DNA from: Clostridiales bacterium UBA7568
GTDB lineage: Bacteria; Bacillota; Clostridia; Oscillospirales; CAG-272
Reading direction: 5' to 3'
DNA length: 64,000 nucleotides
Assembly (NCBI GenBank): GCA_002479075.1
Contig: DLLG01000017.1
Coordinates: forward strand, 60,198-124,197
Under the pieces are notes generated by a model, which saw nothing but the letters and a program-made list of their open reading frames with translations, ran no database searches and was not told the origin of the DNA. The translations under genes were made by a program, and so were the position numbers. Shown here piece by piece: positions 1 through 64,000 of the stretch. Positions within the stretch are counted from its first letter, which is position 1, and the number at the start of each line of letters is the position of its first letter.

Positions 1-22
1 AGAGCGGAGGATAATATTTTTT

Positions 23-898
23 TCATCCTTTTGTACCTCCCCTCGAAACACCCGCCATTATCTTTTTTCTGAACACGAGGAAAAGTATTATCAGCGGAAG
101 CGACACTGCGCAGACCGCCGCCATCATAGCGGGAATGTTCTCTCTGCCGAAGCCGTTTTCCCTTATCTCCTGAATACCGTTCGAGACGAGGAAAAAGTTC
201 GGGTCATCGGTTATGAGTCGCGGCCAGACGTATGAATTCCAGCATTCAATAACCTTGAGTATTATAACCGTCACAAAGGTCGGCTTGCATATCGGGATCA
301 TAACGCGCAGAAGGTATTTGAAATCCGTCGTTCCGTCAACCTTTGCGGCGTAATAAAGCTCATCCGGCACCTGCGAGAAATTCTCTTTGAGAAGATAAAT
401 ATAGAAAACGGACGTAACCGACGGAAGAATAAGCCCCGTGAAGGTATTGCGCAGACCCGCATTTGTTATCGTCACGAAGTTCGTTATGATAACGAGCTCT
501 GTCGGAAGCATCATAAGCGAGAGAAACAGCGTGAACGCTACGTTCTTTCCCTTGAAATTCAGCCTTGCGAAAGCAAACGCCGCAAGCGTTATGACTATGA
601 GCATAAGCGCGGTTGTGACAAGTGTGAAAAACAACGTATTGAGAAAGTATCTTGAAAGCGGGACCTCGGTAAAAGCGTCTATATAGTTTTTGAAGGTCGG
701 CGTCGCCGTAAAGAATTTCGGGATGCGCTCCGAGCTGTACGAGCTGTAACTTTTAAGCGAAGTAAGTACCATCCAGTAAAACGGGAAAAGGACGACTATC
801 GCCCATACGGAGAGCAAAATATAAACGAATGTGTTGCGAACGCCGCGCGCCGCAGAGGCACGCTTTTCGACCTTTGAATAATCTGTCGTTCTGTTCAT
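23..898 (-). CDS. Carbohydrate ABC transporter permease (MalG-like, CUT1 family)
   Basis: 291-aa ORF with multiple hydrophobic segments. EAA-type loop YYAAKVDGTTDFKYLLRVMIP. Lies in tandem with a second permease. Confidence 0.85.
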   Translation of the reverse strand: MNRTTDYSKVEKRASAARGVRNTFVYILLSVWAIVVLFPFYWMVLTSLKSYSSYSSERIPKFFTATPTFKNYIDAFTEVPLSRYFLNTLFFTLVTTALMLIVITLAAFAFARLNFKGKNVAFTLFLSLMMLPTELVIITNFVTITNAGLRNTFTGLILPSVTSVFYIYLLKENFSQVPDELYYAAKVDGTTDFKYLLRVMIPICKPTFVTVIILKVIECWNSYVWPRLITDDPNFFLVSNGIQEIRENGFGRENIPAMMAAVCAVSLPLIILFLVFRKKIMAGVSRGGTKG

Positions 899-907
899 AA
901 TGCCCCC

Positions 908-1798
908 TTAATAATGAACGTGTCTTCTGCTGACCATAAGGTTTATGCAGGTGACCGTCAGCACTATGGAAAAGAGGATTATCGCCGCCGCGGACGCAAA
1001 CGAAGGATACCCTCCCCCATCGCCGTAAAGCATATCGTATATATATCCGACGATCGTGTTCATTCCGGCAGCGTTGAGATTCGTGCCGAATATTGCAACA
1101 ACGTCGCTGTACGCCTTGAAGGCGCCGATAAATCCAGTTATGACAAGATAGAAAAGAGAGGGGGAGATCATCGGCAGGGTTATTTTAAAAAACATTCTCC
1201 GGCGGGACGCCCCGTCAATCTTTGCGGCGTTATAATACGTATCGCTGACAGAGGCGATTGAGCTCGTCAGGATAAGTATTTTGAACGGCATAACTATCCA
1301 TATCGTATAAACGCAGAGAACGAGCATTTTTGCCCAGTACGGACCGTCTATAAAATCAACGGACTGCCCGCCGAAAGCGTTTATTATAACGTTTACAAGC
1401 CCGTCCGAATAAGCCGTTTTCTTGAAAAGTATCATAAAAACAAGCCCGACGGCGAGAGTGTTTGTAACGTACGGGAGAAAGTATACCGTCTGGAAAAAGC
1501 TCCGCAGCTTTTTTATCGAGCCGAGCGCAACCGAGATAAGAAGCGCTATTCCCGTCGAAAGCGGAACGGTTATGATAACGAGGATAAATGTGTTCTTCAG
1601 CGCTGCGAGAAAATACGGGTCGCGCAGGACATAGGCATAATTGTACGTTCCCGTTCCGAAAAACGACTGCGACGCAAAATTGAATCCCTCTTCAAAGGAA
1701 TAAACAAGCACGTCTACAAGCGGATAAACCATAAACACGCCCAGAAACAGCACCGCGGGCAAAAGATACAGCCAGCCCTTGAGATTGTTCTTCTCCAT
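908..1798 (-). CDS. Carbohydrate ABC transporter permease (MalF-like)
   Basis: The ORF track runs to 1843 (TTG). The ATG at 1798 gives MEKNNLKGWLYLLPAVLF, a typical N-terminus. EAA loop YNAAKIDGASRRRMFFKITLP. Confidence 0.8.
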   Translation of the reverse strand: MEKNNLKGWLYLLPAVLFLGVFMVYPLVDVLVYSFEEGFNFASQSFFGTGTYNYAYVLRDPYFLAALKNTFILVIITVPLSTGIALLISVALGSIKKLRSFFQTVYFLPYVTNTLAVGLVFMILFKKTAYSDGLVNVIINAFGGQSVDFIDGPYWAKMLVLCVYTIWIVMPFKILILTSSIASVSDTYYNAAKIDGASRRRMFFKITLPMISPSLFYLVITGFIGAFKAYSDVVAIFGTNLNAAGMNTIVGYIYDMLYGDGGGYPSFASAAAIILFSIVLTVTCINLMVSRRHVHY

Positions 1799-1930
1799 TT
1801 TTTCATTCGCCCCCGATACCGGAAGCGCCCTCTCCTTCGGCAAGCATAAAAATGCAAAGCCTTCGCCTTATATGATTATTATATCATAAGTCCGACAAAA
1901 GTAAATAGAAAAACTGCACATTCGGCACAT

Positions 1931-1970
1931 AAAACAAAAACAAACCGCCGAAGCGGTTTGTTTTTGTTTT
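1931..1970 (-). terminator. Rho-independent terminator (perfect long palindrome, usable on both strands)
   Basis: aaaacaaaaacaaaccgc-cgaa-gcggtttgtttttgtttt, immediately after the stop of the 1976..2905 gene. Confidence 0.75.
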
Positions 1971-1975
1971 ATACG

Positions 1976-2905
1976 TCATTTTTTGTTTACGGCAAGGTCT
2001 CCGCTTGTCGTATCTGCGGAGATTTTTATGCTGCCGTCGCCGCAGGTATATGTCTTTCCGTTTCTTACGCAGGCAAAGTCCGTATCGAAATCGCCGCTGA
2101 CGGATGAGAGCTTTGCCTCAAAGCCGACGCCCTCCGGTAGAAGAATTTCAATATCCCCGCTGACGGAGTCAATATCGATGCTCTTCATCGTCTTTGCGGA
2201 AACTGCGGAATAATATACTTCTCCGCTGACAGTCTCAATGTCGAGCGAGACTATATCCGAATCGTTTATTCTGACGTCTCCGCTGACGCTTTCGACATCT
2301 GCCCTGCCGACCGCAGCTCCGTCTATTTTTATGTCTCCGCTCGTTGTGTTTACATCGAGCTGGGAGCCGGAGAACTTTTTGACGGCAACCCTGCCGCTTA
2401 CGCTTTCAACCGAAAGCACCTCCGCCCCGAGACCGGCACCGACGTTCACATCTGCCGATACCGCATCGACCGTAGCGACGGAAAACTCGGCTTTCGCCGG
2501 AATTCTGACAGTAAGCTGTTTTCCGATCATATTCGTTTTGATATTTCCGGAAGCTGCGAATTTTATCATAAGCGAGCCGTTTATGATCGCCGTATGAACC
2601 TTCTTTTCTTCGCTGCCGTCCGTATTGCCCGTTTCAGAAACGGATATTTCATCGCCGTCCCAGAGCTCTATGTTTACTGTACCAGAAACCCAGTTGACAT
2701 CTATTCTGTTTATTCCGTCCGTCTTATATGCAATGTCCCCTGCGACATACTTATCCGCGTTTTCATATTTGTAATTACTGAATACAGGCAAGCCTATATC
2801 GATCTTTCCGAAGGGAAACTCCGGCATCAAAAAGAGCATAAGCGTTATCGCAAGCACAGTCAGCGTCACGATCGACCAGATTATTATTTTAGCTGTTCTT
2901 CCCAT
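1976..2905 (-). CDS. DUF4097-like beta-strand-repeat protein (putative adhesin fold) with N-terminal membrane anchor
   Basis: N-terminal TM segment. Repeated VSGD[VI]xI / TSGDIKI strand motifs. Last gene of the PadR triad. Confidence 0.7.
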   Translation of the reverse strand: MGRTAKIIIWSIVTLTVLAITLMLFLMPEFPFGKIDIGLPVFSNYKYENADKYVAGDIAYKTDGINRIDVNWVSGTVNIELWDGDEISVSETGNTDGSEEKKVHTAIINGSLMIKFAASGNIKTNMIGKQLTVRIPAKAEFSVATVDAVSADVNVGAGLGAEVLSVESVSGRVAVKKFSGSQLDVNTTSGDIKIDGAAVGRADVESVSGDVRINDSDIVSLDIETVSGEVYYSAVSAKTMKSIDIDSVSGDIEILLPEGVGFEAKLSSVSGDFDTDFACVRNGKTYTCGDGSIKISADTTSGDLAVNKK

Positions 2906-2906
2906 A

Positions 2907-3563
2907 TTATTTCACCTCGTCATCATCGTCATCGTCGTCATCGTCATCATATTCTTTCTTGTTTACTATCGCGCGGACAAGATTTGCAAGCGGAACGCCG
3001 AGAACAAACAGTATCCAAGAAACATCCCAGCGCATAGTCGCAAAGCTGATTATAAAGTATGCGGTTGTTATTCCCGTCCATACGGCGCCGCCGATCGCCG
3101 AGTTTTTCTTTCTGTCATTGCTTTTGATAACTATCGCCGCATAGAGACAGTCGACCGCGGCAGCGGCTATGAAAATTATCCAGGAATACGCCCACGCTCC
3201 GCTTACAAAAAAGCTGTAAAGAAGATAAATGCATACAACAAGCGGCCAAAGAACCGAAGAAAATACTTTGCATTTCTTTTTCTCGCGCTTATATTGCTTT
3301 TCGTACATTCTTTCAAACTGCTTTTCGTAAGCATAAGAATATTTGACCTTTTCTCCCTTGAGATCCGAAACTATGCCGGAAAGGTCGCCTCCGCTCGATA
3401 TTGCAACGGCATACGCCTCCTCATCAGACTTGCCTTCGCTTTTGAGATCCGCATATTTATCGAGAAGGTTTGACAGAATCTCGCCCTTTATGTTCTCCGC
3501 CCTTTCGCTCTTCGGCACGTCGCGGAACACGCTTTCAATGTAATCTCTGATTTTGTTCTCCAT
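2907..3563 (-). CDS. Membrane protein with N-terminal PadR-associated (permease-prefix / DUF1700-like) helical domain and poly-Asp tail
   Basis: The N-terminus MENKIRDYIESVFRDVPKSERAENIKGEILSNLLDKY resembles DUF1700-type sensors. It has 3-4 TM segments and ends in ten consecutive Asp residues. Stop and start codons abut both neighbouring genes. Confidence 0.6.
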   Translation of the reverse strand: MENKIRDYIESVFRDVPKSERAENIKGEILSNLLDKYADLKSEGKSDEEAYAVAISSGGDLSGIVSDLKGEKVKYSYAYEKQFERMYEKQYKREKKKCKVFSSVLWPLVVCIYLLYSFFVSGAWAYSWIIFIAAAAVDCLYAAIVIKSNDRKKNSAIGGAVWTGITTAYFIISFATMRWDVSWILFVLGVPLANLVRAIVNKKEYDDDDDDDDDDEVK

Positions 3564-3896
3564 TTAACTGTTTCCTTTCGTGAGTTTGTCTATGATTGCT
3601 TTTGAGTCTTCCCAGTCGCGACGAAGCTGAGCGAGCACGGCTCTCCCCTGCTCCGTTATTTTATAATACCTTCGCCTTGCGCCTGTCGTTTCTTCTCCCC
3701 AATACGACGTTATACATCCGGATTCCTCAAGCCTCTTGAAAGCCGTGTAAAGAGTCGCCTCTTTCATTTCATAGCTACCGCCCGCAACAGCGCTGACGGT
3801 CTTGTTTATCTTATAGCCGTAGCTATCTCCGTTTTCAAGGCAAGAGAGGATTATCGTATCGGTGTTACCTCTTATGAGATCCGACGTTATTGACAT
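3564..3896 (-). CDS. PadR family transcriptional regulator
   Basis: I moved the start to the ATG at 3896, which is preceded by aggaggtga. Winged-helix signature TDTIILSCLENGDSYGYKINK...RRYYKITEQG. Confidence 0.85.
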   Translation of the reverse strand: MSITSDLIRGNTDTIILSCLENGDSYGYKINKTVSAVAGGSYEMKEATLYTAFKRLEESGCITSYWGEETTGARRRYYKITEQGRAVLAQLRRDWEDSKAIIDKLTKGNS

Positions 3897-4175
3897 CCGA
3901 TCACCTCCTGTGATTGCATTATACAGCAAGATACCTCGCCTGTCAAGGTATTTCCGCAAAAAAGTTATAATTTTTTTCAAAGTATCTTTCACACTTATTT
4001 TTCATCTGCCTCAAATCTTCGGAAAAGCCTTGCCGCACCTATGTTTTTTGAAAAAATCGGCAAACGGGAAGCATTGTAGCTCTGCGAGCGTCGGACCTGA
4101 GCCGTTGCGACAAATAATAAAAAACGCCCTGAAGACGCATAGTCTCCAAGGCGTTTCTTTTATAAGATTATATCG

Positions 4176-6035
4176 TCATTCCGTCGCAAAGGTCGCCTTC
4201 GGCGATCCGAGATATACAACGAGCGCCGAAAGTCTGCAAGGCATCGTAACAGAAGTTTTGACCTCCCCTCCGACCTTTACGGAAAGCGTCTGTCCTTCGC
4301 TCAGGCTCATAGTTGTCTTTGTGCCGACCGATGCAAAGCCGGAGCAGTTCATCGCTTCGCTGCCCATTCCGTTTGCGGGGCAAAGCGCAAGCACGGTACC
4401 ACCCGAGAAGGTATATCCGTTTTCGGTGTCTATCGAAGAATCGCCGCCCGATGTGCTTACAACGGTTATCTCGCCGCCCGCAAACAGGATTCCCTGATAT
4501 GAAGTGCGGCTGTTGGAATCGATGCCGTCTCCGCCGGCGTAAATATAAACCTTGCCGTCATTGAAGGTTATTCCCGTGCCGGATGTCGTCGTTGCGTTGA
4601 TGCCGTCATCCGAGGAGACGATTGAAATATCGCCGCCGTCAATTCTGACGAACGTACCCTCCAAGCCCTCGTAGCAGCCCGTTATGTCAATTTTACCTCC
4701 TGATACGGTGAGCGTGCCGTCTGCGTGAACGGCATCATCCTTTGAAAAGAGGGTGAGTGTGCCGCCGGAAATCAGGATGTTGCCTGTTGAAGTCTCTCCG
4801 TTTTCAAGCGACGTCCCGCTGTTTGCGTGAATCGAGTCGTCATACGAGGTCAGAGCAAGCGTGCCGCCGGAGATATGAATTTCGTTTCCGGCTTTTATGG
4901 CTTTTGTTGATATCTCGCTCTTATCGCGGTTTCCGTCCGTCATTCCGCCGGGACCGCCACCGAAATCCCCGCCGCCAGGTCTTCCGCCTCCGCCAAAGCC
5001 CCCGAAGCCGCCTTGGTTACCTCCGCCAAAGCCGCCCCGATCGCCGCCAAAGCCCCCGCCCTGACCGCCGAATGAAGCCCCTGCATTGCTTACGCTTGCA
5101 GAGGTGAACTCCGCGCTGCTCTGCTCCGCCGTCTCCTCGGAATAAGGCGAATAGCGTTCCGTAAAGATATTCAGGACAGCCTCGTCGCCGATGTCAACGT
5201 CGTACGCCGCGTCTATTCCGTCACAGGCGGCATAGATATTGACGGTTCCACCCGTTATCGAAACGATACCTCTCTGGTTGCCCTTTGAGGAAACGTCCGT
5301 GTTCTTCGTTTTTATCCCGTCTCCCGATCTTGCAACGAGCGTAATTACTCCGCCGGATATGGTTACGCTGTCGTTGCCCTTGAGCGCATTGTCCTCGCAG
5401 GTTACGGAGAGAGTGAGATTTTTGATTTTGAGATCATCCTTTGTGTGTATACCGTTGTTGTTTGACGAGATGACCGTCAGCTCGCCCTTGCCGCCGATAT
5501 CGAGGTCGCATTTTGCATAAACTGCGGCAGATACCGATGTTTCGTCATCGGAGGCGAGCGCCGCTCTTGTGTCATATATATAATTTTTCGTCTCTTTCTT
5601 TGCGGTCAGAGTCACCTTGTCTCCGGAAAGGATCATAATCGGGTTTTGCTCGCCGCTGAACAGTTTGACGCCGCAAAGCTCAAGTTCGAATTTATAATCG
5701 TCGCCGGCGTCGATTACGATCTGTCCGTCAAATTCGCCGGATACGGCGCAGACGGTATTCTCCGTTATTCCGGAGAAGGTCAGCGTCTTTCCGTCAAAGC
5801 TCCAGCAATTGTCCGTCCCCTCGGAGCAGGTAATTTTCAGGGTGTTTACGTTTTCGTCAAGGTCGTCGGGAACGTCGGTTTTGTCGGGATCGACGGTTTC
5901 CGCAGCGGTTGCGGAGGTTGTCGTCTGAGCCGGATTTTGGCTCTCCGTGTTCTCTGTGCCGCCGCCCGTCGAGCAGGACGCAAGAACGGTCACAAGCAGA
6001 CACGCCAAAAGTAATATTGACAATAGTTTTTTCAT
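4176..6035 (-). CDS. Secreted lipoprotein, Cthe_2159-like carbohydrate-binding beta-helix protein with Gly-rich linker
   Basis: Start at 6035 is preceded by aaaggagg. Lipobox LLVTVLASC. Repeated GG.(I/L)T(I/L)...DD.(I/L)H.(N/D) beta-helix rungs. Run GGQGGGFGGDRGGFGGGNQGGFGGFGGGGRPGGG. Confidence 0.65.
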   Translation of the reverse strand: MKKLLSILLLACLLVTVLASCSTGGGTENTESQNPAQTTTSATAAETVDPDKTDVPDDLDENVNTLKITCSEGTDNCWSFDGKTLTFSGITENTVCAVSGEFDGQIVIDAGDDYKFELELCGVKLFSGEQNPIMILSGDKVTLTAKKETKNYIYDTRAALASDDETSVSAAVYAKCDLDIGGKGELTVISSNNNGIHTKDDLKIKNLTLSVTCEDNALKGNDSVTISGGVITLVARSGDGIKTKNTDVSSKGNQRGIVSITGGTVNIYAACDGIDAAYDVDIGDEAVLNIFTERYSPYSEETAEQSSAEFTSASVSNAGASFGGQGGGFGGDRGGFGGGNQGGFGGFGGGGRPGGGDFGGGPGGMTDGNRDKSEISTKAIKAGNEIHISGGTLALTSYDDSIHANSGTSLENGETSTGNILISGGTLTLFSKDDAVHADGTLTVSGGKIDITGCYEGLEGTFVRIDGGDISIVSSDDGINATTTSGTGITFNDGKVYIYAGGDGIDSNSRTSYQGILFAGGEITVVSTSGGDSSIDTENGYTFSGGTVLALCPANGMGSEAMNCSGFASVGTKTTMSLSEGQTLSVKVGGEVKTSVTMPCRLSALVVYLGSPKATFATE

Positions 6036-6048
6036 AATGAAGCCTCCT

Positions 6049-6723
6049 TTAAAGTTCATTTTCGCCAAGATCCGCGCGCGAGCAACAGATCTCAAGGTTT
6101 CCGTTGCGGGTGCGTATTGCGTCAAGCATCGGCTTTTCGCATACCGCATTCTTCAGCTGCACACGATACGTCAGGCGGAACATACTGCCCATATTCGTCG
6201 ATTTGACAGTCTCCAGCTCCGCTCCCTCCGTATATTCCGAGAAAATATCGTCAAAGACCGAAGTATAATCAAGAGATTCGGGGATTGTGATCTTGACGAG
6301 CTTTTCTCTCCCCTTCGATCGTCCCGCCTTTGTGGCAAATTTGCCGAAAACAAAGAGCAGAATGCCGCTTGCGATAAGAAATATCGCGCCATATGCGATG
6401 TATCCCATACCGAAGGCAAGCCCCGCAGCCATCGCAATGAAGATTATTGCAATTTCCCTTGCCGTGCCGGGGGCGGAACGGAATCGCACCAAGCCGAAGG
6501 CTCCCGCAATGGCAACGCCGACACCGAGATTTCCGTTTACGAGGGCAATCACCGCCGCAACCGTCATCGGGATGAGCGTTGTCGCTATTGCAAAATTCAA
6601 TGACGACTTTGATCTGTAACACGCCAGCACCGAAAAGACGGCGCCGCAGGCAAGCGATGCGATCAATACGATAAAGAAGCTGACTGCGGCAACGGTTCCG
6701 CCGCTGAAAATGGATTCAAACAT
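6049..6723 (-). CDS. DUF4956-like membrane protein
   Basis: Four to five N-terminal TM segments and a soluble C-terminal domain. This is the usual partner of bacterial VTC-domain genes. Confidence 0.6.
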   Translation of the reverse strand: MFESIFSGGTVAAVSFFIVLIASLACGAVFSVLACYRSKSSLNFAIATTLIPMTVAAVIALVNGNLGVGVAIAGAFGLVRFRSAPGTAREIAIIFIAMAAGLAFGMGYIAYGAIFLIASGILLFVFGKFATKAGRSKGREKLVKITIPESLDYTSVFDDIFSEYTEGAELETVKSTNMGSMFRLTYRVQLKNAVCEKPMLDAIRTRNGNLEICCSRADLGENEL

Positions 6724-7421
6724 AATATATTACTCCTTGAAACTGTATTTTTACGGTATTCGCGCTCATAAGCGGCACCGTATTTTGAAAAGGATTGCTT
6801 TTTTATTTCCTCCTTGCAGAGCATATCGCAAAGCCATAAAGGAAACGCCGTTCCGCTTTTTATCTCCATTAGAACCGTGCCATCCGGAAGCAGCTTTTCG
6901 CCGTCAAGCGATGTATGCAGGTTCAGATTGTCCTTGCGATAGCGGACGTTTTGGTCAAATGTGACGCGGAGGTCGCTTCCGGAATCAAAGAACGCCTCCC
7001 TGTCGTAAAGAATCAGTATTTTCGGGGAGAGGACGCCATAAAACTTAAAGAAATAATCAAGCTCCCTGCCGATCTGCGATTCCGAGCCTCCGCTCATCAT
7101 CCTCTCCGCCTCGCGCTCCGTGCAGGCAAGCCTGCGCTTATAGACGATGTCGTCATACTTGCGCTTCATTTCAACATATATATTTTTGTCATCGTCGCTT
7201 AGTCCGTAAGCGCGCAGCCGCAGCTTTTCCTTGAATACGGGCTTTTCAATCGACGAACGGACGAGCCTGTCATCCGGCGTATCGTAATAAAGGCTCTGTA
7301 TCGTCGTTTTTCCGAAGGCATCCGGAGAGAGCCGACTTTCGATTGCACTCCTTGCCGCCCGATATTGCTCCGCCGTCAGCAGATATTTCAGTTCATATCT
7401 TTTAAAAACATAGCTTATCAA
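6663..7421 (-). CDS. VTC-domain (polyphosphate-polymerase-like) protein
   Basis: A TTG start at 7421 follows gaggagga and gives the N-terminus ISYVFKRYELKYLL. KRYE.KY and the R.R.Y...Y.E.K triphosphate-tunnel-like strands are typical of the VTC / CYTH-like domain. Confidence 0.65.
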   Translation of the reverse strand: MISYVFKRYELKYLLTAEQYRAARSAIESRLSPDAFGKTTIQSLYYDTPDDRLVRSSIEKPVFKEKLRLRAYGLSDDDKNIYVEMKRKYDDIVYKRRLACTEREAERMMSGGSESQIGRELDYFFKFYGVLSPKILILYDREAFFDSGSDLRVTFDQNVRYRKDNLNLHTSLDGEKLLPDGTVLMEIKSGTAFPLWLCDMLCKEEIKKQSFSKYGAAYEREYRKNTVSRSNILCLNPFSAAEPLPQSASLSY

Positions 7422-7529
7422 AACGCATCCTCCTCTCTTGTGACTCAAGTTTATCATCCGATACTTAAACCAACTTAAAAGGACGAAAAAAATCGGCAGA
7501 ATTTTTTTCTGCCGATTGAAATTTTGTTT

Positions 7530-8771
7530 TCATAGCGGGAGCGTTGCCGTAATGCGGAAGTCTTTCCCGCTCTCCGTGCTCGCCGCAATGCTTCCGCCGT
7601 GTGCCTCGACGATCGCCTTTGCTATCGAAAGCCCGATGCCGTGCCCTCCCGTCTCCGAGTTTCTCGAAGCGTCCGTGCGATAAAAACGATCGAAAACGCG
7701 GGAAAGCGAGGCCTTGTCAATGTCGGTTTCGGTTTCGTTCCGGACGGTAAATGTCGCCGTCTTTCTGTTTTGCGCGAGGCCGACGGTTATCCTGCCGCCC
7801 GCAGGCGAATATTTGACTGCGTTTTCAAGCAACGCAGAAACAAGCCGCCTGATCGCGTCCGGCGAGCCGCATAAGGTAATATCCGGAGCTATATCCGAGG
7901 AAAGATCAATATTTTTTGAAGCAATAAGCGAATGAAAAGAAGCAACCGTCTCGCAGACAATATCCGAAAGCGGCATTTCGACCTTTGCCGGTCTGTGCTC
8001 CGCCTCTTCCATCTTGGAGAGATATACGAGGTTGTTTGTAAGCTCTGTCATACGCTTTGTCTGTGAGCGGATCTCGTCGCACTCCTCTTTTCCGGCTTCG
8101 CCGTCAAGCAGGTCAAGGTTTGCATTTATTATCGTTAGCGGAGTTTTCATCTCGTGCCCCGCATCGGAAACAAATCGCTTTTGCTTTTCGTAGCTCTCGG
8201 CAATAGGCTTTACAATCTTTCCGGACACGAGCAAAAATGCAACAAAAACGACAACGCACCCTCCGAGCCCGACCGCAAGGCTTGTCAGAAGGAATGAGCG
8301 GAATGCGTCAAGCTTGCGCCCGCAGTCAAGAAAAACGATTTGCGTGCCGTCCGAAGCGTCAGTCTTCAGATAACGGAACTGACCGACAAACCCCCGCTCT
8401 CCGCCGCTCTGCGCTTTTTCGACATACTCGCTGACAGAACCGCTGTCAACGGATAAAATCCTCGAAAAATCTGATTCTTCGACAGTCCCGTCCCCTGAAA
8501 CCGTCACAGAGAAAAAGCGGGATTCATAAGGCACCTCCGGCGACATTCCGTGCGGAATAAATTTATCATCCTTTTCCGGCGGCTTTTCTGGAGGGTCGGT
8601 TTTATCGAAAAATGTCGGCGGCGTTTTCGAAAGGACCGCAAGGGTTGCATCGCTCTCCTTTACGACAACCGAATAATTTATAAGGTTCATTATTCCGACG
8701 AGCACCGCCATCAGCGCAAGCATCGATGCGGTTGCGAGAATAATGAATTTGCGTTTGAGCTTATTTATCAT
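7530..8771 (-). CDS. Sensor histidine kinase (two TM segments, HisKA + HATPase_c)
   Basis: H-box SDAGHEMKTPLT. N-box LLENAVKYS. G-box GGHGIGLSIAK. The ATG at 8771 follows ggagg and overlaps the end of the response-regulator gene. Confidence 0.88.
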   Translation of the reverse strand: MINKLKRKFIILATASMLALMAVLVGIMNLINYSVVVKESDATLAVLSKTPPTFFDKTDPPEKPPEKDDKFIPHGMSPEVPYESRFFSVTVSGDGTVEESDFSRILSVDSGSVSEYVEKAQSGGERGFVGQFRYLKTDASDGTQIVFLDCGRKLDAFRSFLLTSLAVGLGGCVVVFVAFLLVSGKIVKPIAESYEKQKRFVSDAGHEMKTPLTIINANLDLLDGEAGKEECDEIRSQTKRMTELTNNLVYLSKMEEAEHRPAKVEMPLSDIVCETVASFHSLIASKNIDLSSDIAPDITLCGSPDAIRRLVSALLENAVKYSPAGGRITVGLAQNRKTATFTVRNETETDIDKASLSRVFDRFYRTDASRNSETGGHGIGLSIAKAIVEAHGGSIAASTESGKDFRITATLPL

Positions 8772-9438
8772 CACAAGCCTCCAGAGAGTATCCCGCATTT
8801 CTTGACGCTTTGATCTGAATATCTGCGCCGAGCGCAGTCAGCTTTTTGCGGAGATAAGAAATATAAACCCAGACAACGTTTATCTCCGCTTCGCTGTCAA
8901 ATCCCCAGATCTTCTCCATAAACTGCTCTGCGGAGATTATGTGTCTCGGATTTGAAAGGAAATATTCCATCATCTGAAATTCCTTGTTTGCAAGGCGGAA
9001 GCTCCCCGTCGGCGACGAAAGTTCAAAGGTCGCTCTGTCAAGAGTTATGTTTCCGAATGTCAGTTTTGTGTCCGCTTCGGATTTGGAGCGTGTAATCGCA
9101 CGAATACGGGCGAGCAGCTCCCTTGTGTCAAACGGTTTCGGGAGATAGTCGTTTGCGCCGCTGTCAAGCCCGAGAACTCTGTCCTCTATGTCAGATTTTG
9201 CCGTCAGCATAAGAACCGGAATCCGGTTTCCGGAAGCACGGAGCTTTTTGAGAACGGTTATCCCGTCCGCCTTAGGCATCATAACATCGAGCACGGCAAC
9301 GTCATAACCGCCCGATTCGATGTATGCAAGCGCCTCCTCGCCGTCATAAACGGCATCGGCTGAATAATTGTTTTTTTCAAATATCTTGACGATTGCCTTT
9401 GCAAGAGCTTTTTCGTCTTCGGCAAGTAAAATTCGCAT
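8761..9438 (-). CDS. OmpR-family response regulator
   Basis: Receiver domain MRILLAEDE...DVMMPKADG...LTAK, plus a winged-helix C-terminal domain. Confidence 0.92.
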   Translation of the reverse strand: MRILLAEDEKALAKAIVKIFEKNNYSADAVYDGEEALAYIESGGYDVAVLDVMMPKADGITVLKKLRASGNRIPVLMLTAKSDIEDRVLGLDSGANDYLPKPFDTRELLARIRAITRSKSEADTKLTFGNITLDRATFELSSPTGSFRLANKEFQMMEYFLSNPRHIISAEQFMEKIWGFDSEAEINVVWVYISYLRKKLTALGADIQIKASRNAGYSLEACDDK

Positions 9439-9595
9439 ATCGCCGCCTCCCTTCGATTTTATATAATAGCGCAGATTTCTTAAATCAAGTTAAAAAGCCC
9501 GAATATGTTTTCGCAATATTTGCTCCGGAATTCCGTCGTTTTTATAAAAAGACCGCTCTTCCGCCTTCTCCCCGAAAGGGCTGCTGCCGGGCGGC

Positions 9596-10048
9596 CTACG
9601 ATCTTTCTTCAATAATTTCTTCAATTATCTCCGCCGCGCGTCTTATCAGTCCGAGACAAGGGCGGCTATTATAAAATTCTTCCGTCCGCTCGGAGGGCTC
9701 GCCGCCGATTTCCGCTTCCCCGCCGAGAAGCTCACGACAGATATACGTGCCGTCCTTCTCGGAAAAGCGGCGCATAAATTCGCGGACGAGCGCATAATGC
9801 TCCGATTTTGCGGCTGTGTCGCCGATGTCATCGTAGCCGTAAAGCCTACCGAGCACAATACAGCCCCCGCTGACCGCCCCGCATACTTCCCTGTTTCTTC
9901 CGAAACCCGCTCCGAAAGGCGATGCGATCTTCATCAGCTCGCTTTCGCTCCTTCCCGTAACATCCGAAAATGCGGCGGCAACCGCCTGCGAGCAGTTGCA
10001 GCCGCGTCTGAACAGCATCTCCGCTTTTGCTCCGTGACCTTTCTCCAT
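9596..10048 (-). CDS. C_GCAxxG_C_C family protein
   Basis: Motif GCNCSQAV near the N-terminus and a C-terminal Cys pair (YICRELL...RPCLG). Confidence 0.8.
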   Translation of the reverse strand: MEKGHGAKAEMLFRRGCNCSQAVAAAFSDVTGRSESELMKIASPFGAGFGRNREVCGAVSGGCIVLGRLYGYDDIGDTAAKSEHYALVREFMRRFSEKDGTYICRELLGGEAEIGGEPSERTEEFYNSRPCLGLIRRAAEIIEEIIEERS

Positions 10049-10060
10049 TTTGTTACCTCT

Positions 10061-11284
10061 TTATATGACCTGAAACAGATAAAATTTCAGATAATCCGTT
10101 TCGGGAACGGAGAGAAGCGTCGGGTGATCGGGCGACTGACGTCTCGCCTCTATGAGCTTGAGCGAAACGTCCGCGTCCGCCGCCGCGCTTTCAAGCATAC
10201 GGACAAAGAGCCTGTTGTCCATAAAATGCGAGCAGGAGCAGGTTGCAAGATAGCCTCCGCGGGGGAGAAGCTTCATCGCGCGGTAGTTAATTTCCTTATA
10301 TCCCCGCTCTGCGCCGGAGATTGTTTTTCTGCTCTTTGTGAACGCCGGCGGGTCAAGGATTATCATATCGTAATCCGCACGACTTTCGCAGAGCGACGGC
10401 AAAAGATCGAAAACGTCCGTGCAGAGAAAATCCATTCTGCCGTCAAGACCATTCCTTGCAGCGTTCGCCTTCGCCATTTCGATCGCCTGCGACGAAACAT
10501 CGACAGCCGTCACGTGTGCCGCCCCGCCCATAGCTGCGTTGAGCGCAAACGAGCCGGTATGAGTAAAGCAGTCAAGAACTTTTTTCCCTTTTGCAATCTT
10601 TGAGACCGCAAGCCGGTTGTATTTCTGATCGAGGAAAAAGCCCGTTTTCTGCCCGTTCTCAACGTCAACCTTGTATATTATTCCGTTTTCTTTTATCTCT
10701 GTGACAGGCGATGAGACGTGCGGCGCAAAATCTCTTTCGTACCAGCCCTTATATTCTTCAAGCCCTTCGAGCTCCCTTATCGCAACGTCGTTGCGCTCGA
10801 ATATTCCCGAAAACTTCATATTTCTGCGCAGAAGCTCGCCGATGAGCGCGCGGAAAATCATATCTTTTCTCATCTCGATTCCGTACGAAAGGACCTGAAC
10901 GGATACGATACCGTCGTAATAATCGACGGTCAGCCCCGGAATTCCGTCCGCCTCGCCGAAGATGAGCCTGCTTGCGGAAATGTCCTCTCCCATAACGGTC
11001 GCCCTGTAATCCAGCGCATACGAAATGCGACGGGTAAAAAACGCCTCGTCGAGACGGTCGTTTGCGTTTCTTGTCAGAAGTCTTATTCTTATCTTGCTCT
11101 TCTCGCTGTATATTCCCGTACCGAGGTATGAGCCCTTCTGCGATATAACATCGACGGCGGAGCCGTTTTCAACATTCTCTCCCGCCGTAATTTCCTCTCC
11201 GTAGACCCAAGGATGTCCCGCCTTTATCGATATTTCCGCCTTTTTGGTGACTGTAAAGCGCGGATAAATTCTTTCCTGTTTCAT
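10061..11284 (-). CDS. Class I SAM-dependent rRNA methyltransferase (RlmI-like, PUA + MTase)
   Basis: Start moved to MKQERIYPRF. PUA-like N-terminus (GHPWVY). SAM motif VLDCFTHTGSFAL. Catalytic DPPAF. Confidence 0.8.
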   Translation of the reverse strand: MKQERIYPRFTVTKKAEISIKAGHPWVYGEEITAGENVENGSAVDVISQKGSYLGTGIYSEKSKIRIRLLTRNANDRLDEAFFTRRISYALDYRATVMGEDISASRLIFGEADGIPGLTVDYYDGIVSVQVLSYGIEMRKDMIFRALIGELLRRNMKFSGIFERNDVAIRELEGLEEYKGWYERDFAPHVSSPVTEIKENGIIYKVDVENGQKTGFFLDQKYNRLAVSKIAKGKKVLDCFTHTGSFALNAAMGGAAHVTAVDVSSQAIEMAKANAARNGLDGRMDFLCTDVFDLLPSLCESRADYDMIILDPPAFTKSRKTISGAERGYKEINYRAMKLLPRGGYLATCSCSHFMDNRLFVRMLESAAADADVSLKLIEARRQSPDHPTLLSVPETDYLKFYLFQVI

Positions 11285-11486
11285 CTGATTTTTATTCCTT
11301 AAACAAAATGATACAAATATTTTACTATTGTTCGATGATTTTTGCAATAGTTATTTGGTATATTGTTTTTTAGTCATTATTACTATTGTAAAAAAGAAAT
11401 TTTTATGAGATAATGATAATGGTTTTTTATGCGGACGACTTTCCGTATGAAAAACCCGAAGAAAAATTTGTTTTTCGGAGATAGAA

Positions 11487-13184
11487 ATGAACAAAAAGAA
11501 CCTGAACAATTTTGTATATAACGTGCCCGAAATATCGAGCATCCGCGACCTTTGCGACGGAAGCTGCGAGAGCTTTTCGGAGAACACGGCTTTTGTTTTC
11601 AGAGAAGGCGAAGGCGTGCGCGAGGTAACCTACGGCGAGGTCTATGACAACATAAAGTCGTTTTCCTCGTATCTCGGCAGTCTCGGCCTCGAAGGCAAAA
11701 AAATCGCCGTTCTGGGAAAGAACTGCTATGAATGGGCACTGACGTATCTGACCGTCTGCGCAGGAGTCGGAATAATCGTTCCGATTGATAAGGACCTGAG
11801 CGCAGGGGACGTAAAATATCTGATGGAGGATTCGGAGACGGCGGCTGTCGTCTTTATGGCGGGTAGCGAAGGAAAGCTCGCCGAGATAAATGACGGGGTT
11901 ATAAAGCTGCCGGCGTCCGAAATGGAAAAATACATTGCGGAGGGCGAAAAGCTCCGCTCGGAGGGCGATCTGACATACGAAAATCACAAAGTCGACCCCT
12001 ATTCCCTCGGAATTCTGCTCTACACCTCCGGCACGACGGGTGTTTCAAAGGGCGTTATGCTCTCGCAGAACAACATCTGCTCGAACATTGTTCACGTTGC
12101 GAGAAGAACCGCCGTCCACCCCTATGACAGAGCGCTTTCCGTCCTTCCTCTGCATCATACATACGAATGTATGGCAGGTTTTCTCTCGTTCTTCTATGCA
12201 GGAGCAAGCATAGCATATAACAATTCTCTCCGCCAGCTTCAGGCTGACTTTGTGCTCTTTAGGCCGACGGTGTTCGTTGCGGTGCCGGTGCTGCTTGAAA
12301 AGCTGTATTCGATGATCGTCAAAAAGTATGCAAAGATGAAAGGCGGCAAAACGGTTCTCGCCGTTCAGAGATCGCTTTCAAAGCTTGTCTCGAAGGGCGA
12401 GGCGCAGAGAAAAATATTCGCAACAGTCAACGCCTCTCTCGGCGGCAGGCTGAACAGAATTCTCTGCGGCGCGGCGGCGCTTTCACCCGAGGCTTATCAC
12501 GGCTATGAAAGCTTCGGATACCGCGTTTACGTCGGCTACGGGCTGACCGAAACCTCCCCCGTCTGCATAATGCATCACGACGGCTACACAAGTCCGGATG
12601 ACATCGGTTATCCGCTTGTCGGAGTAAACGTAAAGATTGTCGAGCCGAACGCCGAAGGCATAGGCGAGCTTGCGGTAAAGGGACCGAACGTTATGCTCGG
12701 TTATTACAAAAACCCGCAGTCGACGGCGGAGGTGCTCCGCGGCGGCTGGTTTTATACGGGCGACCTTGCAAAACGCCTTGAAAACGGCGCGTATAAAATA
12801 ATGGGAAGAATAAAGAGTATGATAGTGCTCGAAAACGGCAAAAAGGTCTTTCCAGAGGAAATCGAGCATTACCTGAATGAAAGCAAATTCGTTTCGGAGA
12901 GCTTTGTTTTCGGAAAAGAAACTGACGGGACGACAGTCGTCACGGCTTCGATAATTCCCGATAAGGAAGCGATCGATGAAGAGTTGAAAAAATCCGGAGA
13001 GCTGACGGACGAAGAACGAGAGAACAGAATAAAAGCGATTGTCACCTCCGTCGTTTCCGAAGTAAACGGAAAATTCGCCGCATACAAAGCGGTAAAGAGG
13101 GTAATCATCCGCAAGAGCGACTTTATAAAAACAACGACGCAGAAAATCAAGCGTCTTGAAGAAAAAAACAAGGAAGAGGAGTAA
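11487..13184 (+). CDS. Long-chain fatty-acid--CoA ligase (AMP-binding enzyme)
   Basis: AMP-binding signature LLYTSGTTGVSKGVMLS, plus GYGLTE and TGD motifs. Confidence 0.88.
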   Translation: MNKKNLNNFVYNVPEISSIRDLCDGSCESFSENTAFVFREGEGVREVTYGEVYDNIKSFSSYLGSLGLEGKKIAVLGKNCYEWALTYLTVCAGVGIIVPIDKDLSAGDVKYLMEDSETAAVVFMAGSEGKLAEINDGVIKLPASEMEKYIAEGEKLRSEGDLTYENHKVDPYSLGILLYTSGTTGVSKGVMLSQNNICSNIVHVARRTAVHPYDRALSVLPLHHTYECMAGFLSFFYAGASIAYNNSLRQLQADFVLFRPTVFVAVPVLLEKLYSMIVKKYAKMKGGKTVLAVQRSLSKLVSKGEAQRKIFATVNASLGGRLNRILCGAAALSPEAYHGYESFGYRVYVGYGLTETSPVCIMHHDGYTSPDDIGYPLVGVNVKIVEPNAEGIGELAVKGPNVMLGYYKNPQSTAEVLRGGWFYTGDLAKRLENGAYKIMGRIKSMIVLENGKKVFPEEIEHYLNESKFVSESFVFGKETDGTTVVTASIIPDKEAIDEELKKSGELTDEERENRIKAIVTSVVSEVNGKFAAYKAVKRVIIRKSDFIKTTTQKIKRLEEKNKEEE

Positions 13185-13191
13185 TCGGAGA

Positions 13192-13356
13192 ATGAAAAAA
13201 CAGCTGACATCAAAGAAAAAATGTACCCTTTGGATAACCGCCCTGCTGGGACTTGCGGCGGTTATATGCGGAATCGTCACGATCGTCAACTATTTCACAA
13301 AAACCCTGTTTGACCTCATCTCAAACGGAGACCTTGAAATCGACGACGAGGACTGA
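13192..13356 (+). CDS. Small single-pass membrane protein (hypothetical)
   Basis: The ATG at 13192 follows ggag. One TM segment (LWITALLGLAAVICGIVTIV) and an acidic tail. No recognisable family. Confidence 0.35.
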   Translation: MKKQLTSKKKCTLWITALLGLAAVICGIVTIVNYFTKTLFDLISNGDLEIDDED

Positions 13357-13401
13357 CACATAAAAAACAAAAATATCATCTTTTAAGGAGCAAAAATCCA
13401 G

Positions 13402-14790
13402 ATGGAAAAATTCGATGTTTGTATAATCGGCGCCGGCATAGGCGGACTTATGGCGGCTTATAAGCTCAAGGCTCACAACCCCGGAACAAGCGTTGTCATA
13501 GTTGAAAAGGGGCAGACTCTCGAAAGAAGAAAATGTCCCGCTTCGGCAGAGCGCGGCTGCGTTCATTGCGGTATCTGCGCAATAACAAACGGCTACGGCG
13601 GCGCAGGCGCAAGAAGCGACGGCAAGCTCAACGTCGGCACGGCATACGGCGGTATTCTCGGAGACGAACTGGGCGAAACGACGGCAATGAAATATATCCG
13701 AGAAGTTGACAGCACCCTTGAGAGCTTTGCGGACGTCATCGACGGCGTTCGCGACTATCCCGAAATGTTTCTCTCAAACGAGGACTTGAAGCTCAAATGC
13801 CTTCAGAACAACCTCCGCCTGCTCGATATGGACGTACGTCACCTCGGCACGGACAGGAACTTCAACATCCTCAAAAACATAATAAAGCACCTCGATAAAG
13901 TCGGCGTTGATATGCGCTCGGGCACAGAAATCGAAAATGTTGAGCACGAGGATGGCAAATGGCACGTCACAGGCAAAAATACAGATATCGAAGCCGAAAA
14001 AATCATAATCGCCGTCGGACGTGTCGGCGCGGGATTTGTATCGAAATTCTGCAATAAATTTGATATAAAAATGAAGACGAACGCCGTTGATATAGGTGTG
14101 CGCGTCGAAATGAAGGACGCTATCTGGCGCGAATTTTCAAGCCGCATTTACGAGCCGAAAATTCTCTGCCGCACAAAGACCTTTGAGGACAAGACGAGAA
14201 TGTTCTGCTTCAATCAGGGCGGTATCGTCAGCGCGGAAAACAACAATGGCATAATCACCGCAAACGGTCACAGCTTCTCCGATAAGAGCAAAAAAACGGA
14301 CAACTGCAACTTCGCAATCCTTTCAAGCATCAATTTTACCGAGCCCTTCAACAAGCCGACGGAATTCGTTGAGTCGATTTCCCGCCTTGCAAACAGCATC
14401 GGCAACGGAAACGTTCTCGTTCAGCGTTTCGGAGATCTTGTCCGCGGAAGAAGAACAAACGACCATCGCCTCGGTCACAGCACCGTCACCCCGACCCTGA
14501 AAGCGACCCCCGGCGACATTTCCCTCGTAATGCCCCACAGAATTCTCACAAACATAATCGATACGATCTATGCCCTTGACAAGGTTGCGCCCGGTACGGC
14601 AAACGACGATACCCTTCTCTACGGTTGCGAAGCGAAGTATTATTCGATCCGCCCCGTTCACCAGCCGAATTTTGAGGTTATGGACGGCGCATATATCATC
14701 GGCGATTGCAGCGGTATCACCCGCGGGCTCTCCCAGGCGGGTGCGATGGGTCTCTTCGTTGCGGACGACATAGCAGGTAAAAACGTATGA
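13402..14790 (+). CDS. FAD-dependent oxidoreductase (COG2509-like)
   Basis: N-terminal dinucleotide fold DVCIIGAGIGGLMAA and a Cys cluster CPASAERGCVHCGIC. Confidence 0.75.
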   Translation: MEKFDVCIIGAGIGGLMAAYKLKAHNPGTSVVIVEKGQTLERRKCPASAERGCVHCGICAITNGYGGAGARSDGKLNVGTAYGGILGDELGETTAMKYIREVDSTLESFADVIDGVRDYPEMFLSNEDLKLKCLQNNLRLLDMDVRHLGTDRNFNILKNIIKHLDKVGVDMRSGTEIENVEHEDGKWHVTGKNTDIEAEKIIIAVGRVGAGFVSKFCNKFDIKMKTNAVDIGVRVEMKDAIWREFSSRIYEPKILCRTKTFEDKTRMFCFNQGGIVSAENNNGIITANGHSFSDKSKKTDNCNFAILSSINFTEPFNKPTEFVESISRLANSIGNGNVLVQRFGDLVRGRRTNDHRLGHSTVTPTLKATPGDISLVMPHRILTNIIDTIYALDKVAPGTANDDTLLYGCEAKYYSIRPVHQPNFEVMDGAYIIGDCSGITRGLSQAGAMGLFVADDIAGKNV

Positions 14791-15473
14791 TAAAAAACGT
14801 TCTCTTCGATCTTGACGATACTATCCTTGATTTCGGAAAAGCCGAAAGAGATGCTCTGTCGCGAGCGTTTATCGAAAAAGACATTGAGCCGACAGACGAG
14901 CTTCTTTCGCGTTACAGCGTTATAAACGAGGAACACTGGAAGCGTCTCGAAAGAGAGGAAATCTCCCGGGACGAGGTCAAATACGGCAGGTTCCGCCAGC
15001 TCTTTGACGAATACGGAATAACCACCTCGCCCATAGAGACAGCCGACCTGTACGAGGATTTTTTAAGCCACGGACATTACTTTATCGACGGTGCGGAAGC
15101 GCTTCTCTCCTCCCTCTCCGAAAAATATCGGCTGTATCTCGTTTCAAACGGGACATACAGCGTTCAGGAGGGCAGGCTCGCAAGCTCCGGAATCGAAAAA
15201 TATTTCAAAGGGATTTTCATTTCCGAGAAAGTCGGATGTGAAAAACCCAAAAAAGAATTTTTCGACGTTTGTTTCTCCCATATACCGAATTTTTCAAAGG
15301 AAGAGACCGTCATCATAGGCGACAGCCTGACCTCCGATATGCGCGGCGGCAAAAATGCCGGAATAAAGACAGTATGGTTCAATCGCAAGGGCAAAACGAA
15401 CACTACCGATATGACCTTTGATTCAACCGCAACTTCGCTTTTTGAAATCGAAGATATAATAAAAAATCTGTAA
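14787..15473 (+). CDS. HAD-IA hydrolase, YjjG-type noncanonical pyrimidine nucleotidase
   Basis: Motif I FDLDDT. Motif II LVSNG. Motif IV IGDSLTSD. ATGA-type overlap with the upstream gene. Confidence 0.8.
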   Translation: MIKNVLFDLDDTILDFGKAERDALSRAFIEKDIEPTDELLSRYSVINEEHWKRLEREEISRDEVKYGRFRQLFDEYGITTSPIETADLYEDFLSHGHYFIDGAEALLSSLSEKYRLYLVSNGTYSVQEGRLASSGIEKYFKGIFISEKVGCEKPKKEFFDVCFSHIPNFSKEETVIIGDSLTSDMRGGKNAGIKTVWFNRKGKTNTTDMTFDSTATSLFEIEDIIKNL

Positions 15474-15483
15474 AAAGCAAAAA

Positions 15484-15516
15484 CCCCCGCGTCCGAAACA
15501 GACGCGGGGGATTTTT
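15484..15516 (+). terminator. Rho-independent terminator
   Basis: cccccgcgtc-cgaaaca-gacgcggggg followed by attttt. Confidence 0.8.
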
Positions 15517-15567
15517 GCGCAGAAACAAAAAATCGGCTTCACACAAGGAAAAACCGATTTTATACAT

Positions 15568-16242
15568 TTATATAATTTGCTTTCTCTCCCCAAAAATTCC
15601 GGTGCCTATGCGGATAATATCGGCTCCCTCGGCGAGCGCCTCAGGATAGCTTCCGCTCATACCCATAGAAAGAATTGCATCTCCGGAAAAGTATCTTTCA
15701 TTTTCGGTTTTAAGCCGCGCAAGCAAAGCAAAATAGCCGCGCTTTTCATCAGAGCTGTCCGTCACCGGCGTGACCGCCATAAGCCCGCACAGGCGAAGAT
15801 TTTTCATTTTTGAAATTTCTTCAAGCGCTGCGGAAAGCTCCTCCGGCAAAAATCCGCCCTTCTGCGGTTCTCTTCCGGTGTTCACCTCGCAGAGAATGTC
15901 CGTAACAACGCCGACATTTTCGCTCCTGCGGCTGATCTCCTGCGCAAGCGAAACGGAATCGACGCTTTCGATCATCGAAACCTTGCCGACAAGATATTTG
16001 ACTTTGTTCTTCTGCAACGTCCCGATGAAATGAACCTCCGCCCCCGAAAGGTACGGCTCGTGCGAAAGAAATTCCTGCACGCGGTTCTCGCCGACAAGCG
16101 TCACACCGCAACTGTCAATCACGTACCGTATTTCCTCCGGTGTGCGATTTTTTATAACGGCGCAAAGGCGTGCCTTCGGATAATCCTTCATATCCCCGCG
16201 CACTCTTTCGATATTCGTTTTTATTCTTTCAAAATCGCTCAT
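15568..16242 (-). CDS. yggS: YggS/YlmE family pyridoxal-phosphate homeostasis protein
   Basis: AVIKNR (PLP lysine region), GENRVQE and SMGMSGSYPEALAEGADIIRIG are family hallmarks. Confidence 0.9.
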   Translation of the reverse strand: MSDFERIKTNIERVRGDMKDYPKARLCAVIKNRTPEEIRYVIDSCGVTLVGENRVQEFLSHEPYLSGAEVHFIGTLQKNKVKYLVGKVSMIESVDSVSLAQEISRRSENVGVVTDILCEVNTGREPQKGGFLPEELSAALEEISKMKNLRLCGLMAVTPVTDSSDEKRGYFALLARLKTENERYFSGDAILSMGMSGSYPEALAEGADIIRIGTGIFGERKQII

Positions 16243-17484
16243 TCAGCCCACAATCTTTCCTTCATAAAGATTTGTATCGTCCAGAATCAGAAGATCATTC
16301 AGCGCAATCGGGGCAAACTTGCAGTCGTCTCCGACGTTACCGTCAACAAGATAGCTGCCGTCCCTCTCTCCGAGAATATTCACGGCGCGCACCCTCGCAA
16401 TTCCCTTTTTGAATATATACACGCAGGTCTGCCCGTCGATGACGCGAACGGTTGACGACGGAACCCTGAGCCCCGTGCATTTTCCGCGCAGGATCTTCAT
16501 CTGCTGGAACCTTGTCATATCAAAACCAATCGGTATATAAGACGAGGAAAAACAAAGCACTGCCTCGTTTTTTTCATAATTTATACTCTTGTATAAAAGA
16601 TTTAACGACATTTCCTCCGGACACGAATTTCCGATAAAGCTGCATTTATAGTTTTCGCCGGAATAAAGCCCTTCAGCCTTTTCAAGCGTCGTTTTGCAGA
16701 CAAACTGCCATTTGAAATTCGTGACGATCGCTCCGACGGCATTTGAATATTCGGTCTTTCTCACAGAGGTTATCTCGTCAAAGTTTTCCGTTGTAACGGT
16801 CATTGCAAGAGCAGTTGTCAGCTTGCCCTCGTAGCCGTCACAATACGAAAAGAAATATCCGGAGACATCCGTCGTAACGCTCTCGCCGACCCCGCCGAGC
16901 GACGAAATCAATGCTGCGCGCTCTGTCCGAAGAGCCGCCGCCTCTGAAGAAAAATCGGTCTTTCCCTTTGCCGCAAGCTCGCGACAGTTCATAAGAACGG
17001 AGAGCTCTTCTTTGTGTGCGTTTACCCAGATAAGCTCCCCCTGAGCCGTTTTCGAAGCTATTTCAAGTCTCAGGGCTTCGATTTTTACGTCCAGACTTTC
17101 GACGGTCACGCTCTCGCCGACCTTGCTCTTTTCAAGCACAGAGATCAGAGAGTTTATTGTTTTAAGTCGTTCCTCCGCTTCCGGAGAAGAAACTTCATAA
17201 ACATCGGCGACCGTCGCTCCCGCTTTCATCTTTTCTCCGTCCGAAAAATGACGTTCAACCGTACCGGCAGAGAATGAAAGAATCGGCGCATCATCGCGGA
17301 AGATGTATCCCGAGAAAATTTCGGTATCGTCATAGCTTGCGTAAGTGACGACATAAAGCTGCGTTTCAGGCGCAAAAGCCTTGACGATATGATATATTAT
17401 GTAAACAACGGCGATCAGCGACAGCACCGCGGAAATAATTATTTTCTTTTTCAGCGCCGGATTCCGCTTTTCCACATTATCCAT
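16243..17484 (-). CDS. HlyD-like membrane-anchored coiled-coil / barrel-sandwich protein
   Basis: N-terminal TM segment, a central coiled coil and beta-rich ends. The family call rests on overall architecture only. Confidence 0.5.
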   Translation of the reverse strand: MDNVEKRNPALKKKIIISAVLSLIAVVYIIYHIVKAFAPETQLYVVTYASYDDTEIFSGYIFRDDAPILSFSAGTVERHFSDGEKMKAGATVADVYEVSSPEAEERLKTINSLISVLEKSKVGESVTVESLDVKIEALRLEIASKTAQGELIWVNAHKEELSVLMNCRELAAKGKTDFSSEAAALRTERAALISSLGGVGESVTTDVSGYFFSYCDGYEGKLTTALAMTVTTENFDEITSVRKTEYSNAVGAIVTNFKWQFVCKTTLEKAEGLYSGENYKCSFIGNSCPEEMSLNLLYKSINYEKNEAVLCFSSSYIPIGFDMTRFQQMKILRGKCTGLRVPSSTVRVIDGQTCVYIFKKGIARVRAVNILGERDGSYLVDGNVGDDCKFAPIALNDLLILDDTNLYEGKIVG

Positions 17485-17499
17485 CGCAATCGCCCCCTT

Positions 17500-18432
17500 T
17501 TATTTGTTTATTATCTTCTCCGCCTCGCAGACAAGCGAGCGGAAGTCGCCAAGCCTGTCCGGATAAAGCCAGTTTATGCTCGGATTTCTCCTCAGCCAAG
17601 TCAGCTGACGCTTTGCATAACGCCTTGTTCCGAGCTTGATTTTTTCAACGGCGTCCCCGAGCGAGCAGTCGCCCGCAATATATCCGAGCATTTCCTTATA
17701 ACCTATCGCCTGCCCCGCCGTGCTCTCCGCAGACAAAAGCCCACGGGACACAAGCGAGCGGACTTCTCCTTCAAGCCCCGCTTCGATCATAGCGTCAACG
17801 CGCCTGTTTATACGGTTGTATAACACTTCTCTGTCATCGTAATCAAGCCCGATTATCAAGCTCTCATAAGGAGAATCGGATATTGCCTCTCTGTCGTGCT
17901 CGGTTTTTGTCTTGCCCGTAAGCTCATAAATTTCAATCGCGCGGGCAACTCTGCGAACATTGTTTGGATGTATTTTTTCAGCCGCCTGCGGGTCGATCTC
18001 ACGCAATCTTTCGTGAAGCGCATCTGCGCCGTTTTTCTCGGCAAAGGCGATGAGCTCGCCCCGGAGCTTTTCATCGCTTTCAATCTCACCAAAATCCAGT
18101 CTGCCGAGAACCGTGTCAAGATACAGCCCAGTTCCGCCGCAAAGAACAGCTTTTTTCCCCCGCGACTGTACATCGGCTATGACCTTGTGTGCGCGCTCTG
18201 CAAATTCAGCGGCGGAGAAGTTTTCCGTCGGCTCGCAGATGTCAATCATATGATGACAAACCTCCGCCTGCTCTGCCTTTGTCGGCTTCGCCGTTCCGAT
18301 GTCAAGCCCTCTGTATATCTGCATCGAGTCAAGGGAGATGAGCTCTCCGTCCAGCCTTTTGCAAAGCTCCAGCGCAAGCGCGCTTTTTCCGGAAGCCGTC
18401 GGTCCTGCAACGGCAATAATCTTATCGTTCAT
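17500..18432 (-). CDS. miaA: tRNA dimethylallyltransferase
   Basis: P-loop GPTASGKS, DSMQIYRGLDIGTAKP and RQLTW motifs. Confidence 0.93.
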   Translation of the reverse strand: MNDKIIAVAGPTASGKSALALELCKRLDGELISLDSMQIYRGLDIGTAKPTKAEQAEVCHHMIDICEPTENFSAAEFAERAHKVIADVQSRGKKAVLCGGTGLYLDTVLGRLDFGEIESDEKLRGELIAFAEKNGADALHERLREIDPQAAEKIHPNNVRRVARAIEIYELTGKTKTEHDREAISDSPYESLIIGLDYDDREVLYNRINRRVDAMIEAGLEGEVRSLVSRGLLSAESTAGQAIGYKEMLGYIAGDCSLGDAVEKIKLGTRRYAKRQLTWLRRNPSINWLYPDRLGDFRSLVCEAEKIINK

Positions 18433-18499
18433 TTCAAAATCCTGTTTATATAGCTGTCGTCTGCGTTTTGGGTTTTATACTTCTGTATATAATTCATTA

Positions 18500-19570
18500 T
18501 CACTTGATAAAGCAAGCGTCGCCGAACGAGAAAAATCTGTATTTCTCTTTCACAGCCTCGGCGTAAGCTCTCATTGTAAATTCCTTTCCCGCAAGAGCGG
18601 AAACAAGCATAACAAGCGTGCTCTCGGGCAGATGAAAATTAGTTATAAGGGCGTCTGTTGCCTTGAATTTATAGCCCGGATAAATGAAGATTCCGGTGTC
18701 ATCACACATAGGATGAACAATTCCGTCATCTGTCGATGCGCTTTCAAGCGTTCTGCAAGAGGTCGTTCCGCAGGCGATTATTCTTCCGCCCGCCGCCCTG
18801 GCCGCATTTATAATATCCGCGCTCTCTTCGGTGACCGTGAAAAATTCGCTGTGCATTATGTGATCCTTGATGCTCTCCGCCTTGACGGGGCGGAACGTTC
18901 CGAGACCAACGTGAAGCATTACGGGCGCAATCTTTACGCCCATATCGCGAATCTTTGCAAGAAGCTCCTCCGTAAAATGCAGTCCTGCCGTCGGAGCAGC
19001 CGCCGAGCCGGACTCCTTTGCATAAACGGTCTGATAATCGTTGTTGTTTTTAAGCTCTTCGGTTATATACGGAGGGAGCGGCATTTTGCCGATCCTGTCC
19101 AGTATCGAAAACAGCGATTCCCCGCCGGTACGGTCATAATCGAAGGCAACGATTCTGTTTCCGTCCTCGATTATCTTGTCAATTGTTGCGGTCAGAATTC
19201 CGTCGCCGAAGGAAACCCTTGCCCCCTCGCGCAGTCTCCTGCCGGGGCGCACAAGCACCTCCCAACGGTCAAGCGATCTCTGGCGGAGGAGCAGAAATTC
19301 GCAGGCTGCGCCGCCCTCGCCGAGTTTTTTACCGTATATTCTCGCAGGAATGACCTTCGAATCGTTTATAACAAGGACGTCGCCCGGGCGGAGATACTCC
19401 GTTATGTCGCAGAATATCCTGTGCTCAAGGGTCTGGGTTTCCCTGTCCATAACGAGAAGCCTTGCGGCGTCTCTCGGCTCGCAGGGGTGCTGCGCTATCA
19501 GCTCCGGCGGGAGGTCAAAATTGAAATCCGATGTTTTCAGTTCCGTTTTTGAAAGGTCGTTTTTTATCAT
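18500..19570 (-). CDS. queA: S-adenosylmethionine:tRNA ribosyltransferase-isomerase
   Basis: [19 protein letters not shown] and VGLGTFRPV motifs. Confidence 0.93.
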
Positions 19571-19608
19571 TTTATTTATTCCTTATACGATTGTATAATA
19601 TTCAAAAA

Positions 19609-20439
19609 TCAAATCGACGCCTCGATTTTTTCAATTGCGTCCGCTATCGCCCCGTCCTTTGCGTGGCAGAGACGGACGCCGCATATCTGTTTTACATTGT
19701 CCGTTGCGTTTTCAGGACACATCGCAACATCCGCCGCCCGGAGCATATCGATGTCGTTATCAAAATCGCCCATACAATATAACTTTACATCCGGGTTCGA
19801 TTTTCTGATTTCATCCGTTATATATCTGAGCTGATACGCCTTGCTTATGCCCTTTGGCATAACCTCATAAAGCCAAGAGTTTGACTTTGTGTAGTCATAC
19901 ATAGGAAATTCGTCCCGCAGAATTTCAAATGTGCTTTTCAGCAGGTCTGGGTCTGAGATGAACACCGCCTTGAAATATTTACCCTCGCAGAGCTCGTCAA
20001 AGCTGACCGCCGTCGCAAAGCGATCGAGCTTCGTTCTTTCAAGGCTTTCCTTCATCGCAATGTCGTTTTTGTCATAAATGAAACCACGCTCGCAGGACGT
20101 CCGAAAGCCTATTTTGTCTCCCGCTATCTGCCTTACGCGATTGAAAAGCGGGCGAAGATGCTCTGTTTCGAGATAATGCACATTTTTCATCTCGCGCGTT
20201 CTGACGTCAAAGCAAAATGCTCCGTTGCAGAGAACGCATGGAATGTTCACATAGTTTTCAATCGACGGAATAACGCTGTAAATATCAATGTGGTTGCGAC
20301 CGGAGGAAAATGTGAATTTTCCGCCGTTACCTATAAAATATCTGATTTTTTCAAGGTTGACCGTCGGCAGCGGCTCGCCGTGAAAAATGAACGTTCCGTC
20401 TATATCGGACGCCAGAATTATATTCTCAAATTTTTTCAT
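19609..20439 (-). CDS. Cof-type HAD-IIB hydrolase
   Basis: The start at 20439 forms an ATGA overlap with the rluD stop. Motifs SDIDGTF and GDFDNDIDML. Confidence 0.8.
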   Translation of the reverse strand: MKKFENIILASDIDGTFIFHGEPLPTVNLEKIRYFIGNGGKFTFSSGRNHIDIYSVIPSIENYVNIPCVLCNGAFCFDVRTREMKNVHYLETEHLRPLFNRVRQIAGDKIGFRTSCERGFIYDKNDIAMKESLERTKLDRFATAVSFDELCEGKYFKAVFISDPDLLKSTFEILRDEFPMYDYTKSNSWLYEVMPKGISKAYQLRYITDEIRKSNPDVKLYCMGDFDNDIDMLRAADVAMCPENATDNVKQICGVRLCHAKDGAIADAIEKIEASI

Positions 20440-21371
20440 AGCACCTCTCCGTTCTTCCGCAGCGCCGCAAGTACAGACGAAAAATCGTTCGGAAGCGGGC
20501 ACTCAAAGCGCATTTTTTCCTTTGTTGACGGGTGAACAAGCTCCAACTCCTTTGCGTGCAGGCATTGTCCCGAAATCAGCTTCCCGTATTTTCTCTCCGC
20601 GGGATTTTTCTCCTGACCGTAAAGCGGATCGCCCAGAAGCGGATGCCCTATGCTCTGCATATGCACCCTTATCTGGTGCGTGCGCCCCGTTTCGAGCTCG
20701 CATTTCACATAGCAAAGGCCCGCAGCAAAGTTTTCAATCGGCGTTATATGCGTTATCGCTTCCCTGCCGCCCGTCACTATCGCCATTTTCTTTCTGTCAG
20801 AAGGGTTGCGCCCGATAGGCTTGTCCACGGTGCGCGCCTCCTCGATTCTTCCGAGAGCGACGGCGTGATACACCCTCGATATGCTGTGCGTTTTCAGCTC
20901 CTCCGAAAGAAACAGATGCGCCGCATCGTTTTTCGCAACAACGAGCAGCCCGCTCGTGTCCTTGTCTATCCTATGGACAATTCCGGGTCTTAAAACTCCG
21001 CCGATTCCGGAAAGCGAGCCGCCGCAATGATAGAGCAAAGCGGAGACGAGCGTCCCGCTGTAATTTCCTGCCGCAGGATGAACAACCATCCCCCTCGGCT
21101 TGTTTACAACGATTATGTCGCCGTCCTCATATATTATGTCAAGCGGGATGTTCTCCGCCTGCGCCTCGCAGGCTTTCATCGGAGGATATTCAATCTCAAC
21201 CGTATCCCCGCTCCGCATTTTGTAGTTTTTTTCTTCTTTTCTGCCGCAAACGGTCACACACCCGTCCGAGATGAGCTTCTGCGCATAGGAGCGTGTGATC
21301 TCGTCCGATTCGGACAAGAAAACGTCGAGCCGCACACCCTCCGTATCCGGTCCGACGTTAAGTCTCGTCAT
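20436..21371 (-). CDS. rluD: RluA-family 23S rRNA pseudouridine synthase (RluD-like, S4 domain)
   Basis: Catalytic HRIDKDTSGLLV and TGRTHQIRVH motifs, with an N-terminal S4 domain. Confidence 0.88.
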   Translation of the reverse strand: MTRLNVGPDTEGVRLDVFLSESDEITRSYAQKLISDGCVTVCGRKEEKNYKMRSGDTVEIEYPPMKACEAQAENIPLDIIYEDGDIIVVNKPRGMVVHPAAGNYSGTLVSALLYHCGGSLSGIGGVLRPGIVHRIDKDTSGLLVVAKNDAAHLFLSEELKTHSISRVYHAVALGRIEEARTVDKPIGRNPSDRKKMAIVTGGREAITHITPIENFAAGLCYVKCELETGRTHQIRVHMQSIGHPLLGDPLYGQEKNPAERKYGKLISGQCLHAKELELVHPSTKEKMRFECPLPNDFSSVLAALRKNGEVL

Positions 21372-21885
21372 TTTTTGTCTCCTCCGACGGTTGTTTCTTT
21401 TTCTTATCGTCAGCAAAAAACGTCTTATCTATAAAGACAAGGTAAATAAACATAAGTATCACGCCGACAACAGCGCAGCTGTCCGCAATGTTGAACCTCG
21501 GAAATCCGCTCGGTCCGAAAATGACGTTCAGAAACGGCAGATAAATGAAATCTATAACGTATCCGAGGAAGATACGGTCTATCATATTGCCGATCGCCCC
21601 GCCGATTATAAGCGAAAGCGAAAATCCGAAAAGGAAATGCAGGTTTCTGTATTTGTAAAGAATTATCGGCAGAACGACGATAGCGATCGCCGTAATCGCC
21701 ATAAACACCCAGCGGTGATCGCTGAGTATTCCCCAGGCGGCGCCCTCGTTTCTTATATATTCAAGCTCGAATACCCCTTTTATGACGGGTATTCTCTCAT
21801 AAAGCTCCATTCCGCCCGCAACGAGTTTCTTTGTCAGAAAGTCGAGCGCAACGGAAAGAACAATGATAATCGTCCATAAAAGCAT
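21358..21885 (-). CDS. lspA: Signal peptidase II
   Basis: NEGAAWG and GGAIGNMIDR motifs. Four TM segments. Confidence 0.9.
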   Translation of the reverse strand: MLLWTIIIVLSVALDFLTKKLVAGGMELYERIPVIKGVFELEYIRNEGAAWGILSDHRWVFMAITAIAIVVLPIILYKYRNLHFLFGFSLSLIIGGAIGNMIDRIFLGYVIDFIYLPFLNVIFGPSGFPRFNIADSCAVVGVILMFIYLVFIDKTFFADDKKKKQPSEETKNDET

Positions 21886-21902
21886 TTAAAAGCCCCTCAA
21901 AA

Positions 21903-22748
21903 TCAATCGTTATCCGAAAGAGAATCGCTTTCGGAATCAAAATCAAAACTCATCTGAACGCCGCTCTCGCGCCTTGCTGCTACAGCACCCGGCATTTCGT
22001 ATTCGTCAAGCAGGTCCATAACGGCGGCTTTTCTGCCGTATGAACCGCTTTTTCTTCGTCCGCTACGGACGTGCGGTTTTTCCTCTGCGGTGTTTTGTGG
22101 CACACTCTCTTCTTGTTTTGCGGCTTCGGCGGTCGCTTCTTCCGCATTGTTTTTATCATCTGTATCCGGCGTGTCGTCAAGCCGACCTATGTCAAAGCCG
22201 TCAAGGTTGATCCCGAACTCCTCCGAAACGTCGCGGTTCATCGTCGAAATAACCCTTTCGACATACTGCTCCGGCGTCAGATCCTCCTCGTATTCAAACA
22301 CGGGAGAAATGCGCTCGATAAGCTCGATATGCAGGCGGTAACGCTCAAAAAGCTCGTTTTTGAAAACGAGAATGTTCTCCTGCATAGATGAAAGCGCCGC
22401 CTTCTGAGCCTCGGTCTTATCACGGAAGCTGCGCAGAATCTTATCGCAACTGCGCTTTATCGAGGCAAGAATCGCATCGGATCTTTCATATGCGTCCGCA
22501 ACTATTTTATCTGCCGCCGCTCTCGCCGTTTCAAGCGTCTGCTTTGCCTTTTCATCCTCGCCGGAAACATCCGCAAGCCGCATTTTTGTTTCCGCGAGCT
22601 CGTGCTCAAGTTTCGCGCGGTCACGGTAAAGCGCGTTATAATTTTCCGTAAGCGCGTTTATATAATTGTCCACCTCGCCGACATCGTAGCCTCTGAACGT
22701 CTTTCTGAAGTTACGCCCTGTGCCGCCCTTTTGTGATTGCAATGCCAT
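21903..22748 (-). CDS. divIVA: DivIVA-domain protein
   Basis: N-terminal FRKTFRGYDVGEVDNYI lipid-binding domain followed by a coiled coil and an acidic tail. Confidence 0.8.
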   Translation of the reverse strand: MALQSQKGGTGRNFRKTFRGYDVGEVDNYINALTENYNALYRDRAKLEHELAETKMRLADVSGEDEKAKQTLETARAAADKIVADAYERSDAILASIKRSCDKILRSFRDKTEAQKAALSSMQENILVFKNELFERYRLHIELIERISPVFEYEEDLTPEQYVERVISTMNRDVSEEFGINLDGFDIGRLDDTPDTDDKNNAEEATAEAAKQEESVPQNTAEEKPHVRSGRRKSGSYGRKAAVMDLLDEYEMPGAVAARRESGVQMSFDFDSESDSLSDND

Positions 22749-22852
22749 AAACTCAAGCCCTTTCGTTTGTTTTGATCAAAAGCATCTCCGCGCCTCAATA
22801 TAAAACTTGACGGGGCGGCAACGCCCCGTCCGTTTATAAAGCCTATGTAAGA

Positions 22853-23329
22853 TCAATAAAGAGTGTCGCCGGAGAACTGGGCGGGCTGAGGAGCGGTTTC
22901 CGTTTCCGATGCAACTGCGCCAGTGCGTGCTTCGGGAGAAACTCTCATCTGATCGCCGGAAACGGCAACGTTATCGGGAGTGATAACGAATGTGTTGTTT
23001 GCAACTCTCTTGAGCTGACCGCCGATGGAATAAGCAACGCCGGAGAGGAAGTCAAGAATTCTTCTTGCCGTCTCTTTGTTTGTCGCTTCAAGATTGAGAA
23101 CGACCGTGCGGTTGTTGAGAAGGTGATCTGCGATCTGTCTTGAATTTACGAATGTGTCGGGTCTTACAACCTTGAGTTCTATCGAAGAAGCGTTGAGGCT
23201 CACGCCGCGATTGACGTTACGAGCGGGAACGTCGCTATCGTCATATCCTGCGCCCATATCGTCATCTTCGTATACGTCTTCTGCTTCGCCGCCGTTTACC
23301 ATTGTTTTGATCTTATCGAATAATCCCAT
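22853..23329 (-). CDS. sepF: Cell division protein SepF
   Basis: The C-terminal core VVLNLEATNKETARRILDFLSGVAYSIGG is typical of SepF. Position is also consistent, upstream of divIVA. Confidence 0.88.
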   Translation of the reverse strand: MGLFDKIKTMVNGGEAEDVYEDDDMGAGYDDSDVPARNVNRGVSLNASSIELKVVRPDTFVNSRQIADHLLNNRTVVLNLEATNKETARRILDFLSGVAYSIGGQLKRVANNTFVITPDNVAVSGDQMRVSPEARTGAVASETETAPQPAQFSGDTLY

Positions 23330-23532
23330 TTTATACCTCCGAAATATTTGAATTCTTTTTATTTTTCAGTTCAAAGCGGGGGTATTTCCCCTATACTTCC
23401 GCCGATAATATATTATAACATATACATATAGCAATTTGCAATCGGTTTTTGATAAAATTTTTATATTTTTTATAACAATTTACGGAAATCTCCGCCTTGT
23501 CCCCCGCAAAAGAATATTCGGCTCGGAAAATC

Positions 23533-23563
23533 AAAAAACGCCGGTAAAAAACCGGCGTTTTTC
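23533..23563. terminator. Bidirectional rho-independent terminator
   Basis: aacgccgg-taaaaaa-ccggcgtt, flanked by an A-run and a T-run. Confidence 0.7.
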
Positions 23564-23575
23564 TTTTATGGGATT

Positions 23576-23884
23576 TTATAAAATCGTGTTCAGAATCGTC
23601 ATTGCGGTGCTGCCGCCGTCCGGGATGAACTTACTGAAAACAAGCCCCAGAATTCCGGCGGATGCCAGAATAATGATGAATATGATAAAAAGTATAGCGC
23701 TGCAGAAAAACGAACGCGCATAGTTTCTGCGGTTTATGTTTGATCCGTCAAGCGAATAGATCACGAGGAACACAAAGCCCACGACGGGTACCGCAAAGAG
23801 TATCGAGTATGCAAAATATTCCCACATTCCGAGCGGGCGATATTTGCTTGGCAGTCTGTCGGCTGTGATTTTTCCGTTATCCAT
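23576..23884 (-). CDS. Small 3-TM membrane protein (hypothetical)
   Basis: Start moved to the ATG at 23884, which follows ggaggg; this removes the overlap with upp. No family recognised. Confidence 0.4.
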   Translation of the reverse strand: MDNGKITADRLPSKYRPLGMWEYFAYSILFAVPVVGFVFLVIYSLDGSNINRRNYARSFFCSAILFIIFIIILASAGILGLVFSKFIPDGGSTAMTILNTIL

Positions 23885-23903
23885 ACTTCCCTCCGAAAAA
23901 TTT

Positions 23904-24533
23904 TTATTTTGTTCCGAAAAGTCTGTCGCCGGCGTCTCCGAGGCCGGGGATGATATAAGCGTGGTCATTGAGTCTTTCGTCAACAGCCGCTGTGTAAATA
24001 TCGACGTCCGGATGTGTCTCCTGAACCTTCTTTATGCCCTCGGGTGCGGAAACGAGACATTCAAAGCGGATGTTTGTGCAGCCGTGCTGTTTGAGCATTG
24101 TGATGGCGTCAGCCGCGCTGCCGCCTGTTGCGAGCATAGGGTCAACAACGATAACTATTCTCTCGCCGATGTCCGTCGGCAATTTGCAATAGTATTCGTG
24201 AGGCTCGTGCGTATCGGGATCTCTGTAAAGTCCGATGTGTCCGACCTTTGCAACGGGAACAAGGTCGAGCAGTCCGTCAACCATTCCGAGACCCGCTCTG
24301 AGTATCGGCACAATGGCAACCTTCTTTCCCGAAATGACCTTTGCCGTCATTTTCTGAATGGGCGTATCGATTTCGATGTCTTCGAGGGGCAGGTCGCGCG
24401 TGACCTCATAGCCCATAAGCATAGAGATCTCCTTGAGAAGCTGGCGGAAGTCCTTCGGACCTGTCTCCGTCATTCTCATATGCGTCAACTTGTGCTGGAT
24501 AAGCGGGTGGTTGATTACGTGAAGTTCGCTCAT
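23904..24533 (-). CDS. upp: Uracil phosphoribosyltransferase
   Basis: The PRPP-binding loop [12 protein letters not shown] and the C-terminal [16 protein letters not shown] are diagnostic. Confidence 0.96.
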
Positions 24534-24644
24534 TTTTTCATCTCCTGACCTTTCCGATTTTTCGGAAATTTATTTTCACTTTTTATTATAAAACAAAGGC
24601 GCGTTTTAATCAATAGCAAAAACGCACCTTTTTTCATCGAATAT

Positions 24645-25598
24645 TCAGATATTTTTTAGGAAAGGTATCTCATCTTTGCCGAGCTCGATTGTTTTTCCGC
24701 GCAGATTCTCAAGCGGAGCGGAAACGTCGTCCCCGAAAATCGCCTTATAGGCGCAAAGCGACTGGCGGTATATCCCCTTTTTTCTGTCCCCGCTGTTTTC
24801 TGCATATTTCCCGTCTCCGATGAGCGGATGACCGATACTTGCCATATGCGCGCGTATCTGATGAGTTCTTCCCGTTACCAGCTCAACCTCAAGCAAGGCA
24901 TTTTCGCCTTCAACGCTTATGACGCGGTATTTTGTGACAATTCCCTTTGCGTCTCCGGAGCGGGGCTTTTTCTCAAAAACACGGACCGTGTTCTTCTCGC
25001 CGTCCTTTATCAGGTACCCGCGGAGCGCGTCCTCCCTCTTTGCGGGAACGCCGTGCACAAGGCAGAGATAAAACTTGCCTATCTTCCTCTCCTTGACAGC
25101 CTCGTTCATCGCTCGCAGAGCGGCGGCGTTCTTCGCCGCAAAAACGATACCGCAGGTGTTGCGGTCGATACGGTTGCAAAGAGCGGGAGCAAAGGAATTT
25201 TCTTTTTCCTCGTCATATTCGCCCTTTTGCCAGAGGTATGCCTTTATCTGCTCGATGAGCGTGTTCTGCTCGCCCTCCTCGTCGCTATGGCAGAGGAGTC
25301 CGACGGGCTTGTTTGCGACGATTATGTTCTCATCCTCATAAACGATGCCGAAAACCGGCTTGATTTTCTTATAAAAAGCGTCGCTTTCGCGCGGAAAGAA
25401 TTCGTCGCTTATAAAGAGCAGAATTTCGTCCCCCTCGCAGAGCATCTGCCCGATCTCCGCCCGCTTTCTGTTCACCTTTATCTTCTTCGTCCTGATGAAC
25501 TTATACATAAGTGATTTCGGAAGCAGGGGGTACGCCTTTGAAAGGAACTTGTCCAGTCTCTGCCCTGCGTCGTTACGGTTTATATAAACTTTTCTCAT
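24645..25598 (-). CDS. RluA-family pseudouridine synthase (second copy, S4 domain)
   Basis: Motifs NRIDRNTCGIV and TGRTHQIRAH. The start at 25598 directly abuts the mtaB stop. Confidence 0.85.
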   Translation of the reverse strand: MRKVYINRNDAGQRLDKFLSKAYPLLPKSLMYKFIRTKKIKVNRKRAEIGQMLCEGDEILLFISDEFFPRESDAFYKKIKPVFGIVYEDENIIVANKPVGLLCHSDEEGEQNTLIEQIKAYLWQKGEYDEEKENSFAPALCNRIDRNTCGIVFAAKNAAALRAMNEAVKERKIGKFYLCLVHGVPAKREDALRGYLIKDGEKNTVRVFEKKPRSGDAKGIVTKYRVISVEGENALLEVELVTGRTHQIRAHMASIGHPLIGDGKYAENSGDRKKGIYRQSLCAYKAIFGDDVSAPLENLRGKTIELGKDEIPFLKNI

Positions 25599-26908
25599 TT
25601 GCCTTCGTCCTCGCACAGTGCGCCGTAGGCGCACCCGTTTTTATAGTCCATAGCTACACATTTCACGATTTTCCCCAGCAGACATTCGTCCGATTTTATC
25701 TTCACATCCAGCATATTCTGCGCGTGGCCGAAATAATATTCGTCCTGCTTTTCCTCGATAAGAACGTAAAGCGGGGTCCGCTTTTCAATGTAGCTTTTAT
25801 ATACTTTTTCGGAAATCACCTCTCCGGCAGCGGCAAGCTCCGAGCATCTTCTGATCTTTGTTTCGGGCGGAATTTTGTCCGTCATCTTCTCCGCTTCCGT
25901 GCCCGCCCGGTCCGAATAAGGGAAGATATGAATGTGATAAAGCCCGATGTCCTCGCAAAGGCGGCACGTCTCTCTGAAATCCTCCTCCGTCTCTCCCGGG
26001 AAGCCGACTATCACATCTGCCGAAAATTCCGCGTCCGGGAATACCGTTCTTATCATCGCAACCGACCTTCTGACCATATCGGGGTTATATTTCCGTCGCA
26101 TTTTTTTCAGCACCTCCGCGCTCCCGCTCTGGAGCGAAAGATGAAACGAAGGTAAAAATCCGCGGCAGTTTTTAAGCGAATTTATGAGCTTTTCATTCAG
26201 CACGGAAGGCTCAAGCGACGCAAGCCTGACGCGCTCCGCCCCGCTTTCGCAAGCCGCCCGGACAGCGTCCGCAAGCGTATAGTCCTTGCCGTCTCTGCCG
26301 TATGACGCAACCTCGATTCCCGTCAGCACTATTTCCCTGCACCCGCTCCGGACGATCGCCTTCGCCTCTGCTCCGATCTCCTCGGGATCACGCGAAACGA
26401 CACTTCCCCTCGCCCTGCGGATTATGCAATAGGCACAATGATTATCGCACCCGTCCTCAATTTTCAGATACGCTCTGTCGCCCTTGAAATGCCCCATAAA
26501 CATCTTTTCCATAGGCACTCCGGCAAGCTCTCCGACCTCGGTCTTTCTCTCGAAGCCGCCCATAACAGCACGAACGGCAAAGTCGACGGCGGCAAGCTTG
26601 TTTCTTGTCCCGCAGACGAAATCCGCCCCGAGCTCAAACGCCTTCTGCGGGTTTATCTGGCAATAGCAACCCATAGCGATGACAACGGCTTGCGGATTTA
26701 AATGCTTCCCGCGCCTTATGAACTGCCGCGACTTTCTGTCCGCCTCTGCCGTAACGGAGCAGGTATTGACTATATAAACATCGGCTTTTTCGCCCGGATC
26801 GCATATTTCAAAGCCGTTTTCCGCAAGTCTCTCGCAGACCACGTCCGACTCATATTGATTTGTCCTGCAACCCAGCGTATATATCGCCGCTCTCGGTTTT
26901 CTTTCCAT
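25595..26908 (-). CDS. mtaB: tRNA methylthiotransferase, MtaB-type radical SAM enzyme
   Basis: N-terminal UPF0004 domain (YTLGCRTNQYES), radical-SAM CDNHCAYC motif and a C-terminal TRAM-like domain. Confidence 0.85.
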   Translation of the reverse strand: MERKPRAAIYTLGCRTNQYESDVVCERLAENGFEICDPGEKADVYIVNTCSVTAEADRKSRQFIRRGKHLNPQAVVIAMGCYCQINPQKAFELGADFVCGTRNKLAAVDFAVRAVMGGFERKTEVGELAGVPMEKMFMGHFKGDRAYLKIEDGCDNHCAYCIIRRARGSVVSRDPEEIGAEAKAIVRSGCREIVLTGIEVASYGRDGKDYTLADAVRAACESGAERVRLASLEPSVLNEKLINSLKNCRGFLPSFHLSLQSGSAEVLKKMRRKYNPDMVRRSVAMIRTVFPDAEFSADVIVGFPGETEEDFRETCRLCEDIGLYHIHIFPYSDRAGTEAEKMTDKIPPETKIRRCSELAAAGEVISEKVYKSYIEKRTPLYVLIEEKQDEYYFGHAQNMLDVKIKSDECLLGKIVKCVAMDYKNGCAYGALCEDEGK

Positions 26909-26978
26909 AGCTTTCTCCAAAATAAAATGAGATGACCTTTATCATCTCATTTTACACCATATTTATTATAAAGTCAAT

Positions 26979-28169
26979 TCAATTCGGAGGAGAACATAAA
27001 AACCAACTGCCGAGTTTTTTCAGCATAGACCAGAAATTTATCTTTTCAACAGTCTCCGCCGCCAGAATATCTGCCGTGCCGACGCTTTTTCCGTCCAGCA
27101 TATAGGTCACCGTGCCGATTTTCTCCCCCTTTGCAATCGGTGCCGTCAGCTTTTCGGGAACATCTGTCATCTTTTCAATCTTCGATGCATCTCCCTTTGA
27201 AACGACTGTCGAAAAACCTTGGCTTACACCATTTACCGTATTTTCCTTTCCTCCCGTGACCTTTATCCCCTCAAACTCCTCCGGCTCATCCGTATAAACG
27301 GAATAATTTGCAAAACCGAAATCAAAAAGCGACTTTGCCGCTTCGTTGCGGATGTCCCTCGTCGGTGCCGCCATAATAACGGCGATCAGGTTAAGCCCGC
27401 CGCGCTCCGCCGTTGCGCTGATACAGAATTTTGCCTTTGCCGTCGAGCCTGTTTTCAGCCCCGTTGCACCTTTATAAAAGCGGATCAGACGGTTTGTATT
27501 TGTCAGTCCGAAAGCTCCGTCACGTATGGTGTCCATCCAGAGCGTCGAATAATTATAAACCAGCTCGTGACTGATGACCTCGCGGGATATTATCGCTATA
27601 TCGCGCGCAGACATCGTGTGGCTTGTCGCCGTGTCGTCAAGACCCGTAGGGTTTTCGAAATGCGTGTTTTTGCAGCCAAGTTCCTTTGCCCGCTCGTTCA
27701 TCCGCGCAACAAATGCCTCCTCGCTCCCGCAAACATACTCTGCAAGAGCAACAGCCGCATCATTGGCGGAAGCGACTATCATACTTTTGAGCAGATCGCT
27801 TACGCTCATCGTCTCGCCGGGCGCAAGAAAAACCTGCGAACCGCCCATCGACGCCGCATTCTCGCTGACGGAAACCATTTCGTCGAGAGAGATTTTGCCC
27901 GAGTCGATCGCTTCAAGAACGAGGAGCATCGTCATCGTTTTTGTGACGGATGCCGGCGGAAGGGGCTCGTCTGCATTCTGCTCATAAAGCACAGTGCCGC
28001 TTCCCGCTTCCATTAAAATCGCGCTGACAGCATCGACCTTTTTTCCGTATTCAACAGCCGCAGGCGCATCAGCAGAGACCTCCGTATCCCCTCCGCCTCC
28101 AGCAAAAGCGCAGAGCGAAAACGCAAATGCCAGAATCGCCGCCGTTATAACCGATATGTATTTTTTCAT
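26979..28169 (-). CDS. D-alanyl-D-alanine carboxypeptidase (PBP5 / DacB-like)
   Basis: Signal peptide. SVTK, SAND and KTGST active-site motifs. C-terminal PBP5_C-like domain. Confidence 0.9.
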   Translation of the reverse strand: MKKYISVITAAILAFAFSLCAFAGGGGDTEVSADAPAAVEYGKKVDAVSAILMEAGSGTVLYEQNADEPLPPASVTKTMTMLLVLEAIDSGKISLDEMVSVSENAASMGGSQVFLAPGETMSVSDLLKSMIVASANDAAVALAEYVCGSEEAFVARMNERAKELGCKNTHFENPTGLDDTATSHTMSARDIAIISREVISHELVYNYSTLWMDTIRDGAFGLTNTNRLIRFYKGATGLKTGSTAKAKFCISATAERGGLNLIAVIMAAPTRDIRNEAAKSLFDFGFANYSVYTDEPEEFEGIKVTGGKENTVNGVSQGFSTVVSKGDASKIEKMTDVPEKLTAPIAKGEKIGTVTYMLDGKSVGTADILAAETVEKINFWSMLKKLGSWFLCSPPN

Positions 28170-28237
28170 ATTCTTCTTCCTTTCGCTTTGTCTTGGTAAA
28201 GAATATGAAGGTCGCGCCGCATTTATTCCGAATAAAG

Positions 28238-28264
28238 CAAAAAACGGACGGCAACCGCCGTCCG
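28238..28264 (-). terminator. Rho-independent terminator of tpiA
   Basis: cggacggc-aacc-gccgtccg, with a T6 run on the minus strand. Confidence 0.8.
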
Positions 28265-28280
28265 CTTTGATACTTTTTGC

Positions 28281-29051
28281 TTATTTCTGAGCCGCTGTGA
28301 TTATCGTTGTGAAATCCAGAACCTTGAGCGAAGCTCCGCCGATAAGTCCGCCGTCGATGTCCTTCATAGAGAGGAGCTCGTCTGCGTTCTTTGCGTTCAT
28401 AGAGCCGCCGTACTGGATTGTCATTCCGAGAGCAGTCTTTTCGTCATAAATGCCTGCAACAACTTCGCGGATAGCCGCGCAGACCTCTTCAGCCTGCTCT
28501 GCCGTCGCCGTTTTGCCGGTGCCGATAGCCCAAACGGGCTCATATGCGATTATAACGTTCTTTGCCTGCTCCGCCGCTACACTCATAAGAGCGATCTTTG
28601 TCTGGCGGGAAACGGTCTCCGTTGTGATGTTCTGCTCGCGCTCCGTGAGCGTTTCGCCGACGCAAAGGATGACCTTGAGTCCTGCATTGAGAGCGGCAAG
28701 CGTTCTCTGGTTGACGGTTACATCCGTCTCGCCGAAGTACTGTCTTCTTTCGCTATGACCGATGATAACGTATTCCGTGCCGACAGCGCAGAGCATTTCA
28801 GCGGAGATTTCGCCCGTGTATGCTCCCTTTTCGGCAAAGTGAACGTTTTCCGCGCCGATTTTTATGTTTGTACCTTCCGCAGCCTTGACAGCCGTTGCAA
28901 TGTCAACAAACGGCACGCAGAGAACGATTTCGCAGCCGTTCATAGAAGCGACAGCGGGAGCAAGCTCCTTTATGAAAGCCTCCGTAGCCGCGGGGGTCAT
29001 ATTCATCTTCCAGTTGCCGGCGATAACGGCTTTTCTGTTTGTCTTATCCAT
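28281..29051 (-). CDS. tpiA: Triose-phosphate isomerase
   Basis: AGNWKMN, IIGHSERR and AYEPVWAIGTG motifs. Confidence 0.96.
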   Translation of the reverse strand: MDKTNRKAVIAGNWKMNMTPAATEAFIKELAPAVASMNGCEIVLCVPFVDIATAVKAAEGTNIKIGAENVHFAEKGAYTGEISAEMLCAVGTEYVIIGHSERRQYFGETDVTVNQRTLAALNAGLKVILCVGETLTEREQNITTETVSRQTKIALMSVAAEQAKNVIIAYEPVWAIGTGKTATAEQAEEVCAAIREVVAGIYDEKTALGMTIQYGGSMNAKNADELLSMKDIDGGLIGGASLKVLDFTTIITAAQK

Positions 29052-29069
29052 TATAAATCGCCTCCGCAA

Positions 29070-30371
29070 TTATTTATCAAGCAGGCAAGCTATTCCGGGG
29101 AGCTCCTTGCCTTCAAGGAATTCAAGGGACGCGCCGCCGCCTGTCGAGATGTGCGTCATCTTGTCGGCATAGCCGAGTTTTTCAACTGCTGCAGCAGAGT
29201 CGCCGCCGCCGATGATCGATACAGCACCGCTGTTTGCGATAGCTTCCGCAACTGCGCAAGTGCCGCCTTCGAAGTTCTTCCATTCGGAAACGCCCATAGG
29301 TCCGTTCCAGACTACCGTTCCTGCTCCTGCGATTGTCTTTGAGAAGAGCTCTCTTGTCTTATCGCCGATGTCAAGACCCATCCAACCGTCCGGGATAGCG
29401 TTTGAATACATTCTCATATGAACGGTGTTCTCGTCATACTCTCTGCCGATGATGTTATCAACGGGGAGAATGAAGCTGACGCCCTTTGCTCTTGCCTTTT
29501 CAACAGTTGCCTTTGCAACGTCGAGCTTGTCGTATTCGCAGATGGAGGTACCGACGTTCTGACCGAAAGCCTTGAAGAACGTGTAAGCCATACCGCCGCC
29601 GATGATAAGCGTATCAACCTTGTCTATAAGGTTCTCGATAACGCCGATCTTATCGGATACCTTTGCGCCGCCGAGAACAGCGACAAACGGTCTCTTCGGG
29701 TCTTCGAGCGCCTTGCCCATAATTGTGATTTCTTTCTGAATGAGGTAACCGCAGACAGCGGGAAGTCCGCCGTACATAGCAACGCCTGCCGTTGAAGCGT
29801 GAGCTCTGTGAGCCGTGCCGAAAGCGTCGTTTACGAATACGTCGCCGAAGGCTGCGAGCTTCTTTGAGAATTCCTCATCATTCTTCTCTTCCTTCTTTGT
29901 GAAACGTGTGTTCTCAAGAAGAACGATCTTTCCGCCTTCGAGAGCGGCAACCTTTGCCTGAGCGTCCTCGCCGACTGTGTCCTCTGCGAATGTTACGATG
30001 CCGCCGAGATACTCATTAAGTCTGTCAGCAACGATCTTGAGAGAGAACTTCTGCTTGTCGCCCTGAGCTTTTTCGATGTATTTTGCCGTAGCTGCTTCTC
30101 TTTCCTCTTCGGGAAGAGCCGCAACAGCCGCAGCTTCCTTCTTTGAGAGCTTGATCTCTTTGTCAAAAATGTTGTGGGGCTTGCCCATATGGGAGCAAAG
30201 AACAACCTTGCAGTTCTTCTCAACAAGATATTTGATCGTCGGAAGAGCTTCTGTTATTCTCTTGTCACTTGTGATCGCTCCGTCCTTTACGGGTACGTTG
30301 AAGTCGCATCTTACAAGGACTCTTTTGCCGGCAACGTCGATATCTTCTATCGACTTTTTGTTGTAAGTCAT
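29070..30371 (-). CDS. pgk: Phosphoglycerate kinase (with ~34-aa insertion after the SHMGKP strand)
   Basis: Start moved to [27 protein letters not shown]. Motifs [12 protein letters not shown] and GGGDSA. Confidence 0.95.
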
Positions 30372-30467
30372 TTTTATATACCTCGCTAATTTTAAGATTT
30401 TCTTATGTAGTATATCATCTTTATTTTGCTTTTTCAATATATAAAATGATAATTTTCGTCGAAATTA

Positions 30468-31682
30468 TCATTTTCCGCCGCGCAGAATGTCCCCTTCGGA
30501 CACCTCAAACGGCACGGAAACATAAAATTTCATATCCGGATGCGGCGCGCTCTCAATCTCTTCCCCGTTTTCATTATATATTTTGTCGACGGTAAACCCC
30601 CGTCCGAACTTTCCAGGAGAAACAATCTCCGCATATTCGCCCCTTGAGAGCTTGTTCTTCTGACGAAATCCGGTCAGTCCGTTCATCTTCTCTCCCGTCG
30701 CGACGGCAAGATACGCCTTGTCCCTGATGTAACCGAGGGAGGAGGTTGTCTGGGCGTTATCGCAGGGGGCTCCGTAAAAATAGCCCGTTGCGTATTCCCT
30801 GTGGCTTACCGATTCGAGCTCGTCCATCCAGCGGCTGTCAAAAACATAGCCCTCGCCGAGCTTTTCATAGCCGTCAATCGCCGCCCTGTACGCATTTGTG
30901 ACAACGGCTGTATAATATGCGCTTTTCATACGTCCCTCTATTTTGAATGACGATATTCCCGCCCTTATAAGTTCGGGAATATGGTCTACCATACAGAGAT
31001 CCTTTGAGCTCATTATGAACGTTCCGTCCGGCGTCTCTTCAATCGGCATAGGCGAATCCTTGCGCTTTTCCTCACTTATTGTATAGCTCCAACGGCAAGG
31101 CTGAGCGCACGCTCCGCGATTGCCGTCCCTGCCTGTCAGCGCATTTGAAAGCAGACATCTGCCGGAAAACGAAACGCACATCGACCCGTGCACAAAGGTT
31201 TCGATCTCAAAATCGTCCGGGACGTTTTTGCGGATTTCAATTATCTCGTCAAGCGAAAGTTCTCTTGCAAGCACGGCCCTTTTGGCTCCGAGCGACCGCC
31301 AGAAAAGGCAGTCCGCCGCGCTGACGATACCCGCCTGAGTTGAAACGTGTATCTCCGTTTCGGGCAGGACCTCCCTTGCAAGGGCAAACACCCCCGCGTC
31401 CGCGATTATGAGTGCGTCCGGCTTTATCTTTCCGAGAAACTCAAAATATTCGCGCAGGGCGGGATATTCGTTTGTCCTCGGCAATGTGTTTACGGTTATA
31501 TGCACCTTTTTCCCGAAGGAATGCGCATAGGCAATCGCCTCCGCCAGCTCCTCGTCCGTAAAGTTTTCGGCAGCACTTCGCATTCCGAAGCGTTTCCCCG
31601 CCAGATATACGGCGTCCGCCCCATAGCGGATCGCCGCCTTCATTTTTTCAAAATTCCCCGCAGGAGAAAGAAGTTCGGGCAT
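30468..31682 (-). CDS. Peptidase U32 family protein (RlhA/TrhP-type RNA hydroxylation family)
   Basis: MPELLSPAGN...GADAVY N-terminus and the E.F.HG..C...SGRC Cys motif. Confidence 0.85.
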   Translation of the reverse strand: MPELLSPAGNFEKMKAAIRYGADAVYLAGKRFGMRSAAENFTDEELAEAIAYAHSFGKKVHITVNTLPRTNEYPALREYFEFLGKIKPDALIIADAGVFALAREVLPETEIHVSTQAGIVSAADCLFWRSLGAKRAVLARELSLDEIIEIRKNVPDDFEIETFVHGSMCVSFSGRCLLSNALTGRDGNRGACAQPCRWSYTISEEKRKDSPMPIEETPDGTFIMSSKDLCMVDHIPELIRAGISSFKIEGRMKSAYYTAVVTNAYRAAIDGYEKLGEGYVFDSRWMDELESVSHREYATGYFYGAPCDNAQTTSSLGYIRDKAYLAVATGEKMNGLTGFRQKNKLSRGEYAEIVSPGKFGRGFTVDKIYNENGEEIESAPHPDMKFYVSVPFEVSEGDILRGGK

Positions 31683-31696
31683 TTATGAAAATCCTT

Positions 31697-32740
31697 TCAG
31701 TTATTTTTGTCTGCGGCGATCGCCTTCATATGCTCGGCATATGTTCTTGAAAACACCGCATTTTTATTTTTTGTGCAGATGAAATAATAGTAATCCGATT
31801 TTGCGGGCGAAATCGCCGCTTCGATTGCGTCAAGCCCCGGAGAGCATATCGCGCCGGGCGGAAGCCCCTGCACTCTGTATGTGTTATAGGGGGAATCGAT
31901 GTTCAGCTCCTCCTTTATCGGTGCGCCTGCCTTTTTTCCGCCACCTATGGCGTAAACGACAGTTGCGTCGCTTTCAAGCCTCGGCATAGAACGGGATGAG
32001 AGTCTGTTGTGAAAAACAGATGAAATATAAGGCATATCCGCTTTGTAATACGCCTCTTTTTCTATCATCGACGCAAGCGTCAGAATCTCGCCTATGGAAA
32101 ACCCGCTTTCCTCAGCCCTTTTTCTCATATCCGCGGTGAATCTGACATTGAAATTCTCAAGCATTTTATAGATCGCCTCGGTCTCCGTCGAATCGGAATA
32201 AAAATAATAAGTGTCCGGGAAAAGATAGCCTTCAAGGCGGTATATCCTGCCCTCCGACCGGATATTTTCGAGAAAGTCAAAACCGAAGTCAAAATCGTTT
32301 ATAACGGAGATGAATTTCTCCCTCTCGCCGATTCCGGCAGAAACGAAAATATCGATTATGCTTTCGACCGTGCTTCCCTCCGGAAACGTCAGCTTTATCT
32401 GCGTTCTTGCACCCTTTTTGCTTTTTATCGCGCGGCGCAGCTCGTCATAGCAGAGCGAAGAAGAAAGCGAAAATTCGCCGGAAAGATATTTTCCGTCGTC
32501 GCCGCGAAGCTTTGAATAAAGCTCGTATACAAGCGGGTATTTTATCAGCCCCGCTTTTTTATATATCTTTGCGACATCCGAAAGCCCTGCCCCCTCAGGA
32601 ACGGTAACCGTAACAGACGCCGCCCCCTCCTCTCCGAAGGCGAAAACCTCCTTCGTTGCAGACCAGATAAAAGCGGACAGAATGACCGAAATGAGCACCG
32701 CCCAGAACAGCACCCCGCCGCCGTTTGATTTTCTTTTCAA
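31697..32740 (-). CDS. mltG: Endolytic murein transglycosylase MltG (YceG-like)
   Basis: N-terminal TM segment. Motifs ASMIEKEA, SPYNTY and GLPPGAICSPG. Confidence 0.9.
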   Translation of the reverse strand: MKRKSNGGGVLFWAVLISVILSAFIWSATKEVFAFGEEGAASVTVTVPEGAGLSDVAKIYKKAGLIKYPLVYELYSKLRGDDGKYLSGEFSLSSSLCYDELRRAIKSKKGARTQIKLTFPEGSTVESIIDIFVSAGIGEREKFISVINDFDFGFDFLENIRSEGRIYRLEGYLFPDTYYFYSDSTETEAIYKMLENFNVRFTADMRKRAEESGFSIGEILTLASMIEKEAYYKADMPYISSVFHNRLSSRSMPRLESDATVVYAIGGGKKAGAPIKEELNIDSPYNTYRVQGLPPGAICSPGLDAIEAAISPAKSDYYYFICTKNKNAVFSRTYAEHMKAIAADKNN

Positions 32741-32811
32741 AATACGCTCCTCCGCAGAATTTTTTAATTATTCTGCGGAAAAATGCGGTTTTTATGCGGA
32801 AAAATTCTTTT

Positions 32812-33738
32812 TCAGAGAGCGTCTATAAGCGCAACGACGGCAAAAAGTCCGATCTCGATCAGCATAGGCTTTGCCGTAAAAACGGAAAGATAAGCGGAAA
32901 GCCTGTCCCCCTTTGAAACGGTTGCCGGCGGCTCGTCGCCATCCTCCGCACGCGTCCTTGCAATCTTTTCCGCAACTCCGAGAAAGACAAACGCAAAGAT
33001 CAGATAAAGCGCGATGAGTATCAGCCAGAAAAGCAATTCGCTATCCGGGTTTGAAGAAAACAACCAGACGTATTTCTCCCCGAAAAGGACGAATATGTTG
33101 TATGCGATATGTGCTATGACAGCCGTCATCGCAGAGCCCGTCAGAAAAACGGCAAAGCAAAGGAGCGCGCCGTCAAAAAAATAGATCGGAAACTGCGCAA
33201 AATCAAAATGGATGAATGCAAAAAGCAGCGACGACGCTATCGCCGAGCAAAAAAAGCCCGTTTTTGAATATTCCGAAAAAACTATGCCTCTGAAAACGAA
33301 TTCCTCCGCTATCGCAGGCACTATCGCAAGCGCAATTACAGGCAGAAGAATATCGAGCAGGCTCTCCGTTTTGACGGAAAAACTGCTTCCGTACAGCCTG
33401 TATGCCGAATAGTCGTAACCGAAATAGAAAACGCCGAATTTCAGGATACAGCTCTGAAGCATAAGCAAAACAGCGCAGAGCGTTGTAACGGCGAGACTCC
33501 TCTTCTTCGGAAACGACAGCCGTATTTTCCCGATAAGCCCCTTGCCGCGGATAAAGCAATAAAGCGCCGCAGGCACGCCGAATATCAGCAGATTCAAAAC
33601 GATTATCGCAACATAGCCCGCCACGGGACTTCCGATGCTCCCGAAATTCAGAAACGTCGGTACGATCATCAGCACGGATATTGTAAGTACAAGCAGAGGC
33701 GGCCCCGAAAGTCCGCCCTTGCTCTTATTTTTTTGCAT
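32812..33738 (-). CDS. CPBP family intramembrane glutamic endopeptidase
   Basis: EEFVFRG motif 1 and FAFIHF motif 2, in a multi-TM protein. Confidence 0.8.
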   Translation of the reverse strand: MQKNKSKGGLSGPPLLVLTISVLMIVPTFLNFGSIGSPVAGYVAIIVLNLLIFGVPAALYCFIRGKGLIGKIRLSFPKKRSLAVTTLCAVLLMLQSCILKFGVFYFGYDYSAYRLYGSSFSVKTESLLDILLPVIALAIVPAIAEEFVFRGIVFSEYSKTGFFCSAIASSLLFAFIHFDFAQFPIYFFDGALLCFAVFLTGSAMTAVIAHIAYNIFVLFGEKYVWLFSSNPDSELLFWLILIALYLIFAFVFLGVAEKIARTRAEDGDEPPATVSKGDRLSAYLSVFTAKPMLIEIGLFAVVALIDAL

Positions 33739-34312
33739 ATATTCCTCTTTCGGTTATAAGCACGTCTACCGCAAGATCAAAACGACCGTGCGGAACGGAA
33801 TTCGCTATAAAATCGGTGTACGCAACGCCGACCTTCGTTCCCTTGAAGGAGGAGAGGTATCTGTCGTAATAGCCGCCGCCGTAACCGATACGGTAGCCCT
33901 TTTTGTCATAAACTATGCCGGGGATTATGCAGATGACGTTCTTCTTTTCACATTCGTCCTTGTCAAACGCGGGAGCGTCGGCTTTCGGCTCAAGAAGACC
34001 GTATGTCGATTCCTCAAGCTCGTCAAGCGAGGTCACATAATGGAAAACCATACTTCTGTCCTCGGGATTGCAGCGCGGGAAAGCAACCTTCTTCCCCGCT
34101 TCGAGCGCGGCGATTGCGATCGGCTTTATATCGATCTCGTCCGCCTTCGGCATATAAAGAAGGAGCACATCCGCATAGCGGTATGTTGCGCTCGCAACAA
34201 CGTTCGAGCTGACTTTTGCGTCCTTTTCTGCCTTGACGCCGTCCTCGAGGGCACGGCGTTTTTCAATATAATATTCTCTTATTTCTGTTTTGTGTTTACG
34301 AATTTCATACAT
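33725..34312 (-). CDS. 5-formyltetrahydrofolate cyclo-ligase
   Basis: YRIGYGGGYYDRYL motif and family-typical length. Confidence 0.85.
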   Translation of the reverse strand: MYEIRKHKTEIREYYIEKRRALEDGVKAEKDAKVSSNVVASATYRYADVLLLYMPKADEIDIKPIAIAALEAGKKVAFPRCNPEDRSMVFHYVTSLDELEESTYGLLEPKADAPAFDKDECEKKNVICIIPGIVYDKKGYRIGYGGGYYDRYLSSFKGTKVGVAYTDFIANSVPHGRFDLAVDVLITERGIYAKK

Positions 34313-34317
34313 AATTT

Positions 34318-34866
34318 TCAGTCCGCCACTATACTTTTTCTTATTTTTCCGGCTGTTTCGAAGCCGAATAGAGCCTCTGTCAGGGCGAGCGCAAATTCAA
34401 CAGCCGCTCCGACTCCCGCTCCCGTGATTATTTTTCCGTCGCGGCAAACGTCGCCGCCCGTGTATATTGCGCCGCCGAGCCCGCTCTCCATTCCCGGATA
34501 GCACGTTGCGCTTCTGTTTTCGAGAAGTCCCAGCCCGCCGAGAATCGTCGGGGCTGCACATATCGCCGCAATGAATTTATCCTCATTTACCGCGCGACGT
34601 ATAAAATGCAGAACCTTCTCCGATTTTCCGAGGTATTTCGTCCCCGGCATTCCTCCGGGAAGAACGACCATATCAAAGTCCGCTGCGTCCGCAAGCTCCG
34701 TCTCCGCTATATCCGCTTTGACGGTTATCCCGTGCGCGCCGGTGCGCATTACGCCGCCGACGCCGCAGATTGTGACCTCCGCGCCCGCTCTGCGAAGAAT
34801 ATCGGCAGGGGTCAACGCTTCGACCTCCTCCGTCCCCTCCGCGAAGAATAAAATTACTTTTTTCAT
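34318..34866 (-). CDS. DJ-1/PfpI family protein
   Basis: Nucleophile elbow AAICAAP and VLPGG motif. Confidence 0.85.
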   Translation of the reverse strand: MKKVILFFAEGTEEVEALTPADILRRAGAEVTICGVGGVMRTGAHGITVKADIAETELADAADFDMVVLPGGMPGTKYLGKSEKVLHFIRRAVNEDKFIAAICAAPTILGGLGLLENRSATCYPGMESGLGGAIYTGGDVCRDGKIITGAGVGAAVEFALALTEALFGFETAGKIRKSIVAD

Positions 34867-34871
34867 AAGTA

Positions 34872-35552
34872 TCACTTCCCGTTTATATCAAGGAGCATCG
34901 TTGCTTCTTCAAGAATTTTCCCCGCAATCTCGTCCTCTGAGAGAGGATCCTTGCCGTCATAGCAGACAATCCTCTTCCAGCCCAGCTTGTCGCAGGCGTA
35001 AAGCGCAGCTTTATAGCTTCTGTGCATATAGTCCGGATCGAGCTCGTGAATATCCTGCTTCTGACCCGTTTCCTCGCTGCGTCTTCTGACAAGCTCAAGC
35101 GAGATCTCCGGCTTCATTTCAAGAAACATAACTATGTCCGGCGCGGGAATTCCGAGCTTGTTGTATTCAAAATCGAAAAGCCACGAAAGATACTCGTCCC
35201 AGTCCTCTCTGTCCGTTTTTTCAAGCTGATGAACGGCGTTTGAGGTTGTGTATCTGTTTGTGATTATAACGGAATCGGGATCGTCATAAAACTCTTTCCA
35301 TTTGCATTTGTACGAAGCGTACCTGTCAACGGCGAAGAATGTCGAAGCCGCATAAGCGTTGACAGCCTCCGGATCTGTCCCGAATTCCCCTCCGAGATAC
35401 ATTTTGACAAGCGCAGAGGATTGACTGTCATAATCCGGGAAGGATATCATCCTCACATTCTTCCCCTGCGATACAAGCTCGTCATAAAGCCTTTGGCTTT
35501 GCGTTGTTTTTCCCGAGCCATCAAGCCCGTCAATAACTATCAGTTTCCCCAC
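34872..35552 (-). CDS. Thymidylate-kinase family nucleotide kinase
   Basis: P-loop IDGLDGSGKTTQ and DRY-like motif. The substrate is not certain. Confidence 0.7.
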   Translation of the reverse strand: MGKLIVIDGLDGSGKTTQSQRLYDELVSQGKNVRMISFPDYDSQSSALVKMYLGGEFGTDPEAVNAYAASTFFAVDRYASYKCKWKEFYDDPDSVIITNRYTTSNAVHQLEKTDREDWDEYLSWLFDFEYNKLGIPAPDIVMFLEMKPEISLELVRRRSEETGQKQDIHELDPDYMHRSYKAALYACDKLGWKRIVCYDGKDPLSEDEIAGKILEEATMLLDINGK

Positions 35553-38218
35553 GGAGCATCATCCTCCTCGTTTTCATTTGTTTCCCCGCCGCTTCTCATC
35601 TGCATTTCGTAATATTGCTCGCGCGTTATCAGCACCGACCTCGGCTTCTGCCCGTCCGGCGGGCTGACTATCCCGCGGCGCTCCATCACGTCGATCAGCT
35701 TTGCCGCTCTGCCGTAGCCAAGAGAGAGGCGACGCTGGATGAGAGACGTTGATATTTTCTTTTCGTCTATCGCAAGCTCGATTGCCGCGCCGAGCATATT
35801 ATCCTCGGGCGAGTCTCCGTCGTCATCGTCTCCGGAACCTGCGGACTGAGCCTTGCTCTTCTTGCCGCAAAGCTCGGCTTCTTTGTTTATTGAGTCAACT
35901 ATCTTGCTGTCATACTCGCCGGTTTCGCTGTGTTCCTTGATGAAGGCGATGATCTCGTCTATCTCGTTTTCATCGACATACGCGCCCTGAACACGCACAG
36001 GCGACATCGATCCGACCGGCGAAAACAGCATATCGCCCCTGCCTATCAGCTTTTCCGCGCCGGCAGAGTCAAGTATCGTTCTTGAGTCTATCTGCGAGGA
36101 GACCTTGCAGGCAATACGGGACGGAATATTTGATTTGATAGTACCCGTGATAACGTCAACGGAGGGACGCTGCGTACCGATAATAAGGTGCATTCCCGCC
36201 GCTCTTGCCTTCGCCGCTATACGGTTTATCGAGGTTTCAACGTCATCTGGAGCCGCAAGCATAAGATCCGCAAGCTCGTCTATTACTATGACGATCTGCG
36301 GCAGCTTTTCGGCTGTCGGGTCGTTCTTTGTCGCCTCGTTGTACTGGGCGAGGTTTTTCTTTCCCGTCGATTCGAGAATATCATAGCGACGTTCCATCTC
36401 CGTAACAGCCCAGTGCAAGGCGCCGGCTGCCTTTTTCGGATCGAACACAACGGGAACAAGAAGATGCGGAATACCGTTGTACATACTGAACTCGACCTTC
36501 TTCGGGTCAATGAAGATAAACTTGACCTCGTCCGGACGAGCCTTATAAAGAATGCTGACGACTATCGAATTCATACACACGGACTTACCCATACCGGTTG
36601 CGCCCGCGATAAGCAGATGCGGCATTTTTGCAACGTCGAGATAAACCTTTGCTCCCGCAAGGTCGATTCCGAGCCCCGCCGTCACCTTGCTCTTTGCGTT
36701 TCTGAATTCCTCGCAGTCTATAAGCGAGCGGAGGTAGACCGTTGAAACGTTCTTGTTCGGCACCTCTATTCCGATCGCGCTCTTTCCGGGGATGACACCC
36801 GAAATACGAACAGTAGACGCAAGGCTCAGGGAAATATCGTCCGAGCGGTTCATTATTGCAGAGACCTTTGTTCCCTGCTTCGGCGCGATTTCATACCTCG
36901 TTACCGCAGGCCCTCTCGAAATATCGACAAGCTCCGTATGAATATTGAACTCGTCGAGCGTTTCGATAATCTTTTTTGCATTCAGCTCCATCTCCCGCTT
37001 CGAATCGCCGCCGGTCTGCTCCTTGTATTGAAGAAGCTCGACAGGGGGGAAAACATAATCCGGAACTTCGGGCTCCGGCGGCGGAAGGATTATCGGCTCC
37101 GGGGCAGGCTTCTGCTCCTTTGCGGGTCTTGTCCTTCTCGGAGAAACGGTCTCCTTCTTGACCTTTATTTCAGCCTGCGCCTCGGAGGCGTCGGCGTCGT
37201 AATAATCGTCAGACTTTGACGAGAACTTTTCCATAGCCTCTTTGCTCTCGGGCTGGTCGAAAATGTCGTCAAGTTCCAGATCGTCCTCGTTTACAGTCAC
37301 AGGAAGAATCGTCTCCGTGCGGACGTTTTTCTCCTTTTCGGATTCCTCTTCAAAATAGTCCTTCAAGCCGTCGTCATATTTTTCTTCGCCTGCGGCGGGC
37401 TTTTGGCCACGGTCGCCTGAGCCGCTCTCGTCATAAAAGAGATCCTCTTCTATATCGCCCCTGTGCCGCTGCGGCTTCTCCGCCCTGCGGACAGGAACCT
37501 CGGGAGCCTTCTCGCGACTTTTCTCCTGCGCCTGCTCTCTCTTCTTTTTCTTGTTCTCTTCTCTGCGCTCCATTCTGTGAACGGCATAAAACTTTGCCCT
37601 TTCCCAGAACATAGCGGGCGTCAGCCCGAAGAGGAATATCGATATGATTATAAAGAACACGAGCGAGAAAATAAGTACGCCGACATCGCCGATTCCTTTT
37701 GCGAAAAACAGCTCACAGCTTCCACCGACGGCCCCACCGCCGACAAGCCTTTGCCCGTTCTCGAAAAGCACGGAAGCAGTCTCGTCCTCTTTAACCATAT
37801 CAAACAATCTGAGTATGGAATGAACGGTCATTGAAAGGAAGAACACCGTAAGGACGGAAAAGCTCCATTTATAATGCACGGCTCCCGTCCCGACGTCGCG
37901 CTTGTGAAAGATTGCGTGGTTCAGTATAAGGAAAGGAATGATTATCGCCGAGCCTCCGAACGCTCCGAAAAGCCCCTCGAAGAGAAACTTTCCGATAACG
38001 CCGCCGGCGCTGGGTAGTATAAAGCATATCCCAACGAACAGCGCAAGCGCGAAAAGCACAATCGTCATCACCTGATTTCCGATCGATGAAGGATTCGCCG
38101 GCGCTTTCTCCTTTTTTTCCTTCTTCCCGTTTACCTCTTCCTCGATGATATCATCTTTTTTGTTTTTGTCATTCCTTGTTTTTTTATTTCCGGACAATTT
38201 GTCATTCCTCCGTTTCAT
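35540..38218 (-). CDS. ftsK: DNA translocase FtsK
   Basis: N-terminal TM domain, charged linker, motor domain with Walker A AGATGMGKS, and a gamma winged helix (LGYGRAAKLIDVME). Confidence 0.93.
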   Translation of the reverse strand: MKRRNDKLSGNKKTRNDKNKKDDIIEEEVNGKKEKKEKAPANPSSIGNQVMTIVLFALALFVGICFILPSAGGVIGKFLFEGLFGAFGGSAIIIPFLILNHAIFHKRDVGTGAVHYKWSFSVLTVFFLSMTVHSILRLFDMVKEDETASVLFENGQRLVGGGAVGGSCELFFAKGIGDVGVLIFSLVFFIIISIFLFGLTPAMFWERAKFYAVHRMERREENKKKKREQAQEKSREKAPEVPVRRAEKPQRHRGDIEEDLFYDESGSGDRGQKPAAGEEKYDDGLKDYFEEESEKEKNVRTETILPVTVNEDDLELDDIFDQPESKEAMEKFSSKSDDYYDADASEAQAEIKVKKETVSPRRTRPAKEQKPAPEPIILPPPEPEVPDYVFPPVELLQYKEQTGGDSKREMELNAKKIIETLDEFNIHTELVDISRGPAVTRYEIAPKQGTKVSAIMNRSDDISLSLASTVRISGVIPGKSAIGIEVPNKNVSTVYLRSLIDCEEFRNAKSKVTAGLGIDLAGAKVYLDVAKMPHLLIAGATGMGKSVCMNSIVVSILYKARPDEVKFIFIDPKKVEFSMYNGIPHLLVPVVFDPKKAAGALHWAVTEMERRYDILESTGKKNLAQYNEATKNDPTAEKLPQIVIVIDELADLMLAAPDDVETSINRIAAKARAAGMHLIIGTQRPSVDVITGTIKSNIPSRIACKVSSQIDSRTILDSAGAEKLIGRGDMLFSPVGSMSPVRVQGAYVDENEIDEIIAFIKEHSETGEYDSKIVDSINKEAELCGKKSKAQSAGSGDDDDGDSPEDNMLGAAIELAIDEKKISTSLIQRRLSLGYGRAAKLIDVMERRGIVSPPDGQKPRSVLITREQYYEMQMRSGGETNENEEDDAPWGN

Positions 38219-38224
38219 ATGTTT

Positions 38225-39043
38225 TTATCCGAGTATCGCCGCCGCAAGACCGACGGCAAAGCAGTATATCGAAAAGTATGAAAATCTGTCTTTTTTCGCA
38301 ATGAAGTCTATCAGCTTCAAGGCAAAAAATCCGGTCACCGCGGCACATATCATTCCCGCGGCATATATCCCGAGCTGCGACGTCTCAACCGGCGTTTTAA
38401 GGGTATCGACGGCGCTGATGATGTTTGCGCCGATTATCGCCGGCAGCGACATTATAAAGGAAAACCTCACCGCCTGCGTTCTTTCAAGCCCGCAGAGAAG
38501 CCCTCCGGTTATCGTCATTCCGGAACGCGAAAGCCCCGGCACGACAGCCGCAAGCTGAAACGCTCCGACGGCAAACGCCCTTCCTGCGCCGAGCTCCTCC
38601 GCTCTCCTTTTTCCCCTTCCGAGTCTGTCGCCGAGAAGAAGAATGAGCCCGTTTATAATAAGAAGAATACCGATCGCCCTCGGATTTGCCGCAACGCCCA
38701 ATGCGCCGTCCTTTATGAAAAACGCAAACGCAAGGGGAACCGTCGCAAAGATTATATAAAGCGCAAATCTCTCCGTTCCGGAAAGCTCCTTTGCCCTGCC
38801 GGAAAACAGCTTTCCGAGCATTGTGAAAAAAGCCCCGATTAGCGAAAACACATCTCTTGAATAAACGCAGACGACCGCTGCAAGCGTCGCAAGATGCAGC
38901 ATTATATCAAATGTCAGACAGGCTTCCGGGTCGGCAATGCCGAAAAGCGAATGCAAAAGCGAGAGATGACCCGAGCTTGAGATCGGCAAAAACTCCGCCG
39001 CCCCCTGAACAATTCCGCAAATGACAGCTTCAATCAAAGTCAT
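38225..39043 (-). CDS. uppP: Undecaprenyl-diphosphate phosphatase
   Basis: EFLPISSSGHL and PGLSRSGMTI motifs. Confidence 0.93.
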   Translation of the reverse strand: MTLIEAVICGIVQGAAEFLPISSSGHLSLLHSLFGIADPEACLTFDIMLHLATLAAVVCVYSRDVFSLIGAFFTMLGKLFSGRAKELSGTERFALYIIFATVPLAFAFFIKDGALGVAANPRAIGILLIINGLILLLGDRLGRGKRRAEELGAGRAFAVGAFQLAAVVPGLSRSGMTITGGLLCGLERTQAVRFSFIMSLPAIIGANIISAVDTLKTPVETSQLGIYAAGMICAAVTGFFALKLIDFIAKKDRFSYFSIYCFAVGLAAAILG

Positions 39044-39165
39044 AAAGACCGCCTTTCAGCTATAATCTCTCTGCCAAAGAGGAATATTCTTCCGCCAGTA
39101 TAACAAAGTAATTATAGCACAGAATAAAATAAAATACAACCGAAAAATAAGGAAATAAAAATAAA

Positions 39166-39570
39166 ATGAATGAAAATATTCTTTCCCGCTCCGAAACAAG
39201 AAAGAGAACGGCGCTTTTCGCTCTTGCGGGCGTTCTTTCGGGCGTAGTCAACGGTCTGCTCGGCACGGGCGGAGGAATACTGACCGTTCTCTTCCTTTCA
39301 AAAATATATGCAAAAGAAAAGATATACAGTACAAAAGATATTTTTGCCATAACCCTCTGCGCTTCGCTGATAATGTCGGTAGCTTCCCTCTTCTTTTATC
39401 TTTCCGAGGGCTTTTCAGAGCTTTCGGCCTCCGCCCCGTATATGCTCGCCGCCGTTCCGGGGGGCGTCATCGGCGCAATACTGCTCGACAAACTGAATTC
39501 AAAGACGATGAAAATCATCTTCGCGCTACTTGTCATCTGGGCGGGCATAGGGATGATCGTCAAGCTATGA
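39166..39570 (+). CDS. TSUP (TauE/SafE) family transporter, N-terminal 4-TM half as a separate gene
   Basis: GLLGTGGGIL motif and four TM segments. The stop overlaps the next start as ATGA. Confidence 0.7.
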   Translation: MNENILSRSETRKRTALFALAGVLSGVVNGLLGTGGGILTVLFLSKIYAKEKIYSTKDIFAITLCASLIMSVASLFFYLSEGFSELSASAPYMLAAVPGGVIGAILLDKLNSKTMKIIFALLVIWAGIGMIVKL

Positions 39571-39917
39571 AGATACTCGATGTTGTCGTTTCGCTTGTTG
39601 CCTCCGCCCTTGCCGGAACGGGAGTCGGCGGAGGGGGACTGCTCGTCATCTATCTGACGCTCGCCCGCGGCGCAGAACAACTGGCAGCCCAGAGCATAAA
39701 CCTTTCTTTTTTCGTTTCGGGAGCCGCGGCGGCTGTGCCGATTCATATAAAGAAAAGGAACATTGATTCGCTCGCGGTTATTTTCATCGGTGCGTTCGGA
39801 ATCGTCGGTGCTTTTTTGGGGCTGACGATTGCAAAGAGCATAAGCCCTTCTCTCCTCCGCAAATTTTTCGGGGTCTTTCTTGTAATCTGCGGAATGAAAA
39901 GCCTGAAAAACGCCTGA
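39567..39917 (+). CDS. TSUP (TauE/SafE) family transporter, C-terminal 4-TM half as a separate gene
   Basis: GTGVGGGGLLVI motif and four TM segments. Confidence 0.7.
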   Translation: MKILDVVVSLVASALAGTGVGGGGLLVIYLTLARGAEQLAAQSINLSFFVSGAAAAVPIHIKKRNIDSLAVIFIGAFGIVGAFLGLTIAKSISPSLLRKFFGVFLVICGMKSLKNA

Positions 39918-39954
39918 ATTCAAAATTACTTTACAAAACAAATCCCGATTACTG

Positions 39955-39983
39955 TTGCAAATGTAATTATATTATGATATAAT
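39955..39983 (+). promoter_or_regulatory. Sigma-A-type promoter of the LRR protein gene
   Basis: TTGCAA, 17-nt spacer, TATAAT, with an upstream TG. Confidence 0.55.
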
Positions 39984-40040
39984 ATTACAGATTTTAGACT
40001 TTCTCATTTCAAACGGCAATAAAAAAGAAAGGCACAGAAA

Positions 40041-42491
40041 ATGAAGCGAAAAATAATTCTGTCAATTGCGCTGGCATTATGCTTTATAGCGTGCATCGCA
40101 ACGCTTTGCATATCTGCGGCGAACAGCACAACGATTACAAGCAAAAACGGTCTTTATAAGTACACCGTCGGCGAGGACAAAAAAGCAACGATCGTTGCTT
40201 ATTCCGGCACGGACGAGACAGTACTGACGATAAGCCGCATAGACGGTAAATATCCCGTCGGGGCTATCGGAGACTCCGTTTTTGCGGGAAATACAAAGCT
40301 CAAGGAGGTTACGATATACTCCTCCGTAACCAAGATCGGTTCCGGCGCATTTATGGGTTGTACCTCCCTTGAAAAGGTCTCGTTTCACGGCGACTGCAAC
40401 ATAACCGAAATCGGAGGCGACGCTTTCTATTCCTGCGTCTCTCTCAAAGAATTCAAATTCTCAAAAAAGCTGGAAACCATCGGTAGCAGCGCATTTCAGG
40501 ATTGCTCCTCGCTTTCCCTTGATTTCTCGGAGGCGTCCGCGCTTTCCTCTGTCGGAAGCTATGCCTTTGCAAGCTGTGCAACGGCAAGCGGAAAAACGTT
40601 TACCGTTGAAATTCCCTCCTCGCTTACAGACATCGGCTACGGCGCATTTTACGGTTGCTCCGGCATAACGGGATTCTGGGTTGATAAAGGCAACACCGCC
40701 TTTTCTTCCGAGGACGGCGTTCTCTATTCGGACGGCGGCAAGCAGCTTGAGATGTTCCCCGCCGCAAAGGAGGCTCTCAGCGACGGTTGCTTTACGGTTC
40801 CCTCCGGCGTTGAAAAGATCGTCGGCGGAGCGTTTGCCGGCGCAACCACGCTCGAAAAGGTAGTCATCGGCGAGGGCGTAAAGGAAATCGGCGGAAACGC
40901 ATTTTATTCCTGCAAAAATCTGAAAGAGGTTTCTCTGCCCGAATCGCTTGAAACAATCGGCTCTTACGCATTCCTTGATTGCACCTCTCTCAAAAATATA
41001 ATCATTCCCGAAAACGCATTGAATATCGGCTCGTTTGTTTTCAGAGGCTGTCTCGGGCTCGAAACCGCATCTCTTCCGTCAAAGATGACGGAGATTCCGA
41101 TCGGTATGTTCGACTCCTGCACGACGATGAAAAAGATTACCCTGCCCGCGGGAATTACAAAAATATCTCAATACGCCTTCAACTATTGCACAAAGCTCAC
41201 AGATATAAACATTCCCAAAGGTCTGACAACCGTCGAGTCCTATGCGTTCAGATCCTGCATATCGCTCGAAAACATAAGTCTTGAAAACGTAACGTCTCTC
41301 GGCTCGTTCGTATTTCAGAACTGCTCGTCGCTTGAAAGCGTTTCGCTTCCGAAAATATCGGATATTCCGGCGTTTACCTTCTCCGGCTGCACCTTACTTA
41401 CAAACGTAACCTTTGCAAGCGAAATAAAATCAATCGGCGCTTACGCTTTCTTCTCCTGCGATGTTTTCGAAGGGCTTGAAATCACGCCTTCCGTCGTCTC
41501 AATCGGCGATTTCGCATTCGGAAAATGCGGAAACATAAAGAACGTCAGAATACCGAAAACCTTAAAGAATATCGGTATCGCCGTGTTCTATTCGTCCGGC
41601 GTTGAATCCGCTGTTATCGAAGACGGCTTCACCGCGGTTCCCCGCCGTATGTTCGAAGGCTGCAAGAAGCTCTCCTCCGTTACATTGCCGGACAGCATAG
41701 AGACAATATCCGCATCTGCATTTTCGGACTGCGTTTCTTTAAAGGACGTCGGCGAGTTGCCGAACCTGAAAAGAGTTGAAACCTGCGCATTCTCCGGCTG
41801 CCGCGAGCTGACAAGAGTTTATATCGGCTCTGAGGACACGACAATTACCTCCGGCACCTATTACGGTTGCGACGCGCTCACATCGGTCGTAATTCCAGCA
41901 AGAATCAAAAACGTTGAAGCTATGGCTTTTGCATATTGCACAAGCCTCACAACGGTAACATTTGAAGAAGGCACGGAGCATATTTCTTCAAATGCGTTTT
42001 CCGGTTGCACGAAGCTCGTAAAAATCTCTCTGCCGGAATCTCTGAATATAATCTCCTCCGGAGCGTTCTCCGGCTGCACAAAGCTCTCCGATCTCTCTGT
42101 TCCCAAGGGTGTTATATATATAGGAGACAACGCATTTGCTTCGACGAAATGGCTGATCGGCAAAAAGGATGATTTCGTTGTTGCCGGCGACGGCGTTCTT
42201 ATCAAATATCAGGGCAAGGAAACTCTGACGCTTGTCATTCCTTCGACGGTCAAACGTCTCCCGGCTTACTGCATTGCAGACGCAAGCGCCTCGATTTCAA
42301 CGATAATTATCCCGTCCAGCGTTGAATATATCGCAAAGGACGCTCTTGCAAGAAAGGTCCAGACGCAAAGCACAACAGGCGAAACCGTCACAAGCTACCG
42401 CATACGCTATGTGACGATATGCGCAAAGAAAGGCACATATGCGGAAGCCTTCTCTGACCACGATTATTATACCTTTGAAGAACTCAAATAA
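40041..42491 (+). CDS. Secreted BspA-type leucine-rich-repeat (LRR_5) protein
   Basis: Signal peptide, then more than 25 tandem ~23-aa units of the form I(P/G)..(V/L)..IG..AF..C..L. No sortase or choline-binding anchor seen. Confidence 0.8.
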   Translation: MKRKIILSIALALCFIACIATLCISAANSTTITSKNGLYKYTVGEDKKATIVAYSGTDETVLTISRIDGKYPVGAIGDSVFAGNTKLKEVTIYSSVTKIGSGAFMGCTSLEKVSFHGDCNITEIGGDAFYSCVSLKEFKFSKKLETIGSSAFQDCSSLSLDFSEASALSSVGSYAFASCATASGKTFTVEIPSSLTDIGYGAFYGCSGITGFWVDKGNTAFSSEDGVLYSDGGKQLEMFPAAKEALSDGCFTVPSGVEKIVGGAFAGATTLEKVVIGEGVKEIGGNAFYSCKNLKEVSLPESLETIGSYAFLDCTSLKNIIIPENALNIGSFVFRGCLGLETASLPSKMTEIPIGMFDSCTTMKKITLPAGITKISQYAFNYCTKLTDINIPKGLTTVESYAFRSCISLENISLENVTSLGSFVFQNCSSLESVSLPKISDIPAFTFSGCTLLTNVTFASEIKSIGAYAFFSCDVFEGLEITPSVVSIGDFAFGKCGNIKNVRIPKTLKNIGIAVFYSSGVESAVIEDGFTAVPRRMFEGCKKLSSVTLPDSIETISASAFSDCVSLKDVGELPNLKRVETCAFSGCRELTRVYIGSEDTTITSGTYYGCDALTSVVIPARIKNVEAMAFAYCTSLTTVTFEEGTEHISSNAFSGCTKLVKISLPESLNIISSGAFSGCTKLSDLSVPKGVIYIGDNAFASTKWLIGKKDDFVVAGDGVLIKYQGKETLTLVIPSTVKRLPAYCIADASASISTIIIPSSVEYIAKDALARKVQTQSTTGETVTSYRIRYVTICAKKGTYAEAFSDHDYYTFEELK

Positions 42492-42496
42492 CCTAA

Positions 42497-42526
42497 AAGC
42501 CCTCCCCTTCGGAGGGCTTTTTCTTA
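42497..42526 (+). terminator. Rho-independent terminator
   Basis: agccctcc...ggagggct followed by ttttc. Confidence 0.8.
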
Positions 42527-42610
42527 TGCGTTCCGAAAATCGGCGCGGCAACAGATCGTCCCCGCCGTTTTTTGTTTTTCAAAGAATTTTTTATTTTTTA
42601 GAAAAAAGTA

Positions 42611-42638
42611 TTGACAAATCCAAACTACTGAATATAAT
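42611..42638 (+). promoter_or_regulatory. Sigma-A-type promoter of the second PadR operon
   Basis: TTGACA, 16-nt spacer, TATAAT. Confidence 0.6.
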
Positions 42639-42687
42639 ACAATAGTGGATGATGACGAAATCATCAAAAGCGAAAGGAGCTGATAAT

Positions 42688-42996
42688 TTGAATACACAAT
42701 ATAAAAAAGGCGTGCTTGAGCTTTGCGTTATGGCTCTGCTGAAAAAGCGGGACTGCTATGGCTACGAAATTTCCGAAACGCTTTCAAAGCAGATAGACAT
42801 AGCGGACGGAACGGTTTACCCGATTCTGAGAAAGCTCAAGTCAGACGGACTTCTGACAACCTATCTTCAGGAGGAGAGCGGAGGACCGCCGAGAAAATAT
42901 TATTCGCTGACAAAACTCGGAAAAGAAACATTTGAAAACGATCTGCGTGATTATCTTCAGTTTGCGCAGGCAATAAAGAATATATTGGAGGACTGA
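42688..42996 (+). CDS. PadR family transcriptional regulator
   Basis: A TTG start at 42688 lies 8 nt after aaaggag (the ORF-track start is 42649). Signature CVMALLKKRDCYGYEI...GTVYPILRKL...RKYYSLT. Confidence 0.85.
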   Translation: MNTQYKKGVLELCVMALLKKRDCYGYEISETLSKQIDIADGTVYPILRKLKSDGLLTTYLQEESGGPPRKYYSLTKLGKETFENDLRDYLQFAQAIKNILED

Positions 42997-42999
42997 AAA

Positions 43000-43713
43000 A
43001 TGAGAAGAAACGAATTCATTGAAACTCTCAAAGAAAATCTCGAAAGAAACGGCGTCCGTGACACGGGCGACATAATCGAAGAATACGAAGAACATTTTAC
43101 ATTCAAGCTTGCGGACGGATATTCGGAGGAGGAGATCGCCGCAAAGCTCGGTAACCCGAAAGCCATAGCCGCGCAGTATGCTCCCTCCCCCGCGGAAAGC
43201 AAAAAGAAAAATAAAGCGCTCGCGACGATCGGCGTCGGCGTTCTGGACTTCTTCTTCGGAATTTTCTGCATCCTGCTCTTTGCCTGGGAAATCATCGTCG
43301 CTGCTTTGACGCTCGCCTTCGGCGCGACTTCCGTATGTATGTTTATGGGCGGCAACATTGCAGGGGTGTCCCTTCCCGAAATGCCATATTATTGCGCCTG
43401 CATTTTCGGCGTAATGTTTATCGCTCTCGCCGTGCTCTCCGCGGTCGGAACGGTGTTTTTCTTCGGATTTATGCGTCAGCTTGTACGTTCATACAGCAGA
43501 TTCGTAAAAAATACACTCGGCAAAACGGCGCTCCCTCCCGTAACGGTTTATCCGCAGTTCTCCGCAAAGGTCAAGCGCACAATGCGCAGCATAGCGCTCA
43601 TCTCCGTAACGGCTTTTGCACTTCTTCTCATAGTCGGCTTTGCGGTTTCTGCGCTCTCCGCAGGATCATTTGAATTCTGGCACGTCTGGGACTGGTTCGA
43701 TTATAACGCATAA
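43000..43713 (+). CDS. DUF1700-like membrane protein (PadR-associated)
   Basis: N-terminal helical domain MRRNEFIETLKENLERNGV...EEIAAKLGNPKAIA followed by 4 TM segments. Confidence 0.7.
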   Translation: MRRNEFIETLKENLERNGVRDTGDIIEEYEEHFTFKLADGYSEEEIAAKLGNPKAIAAQYAPSPAESKKKNKALATIGVGVLDFFFGIFCILLFAWEIIVAALTLAFGATSVCMFMGGNIAGVSLPEMPYYCACIFGVMFIALAVLSAVGTVFFFGFMRQLVRSYSRFVKNTLGKTALPPVTVYPQFSAKVKRTMRSIALISVTAFALLLIVGFAVSALSAGSFEFWHVWDWFDYNA

Positions 43714-43728
43714 AAGAAAGGTTTTGTT

Positions 43729-44445
43729 ATGGACTGGCTTAATATAACTGCTCTGCTTCTGTTTATAATTGTAAACATCGCCGCATATACCGTCGGCAAA
43801 ATGTCCGAGGCAATGAGCGAAAAGCTCGTCCGCGCCCTGTCGCTCATCCTCCTGTGCGGAAATCTTTTGAGATATGTCGTCATTTATCCTCTGTTTTACC
43901 ACGTTATAAAGATTCCCGCGGAGTTTTCAACGCTCGCATATTTCATCGCCCCGCTGATACTTCTCTCCCGCTGGGAGAAAATAAATTGCTGGGCTGCATA
44001 TTCTTCGCTTATGGCGGGCTTTTTCTACTATATGACGATGATAGTTGCGGGGGAAACCATATACGGTGCCTCCTCGCGTACGGACACGGCAATCTCCCTT
44101 CTCTGTCACGGAACGCTTTATTTCTGCGGTTTTGTAACCATTACAAAAAAGCAATATGACCCCCGCGACGTATGGAAGCTGCTCGTCGGCATAGGCTATG
44201 TTATAATAAGGGCGAAAATGCTCCGCCCGATTGTCGCTGACGGAAACGGTATGCTTATATATCTGCTACTCGACGCCGTGCCGATAAAGCGTTTTCTCCC
44301 CGAGGAGACCTGGAAGGCTGTCGTTCCGATATATTATTCCGCAGTCATTCTCTTTCTTCTGGTAACGGCACTTTGCTTCTTCCATATAAGCGAAAGACAG
44401 TATAAAAAATTTTCACATCTCAGAAATTCGGAGAAAAAAGCATAG
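43729..44445 (+). CDS. Polytopic membrane protein (hypothetical, ~7 TM)
   Basis: Third gene of the PadR operon. No family recognised. Confidence 0.5.
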   Translation: MDWLNITALLLFIIVNIAAYTVGKMSEAMSEKLVRALSLILLCGNLLRYVVIYPLFYHVIKIPAEFSTLAYFIAPLILLSRWEKINCWAAYSSLMAGFFYYMTMIVAGETIYGASSRTDTAISLLCHGTLYFCGFVTITKKQYDPRDVWKLLVGIGYVIIRAKMLRPIVADGNGMLIYLLLDAVPIKRFLPEETWKAVVPIYYSAVILFLLVTALCFFHISERQYKKFSHLRNSEKKA

Positions 44446-44450
44446 ACATT

Positions 44451-44480
44451 AAAAAAACGCCCCAAAAGGGCGTTTTTGCT
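44451..44480. terminator. Bidirectional rho-independent terminator
   Basis: aacgccc-caaaa-gggcgtt, flanked by an A-run and a T-run, between convergent genes. Confidence 0.8.
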
Positions 44481-44789
44481 TTATATCTCCCAAATATTTT
44501 TCTTTATATCAACGTTACCTCCCGGAAGAAATGTTACCCCTTCCGCAAGCAAAAGCTCTCTCTGCTCTCTCCATCCCGGAACAAGTCTTCCGCAGGAGCT
44601 AACAACCCTGTGGCAAGGATAGCTGCCGTAAAAATCCGCCATACTCATCACCTTTCCGACAAGCCTTGAATTCCTGTCCCTGCCGATGAGCCTTGCGATC
44701 TGCCCGTAAGTTGCAACCTTGCCCTCCGGAATCTCTTCAACAACTGATAATATCTCATATATCAGCCGTTCGTTCAGTATTTTCCCCAT
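44481..44789 (-). CDS. MGMT-family protein (stand-alone methylated-DNA--protein-cysteine methyltransferase DNA-binding/active-site domain)
   Basis: IPEGKVATYGQIA helix-turn-helix and PCHRV active-site motif. Confidence 0.8.
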   Translation of the reverse strand: MGKILNERLIYEILSVVEEIPEGKVATYGQIARLIGRDRNSRLVGKVMSMADFYGSYPCHRVVSSCGRLVPGWREQRELLLAEGVTFLPGGNVDIKKNIWEI

Positions 44790-44827
44790 ACTCTCCTCCG
44801 TTATATCCGCTTCCCGCCGCTTTTGTC

Positions 44828-44904
44828 TTTTATTTTATCATAAACCAAAGCAAAAATCCATATGAACACAAAAAACGAACGGCAAGCCGTTCGTTTTTGA
44901 TTTG
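44828..44904. repeat. Left copy of ~77-bp direct repeat (terminator hairpin + -10 region)
   Basis: A 36-bp core at 44869..44904 (caaaaaacgaacggcaagccgttcgtttttgatttg) and a 15-bp core at 44828..44842 (ttttattttatcata) are identical to 46145..46180 and 46103..46117. The ~26 nt between the cores is diverged. Confidence 0.9.
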
Positions 44905-44966
44905 AATCTCCCGAAATGAGCCTTTCAGGACAGTTTTTTAATACCTCGCTATTTCTCTGCGAGCTG

Positions 44967-45884
44967 TCAGCTATCCAACTTGTTTCTTATGTCTTTAATC
45001 GTATCTCGGGTTTCCTCCGCAGCCTTGCGACGGCGTTCCGCTTCTTCGATGAGCCTGCGGCTTGTCTCTCGTCGCTCCTCGAGCCGTCTTTCCTCCTCGA
45101 ATCGGCGTATGTTCTCTCTTGAACGTTCTCTGCTCTCAACGACATACAAATTTATCGCTTCTTTTATGCTGTCCGCACGCATATCGCGTATGTATTCCGT
45201 AATTCTGTCAACCGCGTCGAAATATTTGTATTTTTCGGGCAGAATATCATATTCGGCTATAACCAGGTTCACTTCGGCAAGCTCGCGTTCCTGCTTTTCT
45301 ATCACAGGAAGGGCTGCCGCCTGCTTTAGCGACATTTCGTTTGCGTAATTCACCTGTTTTTCGTATTGGTTTTCAAGGTCTTTATTATATTCCCGGAGGC
45401 GTGCCGCCTTATGCTTTTTTAAGTATCGCTTACCTCTGCTTTTGTCTATAGAAGCTGTAATATTATCTAATATAGCACCGATAAGAGAAACCGCAAAAAA
45501 CGAAACAAAGCCTGCAATGACAAACGCAAGAATCAGGTCAATAACAAACATAATGATAAATGCCGTTGATGCCCCCCAATGCATCATCATCAGTACCGTA
45601 GATACAATTGCCGAAACAATCATTAAGACGTAATATAACGCTGAACCCATAAATTTTTTTATATTCTTCGGCTTATGCTTTTCATCATATTTCGCCAGAT
45701 TAGTATCCTTATCCCCTGCTTCCTCCGGCGCAACGTCACATTCTTTTCTTATCGGCTTTTTGCTCCCTTTCCGATATTCCTCTTCCCGCTTTCTCAAATC
45801 GTCAAGCGACGCTTCCAGCTTCCTCTGCCTTGAAAGGCTTTGCCTGAAATTCTGCAATGACGCAACCAAACTTCCTCTGTCCAT
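44967..45884 (-). CDS. Hypothetical coiled-coil / 2-3 TM / coiled-coil membrane protein
   Basis: The ATG at 45884 follows ggaggg. Charged heptad-like N- and C-terminal regions flank a hydrophobic core (ALYYVLMIVSAIVSTVLMMM...FVIAGFVSFFAVSLIGAIL). No family recognised. Confidence 0.6.
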   Translation of the reverse strand: MDRGSLVASLQNFRQSLSRQRKLEASLDDLRKREEEYRKGSKKPIRKECDVAPEEAGDKDTNLAKYDEKHKPKNIKKFMGSALYYVLMIVSAIVSTVLMMMHWGASTAFIIMFVIDLILAFVIAGFVSFFAVSLIGAILDNITASIDKSRGKRYLKKHKAARLREYNKDLENQYEKQVNYANEMSLKQAAALPVIEKQERELAEVNLVIAEYDILPEKYKYFDAVDRITEYIRDMRADSIKEAINLYVVESRERSRENIRRFEEERRLEERRETSRRLIEEAERRRKAAEETRDTIKDIRNKLDS

Positions 45885-45918
45885 ATCTTTCCCTCCGCTT
45901 GATAAAATTTTGATAAAA

Positions 45919-45948
45919 TAAAAAAGTGCGTGACTTGAAGCCACGCAC
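45919..45948 (-). terminator. Intrinsic terminator inside the 5' leader of the 44967..45884 gene
   Basis: On the minus strand: gtgcgtg-gcttcaagt-cacgcac followed by tttttt. It sits 35 nt upstream of the RBS. Confidence 0.65.
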
Positions 45949-46102
45949 AAAAAACGCACGCTCCAAGTTACCACACAACATTTTATAGCCGGTTGCCGAG
46001 CAAAAAGCATACAAAAAGGGAGCATACATTTTTATCAAATTAAAAATGTATACTTTTCGCACTGTCATATCGGCATAAAAACGCTATTCTGTTGTGTGGT
46101 AA
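45949..46102 (-). promoter_or_regulatory. Structured 5' leader (candidate riboswitch or attenuator aptamer domain)
   Basis: A 13-nt closing helix pairs ttaccacacaaca (46090..46102) with tgttgtgtggtaa (45968..45980). It encloses the nested helices atagc/gctat and tgccga/tcggca, and a 10-bp hairpin atacattttt/aaaaatgtat. Confidence 0.5.
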
Positions 46103-46180
46103 TTTTATTTTATCATACGCCGGAAAGGTTGTCAATCCCGAACGCAAAAAACGAACGGCAAGCCGTTCGTTTTTGATTTG
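46103..46180. repeat. Right copy of ~78-bp direct repeat (terminator of the ABC importer operon + -10 region)
   Basis: See the left copy at 44828..44904. The hairpin acgaacgg-caag-ccgttcgt has T-runs on both strands. Confidence 0.9.
46107..46135 (-). promoter_or_regulatory. Sigma-A-type promoter of the inserted cassette
   Basis: On the minus strand: TTGACA, 17-nt spacer, TAAAAT, with an upstream TG. Confidence 0.6.
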
Positions 46181-46181
46181 C

Positions 46182-46916
46182 TTATTTTTCAAAATATCTT
46201 GAAAGGAATTCCTTCGTGCGTTCCTTTTTCGGATTGCCGAAAATCTCTGCGGGAGTACCCTCCTCCTCGATATACCCGCCGTCCATAAAAATAACGCGGC
46301 TTGAAACATCGCGGGCAAACGCCATTTCGTGTGTCACGACTATCATCGTAAGTCCGTCGGCGGCAAGCGACTTCATAACCGAAAGCACCTCTCCGACCAT
46401 CTCCGGATCAAGAGCGGACGTCGGTTCGTCAAAGAGAATGACCTCCGGCTCCATACAGAGCGCGCGAGCTATTGCGACCCGCTGCTTCTGTCCGCCGGAA
46501 AGCTGGCGGGGCTTCGCATTCTTATACGCCGCCATACCGACCTTAGAAAGATACTCCTCCGCTCTCTTCTCAGCCTCTGCTTTTGAAAGCCCGAGCACCT
46601 TCTCGGCACCGATTGTACAGTTGCGGAAAGCCGTCATATTATTGAAAAGATTAAAGCTCTGGAAAACCATCGTTACCTTCGAGCGATAGTCCGTAAGGGA
46701 GACATCCTTGCCGCGGACATCCTTGCCGTGAAAAAGAATTTCGCCGCCCGTCGGCGTTTCGAGCAGATTTATGCAACGGAGCATCGTGCTCTTTCCCGAG
46801 CCGGAAGGGCCGATAACGCTTATAACGTCGCCCTGACCGACAGAAAACGAAATGTCGTGCAGAACGTCGTTTGCTCCGAAGGACTTTTTCAGATGAGAAA
46901 CTTCAATCAAAGACAT
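46182..46916 (-). CDS. Amino-acid ABC transporter ATP-binding protein (GlnQ-type)
   Basis: Walker [10 protein letters not shown], signature [15 protein letters not shown], Walker [12 protein letters not shown]. Confidence 0.93.
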
Positions 46917-46917
46917 A

Positions 46918-47682
46918 TCATTTTCCCTCCCCGCGAGCATTTATCTGCGATTTGAAATCCGTCTGCGAGCCGCAGACGACATATGAGTCGTCCCCGTCCA
47001 TCTTCTTTTCGAGAAGGCGGAGAATTCTTGTGACGGTGAACGTGAGAATGAAATAAATCACGGCACACATCACATATGAAGGAACAAACTGCGCATAAGC
47101 GCCGCCTGCCTGATTTGCGGCAAACATCAGCTCCGTTATGGAAATGACGCTGAGAACGGAGCTGTCCTTTATGTTGACGACGAATTCATTGCCGATCGAA
47201 GGCATTATGTTTCTTATCGCCTGCGGCAAAATGACGTAAAACATCGTCTTGAAATGCGACATACCGATTGCGTGCGCGCCTTCGAACTGCCCCTTATCAA
47301 CGGAAATGATACCGCCGCGAACAATCTCCGCCATATATGCGCCGGTGTTGACGGAAATGATTATTATCGCAGAGACCATCGGTGCAACGTTCAGCGGAAC
47401 GAAGAGGCTGTAATAAATAATAAGCGCCTGAACCATCATCGGCGTACCGCGGACAACTTCAACGTAAACGGAGAAAATTGCGTTCACGACCTTCAGCGCT
47501 GCCTTCTTTGCACCGCTGTCGCCGTCCTTTATCGGCACCGTTCTGATGATCGCAATAATGAGACCGATGAGAAAACCCGCAACCGTGCCGATTATCGCCA
47601 TCAGCAGTGTGTTTCCCGTGCCGCGGAGAAAGCTGCGCCAGTATTCGGAAAATATCTTTACTACCCAATCAAAAAACGACAT
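46918..47682 (-). CDS. Amino-acid ABC transporter permease (HisM/GlnP-type)
   Basis: Polar-amino-acid permease signature EIVRGGI.SV..GQ.EGA.A.GMS. Confidence 0.9.
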
Positions 47683-47700
47683 TGTATTCCGCTCTTTCTA

Positions 47701-48555
47701 TCAGTTGTTTACAGGCTGACGGAGGATCGCCGCCGTCATCATTTCTTCCTTTTCCTCTTTTGAAACGGAAGCGAGAATCTTGTTTATCTCCGCCGTAAGA
47801 GAGCTGTTCTTTCTGACGCCAACAGCGATAGACGCTTCCGTCGGGTCATAGGTAAAGCCGTTTTCCTTTGTGAATTCAATGTATGTAAATTCGGGGTTTG
47901 CGGCAACTGCGGAGATCGCTCCCGGCTTTTCGCAGACGTATCCGTCTATCTTGCCCGAACGGAGCGACTGGATAAGCCCTGCGAACTCTTCAAGAGCCGT
48001 CTGCTTGTTTACACCCTCTATCTGGTCGATAACGTCATAATGGAAGGTATTGAGCTGACCCGTTATCTTTGCGCCGGAAAAATCGGAGATCTTTGTTGCG
48101 GAGACGTATGCCGAATCCTTTCTGATAACCATAACAAGGTCGCTGTCATAATATGTGTCCGTAAAATCTATGGAGAGTTTTCTGTCCTCTGTCGGGCTCA
48201 TACCTGCGATAATAAGGTCGATCTGCTTGCTGTTGAGCGCACTTGTAAGTCCGTTCCATTTGATCGGCTTTATAACAAGCTCGACTCCGAGCGCATCGGC
48301 TATCTTCTTTGCCATCTGAACGTCATAACCGTCTGCATATGTTCCGCTTTCGAGACGGACGGATGCATATTCGTTTGACGTTGCCTGCGCCCAGTTGTAG
48401 GGAGCGTATGCACATTCCATACCGACAATTATCGTTCCTCTTGCCTTGACCTCTTCAAGGTCATTTTCTCCCGTTTTGCTCCCGCAGGAAGCGACGGCAA
48501 GCAGAACTCCGAAAACCATAACGGTTGCAAGTAAGATGCTCAAAAATCTTTTCAT
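47701..48555 (-). CDS. Amino-acid ABC transporter substrate-binding lipoprotein (predicted lysine-related)
   Basis: Lipobox LAVASC and an SBP_bac_3-like fold. It is the first gene downstream of the L-box. Confidence 0.85.
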   Translation of the reverse strand: MKRFLSILLATVMVFGVLLAVASCGSKTGENDLEEVKARGTIIVGMECAYAPYNWAQATSNEYASVRLESGTYADGYDVQMAKKIADALGVELVIKPIKWNGLTSALNSKQIDLIIAGMSPTEDRKLSIDFTDTYYDSDLVMVIRKDSAYVSATKISDFSGAKITGQLNTFHYDVIDQIEGVNKQTALEEFAGLIQSLRSGKIDGYVCEKPGAISAVAANPEFTYIEFTKENGFTYDPTEASIAVGVRKNSSLTAEINKILASVSKEEKEEMMTAAILRQPVNN

Positions 48556-48594
48556 TTTGTTTTCTCCTTTGAGAAATTTAATTTAATTCTGAAA

Positions 48595-48806
48595 CGAAAA
48601 AATCGCGGTGACAACCATCACTGCGACAAATAATAAAATCAAGTCCCGCGATAGCTCTCCACCTAAGTGACAGTACGGCAGATATTATCTGCAATACCGG
48701 TTTACACGGCAAAATCCGTACCGTATACCCTCGGCAGTGTTCCCTTTCGCACGGAAGCGGATACTTCTCGTTCGTGTTAATCATAAACACCGCGCCTCTA
48801 CCTAAA
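48595..48806 (-). promoter_or_regulatory. Lysine riboswitch (L-box) with terminator expression platform
   Basis: The minus strand reads GUAGAGGCGC...GAGAAGUA...GAAAGGGAA...GCCGAGGG...ACUGUCAC...GGUGGAGAGCU. This matches the conserved L-box blocks seen in B. subtilis lysC and T. maritima. A terminator follows: tcgcagtga-tggttg-tcaccgcga plus T6 (48595..48627). Confidence 0.85.
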
Positions 48807-48837
48807 AAACGATATTCTGTTTTGAAATCATACGGGA

Positions 48838-48866
48838 AGTATATCACGGAGGATAACTCTTGTCAA
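48838..48866 (-). promoter_or_regulatory. Sigma-A-type promoter of the L-box / ABC importer operon
   Basis: On the minus strand: TTGACA, 17-nt spacer, TATACT. Confidence 0.6.
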
Positions 48867-48979
48867 TAGCTTTTCCGAAATTCCCTTGATTTTTTTGAAA
48901 AAACGACGTTTTCCGCAGACCCTCCGTTCTGCCTTATCGATAAAAATGCTATTACCTGGATAAAAAGTTCATAATTATA

Positions 48980-49008
48980 TTGACAAATGAACAAATATGA
49001 TGTATAAT
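48980..49008 (+). promoter_or_regulatory. Near-consensus sigma-A promoter with extended -10 and no downstream ORF
   Basis: TTGACA, 17-nt spacer ending in TG, then TATAAT. Confidence 0.6.
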
Positions 49009-49014
49009 TTGTAC

Positions 49015-49207
49015 GAAATGTTAATTTTTTCGCCGTGGCGGGATAAAGCCGGCGGCATTTGCCCCTGCCCGCCCTCGCCGGACGCTTTGAGCTTCTCGGC
49101 TCCGGCAATATAAAACAGCTTCTTCGCCCAAAAACAGGGCTAAGATACATTCATCCTTTCCAATGTAACAAACTGCGCCACGATCCGTCGTGGCGCAGTT
49201 TGTTTTA
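49015..49207 (+). ncRNA. Candidate ~190-nt small RNA (unclassified)
   Basis: Bounded by the promoter at 48980..49008 and a strong + strand terminator (16-bp stem at 49168..49203, then a T-run). It has a GC-rich core and no SD-preceded ORF. Confidence 0.4.
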
Positions 49208-49267
49208 TAAGCCGATTGCAAGGATTTTATAAACGCTTTTGAGTTAATAAAAGGACATATTAAACAC

Positions 49268-49302
49268 AAAAACCGTATTCCCGAACCTGAATACGGTTTT
49301 TT
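49268..49302. terminator. Bidirectional terminator (serves the ABC exporter operon on the minus strand)
   Basis: aaaaccgtattc-ccgaacct-gaatacggtttt, with T-runs on both strands. Confidence 0.75.
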
Positions 49303-49309
49303 GAGTTTT

Positions 49310-51040
49310 TTAAAGTTTCCAATCAACGGTTTCTTTCTTTCCGCCGATAAAGTCCGCATAAATTCCGGGCACGGATACCAGCTCCTCGTGCCTGCCCTTC
49401 TGAACAATGCGACCGTGATCTATGACGATGATCTGATCGGCGCGGCGAACCGTTTTCAGGCGGTGTGCGATCATAATGATTGTTTTGTTTCGGGTCAGTG
49501 CTTCGATTGCCTTTTGCAGCCGATCCTCATTTTCAGGGTCAACGTTTGCCGTTGCCTCGTCCAGAATGACTATCGGCGCGTTCTTAAGCATCGCACGTGC
49601 AATTGAAATGCGCTGTTTTTCTCCGCCGGAAAGGCTCGCCCCTCCCTCGCCGATGACAGTAGCATAGCCGTCCGGCAGGCTTTCGATAAAGTCGTCACAG
49701 CAGGCTGCCTTCGCCGCCGCAACTACCTCCTCGTGCGTTGCCTCAGGTCTGCCGAATTTGATATTGTTTTCAATAGTATCCGCAAACAGATAAACATTCT
49801 GGAATACAATACTGATCTGATCCATAAGAGATTCAAGAGTATACTCCTTTACATTGTATCCGCCGATTTTTATGCTGCCGCTGTCCGCATCCCAAAAGCG
49901 GGCAATCAGGTTACAGAAGGTCGTTTTGCCGCTTCCGGAGGGACCGATGATTGCCGTTGTGGTTTTATCGGGCAACGTGACGGAAATCTTGCGCAGAATC
50001 GGCTTCTGTTCATATGAGAAGCTTACTCCGTCAAAAACGATGTCGTGCTTTTCTGGGCTCAGAGGTTTTCCGTTCTCGTCCATACAGGGCATATTCTCCG
50101 TCTCGACGGTACGATCGATTGCGGCAGCCGCCATACGGAGCATAGAAACGCCCATTCCGAACGCTTTTATCTGATTGAACACGAGAAACGACATAACCAA
50201 CGCCATAAGAGCATTTGCAAGGCTCATACCGCCGTTTATCCAAAGCAGTATTGCCGCAAGCATCATCCCGACGCCGGAGGTCTGAAGAATTGCTTCCTGA
50301 ATTGCGGTATATGGCGTCAGAATTTTCGTCACGTCAACATTTACCCGACGATTGTATTCCAGCGCATCACGCAGCTTTTTGTCGCCCTTGCCCGTAAGAT
50401 TGAAGGACTTTATGACGCTCATTCCCTGAACCGTCTCAAGCACGGCTTCAATCAGCTCCGTCTGCGATTCTTGCGTATCGTTTGCAATCTTCGCAGACTT
50501 TTTCTCCATTGCCGATACCGCACATAGATACAGCAAGATACCTCCGAGAACGATCAGCCCGATGCGCAGGTCAAAAACAAGAATCAGCGCCGCAAATACA
50601 ACCGTTGTAATAAGCCCGCCGAGAATGTTTACAAGCACCATCGGAACCATACTCTCAATACTGCCGACAACCGTTGTGCATACGCCGGCAATCTGCCCGA
50701 GACTGTTTGCGTTGAAAAATCCCATAGGCACGCTTTTCAATTTATTCGCGATTGAGATTCTGCGCTCCGCCGCCATAAAATATCCTGCGTGAGTTTGCAA
50801 CATTTTTGAAAAGCTTGCACTGATCGCGCCGCCGAAAACGGCGATCAGCTCGCATACAAGCGCAATCCAAGCGGTTTTCCCGTCCTTTTCTCCGCTCGTC
50901 AGTGCGAGGACGACAAAATAAATTGCCGCGACCTGAAACATTTGCAGTACTGCGTTCAAAAATCCGACTGCAACCGATTTATTGATGTTCTTTCTTTCGT
51001 TTCCGGCAAAACGCCAGATTTTACGGAATGCTTCGATCAT
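49310..51040 (-). CDS. ABC exporter, fused permease/ATPase (heterodimer subunit B)
   Basis: Six TM segments plus an NBD: Walker A GPSGSGKTT, LSGGEKQRISIARAM, ILDEATANVD. Confidence 0.9.
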   Translation of the reverse strand: MIEAFRKIWRFAGNERKNINKSVAVGFLNAVLQMFQVAAIYFVVLALTSGEKDGKTAWIALVCELIAVFGGAISASFSKMLQTHAGYFMAAERRISIANKLKSVPMGFFNANSLGQIAGVCTTVVGSIESMVPMVLVNILGGLITTVVFAALILVFDLRIGLIVLGGILLYLCAVSAMEKKSAKIANDTQESQTELIEAVLETVQGMSVIKSFNLTGKGDKKLRDALEYNRRVNVDVTKILTPYTAIQEAILQTSGVGMMLAAILLWINGGMSLANALMALVMSFLVFNQIKAFGMGVSMLRMAAAAIDRTVETENMPCMDENGKPLSPEKHDIVFDGVSFSYEQKPILRKISVTLPDKTTTAIIGPSGSGKTTFCNLIARFWDADSGSIKIGGYNVKEYTLESLMDQISIVFQNVYLFADTIENNIKFGRPEATHEEVVAAAKAACCDDFIESLPDGYATVIGEGGASLSGGEKQRISIARAMLKNAPIVILDEATANVDPENEDRLQKAIEALTRNKTIIMIAHRLKTVRRADQIIVIDHGRIVQKGRHEELVSVPGIYADFIGGKKETVDWKL

Positions 51041-52779
51041 TCTGCGTCACCGTCCTTTGCTCCGATATGTGCCTGCCACATTTCGCGGTAGAGAGCACAG
51101 CTTTCAAGCAGCTCCCCGTGCTTGCCCTGCGCTTCGATACGTCCGTCCTTCAAGACGGCGATATTGTCCGCGCCTGTGATTGTTGAGAGTCTGTGTGCAA
51201 TCACGATAACCGTTTTATTCCTCAAAAGTTTTGCAACCGCCCGTTGAATGACGGCTTCGTTTTCGGGGTCGATATACGCAGTCGCCTCATCAAGAATGAC
51301 AACAGGCGCATCTTTCAGCATCGCGCGTGCAATTGCAATACGCTGCCGTTCACCGCCGGAAAGATGTGCTCCTCCCCCGCCGACAACGGTATCGAACCCG
51401 TTTTCCAGTTCGTCGATAAAGCTGTCACAGCCGGCAGCCTTCGCCGCCGTTTCAACCTCCGCATCGGTTGCGTCTCTCCGCCCCATACGGATATTCTCGC
51501 GGACGGTATCGTCAAAGAGATAGTTGTCCTGCGAAACAAACGCCACCTGCTCATAAAGCTCGGCAAGCGGGATTTTTCTAAGGTCGTGCCCGCCCATCGT
51601 GATCACGCCGTCCTTTATGTCCCAGAAACCCGCAATCAGCTTTGCCAATGTCGATTTGCCGGAGCCGGACGGTCCGACAAGCGCCGTCATACCGTTTTGC
51701 GGAACGGAAAGGCTGATGTCGTGCAGGATTTCCTTGCCTTCGTGATAGCCAAATGACACGTTTCTGACCTCAATATCGTGATCAGCGAAGCCTACGTTCT
51801 GCGTCCCGTGCTCCTGCTCCTCGGCTTTCAGAATTTCATCAATCTGGGAAACTGTCGTTCCGACCTGTGCCAGCGTATCGACAAAGTTGAATGCGGCAAC
51901 GATCGGCGCGGCCATACCGAGCGCAAGAATGACAACCGTGATAAAAGTTTCGGCTGTGAGCGTTCCGTGCGTATAAAACAGCCAGCCAAACGGAAGGATC
52001 GTCAGCATCTGCGCCGGGAAAAAAGCATAAGCCATAGACATACCGAGCTGACTGCGGCGCATCCAATCGTAATAATACTGTGCGTTTGCGCGTACTTTGT
52101 CCGTCAGCTTAGTATAAGACGCTTTGCCCTGATTGAAAGCCTTGATGACCTCGATACCGTTTATGTATTCGATCATAGTACCGCTCATCTCTGTCGTCGC
52201 CCTGACAGCGCCCTCATAGTCCTTCGCGTATCCACCCATAACCATCATCATAAATACAAAGGCGACAGGAAATACCGCAAGCGACAGAAGTGCCAGCCGC
52301 CAGTCAAGGACAAACAGATAGATAACAGTCAGTAAAGGGGTAACAACGTTTGCCGTCATCTCGGGAAACAGATGCGCCAGAGTTGTCTCCATCGCGTCCA
52401 CCTGATCGACAATCGTCTCCTTGAGCTTTCCGCTCGACGTGTCCATAACCGTTCCGAGGGGCAGGCGAGGAAGCTTTTCAAGCAATTTCAGGCGGATTGT
52501 CTTGAGAATGCTGAATGTCGCCTTATGCGAAATACCGAGCGCACCATTGTATAGCAGCGTGCGGGCGAGAAAGCCGCCGAGCGCCGTCAGCAGCCACGGT
52601 ACATATGCCGAGAACGCCGTCTCTCCGGCAATCAGTAATACGATGATTTTCGCCGCGGCGAAATACGGAGCCATACCGCAGGCGACACCGACAACGGCAA
52701 GAGCAACCGCCGCAATCAGCTTTCCGTGCTCCTTTTCGCCGAGCTCCCATATCCGCCCGACCGGACTCTGTTCTTTCAT
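51037..52779 (-). CDS. ABC exporter, fused permease/ATPase (heterodimer subunit A)
   Basis: Six TM segments plus an NBD: [34 protein letters not shown]. There is a 4-nt overlap with subunit B. Confidence 0.9.
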   Translation of the reverse strand: MKEQSPVGRIWELGEKEHGKLIAAVALAVVGVACGMAPYFAAAKIIVLLIAGETAFSAYVPWLLTALGGFLARTLLYNGALGISHKATFSILKTIRLKLLEKLPRLPLGTVMDTSSGKLKETIVDQVDAMETTLAHLFPEMTANVVTPLLTVIYLFVLDWRLALLSLAVFPVAFVFMMMVMGGYAKDYEGAVRATTEMSGTMIEYINGIEVIKAFNQGKASYTKLTDKVRANAQYYYDWMRRSQLGMSMAYAFFPAQMLTILPFGWLFYTHGTLTAETFITVVILALGMAAPIVAAFNFVDTLAQVGTTVSQIDEILKAEEQEHGTQNVGFADHDIEVRNVSFGYHEGKEILHDISLSVPQNGMTALVGPSGSGKSTLAKLIAGFWDIKDGVITMGGHDLRKIPLAELYEQVAFVSQDNYLFDDTVRENIRMGRRDATDAEVETAAKAAGCDSFIDELENGFDTVVGGGGAHLSGGERQRIAIARAMLKDAPVVILDEATAYIDPENEAVIQRAVAKLLRNKTVIVIAHRLSTITGADNIAVLKDGRIEAQGKHGELLESCALYREMWQAHIGAKDGDAE

Positions 52780-52794
52780 AAATTATTACCTCCT

Positions 52795-52814
52795 TAAGTT
52801 AGCCTTTGCTAACA
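52795..52814 (-). promoter_or_regulatory. Palindromic element GTTAGC-N4-GCTAAC abutting the ABC exporter RBS (copy A)
   Basis: The + strand taagttagcctttgctaaca matches taagttagccaaagctaaca at 61369..61388 at 17 of 20 positions. Both copies are followed by ttgaaaRgctgcc and a GC hairpin. Confidence 0.55.
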
Positions 52815-52862
52815 GTTTTGTTTATTGAAAGGCTGCCCTTGTGCGACAGCCAGTCTTTACTT

Positions 52863-53489
52863 TTATTGCGCTGCCCTCCCGAAAATTTCAAGAAAGCCCG
52901 TGCGATGATAACGGCTCAAAAGCTCAATATATTCGGACGCCTCCCCGCGGCTCATTCCGTGACGGATGATCTCGAATATGCTCTCAAAGCGCGATGTCGT
53001 CACAATGTGCAGCAGCTTCTGCGTGACCGCATCGCCGAATTTATCCGAGTAACCCACAGCCTCCATATACTTATATGTATACTCGACTTCAATGCGGACA
53101 AGCTCGTCAACGAAATTATGAAACCTCGTGCCGTAGGACGAATCAAGGAGCAGCCTGAACTCATCAAGATGCTCGTACATATAGTCGATCAGCTCCGACG
53201 TGCCGCCGTCGGCGTATTTCGGCATCTGCTCTGCCTGCTCGTCCGGCGACATATGATGAAACTTTTCCTGAATACGGATAAACCGCTCAATCATCTCGCT
53301 CAAAACCGGCTCGACGATTGCGGAAAACAGACCCTCTTTGTCTCCGAAGCGGACATAGATCGAGTTTGTGCTCGTGTCTGCCTCTGCGGCAATCGTCCGC
53401 AGAGAAGCATCGACATAACCCTTGTCAAGGAATTCCTTCTTTGCGGCGGCAACAACGCGCTCCGCAACGCCTTCAATCTGTTTTGCCAT
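52863..53489 (-). CDS. TetR/AcrR family transcriptional regulator
   Basis: The ATG at 53489 follows gaggaggc. N-terminal HTH AAAKKEFLDKGYVDASLRTIAAEADTSTNSIYVRF. Confidence 0.88.
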   Translation of the reverse strand: MAKQIEGVAERVVAAAKKEFLDKGYVDASLRTIAAEADTSTNSIYVRFGDKEGLFSAIVEPVLSEMIERFIRIQEKFHHMSPDEQAEQMPKYADGGTSELIDYMYEHLDEFRLLLDSSYGTRFHNFVDELVRIEVEYTYKYMEAVGYSDKFGDAVTQKLLHIVTTSRFESIFEIIRHGMSRGEASEYIELLSRYHRTGFLEIFGRAAQ

Positions 53490-53506
53490 AAATCCGCCTC
53501 CTCTGC

Positions 53507-53540
53507 ATACATAACGGCGTTTCATAACACCGTTATGTAT
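53507..53540 (-). promoter_or_regulatory. Inverted repeat (11-bp arms, 12-nt spacer) over the predicted tetR transcription start; candidate operator
   Basis: atacataacgg-N12-ccgttatgtat. The right arm overlaps the -10 hexamer. Confidence 0.5.
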
Positions 53541-53567
53541 TGTATACCCATTATTCATATTTGTCAA
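53539..53567 (-). promoter_or_regulatory. Sigma-A-type promoter of tetR
   Basis: On the minus strand: TTGACA, 17-nt spacer, TACAAT. Confidence 0.6.
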
Positions 53568-53688
53568 GATGAATCAGATATTTTTTGATAAAAATTGCAA
53601 CCGCAGCCCTTTGTATTTCCCTCTGCGCTCTCCGTTTCTAGCGCAGAAGTCGTCTTTCCTGCGGCAATCCGGTTCAAAATGAGCGCAA

Positions 53689-53723
53689 AAATCCCGCACC
53701 GGTCAAGAACCGATGCGGGATTT
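53689..53723 (-). terminator. Rho-independent terminator of the 11-gene operon
   Basis: atcccgca...tgcgggat stem with a T5 run on the minus strand, 33 nt after the stop at 53756. Confidence 0.75.
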
Positions 53724-53755
53724 CTTAATATTGAACGTCGCTTATGCTTTCCTCT

Positions 53756-54442
53756 TTACATCCGCTTTACCGAGGCAAGCAGTCCGCCGAACATCCAGAG
53801 ATTTCCGAAAGCGATCCAAGCGCAGGCAAGCGCATTTGCAAGCGGGAAATTACCGAAAATACTCGGCAAAACGGCAATCGCCATACCGATCGGAAGGGAG
53901 AACACCCAGCATCCTTTCGGACACGGCGTCTGCCCTTTTGCAAAGGCTTTTATCTGCATAACCTGCAAAACGGCAAAGAATATCCAGAACAACACAAATG
54001 CGGGCAGAACGAAATACATTGCGTATTTCGTCAAAAGCTCGTTTGCAAAGCCGTGCTTTGTCAGATACACGAGGGCGCAGGTCGGAACGTGAAAACCGCA
54101 CGCTCCAAACATCAGATACCCGAATATACCCGCGCGGTAGCTATGGGCATACTTCGGCGAATACGGCGCAATCATTCTGTAAATACCGAAATATGAAAGC
54201 CCCTCAAGGAGCATACCGAAAAGTCCGAGCAGGGCTGCGGCGAAAATACCGCCGTCCGACGTTTTCTCATATGCGGAGAGCATCCGGAAGATCCCATTAA
54301 GGCTCTCGTCCTCTGTCCCCCAACCGAGAATCATATCGCCGACGAAATGAAGCACTGAAGCAAACAGCCCGATCGCAAGCAGCTTTTTTATGCGCGGCAT
54401 ATCGAGCTTTCCCGAAATTCCGATGTCATTAAATTCGGTCAT
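53756..54442 (-). CDS. Polytopic membrane protein, DUF6796-like (copy 1)
   Basis: The ATG at 54442 follows aggagg and forms an ATGA overlap with the upstream gene. About 7 TM segments. The N-terminal LLAIGLFASVLHFVGDMILGW parallels LLGALGAFLMLVGDLCLSV of the 60623..61345 gene. Confidence 0.5.
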   Translation of the reverse strand: MTEFNDIGISGKLDMPRIKKLLAIGLFASVLHFVGDMILGWGTEDESLNGIFRMLSAYEKTSDGGIFAAALLGLFGMLLEGLSYFGIYRMIAPYSPKYAHSYRAGIFGYLMFGACGFHVPTCALVYLTKHGFANELLTKYAMYFVLPAFVLFWIFFAVLQVMQIKAFAKGQTPCPKGCWVFSLPIGMAIAVLPSIFGNFPLANALACAWIAFGNLWMFGGLLASVKRM

Positions 54443-55074
54443 ATATTTTTCCTCCTGTACCCGCAGTCGCAATATGCCCCGCCGGAGGCAATGGTGTATT
54501 CTCTTACAAAATCAGTCGCGCCGCCCGCTTCGCTCATAGTATAATCCAGATGACACAGGGCAGGCGTAAGATCGTAAAGCCCGAGCTTTTTCATCAGAAC
54601 ACATATGCCGCATCTGGTGAAGCGCCCCTCATAACCGCTGCCATCCGGATATTCGTAAAACTCCATATTCCAGGAATACGGGTTGCGATCCGCCGCTTTA
54701 AGCGTGGCAGTCGCTTTCATAGAGGAGATGTCCTTCTCCGTAAATTTCTTCTTTCCGCTCTTGCGGCAGAACCATTTCATCGGCTTTGTCATCATAGATT
54801 TTGCGTAGTATACGGTCAGTCGTTCGAGGGCGGGTCGCTCCGGCATAGAAAGGATAAACGAAGCCACCAGCGCCGCATTGACAATATTCATCTTGAATCT
54901 GTCTGCCTTTTCGAATTCCGGCAAGCCGCTGATGACCTCTTTATATTTCGGCTTTGCTTTTCTTGCAACCGCTTTTGCCGCGCCTGTATCATAGCCGAAA
55001 ACATCCGTCAATTGTTTTCGAAATGACCCTGCAAACAGAGCCCACATTCCCATTGGCATTCCAAAATATTTCAT
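54439..55074 (-). CDS. ATC-hydrolase-like protein (L-2-amino-thiazoline-4-carboxylic acid hydrolase family, copy 1)
   Basis: The C-terminal pattern TRCGICVLMKKLGL..LTPALCHLDY...A..YCDCG is typical of this Cys-rich family. Confidence 0.6.
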   Translation of the reverse strand: MKYFGMPMGMWALFAGSFRKQLTDVFGYDTGAAKAVARKAKPKYKEVISGLPEFEKADRFKMNIVNAALVASFILSMPERPALERLTVYYAKSMMTKPMKWFCRKSGKKKFTEKDISSMKATATLKAADRNPYSWNMEFYEYPDGSGYEGRFTRCGICVLMKKLGLYDLTPALCHLDYTMSEAGGATDFVREYTIASGGAYCDCGYRRKNI

Positions 55075-55913
55075 CTCTTGCCTCCAAATGTTATCTTAAC
55101 AATCCGCATTTTCATCATCCCGTCGCCAACCTTTGAAAGAAAACGGAAAAATCCGCTTACAGACGGGTCCTTTAAATCGTTATATCCGAGCATATATCCT
55201 CGGCTTGAAACGCAAAGGCGGTCGTCCCATCCGGAGATCTCCTTTTTTGCGTCAGAAACGGCAAAATAAGCGCCGACATTCTTTATCTCCGCATCCTTTA
55301 TCCAGGTTTTCAGCATAAGCTTAACGGCTTTTTTGTTTGCCGCATCAAATGCGAGAACTCCACCCGGAAAGGCATCCGCCATCGCCCCGACCAGAGCCCT
55401 GACCTGCTCTTTAAGAAAATAATAAAACACGCCTGCGGCAAAGAACACAACTCCTCCCGAAGCATCTATCTTTTTAAACCACGATGTATCGTTCAGGTCG
55501 CAAGGGATGTTCTCCTCCCTTTCTCCCGCCGGCAGAAGCTCGTTCCGCACAGCGATCACATCCGGAAAATCCAGATTATATATCCTGCACTTGCCGTTGT
55601 CGCAACGCCTGCCTGTATTGTCCAGCCCGCATCCAAGATTGACAACAGCAGCCTCAGGATGTGATTTCAGATAGTCGCAAACTTCAAATGCGAGGTCATT
55701 TTGTCTCATAGCAGCCTCAAGAAATCCGAAGCGCTGCATAAGCCCACGAGATTTCTTCTCCAACACTGAAAAATCGTAGTCAATCTCGCTTATCATCCGG
55801 GCCGCCGTTTCGTCACGGTAAAGCCCGGGATACAGCTCGGAGCACATTTTTCTTCCGTACAATGGAATAACCAGCGTTTCCTGCACAGTGTTTTTTTCGA
55901 TTTTGTATTTCAT
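55071..55913 (-). CDS. Class I SAM-dependent methyltransferase, TcmP / leucine-carboxyl-MTase-like (copy 1)
   Basis: The ATG at 55913 follows agaggtg. Motifs VVNLGCGLDNTG and IYNLDFPDVI. Confidence 0.72.
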   Translation of the reverse strand: MKYKIEKNTVQETLVIPLYGRKMCSELYPGLYRDETAARMISEIDYDFSVLEKKSRGLMQRFGFLEAAMRQNDLAFEVCDYLKSHPEAAVVNLGCGLDNTGRRCDNGKCRIYNLDFPDVIAVRNELLPAGEREENIPCDLNDTSWFKKIDASGGVVFFAAGVFYYFLKEQVRALVGAMADAFPGGVLAFDAANKKAVKLMLKTWIKDAEIKNVGAYFAVSDAKKEISGWDDRLCVSSRGYMLGYNDLKDPSVSGFFRFLSKVGDGMMKMRIVKITFGGKR

Positions 55914-55922
55914 AAGCACCTC

Positions 55923-56696
55923 TCAATTTCCGACAAACGAAAGCTCGGGCATACAGCCTCTTACGATGATTGTATCAAGCATTTCGGCAAAGCCCTGCGG
56001 ATCTCTTATCTGATACTGCATATGGTTATATCCCTCAAATATCGGGAAATTCGCTTTCGGATAGGCTTTCATAACACCGTCGCGACATTTGAAATGCTCC
56101 TCCGCACTCCCGAATTCAAAGAACATATGACTTTCAAGCTCTTCGGGCAACTTCGGAAACGGCTTGTTTTCAAGACTGTCCGCCAGCTGGCGACGAAGGT
56201 TCCCGTATTTCAATATTCTGCCCGCTTCGATAAAATACGGTTTTATGGAATCGTCATCACACCACATCACCTTTTTCAGCGTGCCGCCGTTTGACTTATA
56301 AATACTCTTTATCGCAAAATAAATAAACGGCGTCATTATGCGGCGCGTGCCCTTGCCTATCTGAGCAAACTGTCCGCCGTCGAAAAAGACATTGCGGATG
56401 GGCAGCTTCGTCTGCGCAAGAAACGCCATCGCTAAATCCGCTCCGATTGAAGATGCAACCGCAAGTGCAAGCGATGTAACTCCGTTCTCGGAAAGAAATT
56501 TCTCTATCCGGCAGATTTCATCTGCTTTGCTTATATATTTTTCTCCCTCGCAATAGACCGTCGAGGTTGGCAAAATGCAGAAATATTTTTCGCAAAGATA
56601 TTTTGCGACAGGTTCGCTGCTCGCCCCCGTCACTCCCATTGCGTGAAAAAACAATACGGCGGGATTTTCTTTGCTTCCCATTGTTTCAAACAACAT
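55923..56696 (-). CDS. Alpha/beta hydrolase
   Basis: The true start is the ATG at 56696, after ggaggc. The upstream 150 codons of the ORF-track ORF overlap the next gene and are Arg-rich noise. Oxyanion FFHAMG, nucleophile elbow ASSIG, C-terminal GYNHM. Confidence 0.72.
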   Translation of the reverse strand: MLFETMGSKENPAVLFFHAMGVTGASSEPVAKYLCEKYFCILPTSTVYCEGEKYISKADEICRIEKFLSENGVTSLALAVASSIGADLAMAFLAQTKLPIRNVFFDGGQFAQIGKGTRRIMTPFIYFAIKSIYKSNGGTLKKVMWCDDDSIKPYFIEAGRILKYGNLRRQLADSLENKPFPKLPEELESHMFFEFGSAEEHFKCRDGVMKAYPKANFPIFEGYNHMQYQIRDPQGFAEMLDTIIVRGCMPELSFVGN

Positions 56697-56710
56697 TTTT
56701 TGCCTCCGCT

Positions 56711-57208
56711 TTATCTGACAAATATCATCATAATCCCGGACAGCGCCGCTGAAATTATCAGCATACCGACCGTCCCGAAAAGCCATTTCCGGCACTTGTC
56801 CTTTGCCGTAATATAAGGCTTTAGATCTTCTGTGCCCGGAATCGTCCAAGCCTTCGTATGCCCGACCCACACGCCGTCTATAAGAAAACGATCTATAAGA
56901 TTCATAACCGAGAGGATAACGAGCAACTGCCAGAAACCCGCGAGAAATCCCCTCGCGCCGTTCACGGCATAGACGAAAACCAGCACGTAAGCGATATATC
57001 CCGGAACACAGATTATTTTGAAAAGCAAAGCGTTCCGCCTGATTTTCTCGCCCGTTGTCAGCCCGAGCTCTATACATCTCTTCTGCACCTCGGGGCTGTA
57101 AAGATGTACCATTCCGACAGCGCCCTTGCGTATACCGACGGCGCACACAAGAAAGAGCAAAGCTCCAAGCCCCAATCCCTCGATAATCGCCATAAGCAGT
57201 TCTTTCAT
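56711..57208 (-). CDS. 4-TM membrane protein (hypothetical)
   Basis: 165 aa, in-operon, with a 4-nt overlap with the KPR-like gene. No family recognised. Confidence 0.5.
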   Translation of the reverse strand: MKELLMAIIEGLGLGALLFLVCAVGIRKGAVGMVHLYSPEVQKRCIELGLTTGEKIRRNALLFKIICVPGYIAYVLVFVYAVNGARGFLAGFWQLLVILSVMNLIDRFLIDGVWVGHTKAWTIPGTEDLKPYITAKDKCRKWLFGTVGMLIISAALSGIMMIFVR

Positions 57209-58131
57209 TTCAGATACCTCCCCGATTCCTTTTCAAGCTCAAGCCATACGGGATATTCAGCTCCGTTTTCGTCAAAGAACTGTTTCAGGTCCCGATTCAG
57301 CGCACTCATCTCGTCAACCGCATTCATTGCGTGATCCGAAGCGCAGATTTTTCCGAGACTCGTTGCGCACATAAGCTTGAAAAAACGCAGGCAGGTTTTG
57401 CGATATGCCGCTCCCTCAAAATCCTTGTCAGCATCCGGCAATATCTCGTGTCCTGCGTTCTTTATGGCACGGTAGCCTTCAATATTTGAGTCAATCATCT
57501 TGCCGAGGTACACCGTGTTGCCCTTGAGCTTTTTCAGATCGCCGTCGGTTTTGTAGCAGGCGAATGCCGCCGGCAGCACAAACGCAGCGTGGCACAAAAG
57601 GTAATCCTCCATATTCGGCTCATAAACCACCTTGTATTTGGCTCCGTCAAAAATCTGCCCGATAAGCTTTTCGTTCGAAGGCGCGCCGGAAAGCTGACCG
57701 ATCGTTATTTTTTTAAGATCTATCGATGCCACCCGGTCGCTCTCACGGTGCCCCGCTGAAAGCGCAAAGGCAAACATAACGTTTTTCTCCGGAAGCGACT
57801 CGGCGATTGCTCTTGCACGCACATTGTTGCCGACGAACACAATATTCTTCGTCCGGTTTGCCCTTAGCGCCTCCGTCACCGAGTCTATCTGCGTATAGCG
57901 CACTACAACGAATATCACATCATACCCGTCATCCGGCTTCAGTTCCGTCACAACCGGAATCCTGCTGACCGATGTACGAATTGAAAACTTATCCTTGATC
58001 CGCAGGCCGTTTTTCCGTATCTCCTCCGCCCAATTTCCCCTTGCGAGCAGCGTTACATCCTTTCCCGCACGGAAAAGATTTCTTGCAAGATTACAGCCGA
58101 GCACTCCTGCGCCGAACACCAAAATTTTCAT
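57205..58131 (-). CDS. Ketopantoate-reductase (ApbA/PanE) family NAD(P)H oxidoreductase
   Basis: Rossmann motif MKILVFGAGVLGCNLA and an ApbA_C-like C-terminal half. Confidence 0.8.
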   Translation of the reverse strand: MKILVFGAGVLGCNLARNLFRAGKDVTLLARGNWAEEIRKNGLRIKDKFSIRTSVSRIPVVTELKPDDGYDVIFVVVRYTQIDSVTEALRANRTKNIVFVGNNVRARAIAESLPEKNVMFAFALSAGHRESDRVASIDLKKITIGQLSGAPSNEKLIGQIFDGAKYKVVYEPNMEDYLLCHAAFVLPAAFACYKTDGDLKKLKGNTVYLGKMIDSNIEGYRAIKNAGHEILPDADKDFEGAAYRKTCLRFFKLMCATSLGKICASDHAMNAVDEMSALNRDLKQFFDENGAEYPVWLELEKESGRYLK

Positions 58132-58159
58132 AGTCAGATTTCCCCTTTCAGAAAAATAT

Positions 58160-58861
58160 TTATTTGTTTCTCCGATATCCCGCCTCGTCGCGGTATTCCG
58201 GATGCTCCTTCAGATACGGATCCCTATCCCCTACAATCGTATAATCGCATTTGCAGCCGTTTGCGCAGGTAGTCGTGCGCACGAGACGAGCGTGAATACA
58301 TTCCATCGCCTCAAAGTCCGGGTTGCAAAGCGCAGGCATAACTTCAAGCAGTCCGTGCTTCTTTGCAAATTCAGCCGTCGGACAAGCCGTAAACTCATAA
58401 TATATCGGCTTTTCGGGATCAAACGGAGCAACATTCATCTCAAAATCGTGCCATTTATCGCATTGTCGCTTGGCATTTCCGAAAGCCTTATACATCAGCT
58501 TCTTGAAAAACGGCTTGTTGCAATCGACAAATTTCATCTTGCGAAATGCGCCGAGGAAAAGATTTCCCTCCATTTCCTCTATCTCCGCAAGACTTGTCAC
58601 CTCGCGGCAGACGACATAATACGCCATAAGCGCAATACAGTCATAATTTCCGCCCTTGCCGTTATGAAAGTTCTTTTTCCCGCCGAGGTCTGTGCGCCAG
58701 TCGGAGAGAAAATCCGCATATTTCAGCTGAACCCTCTCCCATATCGCTTCCCTCTCCTCCGGCGGATAATGCAGCGCAATTTTCTTTCTGATCTCTTTTT
58801 TGCAGGACTTTGTGTACAACACGTGGCAGGTGCGGTCTATTTTCAGTTCCTTATCCTTCAT
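58160..58861 (-). CDS. ATC-hydrolase-like protein (copy 2)
   Basis: FTACPTAEFAKKHGLLEVMPALCNPDFEAME...TTCANGCKCDY has the same Cys pattern as copy 1. Confidence 0.6.
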   Translation of the reverse strand: MKDKELKIDRTCHVLYTKSCKKEIRKKIALHYPPEEREAIWERVQLKYADFLSDWRTDLGGKKNFHNGKGGNYDCIALMAYYVVCREVTSLAEIEEMEGNLFLGAFRKMKFVDCNKPFFKKLMYKAFGNAKRQCDKWHDFEMNVAPFDPEKPIYYEFTACPTAEFAKKHGLLEVMPALCNPDFEAMECIHARLVRTTTCANGCKCDYTIVGDRDPYLKEHPEYRDEAGYRRNK

Positions 58862-59721
58862 CTTCCGACTCCTTTTAAAAATCCGCTTTTCGCATTTTCT
58901 TCCGTATCGTCCGATTCGTCGTATGCGTCATACGGGGCGGAGGGATCGTGAACCCTTTTCTTAAAAGGCGAGCAGAGCTTGTCTTTATGCGCAAAGGCAA
59001 AATCAAAATTGTCTGTCCAGCCGGTATGTCCCGTAATGAATATCGGCTCTGTTTTCATTTTTTTCAGCCTTGTTTCAAGGACTTCAAGCGACTTTACGGC
59101 AAGCTTGTTGTTCTCTGCCAATGCGGAGATAAAGCTGTAACCGCCGTCCGCGCCGAACCATATCGTGTCCCCTGTAAAGAGATATTTATCATCGATAAGA
59201 TACACCATATGTCCCCAGGTATGCCCCGGAACGAGAAAGCAATGAATCTTTATATCGCCGATGCGGAAGGTCTCGCCGTCCTTCAATGTCTGTATTTTGT
59301 TGTTTATCGTTACCTGCGGAAGCTTATAAAGATGATAAATCACCTTTCGCCGCACCTCGCCCGTCAGGTAGCGGTTTTCAACCTCGCCGATATGAAGCAT
59401 AGCCCTTTTGAAAAGTCCGGGGCTGTCCGCCTCAACCGCGCCGATATGATCCGTATCCTGATGCGTGATGAGAATGTGACGGATAGACCTCGGATTTATT
59501 CCGAGCCATCCCATCTTTTCCTCAAGCCTGTCATAATTGTAGCCCGCGTCGATCATAATCGTCGTATCGCCCTTGCGATAAAAGAAGATATTTGCAACCC
59601 ATTCGCGCACGCAGGCGACGTTTTCGTCTATCCATCCGGTATTCAGCGGCTTGAATATTTCCTTGCCGCGATACATTCTGCTCATTGACTTTCTCTGAAA
59701 TTCCGTTGCTTTTTTTGACAT
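58858..59721 (-). CDS. MBL-fold metallo-hydrolase
   Basis: ITHQDTDHIG (HxHxDH-type motif), VPGHTWGH, and a later GHTG. Confidence 0.85.
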   Translation of the reverse strand: MSKKATEFQRKSMSRMYRGKEIFKPLNTGWIDENVACVREWVANIFFYRKGDTTIMIDAGYNYDRLEEKMGWLGINPRSIRHILITHQDTDHIGAVEADSPGLFKRAMLHIGEVENRYLTGEVRRKVIYHLYKLPQVTINNKIQTLKDGETFRIGDIKIHCFLVPGHTWGHMVYLIDDKYLFTGDTIWFGADGGYSFISALAENNKLAVKSLEVLETRLKKMKTEPIFITGHTGWTDNFDFAFAHKDKLCSPFKKRVHDPSAPYDAYDESDDTEENAKSGFLKGVGR

Positions 59722-59835
59722 ATTCTCTTACCTCTTTTCAAGCGACAACTTCTGCGTCGCTAAAGCTCCCTTTGAAAATTCTTCGCTATACTCTCTCAAT
59801 TTCGCCTGCTTTTTTCGGACCCGCAATACTCCGCA

Positions 59836-60621
59836 TCACTTTTCCAGCACAACGATTTTGTTTGATATATTCCTCACAAACCCGATCTTTCCGAGCAGCT
59901 TATATATCGAAACAAATTCCGCCATTCCCTCCGTAAGGCTATACTCGCAGACAAAGCGGAAATCCGGAAGAAGCTCCGCCAGCGCTTTGCCGTTCTTTAT
60001 GCCCCAGCTGAACTTTGCGTGACTTCCTTCAATGGACTTCTCCTTGAACCGCTTTGCGACCGTCGGGTTCATCGTCTCGACAAAGACCGTCGCCCTGCCG
60101 AATCTGCCCGAAATAACTTCAAAAATACGCTTCACGTCCGCCTCGCAGAGATACATAGTAAGCCCCTCGATGATAATAAGCGCAGGCTTATCCGTCTCCT
60201 CGATTCTGCAACCCCAATCATCCATTGCAGACATAGCGATCTGCGAAATTTTCCCGCTCTCCGGCAGAAACCTTTCCCTTATGGCAATCGTCTCCGGAAG
60301 ATCAAGGTTGTACCAATGAGAATATCCTTTCACACGATAGCAACGTGTGTCCAGCCCGCAAGCTATATTGACCGTAACGGCATCCGGATTTTTCTCAAGC
60401 CATTCGGATGTCAACCTATCAAGGACAATCGTCCTCGCAACAACGCCGCTGCGCATAGCCGAGTCCCTCTCGGCAAGGGAAAAATCGTAGTCAAGTCTGC
60501 CGATGATTTCTTCGGCTTTTTTATCACAGATAACGCCTCTCGTTCCGCTCTCCCTGGCACGCGCATAAACCGTTTGCAGCATTGTCTCCGGAACACCCGT
60601 CAGTTTTACTTTGTCACCCAT
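59836..60621 (-). CDS. Class I SAM-dependent methyltransferase, TcmP / LCM-like (copy 2)
   Basis: Motifs VNIACGLDTR, WYNLDLPETI and IIEGLTMYL. Confidence 0.72.
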   Translation of the reverse strand: MGDKVKLTGVPETMLQTVYARARESGTRGVICDKKAEEIIGRLDYDFSLAERDSAMRSGVVARTIVLDRLTSEWLEKNPDAVTVNIACGLDTRCYRVKGYSHWYNLDLPETIAIRERFLPESGKISQIAMSAMDDWGCRIEETDKPALIIIEGLTMYLCEADVKRIFEVISGRFGRATVFVETMNPTVAKRFKEKSIEGSHAKFSWGIKNGKALAELLPDFRFVCEYSLTEGMAEFVSIYKLLGKIGFVRNISNKIVVLEK

Positions 60622-60622
60622 A

Positions 60623-61345
60623 TCAGTTTGCCTCCGCTTTTAAAGTTTTTGTTTGCCTGCCCGCCCAGACAGCATTTGCAAACATCCAGATGCAGAGCGC
60701 GGCATTGCCGGAACCCTGACTCAGAACAAAATCCCAGGTTGAAACCTCTGCTCCCAGCATCTGACGGATGTCCGGAATCAGCACAAATATTATCTGGAAA
60801 ACAATCATATGGAATATAAACATCCGTCGCGGAAGTACAGTTTTCTTTGTCAGCACCGCAAAAGCGCTTACAAGAATCATCAGAACCATTCCTGCATAAG
60901 CGATAAACATTGCAGGCATAATGCGGTCATACTGCGCCTGTATCAGCGCAGTCGTTTCTTCCCGTCCTAGAAGAGGAGAAAGAGTATTTGTCCAGTCGGC
61001 AAGGCTACCGATAAAAAGATGAAGCGCACCGGCCGTTGCCACATATATCACACCGCCCGCAAGAGCCGCCAATCTCGTCTTGCGGTACTGCGGGTTTATT
61101 TGTAAATAAGACAGACGCACGGAGAAAAATCCGAGCGCCATACCGCAGAGGCCCGTCGCAATCAGCAAAGGCAACCGCCACTGCCCCCACGACCCACTCA
61201 GATATGCGTCTCTGACGAACAGCCCGTTGTCGCCCCCGCTTGCCGGAATCACACTCAGGCAAAGATCCCCGACAAGCATCAAAAACGCACCGAGCGCGCC
61301 GAGCAAAGCGTCCCTCTTGTAAGTTTTGAGCTCCTTCAAATTCAT
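60623..61345 (-). CDS. Polytopic membrane protein, DUF6796-like (copy 2)
   Basis: The ATG at 61345 follows ggaggtgg. About 7 TM segments. It is a distant paralog of the 53756..54442 gene. Confidence 0.5.
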   Translation of the reverse strand: MNLKELKTYKRDALLGALGAFLMLVGDLCLSVIPASGGDNGLFVRDAYLSGSWGQWRLPLLIATGLCGMALGFFSVRLSYLQINPQYRKTRLAALAGGVIYVATAGALHLFIGSLADWTNTLSPLLGREETTALIQAQYDRIMPAMFIAYAGMVLMILVSAFAVLTKKTVLPRRMFIFHMIVFQIIFVLIPDIRQMLGAEVSTWDFVLSQGSGNAALCIWMFANAVWAGRQTKTLKAEAN

Positions 61346-61368
61346 CTTAGATCCACCTCCGTCCGGCA

Positions 61369-61388
61369 TAAGTTAGCCAAAGCTAACA
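61369..61388 (-). promoter_or_regulatory. Palindromic element GTTAGC-N4-GCTAAC upstream of the 11-gene operon RBS (copy B)
   Basis: See copy A at 52795..52814. Here the element lies 8 nt from the RBS. Confidence 0.55.
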
Positions 61389-61574
61389 CGTTGCCCTTTG
61401 AAAAGCTGCCGTCCGGCAGCTTTGTTTTTATAAAAATTCTTTGTTTCGAACGCCACGCCACGATGGCGCCGGCGCCGGAAGATACAGATTTGCGGCTTGA
61501 TATTTGCCCAAAACCGTCGGCACAGAGCGAAAAATACACGCCGCATAAATTGCCGCAGCCGTCTATCCGCTCAC

Positions 61575-61603
61575 ATTATAGCACACACAAGTTTGCTTTT
61601 CAA
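61575..61603 (-). promoter_or_regulatory. Sigma-A-type promoter of the 11-gene operon
   Basis: On the minus strand: TTGAAA, 17-nt spacer ending in TGC, then TATAAT. This implies a ~220-nt 5' UTR. Confidence 0.55.
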
Positions 61604-61801
61604 TAGCAAATTTGAATTTTCGGGTGTAAAAACATTGGTTAAAGCAACCGCCGCATACTGCCGCAAAAACCGCAAGAACACCCGGCAACGTCAGCTCCGA
61701 TTTGCGCAAAGCGACATCCGGAAATTATCCTGACAAATCAGCTTTTTCAGAATATCAGACAGAGAATCTTTTACATCTGAACACTAGAGAAAAATGCGCT
61801 G

Positions 61802-62662
61802 CTATTTTAATTTTTTGATGTGTTCCTTCGCCTTTGCGTAGTATTTTTGAAACCGCTCATATCCTGTATCATTGTATTCTATACCAAGCATAATCCATTC
61901 ACAATACTCGTATAGCAAAAAATAATCCAGAGTTCTGCGATAATCATTGTAGTCAATGCCTTTTTCTTTTAATAAATGATCGAAATAATATTCTATGGCA
62001 TAGTCTTTATCCGCTTGCGTCATATAGAAAAAAGCCGATTCGTCTTCTTCACAGTGCGCAATCAGACGGGCGAGCGACGTTGGATAAGGCAAAATTCCGG
62101 CATACTCCCAGTCAATTATGACCGCACGTTTCTCTGCGCATATAACATTAAACGGAAGAAGATCATCGTGACACAGCGTCCGCGGAATATCCGAATAAAT
62201 CCGCAGATACCGTTCATAGGCTTGCTCCAGTTCCGCATCGTTCAGGTATTTACCGCGCTTTTGCCTTCCCGGCAGACTCGCCTCGAAGCCGTGACCGATG
62301 CATTGAAGCTCACGCTTTTCCCAATACATATTCTGCAAATAAATCAATGCGTCCAGAACGGCAGTCAACGATTTCCTGTCGCATTTTTGCAGGTTATTCC
62401 CTTCTATGTATTCCATAAGGAAAAACAACTCGCCGTCATACTCAATACTTTTATAAAACCGCGGAGCTCCTCCTTTGACCGAAGCTAAAAAAGTATCATA
62501 AACAGCCAGCTCCTGCCTGCTCGTCTTTTTCAGTACGCGGGTGATGCCGCCCTCCTCTATCTTCCATACAGCATAATCAGAGTCATCTTCTTCGTGCTTA
62601 AACGCCGTTATCTCGGCTTGCTCGCCAAAGCCCATTTTTGTAATTACTTCTTTTATATTCAT
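61802..62662 (-). CDS. Aminoglycoside-phosphotransferase-fold (APH / choline-kinase-like) small-molecule kinase
   Basis: Brenner motif CHDDLLPFNV and IIDWEYAG. The gene is visibly more AT-rich than its neighbours. Confidence 0.8.
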   Translation of the reverse strand: MNIKEVITKMGFGEQAEITAFKHEEDDSDYAVWKIEEGGITRVLKKTSRQELAVYDTFLASVKGGAPRFYKSIEYDGELFFLMEYIEGNNLQKCDRKSLTAVLDALIYLQNMYWEKRELQCIGHGFEASLPGRQKRGKYLNDAELEQAYERYLRIYSDIPRTLCHDDLLPFNVICAEKRAVIIDWEYAGILPYPTSLARLIAHCEEDESAFFYMTQADKDYAIEYYFDHLLKEKGIDYNDYRRTLDYFLLYEYCEWIMLGIEYNDTGYERFQKYYAKAKEHIKKLK

Positions 62663-62896
62663 ACCGTAGCTAACCCGCCATTTCTTTATGTTCTAAAAAC
62701 CGCCTGCCTTCCGAAGGCTCAAATCGCTTCGCTTCAATAGCTGTCTCGCTTTTTGTTTCTCCCCGAATTTGCTCAAATAGCGCGACAGACCCCCCTCGCC
62801 TGCGCCTTCGGTCTTGCCCGTCTTGACTATGTGTGTACGACAAGCAACCGTTCTCCGGGAGCGTGCCCGGCGGTAAGCAATTTTCGGATTTTCCCT

Positions 62897-63115
62897 TTAA
62901 GACCTCTTTGCTATTTTTATAAAAAGGTAAACTGCTACCGTCAGGAACAGTGCCGCCAAGGCGCCGCCAAATAATCTACCGATGAGAAGCGGGCTTTTTA
63001 CTGCCAGCATAACGCCGAGAAAGATCGCAAAGCCGCACACTATCGTTACAATGATATATCTTACCCACCTCGGTACTTTCGGGTTATTTATCATATCCGC
63101 TATAACCGGTTCCAT
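62897..63115 (-). CDS. Small 2-TM membrane protein (hypothetical)
   Basis: 72 aa with two hydrophobic helices, downstream in the XRE operon. Confidence 0.4.
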   Translation of the reverse strand: MEPVIADMINNPKVPRWVRYIIVTIVCGFAIFLGVMLAVKSPLLIGRLFGGALAALFLTVAVYLFIKIAKRS

Positions 63116-63124
63116 ACAGACTCC

Positions 63125-63355
63125 TTATTTCAATTTTTCATCTTCGTCGTCAGAAACATTTATTTTCTTCCGATTCAGAAGGGTAATGATACCCCGTTTC
63201 GCACCGAACACCACAACATACGCCGCTATATACAACCCGATGTAAAGCCAAATGCTTTCGCTGCAGAACACCTTCAGCGCCAGCGTGTCAGCTAAAACCA
63301 ATACCAAAGTTATCAACACAATGTCTATTATGATGCTAAGAATTTTTCTTTTCAT
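63125..63355 (-). CDS. Small 2-TM membrane protein (hypothetical)
   Basis: 76 aa with two hydrophobic helices and an acidic tail. It overlaps the 3' end of the XRE gene by 20 nt. Confidence 0.4.
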   Translation of the reverse strand: MKRKILSIIIDIVLITLVLVLADTLALKVFCSESIWLYIGLYIAAYVVVFGAKRGIITLLNRKKINVSDDEDEKLK

Positions 63356-63947
63356 ATCGTTTCACCTTATAAGCACATTTTGTAAATCTGATGTTCCCGA
63401 TTTCAAATTTTTTATCATCAATTCGTTTTGGAAGCCGACGGGTTTCTATAAATTCATCCGTCACAACAACGAAGAATTGCTTGCCACCTTTTTCAATCAG
63501 ATAAAACTCTTTATCTAAATTTTTCAGGGAATTTATAAGTTGAGGAATCCCGAACGGTGCACTTGTCAAAATGCCGATAGCGTTGTCCATAAGTTTTTCG
63601 CTTTTTGTAAGCTTCTGTTCGGCTAAAAGTGTATAAATCTCAGCATCCGGGAATTTTTCATATATTACGCGATCCTTCTTTGTCTTTCTTATACCCTTCC
63701 CGTAGTCCGATAGATTATATGCTTCACGCATAACCAATTCGTCCATAGCCTCTCCGTCATCGAGCAGATAATCAAGACTCACATTCAGCAATTTTGAAAT
63801 TACTTTTAAATTATCTACATCGGGAATACCGTTATCGGTTTCCCATTTTGCAACAGCGGAGCGCGAAACGCCCAACTTCTCGGACAATTGCTCTTGAGAA
63901 AGACCCGCCTGTTTTCTTGCATCTTTTAATTTTTCGCCTAATGTCAT
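63336..63947 (-). CDS. XRE-family HTH regulator with ~130-aa C-terminal domain of unknown function
   Basis: N-terminal LKDARKQAGLSQEQLSEKLGVSRSAVAKWE. RBS aggagg 8 nt upstream. AT-rich. Confidence 0.85.
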   Translation of the reverse strand: MTLGEKLKDARKQAGLSQEQLSEKLGVSRSAVAKWETDNGIPDVDNLKVISKLLNVSLDYLLDDGEAMDELVMREAYNLSDYGKGIRKTKKDRVIYEKFPDAEIYTLLAEQKLTKSEKLMDNAIGILTSAPFGIPQLINSLKNLDKEFYLIEKGGKQFFVVVTDEFIETRRLPKRIDDKKFEIGNIRFTKCAYKVKRYEKKNS

Positions 63948-64000
63948 TTTAATGACCTCCTGTCTGATTGATACATTCAGTATAAACCAACATCTGCAAA

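Follow-up and report, generated by a model that had tools for sequence, protein, structure and literature searches.

A candidate expression cassette with a riboswitch-like leader RNA, present or absent behind an ABC operon terminator in uncultured gut Clostridia

The locus described here lies within a 64,000-nucleotide stretch of DNA from Clostridiales bacterium UBA7568, which is referred to as the window, and all of the features listed below are read on the minus strand. An ABC transporter operon, which is under the control of a lysine riboswitch (RF00168) located 2.7 kb from the leader described below, ends in an intrinsic terminator at 46140..46180 (stem 46174-46162 / 46159-46147, followed by a T-run). 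Directly downstream of this hairpin are a promoter at 46107..46135 (-35 TTGACA at 46135-46130, a 17-nt spacer and the extended -10 TG-a-TAAAAT at 46115-46107), a leader RNA of about 185 nt (45917..46102), an open reading frame for a 305-aa protein (44967..45884) with a GGAGGG ribosome-binding site, and a 3' UTR (44905..44966) whose final ~20 nt (CATTTCGGGAGATTCAAATC) are similar, in an alignment, to the MGMT gene at its 3' end. A second copy of the hairpin (44864..44904), which now serves as the terminator of the 305-aa gene, stands behind this unit. It is followed by the promoter region (44828..44863; a weak -35 and the extended -10 TG-a-TAAAAT) and the coding sequence (44481..44789) of a short MGMT-family gene.

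The two hairpin copies form a direct repeat of 41 nt (44864-44904 and 46140-46180) that is 98% identical with a spacing of 1276 bp. The repeat includes the perfect 36-nt core (44869..44904 and 46145..46180) that was noticed in an earlier, sequence-only reading of this DNA, and the core is a perfect 13-bp inverted repeat followed, on the minus strand, by a T-run. A hairpin 28-mer occurs twice in the window versus 0.00 occurrences expected, which excludes chance. The second repeat noticed in that reading, the 15-mer TTTTATTTTATCATA, is also perfect at 44828 (44828-44842) and 46103 (46103-46117), 1275 bp apart; its left copy is in the MGMT promoter region and its right copy is inside the cassette promoter region. 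When up to two mismatches are allowed, there are three matches to the 15-mer in the window versus 0.32 expected, including an inverted third copy at 45909-45923, and so it is weaker evidence than the hairpin. The sequence-only reading combined the hairpin and the 15-mer into a duplicated terminator-plus-promoter module of ~77 bp. Its figure of ~60% similarity between the cores is correct (GGATT...TTT..GG), but the sequence-identical duplicated segment is 41-43 nt and consists of the hairpin only.

The composition of the insert is atypical. As had been suspected, it is AT-richer than its surroundings: the GC content of 44905-46139 is 0.425, which ranks at the 0.6th percentile among windows of this size across the 64 kb (mean 0.490, sd 0.024). 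The GC3 of the cassette gene is 0.467 versus 0.55-0.62 for the ABC operon.

The arrangement of these genes in related genomes displays three main patterns, ABC / MGMT (state A), ABC / cassette / MGMT (state B, as in the window) and ABC / cassette (state C). The empty site that had been predicted exists in loci L017, L018, L020, L023 and L024, where the ABC ATPase gene is followed by one hairpin, the MGMT promoter and MGMT, without the 305-aa gene; the distance from the ABC stop codon to the MGMT start is 116 nt, and state A has a single hairpin copy in total. State B is also present in L019 (100% identical over 10.3 kb) and L022. State C, an allele that had not been foreseen, is present in L001, L014 and L015. 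The states are interspersed among close relatives with a flank identity of 92-98%; the 238-aa and HAAS genes are 96-98% identical across all of the states, and the state-A MGMT genes are 97-99% identical to the one in the window. The cassette is an insertion/deletion polymorphism with an empty-site allele in a species complex of uncultured gut Clostridia. It is unlikely that the state-A genomes reflect an assembly collapse of the repeat, as independent assemblers produced the contigs and the junction is clean. One outgroup (L025-L027) has the gene order of the empty site, with MGMT directly after ABC, and L025 has the leader and a short homolog of the 305-aa gene at another site. A second outgroup (L068, L071 and L072) has ABC, the hairpin and an LRR gene, without MGMT or the cassette, which counts against a fixed polarity. 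Overall, related genomes have the leader and gene at no fewer than three distinct places in the chromosome.

The empty sites also locate the junctions. In these genomes the single hairpin (...TTTTTTGCGTTC) runs directly into the left-type promoter (ATATGGATTTTTGC...TATGATAAAATGAAAG), and the sequence is that of 44828..44863 with one A -> G change in the 15-mer. Therefore, the junctions are right after ...G[C/T]GTTC and only ~43 nt are duplicated. The identity of the two copies falls from 100% to about 50-60% at this same position, right after GTTC. The left-type 15-mer matches at 14 of 15 positions in the state-A genomes and in the state-B locus L022. The right promoter (minus strand, 46135..46107), which had been described as having a perfect TTGACA, does have it, with 11 of the 12 consensus positions matched and the TG present. 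Recognizably similar promoters (TTGACAA...GGCGTGTGATAAAAT) precede the leader at other chromosomal sites: TTGACAA...GGCGT[A/G]TGATAAAAT in L025 and TTGACAA/TGTGATAAAAT in L009/L011. In the distant species L048, the leader promoter has the identical -10 15-mer, TATGATAAAATAAAATT. By sequence comparison, then, the right-hand TTGACA promoter travels with the leader and belongs to the cassette, and the left-hand one is the resident MGMT promoter. The empty-site junction and the leader-family promoters rule out the 15-mer as part of the duplication.

The right copy of the hairpin had been assigned to the ABC operon as its terminator, and in all of the related loci, with or without the cassette, the hairpin indeed comes after the stop codon of the ABC ATPase gene; in states B and C, the left copy comes after the cassette. 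The sequence-only reading had also proposed a search for dispersed copies. The hairpin proved to be confined to one locus in the 64-kb window, in 67 fetched loci and in 241 million metagenome contigs. One or two copies per locus are present in 16 of the 67 loci, always at the ABC/MGMT site, and the metagenome contigs gave five matches, all at ABC or cassette 3' ends. A dispersed REP/MITE-like repeat, which should have many copies at unrelated loci, was rejected on the basis of the window, the 67 loci, and the metagenome and viral contigs.

The 305-aa protein had been described as having TM helices, helical ends and no recognized family, and this description stands. The protein is all-helical, beginning with a coiled coil and ending in a long conserved helical region; the two TM helices between them, at about residues 75-135, are flanked by long helices in an AlphaFold model (pLDDT 81.7). 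The C-terminal region has an invariant DMRADSIKEAINLY motif, and the TM segment is hypervariable. The best Pfam match has E=0.012, which is below the cutoff, and NCBIfam gave none; PADLOC (E=0.007) and PHROG (E=0.0065) gave weak matches to the TM part only, none of them above the cutoff. The best match among PDB sequences (E=0.7) is coiled-coil noise, and the structural comparison that had been called for, Foldseek with the AlphaFold model versus the PDB, gave the same kind of noise (best E=3.2) and no fold match. A Pfam search with ten remote relatives from the representative search gave no shared named domain.

The long structured leader, which had also been noted, belongs to a conserved RNA family (nhmmer 46101..45917, E=4e-40; MFE -67 kcal/mol, z=-6.7). 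Covariation supports a 13-bp closing stem, P1 (46102-46090 with 45980-45968), a long inner helix (46060-46048 with 46012-46000) and a terminator stem (45948-45926, with the T-run extending to about 45917). Two segments are invariant, a core of about 24 nt (46032-46010) and GGAGC (45964-45960). In the consensus structure of 42 sequences, 94.3% of the cells are paired and 18 of the 38 pairs have compensatory changes, versus 10.2 +/- 1.5 in shuffles (0 of 500 reach 18) and 5-8 in slid controls; five of the nine terminator pairs and seven of the 12 inner helix pairs covary. Inside the inner helix, 16 consecutive invariant nucleotides are predicted to remain unpaired. An RNAalifold hairpin from a MAFFT alignment (columns 64-69/94-99) had no compensatory change and was replaced by the longer inner helix, although it is a possible alternative pairing. 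A contact between GCUCC and GGAGC, both of which are invariant, is proposed.

The leader can also be folded into an antiterminator, in which the 3' strand of P1 pairs with the 3' arm of the terminator and GGAGCUACG pairs with the 5' arm. This fold is 95.2% paired with six compensatory pairs (28 cells versus 10.0 +/- 4.7), and it is the predicted MFE fold of the tail in 10 of the 12 members tested, at about -25 kcal/mol. The covarying closing stem, the invariant core and the mutually exclusive covarying terminator and antiterminator make the leader look like a riboswitch-like attenuator; the switch is tied to the sensor domain and is positioned before an open reading frame. Presumably, formation of P1 would allow the leader terminator to form. 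If the P1 3' strand were free, it would pair with the terminator 3' arm, GGAGC(U/G)... would pair with the 5' arm and transcription would continue. The T-run and the ATG are only 30 nt apart, which leaves no room for a promoter, and so the cassette gene would require read-through of the leader terminator. We infer that the leader acts in cis on the downstream gene.

A scan of the window with Rfam 15 found the lysine riboswitch elsewhere and nothing at the leader. With the limit relaxed to E<=10, the best overlap in the leader region is L20_leader (15.8 bits versus a 58.7-bit threshold). None of ten other leader members reached a gathering threshold, and the best match of L029 at E<=10 is 20.3 bits versus a 50-bit threshold. 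Searches of the literature by topic and by core sequence did not find this RNA. The invariant core has 40 matches in species-representative genomes, and the leader is present in at least 40 species of gut Clostridia. Neither the leader core nor the hairpin has any match in viral contigs, and so a phage origin was rejected. In 31 of the 42 leader copies, a ribosome-binding site follows the leader and an open reading frame of 50 aa or more begins 11-61 nt beyond the T-run. The genes behind it are diverse and uncharacterized, encoding membrane proteins, lipoproteins, LRR proteins and small Cys-rich peptides, and they are not metabolic. Every copy has its own strong promoter and strong terminator. 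Some copies are in tandem, with decayed remnants of open reading frames between them; in L054, three copies stand without any open reading frame, each with a promoter and terminator of its own.

Taken together, we interpret the interval as a self-contained 1276-bp expression cassette that is made up of a sigma-70-type promoter, a riboswitch-like attenuator leader of ~185 nt, one membrane coiled-coil gene and a 3' UTR, and that is present or absent in states A, B and C by way of the hairpin; we assign this reading a probability of roughly 0.7. The hairpin would be native to the ABC operon, and its second copy would have arisen as the cassette joined in, by out-of-register or homology-facilitated recombination at the hairpin and with no dedicated recombinase. 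The two copies would now permit precise loss of the cassette by recombining with each other. MGMT would retain its own promoter throughout, as the cassette carries its own. The order of these events is inferred, and recombination at the hairpin is the likely mechanism; one gain followed by repeated losses is likely, and the insertion and deletion views are not exclusive. Part of the scenario in the sequence-only reading thus survives, namely a unit that is present or absent, an empty site, a hairpin that is not dispersed and an atypical composition. The gene was not, however, inserted between the original promoter and MGMT, and the promoter was not duplicated. The statement that there is no recombinase nearby also agrees with the gene tables of the syntenic relatives, where genes within about 6 kb have no transposase or integrase Pfam domains.

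Other histories of the locus can be considered. The patterns might be due to deletion rather than insertion, with state B ancestral, state A formed by RecA-type recombination between the 41-nt repeats that removed exactly 1276 bp, and state C formed when another deletion, of ~424 bp, removed the DNA between the T-run of the left hairpin and that of the MGMT terminator. Recombination between the repeats would produce precisely the junction seen in state A, the state-C junction (...CGTTCGTTTTTTTGTATGTCTATGC) is obtained from state B by taking out what lies between two CGTTTTTT runs, and all three states occur among relatives that are 92-98% identical in the flanks. However, an earlier event would still be needed to create the second hairpin, and the outgroup L025 has MGMT directly after ABC and the cassette elsewhere, which makes deletion by itself rather unlikely. 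It is very improbable that ~77 bp of terminator plus promoter were duplicated as an insertion target, with a promoterless leader and gene placed behind a copy of the MGMT promoter. The perfect 15-mer at the -10 of both promoters, with its 1275-bp spacing, and the ~60% similarity between the hairpin and 15-mer cores would fit such an event, but the right promoter is the leader family's own (L025, L009/L011 and L048), one position of the left 15-mer is G in the state-A genomes and in L022, and the drop in identity right after GTTC coincides with the empty-site junction, so that the junctions contradict it. We give almost no credence to the cassette being an IS/MITE-like or integron-type mobile element with the hairpin as its recombination site. 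The unit is present at three or more chromosomal sites in related genomes and is bounded by a perfect palindrome at both ends in this locus; against this, no transposase, integrase or IntI gene is within about 6 kb, the hairpin is missing from the cassette flanks at other sites (downstream in L008, and in L025 and L009-L013), it is the terminator of the ABC operon even without a cassette and is not dispersed, and viral contigs gave no matches. Direct repeats flanking leader units were not a general feature at 12 other loci, with L034 being one possible case.

The role of the leader could likewise be viewed differently, as that of a mainly free-standing, trans-acting small RNA whose invariant C/U-rich loop UGCUCCCUUUUU serves as a seed against Shine-Dalgarno regions, the downstream open reading frames being incidental read-through passengers. 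The strong promoter and terminator of every copy, the tandem copies (including the three in L054) and the 16-nt stretch predicted to be unpaired in the inner helix would suit such an RNA. A P1 of 12-17 bp across the family is unusually long for a ligand-gated stem and counts against a riboswitch. However, the ribosome-binding site and open reading frame that follow so closely in 31 of the 42 copies leave no room for another promoter, a conserved covarying antiterminator would be purposeless if the RNA need only terminate, and the decayed remnants suggest that the copies without an open reading frame are secondary; we consider a small RNA unlikely. Returning to the attenuator, we suggest, quite tentatively and with less than even confidence, that the leader is a new riboswitch class or a factor-dependent attenuator, and that in uncultured gut Clostridia, as Oscillospirales-like MAGs, it responds to some signal and controls a regulon of envelope and secreted proteins, among them a family of CCCDxC peptides of 55-90 aa. 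On this view, the promoter-leader-ORF unit would be portable and would move as a module from gene to gene and from site to site, and the window locus would have been caught in the middle of this process.

Some comparisons with known systems are useful. Like the riboswitches and attenuating 5' leaders of Firmicutes, the leader has a promoter-proximal domain closed by P1, a terminator just before the ribosome-binding site and an antiterminator that uses the P1 3' strand, with covariation in all of these helices; it differs in having no Rfam 15 match, a P1 of 12-17 bp, non-metabolic genes and some copies without an open reading frame. Short direct repeats in intergenic DNA are known to mediate the gain and loss of genes by recombination, one form being homology-facilitated illegitimate recombination in transformable bacteria. 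The locus resembles these cases in its single accessory unit between repeats, its one-copy empty site and its lack of mobile-element genes, whereas its repeat is a functional operon terminator at one locus and not a dispersed repeat of the REP/BIME type. Transposon target-site duplications are typically 2-14 bp. Direct repeats flank the insert here also and the empty site has one copy, but the repeat measures 41-43 nt, terminal inverted repeats are lacking, and the repeat does not accompany the cassette at its other sites; with this repeat length and no transposase within about 6 kb, a transposable element with a target-site duplication was rejected. Integron attC cassettes are likewise single-gene units with a palindromic site at the 3' end. 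In contrast, this cassette has its own promoter and leader, the perfect G+C stem and the U-tract of its hairpin are those of a terminator, no integrase is near and the hairpin is not with the cassette elsewhere. An integron cassette was also rejected, given the 11/12 consensus promoter, the lack of a nearby integrase and a hairpin that is the ABC terminator in cassette-free genomes.

The repeat-bracketed indel is a clean natural case of the gain and loss of a single accessory gene without mobile-element machinery. An operon terminator that may act as a recombination substrate can help in understanding how strains of gut bacteria come to differ, even if it is unsurprising in kind. Of greatest interest is the leader RNA, with a well-supported structure and a built-in terminator/antiterminator switch; it is present in at least 40 species, none of which has ever been grown in culture, is not in Rfam, and precedes genes whose functions are, with few exceptions, unknown. 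Such orphan attenuators have repeatedly yielded new ligands or signalling pathways, and this one offers an experimental handle on how surface and secreted proteins are regulated in a little-studied section of the gut microbiota.

The MGMT-family gene is a variable neighbor that is absent in state C (L001, L014 and L015). Its product resembles the MGMT / Atl family in having a PF01035 DNA_binding_1 domain (E=1e-20); unlike that family, it is only 102 aa long, with the DNA_binding_1 domain only and no N-terminal domain, and its score versus the NCBIfam ogt model (43.7 bits) is under the 46.4 cutoff. The label Atl was rejected: the PCHRVV active-site motif is retained, and so the protein is not of the Cys-less Atl type. 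The 3' end of the gene and its terminator (stem 44453-44477) constitute a third, diverged copy of the module at 44446..44500 on the minus strand. This copy abuts the stop codon of the convergent 238-aa gene and hints at an older and more complicated history.

Every gene at the locus lies on the minus strand. A lysine riboswitch (RF00168, 48808..48644, minus strand, 86.5 bits) heads an operon of SBP_bac_3, permease and ABC ATPase genes (ATPase at 46940..46182), and because of this riboswitch the transporter is probably a lysine-regulated amino-acid importer. The ATPase gene is followed by the right copy of the operon's repeated terminator hairpin (hairpin R, 46140-46180) and then by the 1276-bp cassette: a promoter with 11 of 12 consensus matches (TTGACA, 17 nt, TG-a-TAAAAT), a leader RNA of ~185 nt with a terminator at its end (45948..45926 plus a T-run), a ribosome-binding site, GGAGGG, and an ORF for a 305-aa membrane protein (45884..44967). 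The left copy, hairpin L (44864-44904), comes after this ORF, and a weaker promoter lies between it and a 102-aa MGMT-family gene (44789..44481). The MGMT-family protein has the C-terminal DNA_binding_1 domain only and retains the PCHRVV active-site cysteine; the database contains over 5,000 short proteins like it. On the plus strand the locus is flanked by a trio of PadR, HAAS-domain and 238-aa multi-TM genes (42649-44445) and by the gene for an 816-aa BspA-like leucine-rich-repeat (LRR) protein (40041-42491).

A repeat search confirmed the repeats of the sequence-only reading; it gave a 41-nt direct repeat at 44864-44904 and 46140-46180 (98% identity, perfect 36-nt core, spacing 1276 bp) and the 15-mer TTTTATTTTATCATA at 44828 and 46103 (spacing 1275 bp). 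The core of the longer repeat is a perfect 13-bp palindrome, AAAAACGAACGGC/GCCGTTCGTTTTT. The hairpin 28-mer occurs at these two sites and nowhere else in the 64-kb window, versus 0.00 expected. The recurrence of the 15-mer is less exceptional, with three matches at up to two mismatches versus 0.32 expected, one of them inverted (45909-45923). The leader RNA gene is bracketed by a perfect 13-nt inverted repeat, TGATAAAATAAAA / TTTTATTTTATCA (45911-45923 and 46103-46115); the two partners are a -10 box and a terminator tail, the repeat is not conserved in the main subfamily, and chance in AT-rich sequence probably accounts for it. Between the hairpins the GC content is 0.425, which places this DNA at the 0.6th percentile of windows of equal size (mean 0.490, sd 0.024), and GC3 of the 305-aa gene is 0.467 versus 0.55-0.62 in the ABC operon.

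We compared the contigs that encode members of the 305-aa family and those that encode an identical MGMT protein (fetched loci are numbered with the prefix L), and three main arrangements were found. In state A (L017, L018, L020, L023 and L024) the cassette is absent, and the ABC ATPase gene is followed after 116 nt by the MGMT gene and then by the convergent 238-aa gene. State B, with the order ABC, cassette, MGMT, is that of the window, of L019, which is 100% identical to the window across 10.3 kb, and of L022. In state C (L001, L014 and L015) MGMT is absent and the cassette is followed directly by the 238-aa gene. Since the 238-aa and HAAS genes at the flank share 96-98% identity among the three states and the state-A MGMT is 97-99% identical to that of the window, the presence or absence of the cassette is a polymorphism inside one species complex.

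Other relatives display further patterns. The order is ABC, cassette, convergent LRR gene in L008, and ABC, hairpin, 60 nt, terminator of the LRR gene in L068, L071 and L072; the PadR/HAAS/238-aa trio is missing from all four, so the wider region is variable too. In L008 (~160-205) the ABC terminator hairpin has an extended stem, with GGCACGCC CGAA GGCGTGCC replacing GGC TT GCC. In the outgroup (L025-L027) ABC is 82% identical and MGMT follows it directly, and a leader with a short 177-aa homolog (28% identity, E=3e-11) is located between the PadR and LRR genes. In a different lineage, Acutalibacteraceae (L009-L013), the leader and gene have NrdD/NrdG/TspO on one side and two tRNAs/KsgA on the other. 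Short-read assemblies often break at the hairpin repeat and at the leader palindrome (AAAAATGTATGC...), and in five Logan contigs of 1159-1367 nt (L002, L003, L006, L007 and L016) the cassette is left as an isolated ~1.2-kb piece. This isolation is an assembly artefact, and such breaks could hide cassettes of this kind in metagenome surveys.

The junctions indicate what was duplicated. After the ABC stop, the state-A intergenic sequence is GCAAATCAAAAACGAACGGCTTGCCGTTCGTTTTTTGCGTTC|ATATGGATTTTTGCGTCGGTTTATGATAAAATGAAAGAC...ATG; the window reads ...TTTTTTGCGTTC|GGGATTGACAACC... at the right copy and ...TTCAAATCAAAAACGAACGGCTTGCCGTTCGTTTTTTGTGTTC|ATATGGATTTTTGC... at the left copy. From these sequences, state B is state A plus 1276 bp, with ~43 nt (CAAATC, hairpin, G[C/T]GTTC) at both ends and a single copy at the empty site. 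Such a site in close relatives is what the sequence-only reading had suggested looking for. The sequence-only reading had proposed that a gene was inserted with duplication of a ~77-bp terminator-plus-promoter module. An indel with an empty site and one repeat copy agrees with that proposal, but the promoter was not part of the duplication: the left promoter is the resident MGMT promoter of state A and the right one is the leader's own. At its different site in L025 the leader promoter is TTGACAAGCACTTTGGCGTGTGATAAAAT, the window counterpart being TTGACAACCTTTCCGGCGTATGATAAAAT, and an identical TATGATAAAATAAAATT precedes the leader of L048, a distant species; the MGMT -10 box is one base off the 15-mer in state A and in L022 of state B. 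The perfect 15-mer match in the window thus comes from two extended -10 boxes that resemble each other and from a single substitution.

State C is state B minus ~424 bp between the T-runs of hairpin L and of the MGMT terminator. In a three-way alignment the MGMT 3' end and terminator (44446-44500) look like a third, diverged copy of the module of 3' end, hairpin and T-run, and this points to previous episodes of copying. The cassette 3' UTR ends in ~20 nt that are similar to the final MGMT codons. In L034 two 43-nt terminator-like hairpins (3095-3137 and 5453-5495), 86% identical and with compensatory changes in the stem, flank another leader and ORF unit at a distance of 2358 nt from each other and may be a second case of terminator copying.

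The repeat is not a dispersed element, which likewise supports the insertion proposal. The 28-mer was present in 16 of the 67 fetched loci and in each case lay at this locus, with one copy in state A and two in states B and C; its five matches in 241 million metagenome records all fall at the 3' end of either ABC or the cassette, and viral contigs gave none. As the hairpin also terminates the ABC operon in genomes without any cassette, it is native to that operon and the downstream copy is derived. Genes tabulated for the syntenic loci encode an FtsH-like AAA protease, the ABC components, the 238-aa protein, HAAS, PadR, an LRR protein, TauE, BacA and FtsK but no transposase or integrase, in keeping with the earlier remark that a recombinase was lacking. 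At the cassette's other sites the flanks have neither this hairpin nor other direct repeats. The second hairpin copy probably arose by out-of-register or homology-facilitated recombination, a possible donor being an arrangement like that of L008, in which ABC-hairpin-GCGTTC|GGGATTGACA is already present; once in place, the repeats would allow precise loss of the cassette. This repeat-bracketed indel is a tidy but ordinary kind of genome-dynamics event, and the main reason for interest in the locus is the leader RNA family.

The leader is near-invariant among loci whose proteins are just 45-80% identical, with a compensatory change in its closing stem. Its invariant core, AAAATGTATGCTCCCTTTTTGTA, was found in 40 stretches of species-representative genomes, and all but one of the records are titled uncultured Clostridia, Eubacteriales, Oscillospiraceae, Acutalibacteraceae, Lachnospiraceae or Ruminococcus, the exception being L045, titled Sphaerochaetaceae; among the sources given in the titles are ruminants and a human (Hadza) sample. 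Common to all copies are a near-consensus promoter, a closing stem of 12-17 bp (P1) that has several sequence versions, and an intrinsic terminator. A structure made up of P1, a long inner helix around the core, a helix of UUUUU with AAAAA and the terminator was tested on an alignment of 42 sequences; 94.3% of cells were paired, and 18 pairs had compensatory changes versus 10.2 +/- 1.5 in shuffles (0/500 reached 18) and 5-8 in slid controls. For the copy in the window the folding energy is -67 kcal/mol (z = -6.7). A different hairpin preferred by RNAalifold had zero compensatory change and may be an alternative pairing. A 16-nt invariant stretch, UGUAUGCUCCCUUUUU, predicted to be unpaired inside the inner helix, could pair with an invariant GGAGC; neither side of this pairing varies. 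No Rfam 15 family matches the leader of the window or of ten other members, and the core is absent from the searchable literature. The leader is a well-supported structured RNA family, with no counterpart in Rfam 15 or in the literature searched.

When the P1 3' strand is free, the predicted fold of the leader 3' portion is a different helix of ~-25 kcal/mol in 10 of 12 members tested. In this predicted antiterminator the P1 3' strand pairs with the 3' arm of the terminator and GGAGCUACG with the 5' arm. Family-wide it is 95.2% paired with six compensatory pairs, and 28 cells were compensatory, compared with 10.0 +/- 4.7 after shuffling and 0-10 in the slid controls. Riboswitch-type attenuators have this architecture, in which P1 sets a conserved and covarying choice of terminator or antiterminator.

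The genes behind the leader bear on whether it acts in cis. A ribosome-binding site and an ORF of at least 50 aa start 11-61 nt past the T-run in 31 of the 42 copies, so there is no room for another promoter. The commonest of these genes, ten or eleven of the 31 (L029, L032, L035, L036, L043, L049, L055, L056, L063, L067 and others), encode 55-90-aa Cys-rich peptides (..ITGVELTPG..CLGNGEQGFECCCDECDY..LCFPEF) that begin 13-20 nt past the leader terminator and have no Pfam or NCBIfam match. About 17 encode predicted membrane or lipoprotein-like proteins, including BspA-like LRR, DUF898, SHOCT and RHS/DUF2963 repeat proteins. Tandem leader units spaced ~270 nt apart, every one with a promoter and terminator of its own, are present in L048, L050, L052, L054 and L059; most arrays have an ORF at their end and the remnants of decayed ORFs between copies. 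In L054 (5789-6496, minus strand) the three copies, all with separate promoters, lack an ORF, and none lies downstream. Action in trans is a live rival, and we favour a cis-acting attenuator with occasional orphan copies.

The 305-aa family is very small, with 36 clusters in a set of 5.8 billion proteins and a Pfam domain in none of them. In the AlphaFold model (pLDDT 81.7) the protein is all-helical, two of the helices being TM helices, and the model has no fold match in the PDB (best Foldseek E-value 3.2). A profile search of 1.84 billion representatives gave 402 relatives, many with only the C-terminal module in common, and no named domain was present in ten relatives sampled. In the family alignment the N-terminal region is conserved and the C-terminal region very conserved (EYDILPEKYK..DAV..I.EYIRDMRADSIKEAINLY), the TM segment (coded by 45430-45659 in the window) cannot be aligned between subgroups, and C-terminal tail variants are reassorted among them, which makes the gene a mosaic. 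The combination of conserved ends with an unalignable TM segment and reassorted tails suggests diversifying selection or frequent recombination. As an example of the mosaic, L014-L016 have flanks 96-98% identical to the window and no detectable DNA similarity in the leader and the 5' two-thirds of the gene, an unrelated 5' region being in the leader's place. The corresponding stretch (L014 5830-6770; also L015 and L016) occupies the same chromosomal site as 46128-45260 of the window and encodes protein P0033 (43% identical); this is an allelic replacement inside the cassette, in which unrelated sequence has taken the place of the leader and the N-terminal/TM part of the gene.

What the first reader, a model, noticed from the sequence alone, without database searches (positions are those of the whole stretch)
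45885..46102. Riboswitch-like leader: 13-bp closing helix, nested helices and an intrinsic terminator upstream of the orphan coiled-coil membrane protein
The RNA made from the promoter at 46107..46135 starts inside ttaccacacaaca. That segment pairs perfectly with tgttgtgtggtaa about 110 nt downstream (minus strand).

Nested inside the closing helix are:
- atagc / gctat
- tgccga / tcggca
- a 10-bp hairpin atacattttt-aatttgat-aaaaatgtat

This gives a multi-stem domain closed by a P1-like helix.

Immediately 3' lies gagcgtgcg-tttttt-gtgcgtg-gcttcaagt-cacgcac-tttttt. This is a strand-specific terminator with a possible competing upstream strand (gtgcg can also pair with cgcac). The RBS comes 35 nt later.

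The overall layout is aptamer-like domain, then terminator, then gene, which is classic for riboswitch or attenuator control. I cannot assign the domain to a known class, and the regulated gene has unknown function.
Basis: partly seen in the sequence, partly recalled or inferred. Interest (0 to 1): 0.6.

Follow-up and report, generated by a model that had tools for sequence, protein, structure and literature searches.

The report
New terminator-switch leader RNA family
The flagged stretch is a real, strongly conserved RNA leader: a long hairpin followed by a transcription stop signal that an alternative fold can disable. It belongs to a family absent from Rfam that sits in front of unrelated genes in gut Clostridia, their phages and integrated elements.

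Summary
A near-consensus promoter (46135..46107, minus strand) is followed by a 13-bp closing helix, nested helices and an intrinsic terminator (45948..45926 plus T6) ahead of the gene at 45884.

The helices stack into one ~131-nt rod, not a multi-way junction. No Rfam family matches.

Homologous leaders fall into nine sequence lineages, upstream of seven genes with no BLASTP similarity to each other. They occur in chromosomes, integrase-bearing elements and phage genomes.

The leader is more conserved than its flanking genes (97-98% against 83-93% identity). The rod helices covary: 11 of 38 pairs changed on both sides, matched by 0 of 500 shuffles.

A purine-rich segment just 3' of the rod (GGAGC in the window) can pair with the top and loop of the terminator, forming an antiterminator isoenergetic with the terminator. 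It can also pair with a pyrimidine-rich bulge on the rod. The three motifs change together between lineages (GGAGC/GCUCC/GCUUC against GAGAGA/UCUCUC/UCUCUU).

Best reading: a new transcription attenuator whose switch segment toggles between rod bulge and terminator. The signal is unknown. A metabolite riboswitch is possible but not favoured.

The parts
46140..46180 (-). Terminator hairpin of the upstream ABC-transporter operon (stem 46174..46147). It is copy 1 of a 41-nt direct repeat that brackets the promoter+leader+gene unit.
   Evidence: (I7)
46107..46135 (-). Sigma-70-type promoter TTGACA-17-TAAAAT with a TG extension. The start site is predicted near A46100, at the base of the rod.
   Evidence: 11 of 12 matches. 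The same promoter-to-helix spacing is read from sequence in the other lineages.
46090..46102 (-). P1 5' strand (ttaccacacaaca)
   Evidence: 5 of 13 P1 pairs show changes on both sides across lineages.
45968..45980 (-). P1 3' strand (tgttgtgtggtaa). It is also complementary to the terminator 3' arm.
46061..46089 (-). Variable middle of the rod, 5' side (includes atagc and tgccga)
   Evidence: Each lineage's own two arms pair better with each other than with another lineage's arms.
45981..45999 (-). Variable middle of the rod, 3' side (tcggca, gctat)
46049..46060 (-). Lower helix, 5' strand (GCGAAAAGUAUA). It pairs with 46011..46000 in the register shared by all lineages.
   Evidence: (5 of 9 pairs changed on both sides)
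46027..46048 (-). Apical hairpin CAUUUUUA-AUUUGA-UAAAAAUG
   Evidence: Nearly invariant; A-U becomes G-C in L030.
46012..46026 (-). Pyrimidine-rich 3' bulge UAUGCUCCCUUUUUG, complementary to segment h. In the window's own minimum-energy register it is partly paired with 46052..46042.
46000..46011 (-). Lower helix, 3' strand (UAUGCUUUUUGC)
45955..45967 (-). Switch segment h (CUUGGAGCGUGCG), the 5' strand of the antiterminator. It is also complementary to the rod bulge.
45949..45954 (-). U6 run that forms the loop of the antiterminator hairpin
   Evidence: The U5-6 run is conserved in the A/B/C and L028-L030 leaders.
45926..45948 (-). Terminator hairpin. The 5' arm is GUGCGUGGC, the loop UUCAA, the 3' arm GUCACGCAC. 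Positions 45941..45934 (GCUUCAAG) are the antiterminator partner of h.
45920..45925 (-). Terminator U-tract, the expected premature 3' end
45891..45896 (-). Ribosome-binding site GGAGGG
44967..45884 (-). Regulated gene. It encodes a 305-aa membrane protein with coiled-coil ends and a hypervariable transmembrane middle. It has no Pfam, NCBIfam, PHROG or PDB relative.
44864..44904 (-). Copy 2 of the 41-nt terminator repeat (98% identical), closing the unit

Best explanation
This is a cis-acting transcription attenuator from an RNA family that has no Rfam match.

**How it is built.** Transcription starts at the base of a ~131-nt rod-like hairpin. Going up the rod: P1, a variable middle, a lower helix, a pyrimidine-rich 13-16-nt bulge on the 3' side, and an A/U-rich apical hairpin. 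Just 3' of the rod lies a purine-rich switch segment, h (CUUGGAGC...).

**How it most likely works.** Segment h has two alternative partners.
1. The top of the terminator 5' arm plus its loop. This pairing forms an antiterminator hairpin with the U-run as its loop. RNA polymerase then reads into the gene.
2. The rod bulge, whose sequence mimics the terminator top. If the bulge captures h, the terminator GUGCGUGGC/GUCACGCAC-U6 is free to form. The transcript then ends near 45920 as a ~180-nt RNA with a blunt 5' helix and a 3' hairpin.

Bulge capture could happen within one molecule. It could also come from an already terminated leader RNA acting on a nascent transcript.

**What would set the outcome.** Whatever controls the availability of the bulge or the stability of the rod would decide it. 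Candidates are the leader RNA's own concentration, a protein that binds the CU-rich bulge, or a ligand.

**Shown and inferred.**
- Shown by computation: conservation, the covarying rod, the terminator and antiterminator being mutually exclusive and isoenergetic, and three-way covariation of bulge, h and terminator top.
- Inferred: the start site, actual termination, the cis or trans nature of bulge:h pairing, and the signal.
For: **Real and structured**
- z-scores run from -4.3 to -8.9 in seven lineages: built-in shuffles; my own dinucleotide shuffle.
- The sense strand folds 5-14 kcal/mol better than the antisense strand in all 13 aligned leaders.

**Under selection**
- Type A leaders are 97-98% identical, while the ATPase gene 200 nt upstream is 83-95% and the first 150 nt of the downstream gene is 79-96%.
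- Between the window and types B/C, third codon positions are only 48-66% identical. Yet the apical module and the terminator region are invariant.

**Rod covariation**
- 98.4% of cells are paired, and 11 of 38 pairs changed on both sides.
- 0 of 500 shuffles reach this, and slid controls give 0-2.
- Each lineage's own middle arms pair better with each other than with another lineage's arms.

**Switch**
- The antiterminator hairpin is -12 to -15 kcal/mol and the terminator -14 to -16.
- In the window, with the same rod register, the terminator state is -60.6 and the antiterminator state -60.2 kcal/mol.
- In types B, C and F the antiterminator is the full-length minimum-energy fold.
- The terminator loop is conserved, which is unusual unless it pairs with something.

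**Three-way covariation**
- Bulge / h / terminator top read GCUCC / GGAGC / GCUUC in the window.
- They read GGCUCU / GGAGCC / GGCUUC in L030, CCCUU / AAGGG / GCCUU in L246, UCUCUC / GAGAGA / UCUCUU in type F and UCUCUC / GGGGGA / UCUCUC in L053.
- Summed energies of same-lineage pairings beat permuted pairings: p = 0.012 for bulge x h and p = 0.0016 for h x terminator top.
- Bulge:h pairing beats shuffled bulges in every lineage tested: p = 0.000, 0.042, 0.007, 0.024 and 0.0035 for type F.

**Family breadth**
- Nine lineages sit upstream of seven proteins with no BLASTP similarity to each other.
- In all of them the promoter lies 4-7 nt before P1.
Against: - There is no experimental 5' or 3' end, so every energy is a nearest-neighbour prediction.
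- The lineages are few and related. The permutation result is driven largely by two motif classes (GGAG-like against GAGA-like).
- In the alignment, terminator pairs change only by wobble. G-C to C-G flips appear only when type F is read in by eye.
- A cis bulge:h helix looks sterically difficult. The bulge is about 30 bp up the rod, while h starts 3-5 nt from its base.
- Bulge:h pairing is weak in L028 (-5.3 kcal/mol).
- In the window's own minimum-energy register the GCUCC motif is partly paired.
- No effector, and no second target site in the 64-kb window, was found.
Confidence: 0.6

Rival explanations
1. It is a small-molecule or ion riboswitch. The rod, with its invariant apical hairpin and bulge, is the aptamer. 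Ligand binding fixes the rod, or a bulge:h pseudoknot, and so decides between terminator and antiterminator.
For: - There is a conserved structured domain with covariation, followed by a classical terminator/antiterminator platform.
- Invariant unpaired nucleotides are concentrated in one bulge and one loop.
- The two states are isoenergetic, as expected for a poised switch.
Against: - The architecture is a long rod with 11-17-bp perfect helices and no junction.
- The 'binding' motif is not invariant. It changes class between lineages together with its pairing partners, which is what base pairing predicts, not a ligand pocket.
- The downstream genes are unrelated, of unknown function, and often on phages or integrative elements.
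- No Rfam riboswitch matches.
Confidence: 0.12
2. It is a stand-alone stable small RNA gene (promoter, rod, terminator) acting on other targets. The downstream gene is expressed only by incidental read-through.
For: - The unit has a strong promoter, a helix at the 5' end, and a strong terminator 35-85 nt before the next start codon.
- The CU-rich bulge would be displayed as a seed-like region.
- It occurs in phages and mobile elements.
Against: - The antiterminator that specifically disables the terminator is conserved and covaries with h. That is pointless for a plain sRNA terminator.
- The RNA is always immediately upstream of, and co-oriented with, a gene that has no promoter-like site between them.
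- In the P0033 group the leader and the N-terminal coding region are swapped out together.
Confidence: 0.1
3. It is a passive 5' stabiliser or processing hairpin (protection from 5'-end-dependent decay, or an RNase III site) followed by a constitutively leaky terminator. There is no regulated switch.
For: - The helix begins at the predicted +1 in every lineage.
- Long near-perfect duplexes are typical RNase III substrates.
Against: This does not explain three things:
- the invariant bulge and switch segment;
- the conserved terminator loop;
- the co-variation of bulge, h and terminator top.
Confidence: 0.1
4. It is a DNA-level element: a cruciform, recombination site or miniature inverted-repeat mobile element. 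Both arms would be kept alike by template switching rather than by selection on RNA structure.
For: - It is a long imperfect inverted repeat.
- The unit is bracketed by 41-nt direct repeats in the window and by a repeated hairpin in L030.
- In type C both arms are replaced together.
Against: - There is a single copy per locus, and no other copy in the window or in the other loci held when nhmmer was run.
- 3-6 G-U pairs per rod make the sense strand 5-14 kcal/mol more stable than the antisense strand.
- The position relative to promoter, terminator and gene start is fixed.
- The pairing partners h and terminator top lie outside the inverted repeat.
Confidence: 0.03
5. The helices are chance AT-rich palindromes.
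For: The region is AT-rich (38-39% GC), and many alternative short pairings exist.
Against: - z-scores are -4.3 to -8.9.
- The structure is conserved across nine lineages, with compensatory changes.
Confidence: 0.01

Closest known systems
Zipper-type transcriptional attenuator cATT of plasmid pLS20 and related conjugative plasmids (Gonzalez-Alvarez et al., NAR 2026, PMC13401043)
   Same: - A long imperfect stem-loop in a 5' leader lies next to an intrinsic terminator.
- The terminator and antiterminator conformations have similar free energy.
- The antiterminator uses the terminator 5' stem and loop.
- It is found on mobile elements of Firmicutes.
- The trigger is unknown; an RNA-binding protein or an antisense RNA has been proposed.
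   Different: - In cATT the antiterminator is an extension of the long stem. It forms between the 3' strand of a weak upstream stem-loop and the terminator.
- Here the transcript starts at the base of the rod, so there is no upstream stem-loop.
- The antiterminator partner (h) lies 3' of the rod, and an internal bulge of the rod mimics the terminator top.
- There is no conAn1/conAn2 system or conjugation operon downstream.
Satellite phage P4 CI RNA immunity (Rfam C4 antisense RNA family; Ghisotti 1992, Sabbattini 1995, Briani 2000, as summarised in PMC4825925)
   Same: - A stable structured RNA derives from the untranslated leader of the same transcript.
- It carries an exposed sequence complementary to a site further along that leader.
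- Pairing causes premature termination.
- The setting is a phage or mobile element.
   Different: - There is no sequence or Rfam match.
- CI RNA is made by processing and acts in trans on seqA and seqC. Here trans action is only a hypothesis.
- Termination here would be intrinsic, through release of a terminator hairpin from an antiterminator.
Countertranscript-driven attenuation of plasmid replication genes (pT181 RNAI/II, pIP501 RNAIII, pAMbeta1). Recalled from my own knowledge of the literature.
   Same: - An RNA-RNA interaction with a nascent leader decides between a pre-emptor (antiterminator) fold and an intrinsic terminator.
- Specificity is set by complementary loops.
   Different: - Those regulators are antisense transcripts from the opposite strand.
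- Here an antisense -10-like element (TGATAAAAT, 45911..45923 +) exists only in types A/B/C and not in the other lineages read.
- The complementary partner of h is encoded in the sense leader itself.
Anti-antiterminator attenuators such as the Bacillus pyr operon (PyrR). Recalled from my own knowledge.
   Same: It has the same three-layer logic: the anti-antiterminator sequesters the 5' strand of the antiterminator, which in turn overlaps the terminator 5' arm.
   Different: - In pyr the anti-antiterminator is a local hairpin stabilised by PyrR and UMP.
- Here it would be a long-range or intermolecular pairing with a bulge displayed on a 131-nt rod.
- No binding protein is known.
Transcriptional OFF-riboswitches with a pseudoknot between an aptamer loop and the 3' tail (for example ZTP and preQ1-II). 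Recalled from my own knowledge.
   Same: A structured 5' domain whose loop pairs with a 3' segment that otherwise takes part in the expression platform.
   Different: - There is no junction-based pocket.
- The pairing motifs change class between lineages.
- The regulated genes share no function.

Membership tests
Any Rfam 15 family (4227 covariance models) | Score at or above the family gathering threshold, or at least a convincing E-value | tested here: not met
   - The only gathering-level hit in the window is the lysine riboswitch at 48644-48808.
- A permissive scan of 45700-46300 gives only terminator-like or chance hits far below gathering scores.
- A scan of L028-L030 gives nothing relevant.
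Riboswitch (generic class) | Conserved structured aptamer domain supported by covariation | tested here: met
   11 of 38 pairs with compensatory change, matched by 0 of 500 shuffles.
Riboswitch (generic class) | Expression platform with mutually exclusive terminator and antiterminator | tested here: met
   (predicted energies only).
Riboswitch (generic class) | Direct, selective binding of a small-molecule or ion ligand | not testable with these tools
   Needs in-line probing, ITC or SHAPE.
Riboswitch (generic class) | Association with a functionally coherent set of genes that points to the ligand | tested here: not met
   The seven downstream proteins share no BLASTP similarity. The only domain found is a zinc ribbon in one of them; two of the seven (L246, L053) were not scanned against Pfam.
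T-box leader (RF00230) | Stem I with specifier loop, T-box sequence, and an antiterminator bulge that pairs with the tRNA 3' end; upstream of aminoacyl-tRNA-related genes | tested here: not met
   There is no RF00230 hit even at E <= 10, and the downstream genes are unrelated to aminoacylation.
Zipper-type attenuator (cATT pLS20) | Long imperfect stem-loop immediately followed by an intrinsic terminator, with two conformations of similar energy | tested here: met
   description of the family.
Zipper-type attenuator (cATT pLS20) | A weak stem-loop 5' of the long stem, whose 3' strand pairs with the terminator 5' stem and loop and thereby extends the long stem | tested here: not met
   - The promoter -10 lies 4-7 nt before P1 in all lineages, so no 5' stem-loop is transcribed.
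- The antiterminator partner is 3' of the rod.
Zipper-type attenuator (cATT pLS20) | Located upstream of conAn1 at the head of a conjugation operon | tested here: not met
   The downstream genes are membrane, lipoprotein or small unknown proteins.
P4 CI / C4 antisense RNA immunity | Leader-derived structured RNA with an exposed sequence complementary to a downstream site in the same leader | tested here: met
   Bulge:h complementarity runs from -5 to -12 kcal/mol. It beats shuffles and covaries.
P4 CI / C4 antisense RNA immunity | Sequence or structure homology to the C4 family | tested here: not met
   No Rfam hit.
P4 CI / C4 antisense RNA immunity | The RNA accumulates and acts in trans to terminate transcription | not testable with these tools
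   Needs expression of the leader in trans plus a reporter. No second target site was found in the window.
Countertranscript-driven attenuation | Conserved antisense promoter producing an RNA complementary to the leader | tested here: inconclusive
   An inverted TGATAAAAT lies at 45911-45923 (+) and is conserved in types A/B/C. No comparable element was seen when reading L028-L030.
Intrinsic (factor-independent) terminator | G+C-rich stem-loop directly followed by a U-tract | tested here: met
   A 9-10-bp stem with 6 G-C pairs plus T6, at -15.8 kcal/mol. It is conserved in all lineages.

The most novel reading that the evidence does not exclude
The family is an RNA-only, self-targeting control or immunity device of clostridial phages and gene cassettes.

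- By default the nascent leader forms the antiterminator and reads through.
- Terminated leaders accumulate as very stable ~180-nt rods, each displaying a CU-rich decoy bulge.
- These rods pair in trans with segment h of new transcripts. Those transcripts can come from the same element or from an incoming relative of the same specificity class (GGAGC, AAGGG, GAGAGA or GGGGGA).
- This pairing forces termination.

The result would be dosage-sensing autoregulation, or superinfection cross-talk, with programmable specificity. It would work like P4 CI RNA, but act through an intrinsic terminator/antiterminator switch.
Probability: 0.2. Interest if true: 0.8.

Novelty: new variant of a known kind. 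Interest (0 to 1): 0.6.

Why it matters
- **A new family.** It would add an undescribed cis-regulatory RNA family to the short list of terminator/antiterminator leaders. It has an unusual design, in which an internal bulge on a long scaffold hairpin mimics the terminator top and competes for the same switch segment.
- **Where it occurs.** It sits in front of unrelated accessory genes in gut Clostridia (the nearest named relative is an Acutalibacteraceae genome), in their phages and in integrase-bearing elements. It may therefore report a general signal used by mobile genes in gut bacteria.
- **A testable handle.** It gives a way to study several orphan envelope proteins.
- **Possible use.** The lineage-specific motif classes suggest programmable RNA-RNA specificity, which could be reused as a synthetic attenuator.

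Tried and rejected
- **Rfam membership.** Gathering and permissive scans of the window leader and of L028-L030 found no family.
- **T-box.** There is some GUGGU resemblance, but no model hit and the wrong genes.
- **Leader-peptide attenuation.** The in-frame AUGs at 46025 and 46068 have no Shine-Dalgarno sequence. The reading frame is open only in type A; types B and C have early stops, read. The 47-aa 'extensions' of P0006 and P0019 are gene-calling artefacts.
- **Integron attC or other hairpin recombination sites.** The R''/R' consensus is not matched, read from sequence.
- **Dispersed repeat or miniature mobile element.** There is no second copy in the window or in the other loci held when nhmmer was run. 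Exact-motif scans of viral contigs found none, and there is nothing in plasmids.
- **Two-register bistability of the apical module.** The 5' AAAAGUAUACA can pair with either of two UGUAUGCU copies, and the two registers are isoenergetic in A/B/C. This is not conserved in L029, so it is not a family feature.
- **Kissing between the apical loop and the terminator loop.** AUUUGA/UCAAGU can pair in the window, but not in L028-L030.
- **Anti-Shine-Dalgarno role of the CUCCC bulge against the gene's ribosome-binding site.** At most 4 bp can form.
- **Extended antiterminator (P1 3' strand pairing with the terminator 3' arm).**
  - It is present in all lineages when P1 is freed, at -21 to -33 kcal/mol.
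  - It is partly covarying, but the window's own type is the weakest.
  - I kept it as a secondary possibility.
- **Second h-like target in the window.** The one at 54109..54097 lies inside a coding region and is chance.
- **Function of the protein.**
  - Pfam, NCBIfam, PHROGs and PADLOC scans gave nothing significant.
  - PDB profile and exhaustive profile searches gave no annotated relative.
Full report
**1. Observation**

On the minus strand the window reads as follows:
- the ABC-transporter ATPase gene, ending at 46182;
- its terminator, 46174..46147;
- a promoter, TTGACA-17-TAAAAT with an upstream TG, 46135..46107 (11 of 12 matches);
- the leader, 46102..45885;
- the ribosome-binding site GGAGGG, 45896..45891;
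- ATG at 45884, starting a 305-codon gene that ends at 44967.

The 13-nt strands ttaccacacaaca and tgttgtgtggtaa are perfectly complementary. They are the only two copies of that word in 64 kb, even with two mismatches allowed.

The leader folds to -70.4 kcal/mol with z = -4.9, and 0 of 200 dinucleotide shuffles fold as well. The scan also finds the terminator GTGCGTGGCTTCAAGTCACGCAC plus T6. The description is therefore correct.

Two refinements apply. All helices are nested coaxially, so the domain is one ~131-nt rod, not a multi-way junction. The start site expected about 7 nt after the -10 (A46100) falls at the very base of the closing helix.

**2. It is not a known RNA**

At gathering thresholds the only Rfam hit in the window is a lysine riboswitch at 48644-48808, heading the upstream ABC operon. 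A permissive scan of 45700-46300 gives only terminator-like or chance matches far below threshold.

**3. Relatives and conservation**

The downstream protein has no Pfam, NCBIfam, PHROG, PADLOC or PDB relative. Its family in the 5.8-billion-protein search is small, with 36 members. A profile search reaches 429 more distant proteins, but the ten I scanned carry no significant Pfam domain.

I fetched the contigs of 14 family members and found 13 distinct full-length leaders of three types.
- **Type A** is like the window and sits in the same ABC-operon context.
- **Types B and C** sit in a different context, TspO upstream and KsgA downstream. One type C leader comes from an Acutalibacteraceae genome (L001).

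A fourth group of proteins (P0033) has the leader and the first ~70 codons replaced together, right after the -35.

The leader is under stronger constraint than its neighbours.
- Type A leaders are 97-98% identical to the window. In the same genomes the ATPase gene 200 nt upstream is 83-95% identical, and the first 150 nt of the downstream gene is 79-96%.
- Against types B and C, third codon positions are only 48-66% identical. Even so, the apical module and the whole terminator region are invariant.

**4. A wider family**

A low-stringency BLASTN of the leader against GenBank phage records found a distant homologue. Iterating from it, together with pattern scans of IMG/VR and nhmmer, produced six more lineages.

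| Lineage | Setting | Downstream gene |
|---|---|---|
| L028 | Chromosomal-looking (YicC, Met gamma-lyase) | Lipoprotein |
| L029 | Downstream of an integrase and an Xre-like gene | Small membrane protein |
| L030 | After an integrase and a Rep-like gene | Zinc-ribbon membrane protein, then a lipoprotein |
| Type F | About 27 phage contigs with TerL, primase, HNH and MazG-like genes | 173-aa helical protein with a C-terminal membrane anchor |
| L246 | IMG/VR contig | 65-aa protein |
| L053 | IMG/VR contig | 113-aa protein |

The seven downstream proteins share no BLASTP similarity.

Every lineage has the same layout:
- a promoter whose -10 lies 4-7 nt before P1;
- the rod, followed by a short linker and a purine-rich segment;
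- a U4-6 run;
- a terminator with the near-invariant 5' arm (G)GUGCGU..;
- a U-tract, then the gene.

All fold far better than shuffles: z = -4.3, -5.9, -6.8, -8.85, -8.7 and -8.8.

**5. Structure of the rod**

I aligned 14 distinct leaders from six lineages and counted a hand-specified structure made of P1, the lower helix, the apical hairpin and the terminator.
- 98.4% of cells form standard pairs.
- 11 of 38 pairs show changes on both sides, which 0 of 500 shuffles reach. Partners slid by 1-3 columns give 0-2.
- By helix, the pairs changed on both sides are P1 5 of 13, lower helix 5 of 9, apical hairpin 1 of 8 and terminator 0 of 8 (wobble only).
- Reading in type F adds G-C to C-G and G-U to U-G flips in the terminator.

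The unalignable middle arms also pair best with their own partners. The same-lineage energies are -21.7, -14.6 and -17.3 kcal/mol, against -8 to -15 for mixed pairs.

The sense strand is 5-14 kcal/mol more stable than its complement in all 13 leaders, because of 3-6 G-U pairs per rod. This points to an RNA structure rather than a DNA structure.

The comparison also fixes the register. The shared fold, from the base upwards, is:
- a lower helix (window 46060..46049 with 46011..46000);
- a 13-16-nt pyrimidine-rich bulge on the 3' side (46026..46012, UAUGCUCCCUUUUUG);
- an apical hairpin C[A/G]UUUUU..AAAAA[U/C]G (46048..46027).

It is about 5 kcal/mol better in the window, but L029 has no such alternative, so it is a local extra.

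**6. The switch**

Folding the transcript up to the point where the terminator 3' arm emerges shows a second hairpin in every lineage. CUUGGAGC (45967..45960) pairs with GCUUCAAG (45941..45934), which is the top of the terminator 5' arm plus its loop. G-U-rich pairs lie inside this hairpin and the U-run forms its loop. This antiterminator and the terminator exclude each other.

| Comparison | Antiterminator | Terminator | Source |
|---|---|---|---|
| Hairpin alone (A/B/C and L028-L030 leaders) | -12 to -15 kcal/mol | -14 to -16 kcal/mol | |
| Whole window leader, same rod register | -60.2 | -60.6 | |

In types B, C and F the antiterminator is the full-length minimum-energy fold.

The same switch segment, h, is also complementary to the rod bulge. 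In the window GUAUGCUCC pairs with GGAGCGUGC. The energies are -11.7 kcal/mol in A/B/C, -12.2 in L029, -11.2 in L030, -11.1 in F, -8.2 in L246, -7.0 in L053 and -5.3 in L028. This beats shuffled bulges in every lineage tested: p = 0.000, 0.042, 0.007, 0.024 and 0.0035.

The three motifs change together between lineages.

| Lineage | Bulge | h | Terminator top |
|---|---|---|---|
| Window | GCUCC | GGAGC | GCUUC |
| L030 | GGCUCU | GGAGCC | GGCUUC |
| L246 | CCCUU | AAGGG | GCCUU |
| Type F | UCUCUC | GAGAGA | UCUCUU |
| L053 | UCUCUC | GGGGGA | UCUCUC |

I took seven motif sets and compared the summed energy of same-lineage pairings with all 5040 permutations.
- Bulge x h: -66.7, against a mean of -52.8 (sd 5.8), p = 0.012.
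- h x terminator top: -100.1, against a mean of -74.5 (sd 9.1), p = 0.0016.

The caveat is that the lineages fall into about two motif classes, so the number of independent events is small.

A further feature appears when P1 is kept open. The P1 3' strand then pairs with the terminator 3' arm and extends the antiterminator, to between -21 and -33 kcal/mol, in all lineages. The two strands partly covary, but the window's type is the weakest case.

**7. Mechanism**

The best-supported model is an attenuator in which h toggles between two partners.
- With the terminator 5' arm and loop it forms the antiterminator, and transcription reads through.
- With the rod bulge it acts as an anti-antiterminator, the terminator forms, and the RNA ends at about 45920.

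This explains several things:
- why the bulge and the terminator top resemble each other;
- why a terminator loop is conserved;
- why nearly every nucleotide of the apical and terminator modules is frozen, since each has more than one partner.

What sets the balance is not known.

A cis bulge:h helix is geometrically awkward. The bulge is about 30 bp up the rod, while h begins 3-5 nt from its base. It would need a sharply folded rod or an opened P1.

A trans interaction avoids that problem. The terminated product has a blunt 5' helix and a 3' hairpin, so it should be stable. It could pair through its bulge with h of nascent transcripts. This is the logic of P4 CI RNA immunity and would suit the phage and cassette settings. 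I found no direct evidence for it, and no second target in the window.

A protein that binds the CU-rich bulge, or a ligand, remains possible.

**8. Comparison with known systems**

The closest published concept is the zipper-type attenuator of pLS20 (PMC13401043).
- It shares the long imperfect stem next to a terminator, the isoenergetic conformers, the use of the terminator 5' stem and loop by the antiterminator, the mobile-element setting and the unknown trigger.
- It differs in its defining feature. There, a weak 5' stem-loop has a 3' strand that zips onto the terminator and extends the long stem. Here the RNA starts at the base of the rod, so that feature is absent.

P4 CI RNA, pT181/pIP501 countertranscript attenuation and PyrR-type anti-antitermination each share part of the logic, but not the architecture or sequence.

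A classical riboswitch is not excluded. It is disfavoured by the rod shape, by motif classes that change like pairing partners rather than like a pocket, and by the unrelated downstream genes.

**9. Verdict**

The finding is real. It is a member of a conserved attenuator RNA family that Rfam does not contain. I rate it a new variant of a known kind, namely terminator/antiterminator leaders.

My confidence that it is a functional structured attenuator is high. Confidence in the h-toggle is moderate, and the signal is unknown.

Noticed in passing
window 48644-48808 (-): A lysine riboswitch (Rfam RF00168, 86.5 bits) heads the three-gene amino-acid ABC transporter operon (SBP_bac_3, permease, ATPase) that ends just upstream of the leader's promoter.
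   Followed up: partly
window 44864-44904 and 46140-46180; L030:2294-2335 and 4457-4498: The promoter+leader+gene unit is bracketed by two copies (98% identical) of the same 41-nt terminator hairpin. The unrelated L030 cassette (leader plus two genes) is likewise bracketed by a repeated hairpin. This suggests cassette-like gain or loss by recombination, but the mechanism is unexplained.
   Followed up: partly
window 46103-46117 (-), 44828-44842 (-), 45911-45923 (+): The extended -10 string TATGATAAAATAAAA is shared by the leader promoter and the promoter of the next gene, which has a DNA-binding domain of the 6-O-methylguanine methyltransferase type. An inverted copy of its last 13 bases (TGATAAAATAAAA) lies just after the leader terminator. 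There are 3 copies, where 0 of 100 shuffles give 3. The inverted copy could be an antisense -10. It is conserved only in types A/B/C.
   Followed up: partly
window 44967-45884 (-) and proteins P0001-P0036: The regulated membrane protein family is mosaic. Its N-terminal ~70 aa and C-terminal ~150 aa are conserved, while the transmembrane middle is hypervariable even between genomes whose leaders are 98% identical. In the P0033 group the leader and the N-terminus are swapped out together, right after the -35.
   Followed up: partly
proteins P0006, P0019 (loci L004 and relatives): Database gene calls carry a 47-aa N-terminal extension that is simply the translated leader, because type A leaders have no in-frame stop. 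This is a gene-calling artefact.
   Followed up: yes
L028 (GenBank MT835845, 'UNVERIFIED: Bacteriophage sp.'): The region around this leader encodes YicC-like endoribonuclease, a Met gamma-lyase-family protein and a metallo-beta-lactamase-fold protein. It looks like bacterial chromosome rather than phage.
   Followed up: partly
L029:896-1651 (+): A neighbour of the L029 leader cassette matches the PADLOC candidate defence family PDC-M24B (E = 5e-16) and Pfam DUF1828. The element also carries an integrase and an Xre-like regulator.
   Followed up: no
window 42649-43713 (+): A PadR-family regulator followed by a HAAS-domain membrane protein lies two genes downstream, on the opposite strand. This pair is conserved next to the cassette in the type A and P0033-group contexts that are long enough to show it (L010, L011, L014).
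   Followed up: no
window 54097-54109 (-): A 13-mer one mismatch away from the switch segment (TTTGGAGCGTGCG) lies inside a membrane-protein coding region. I judged it a chance match, not a second target.
   Followed up: yes
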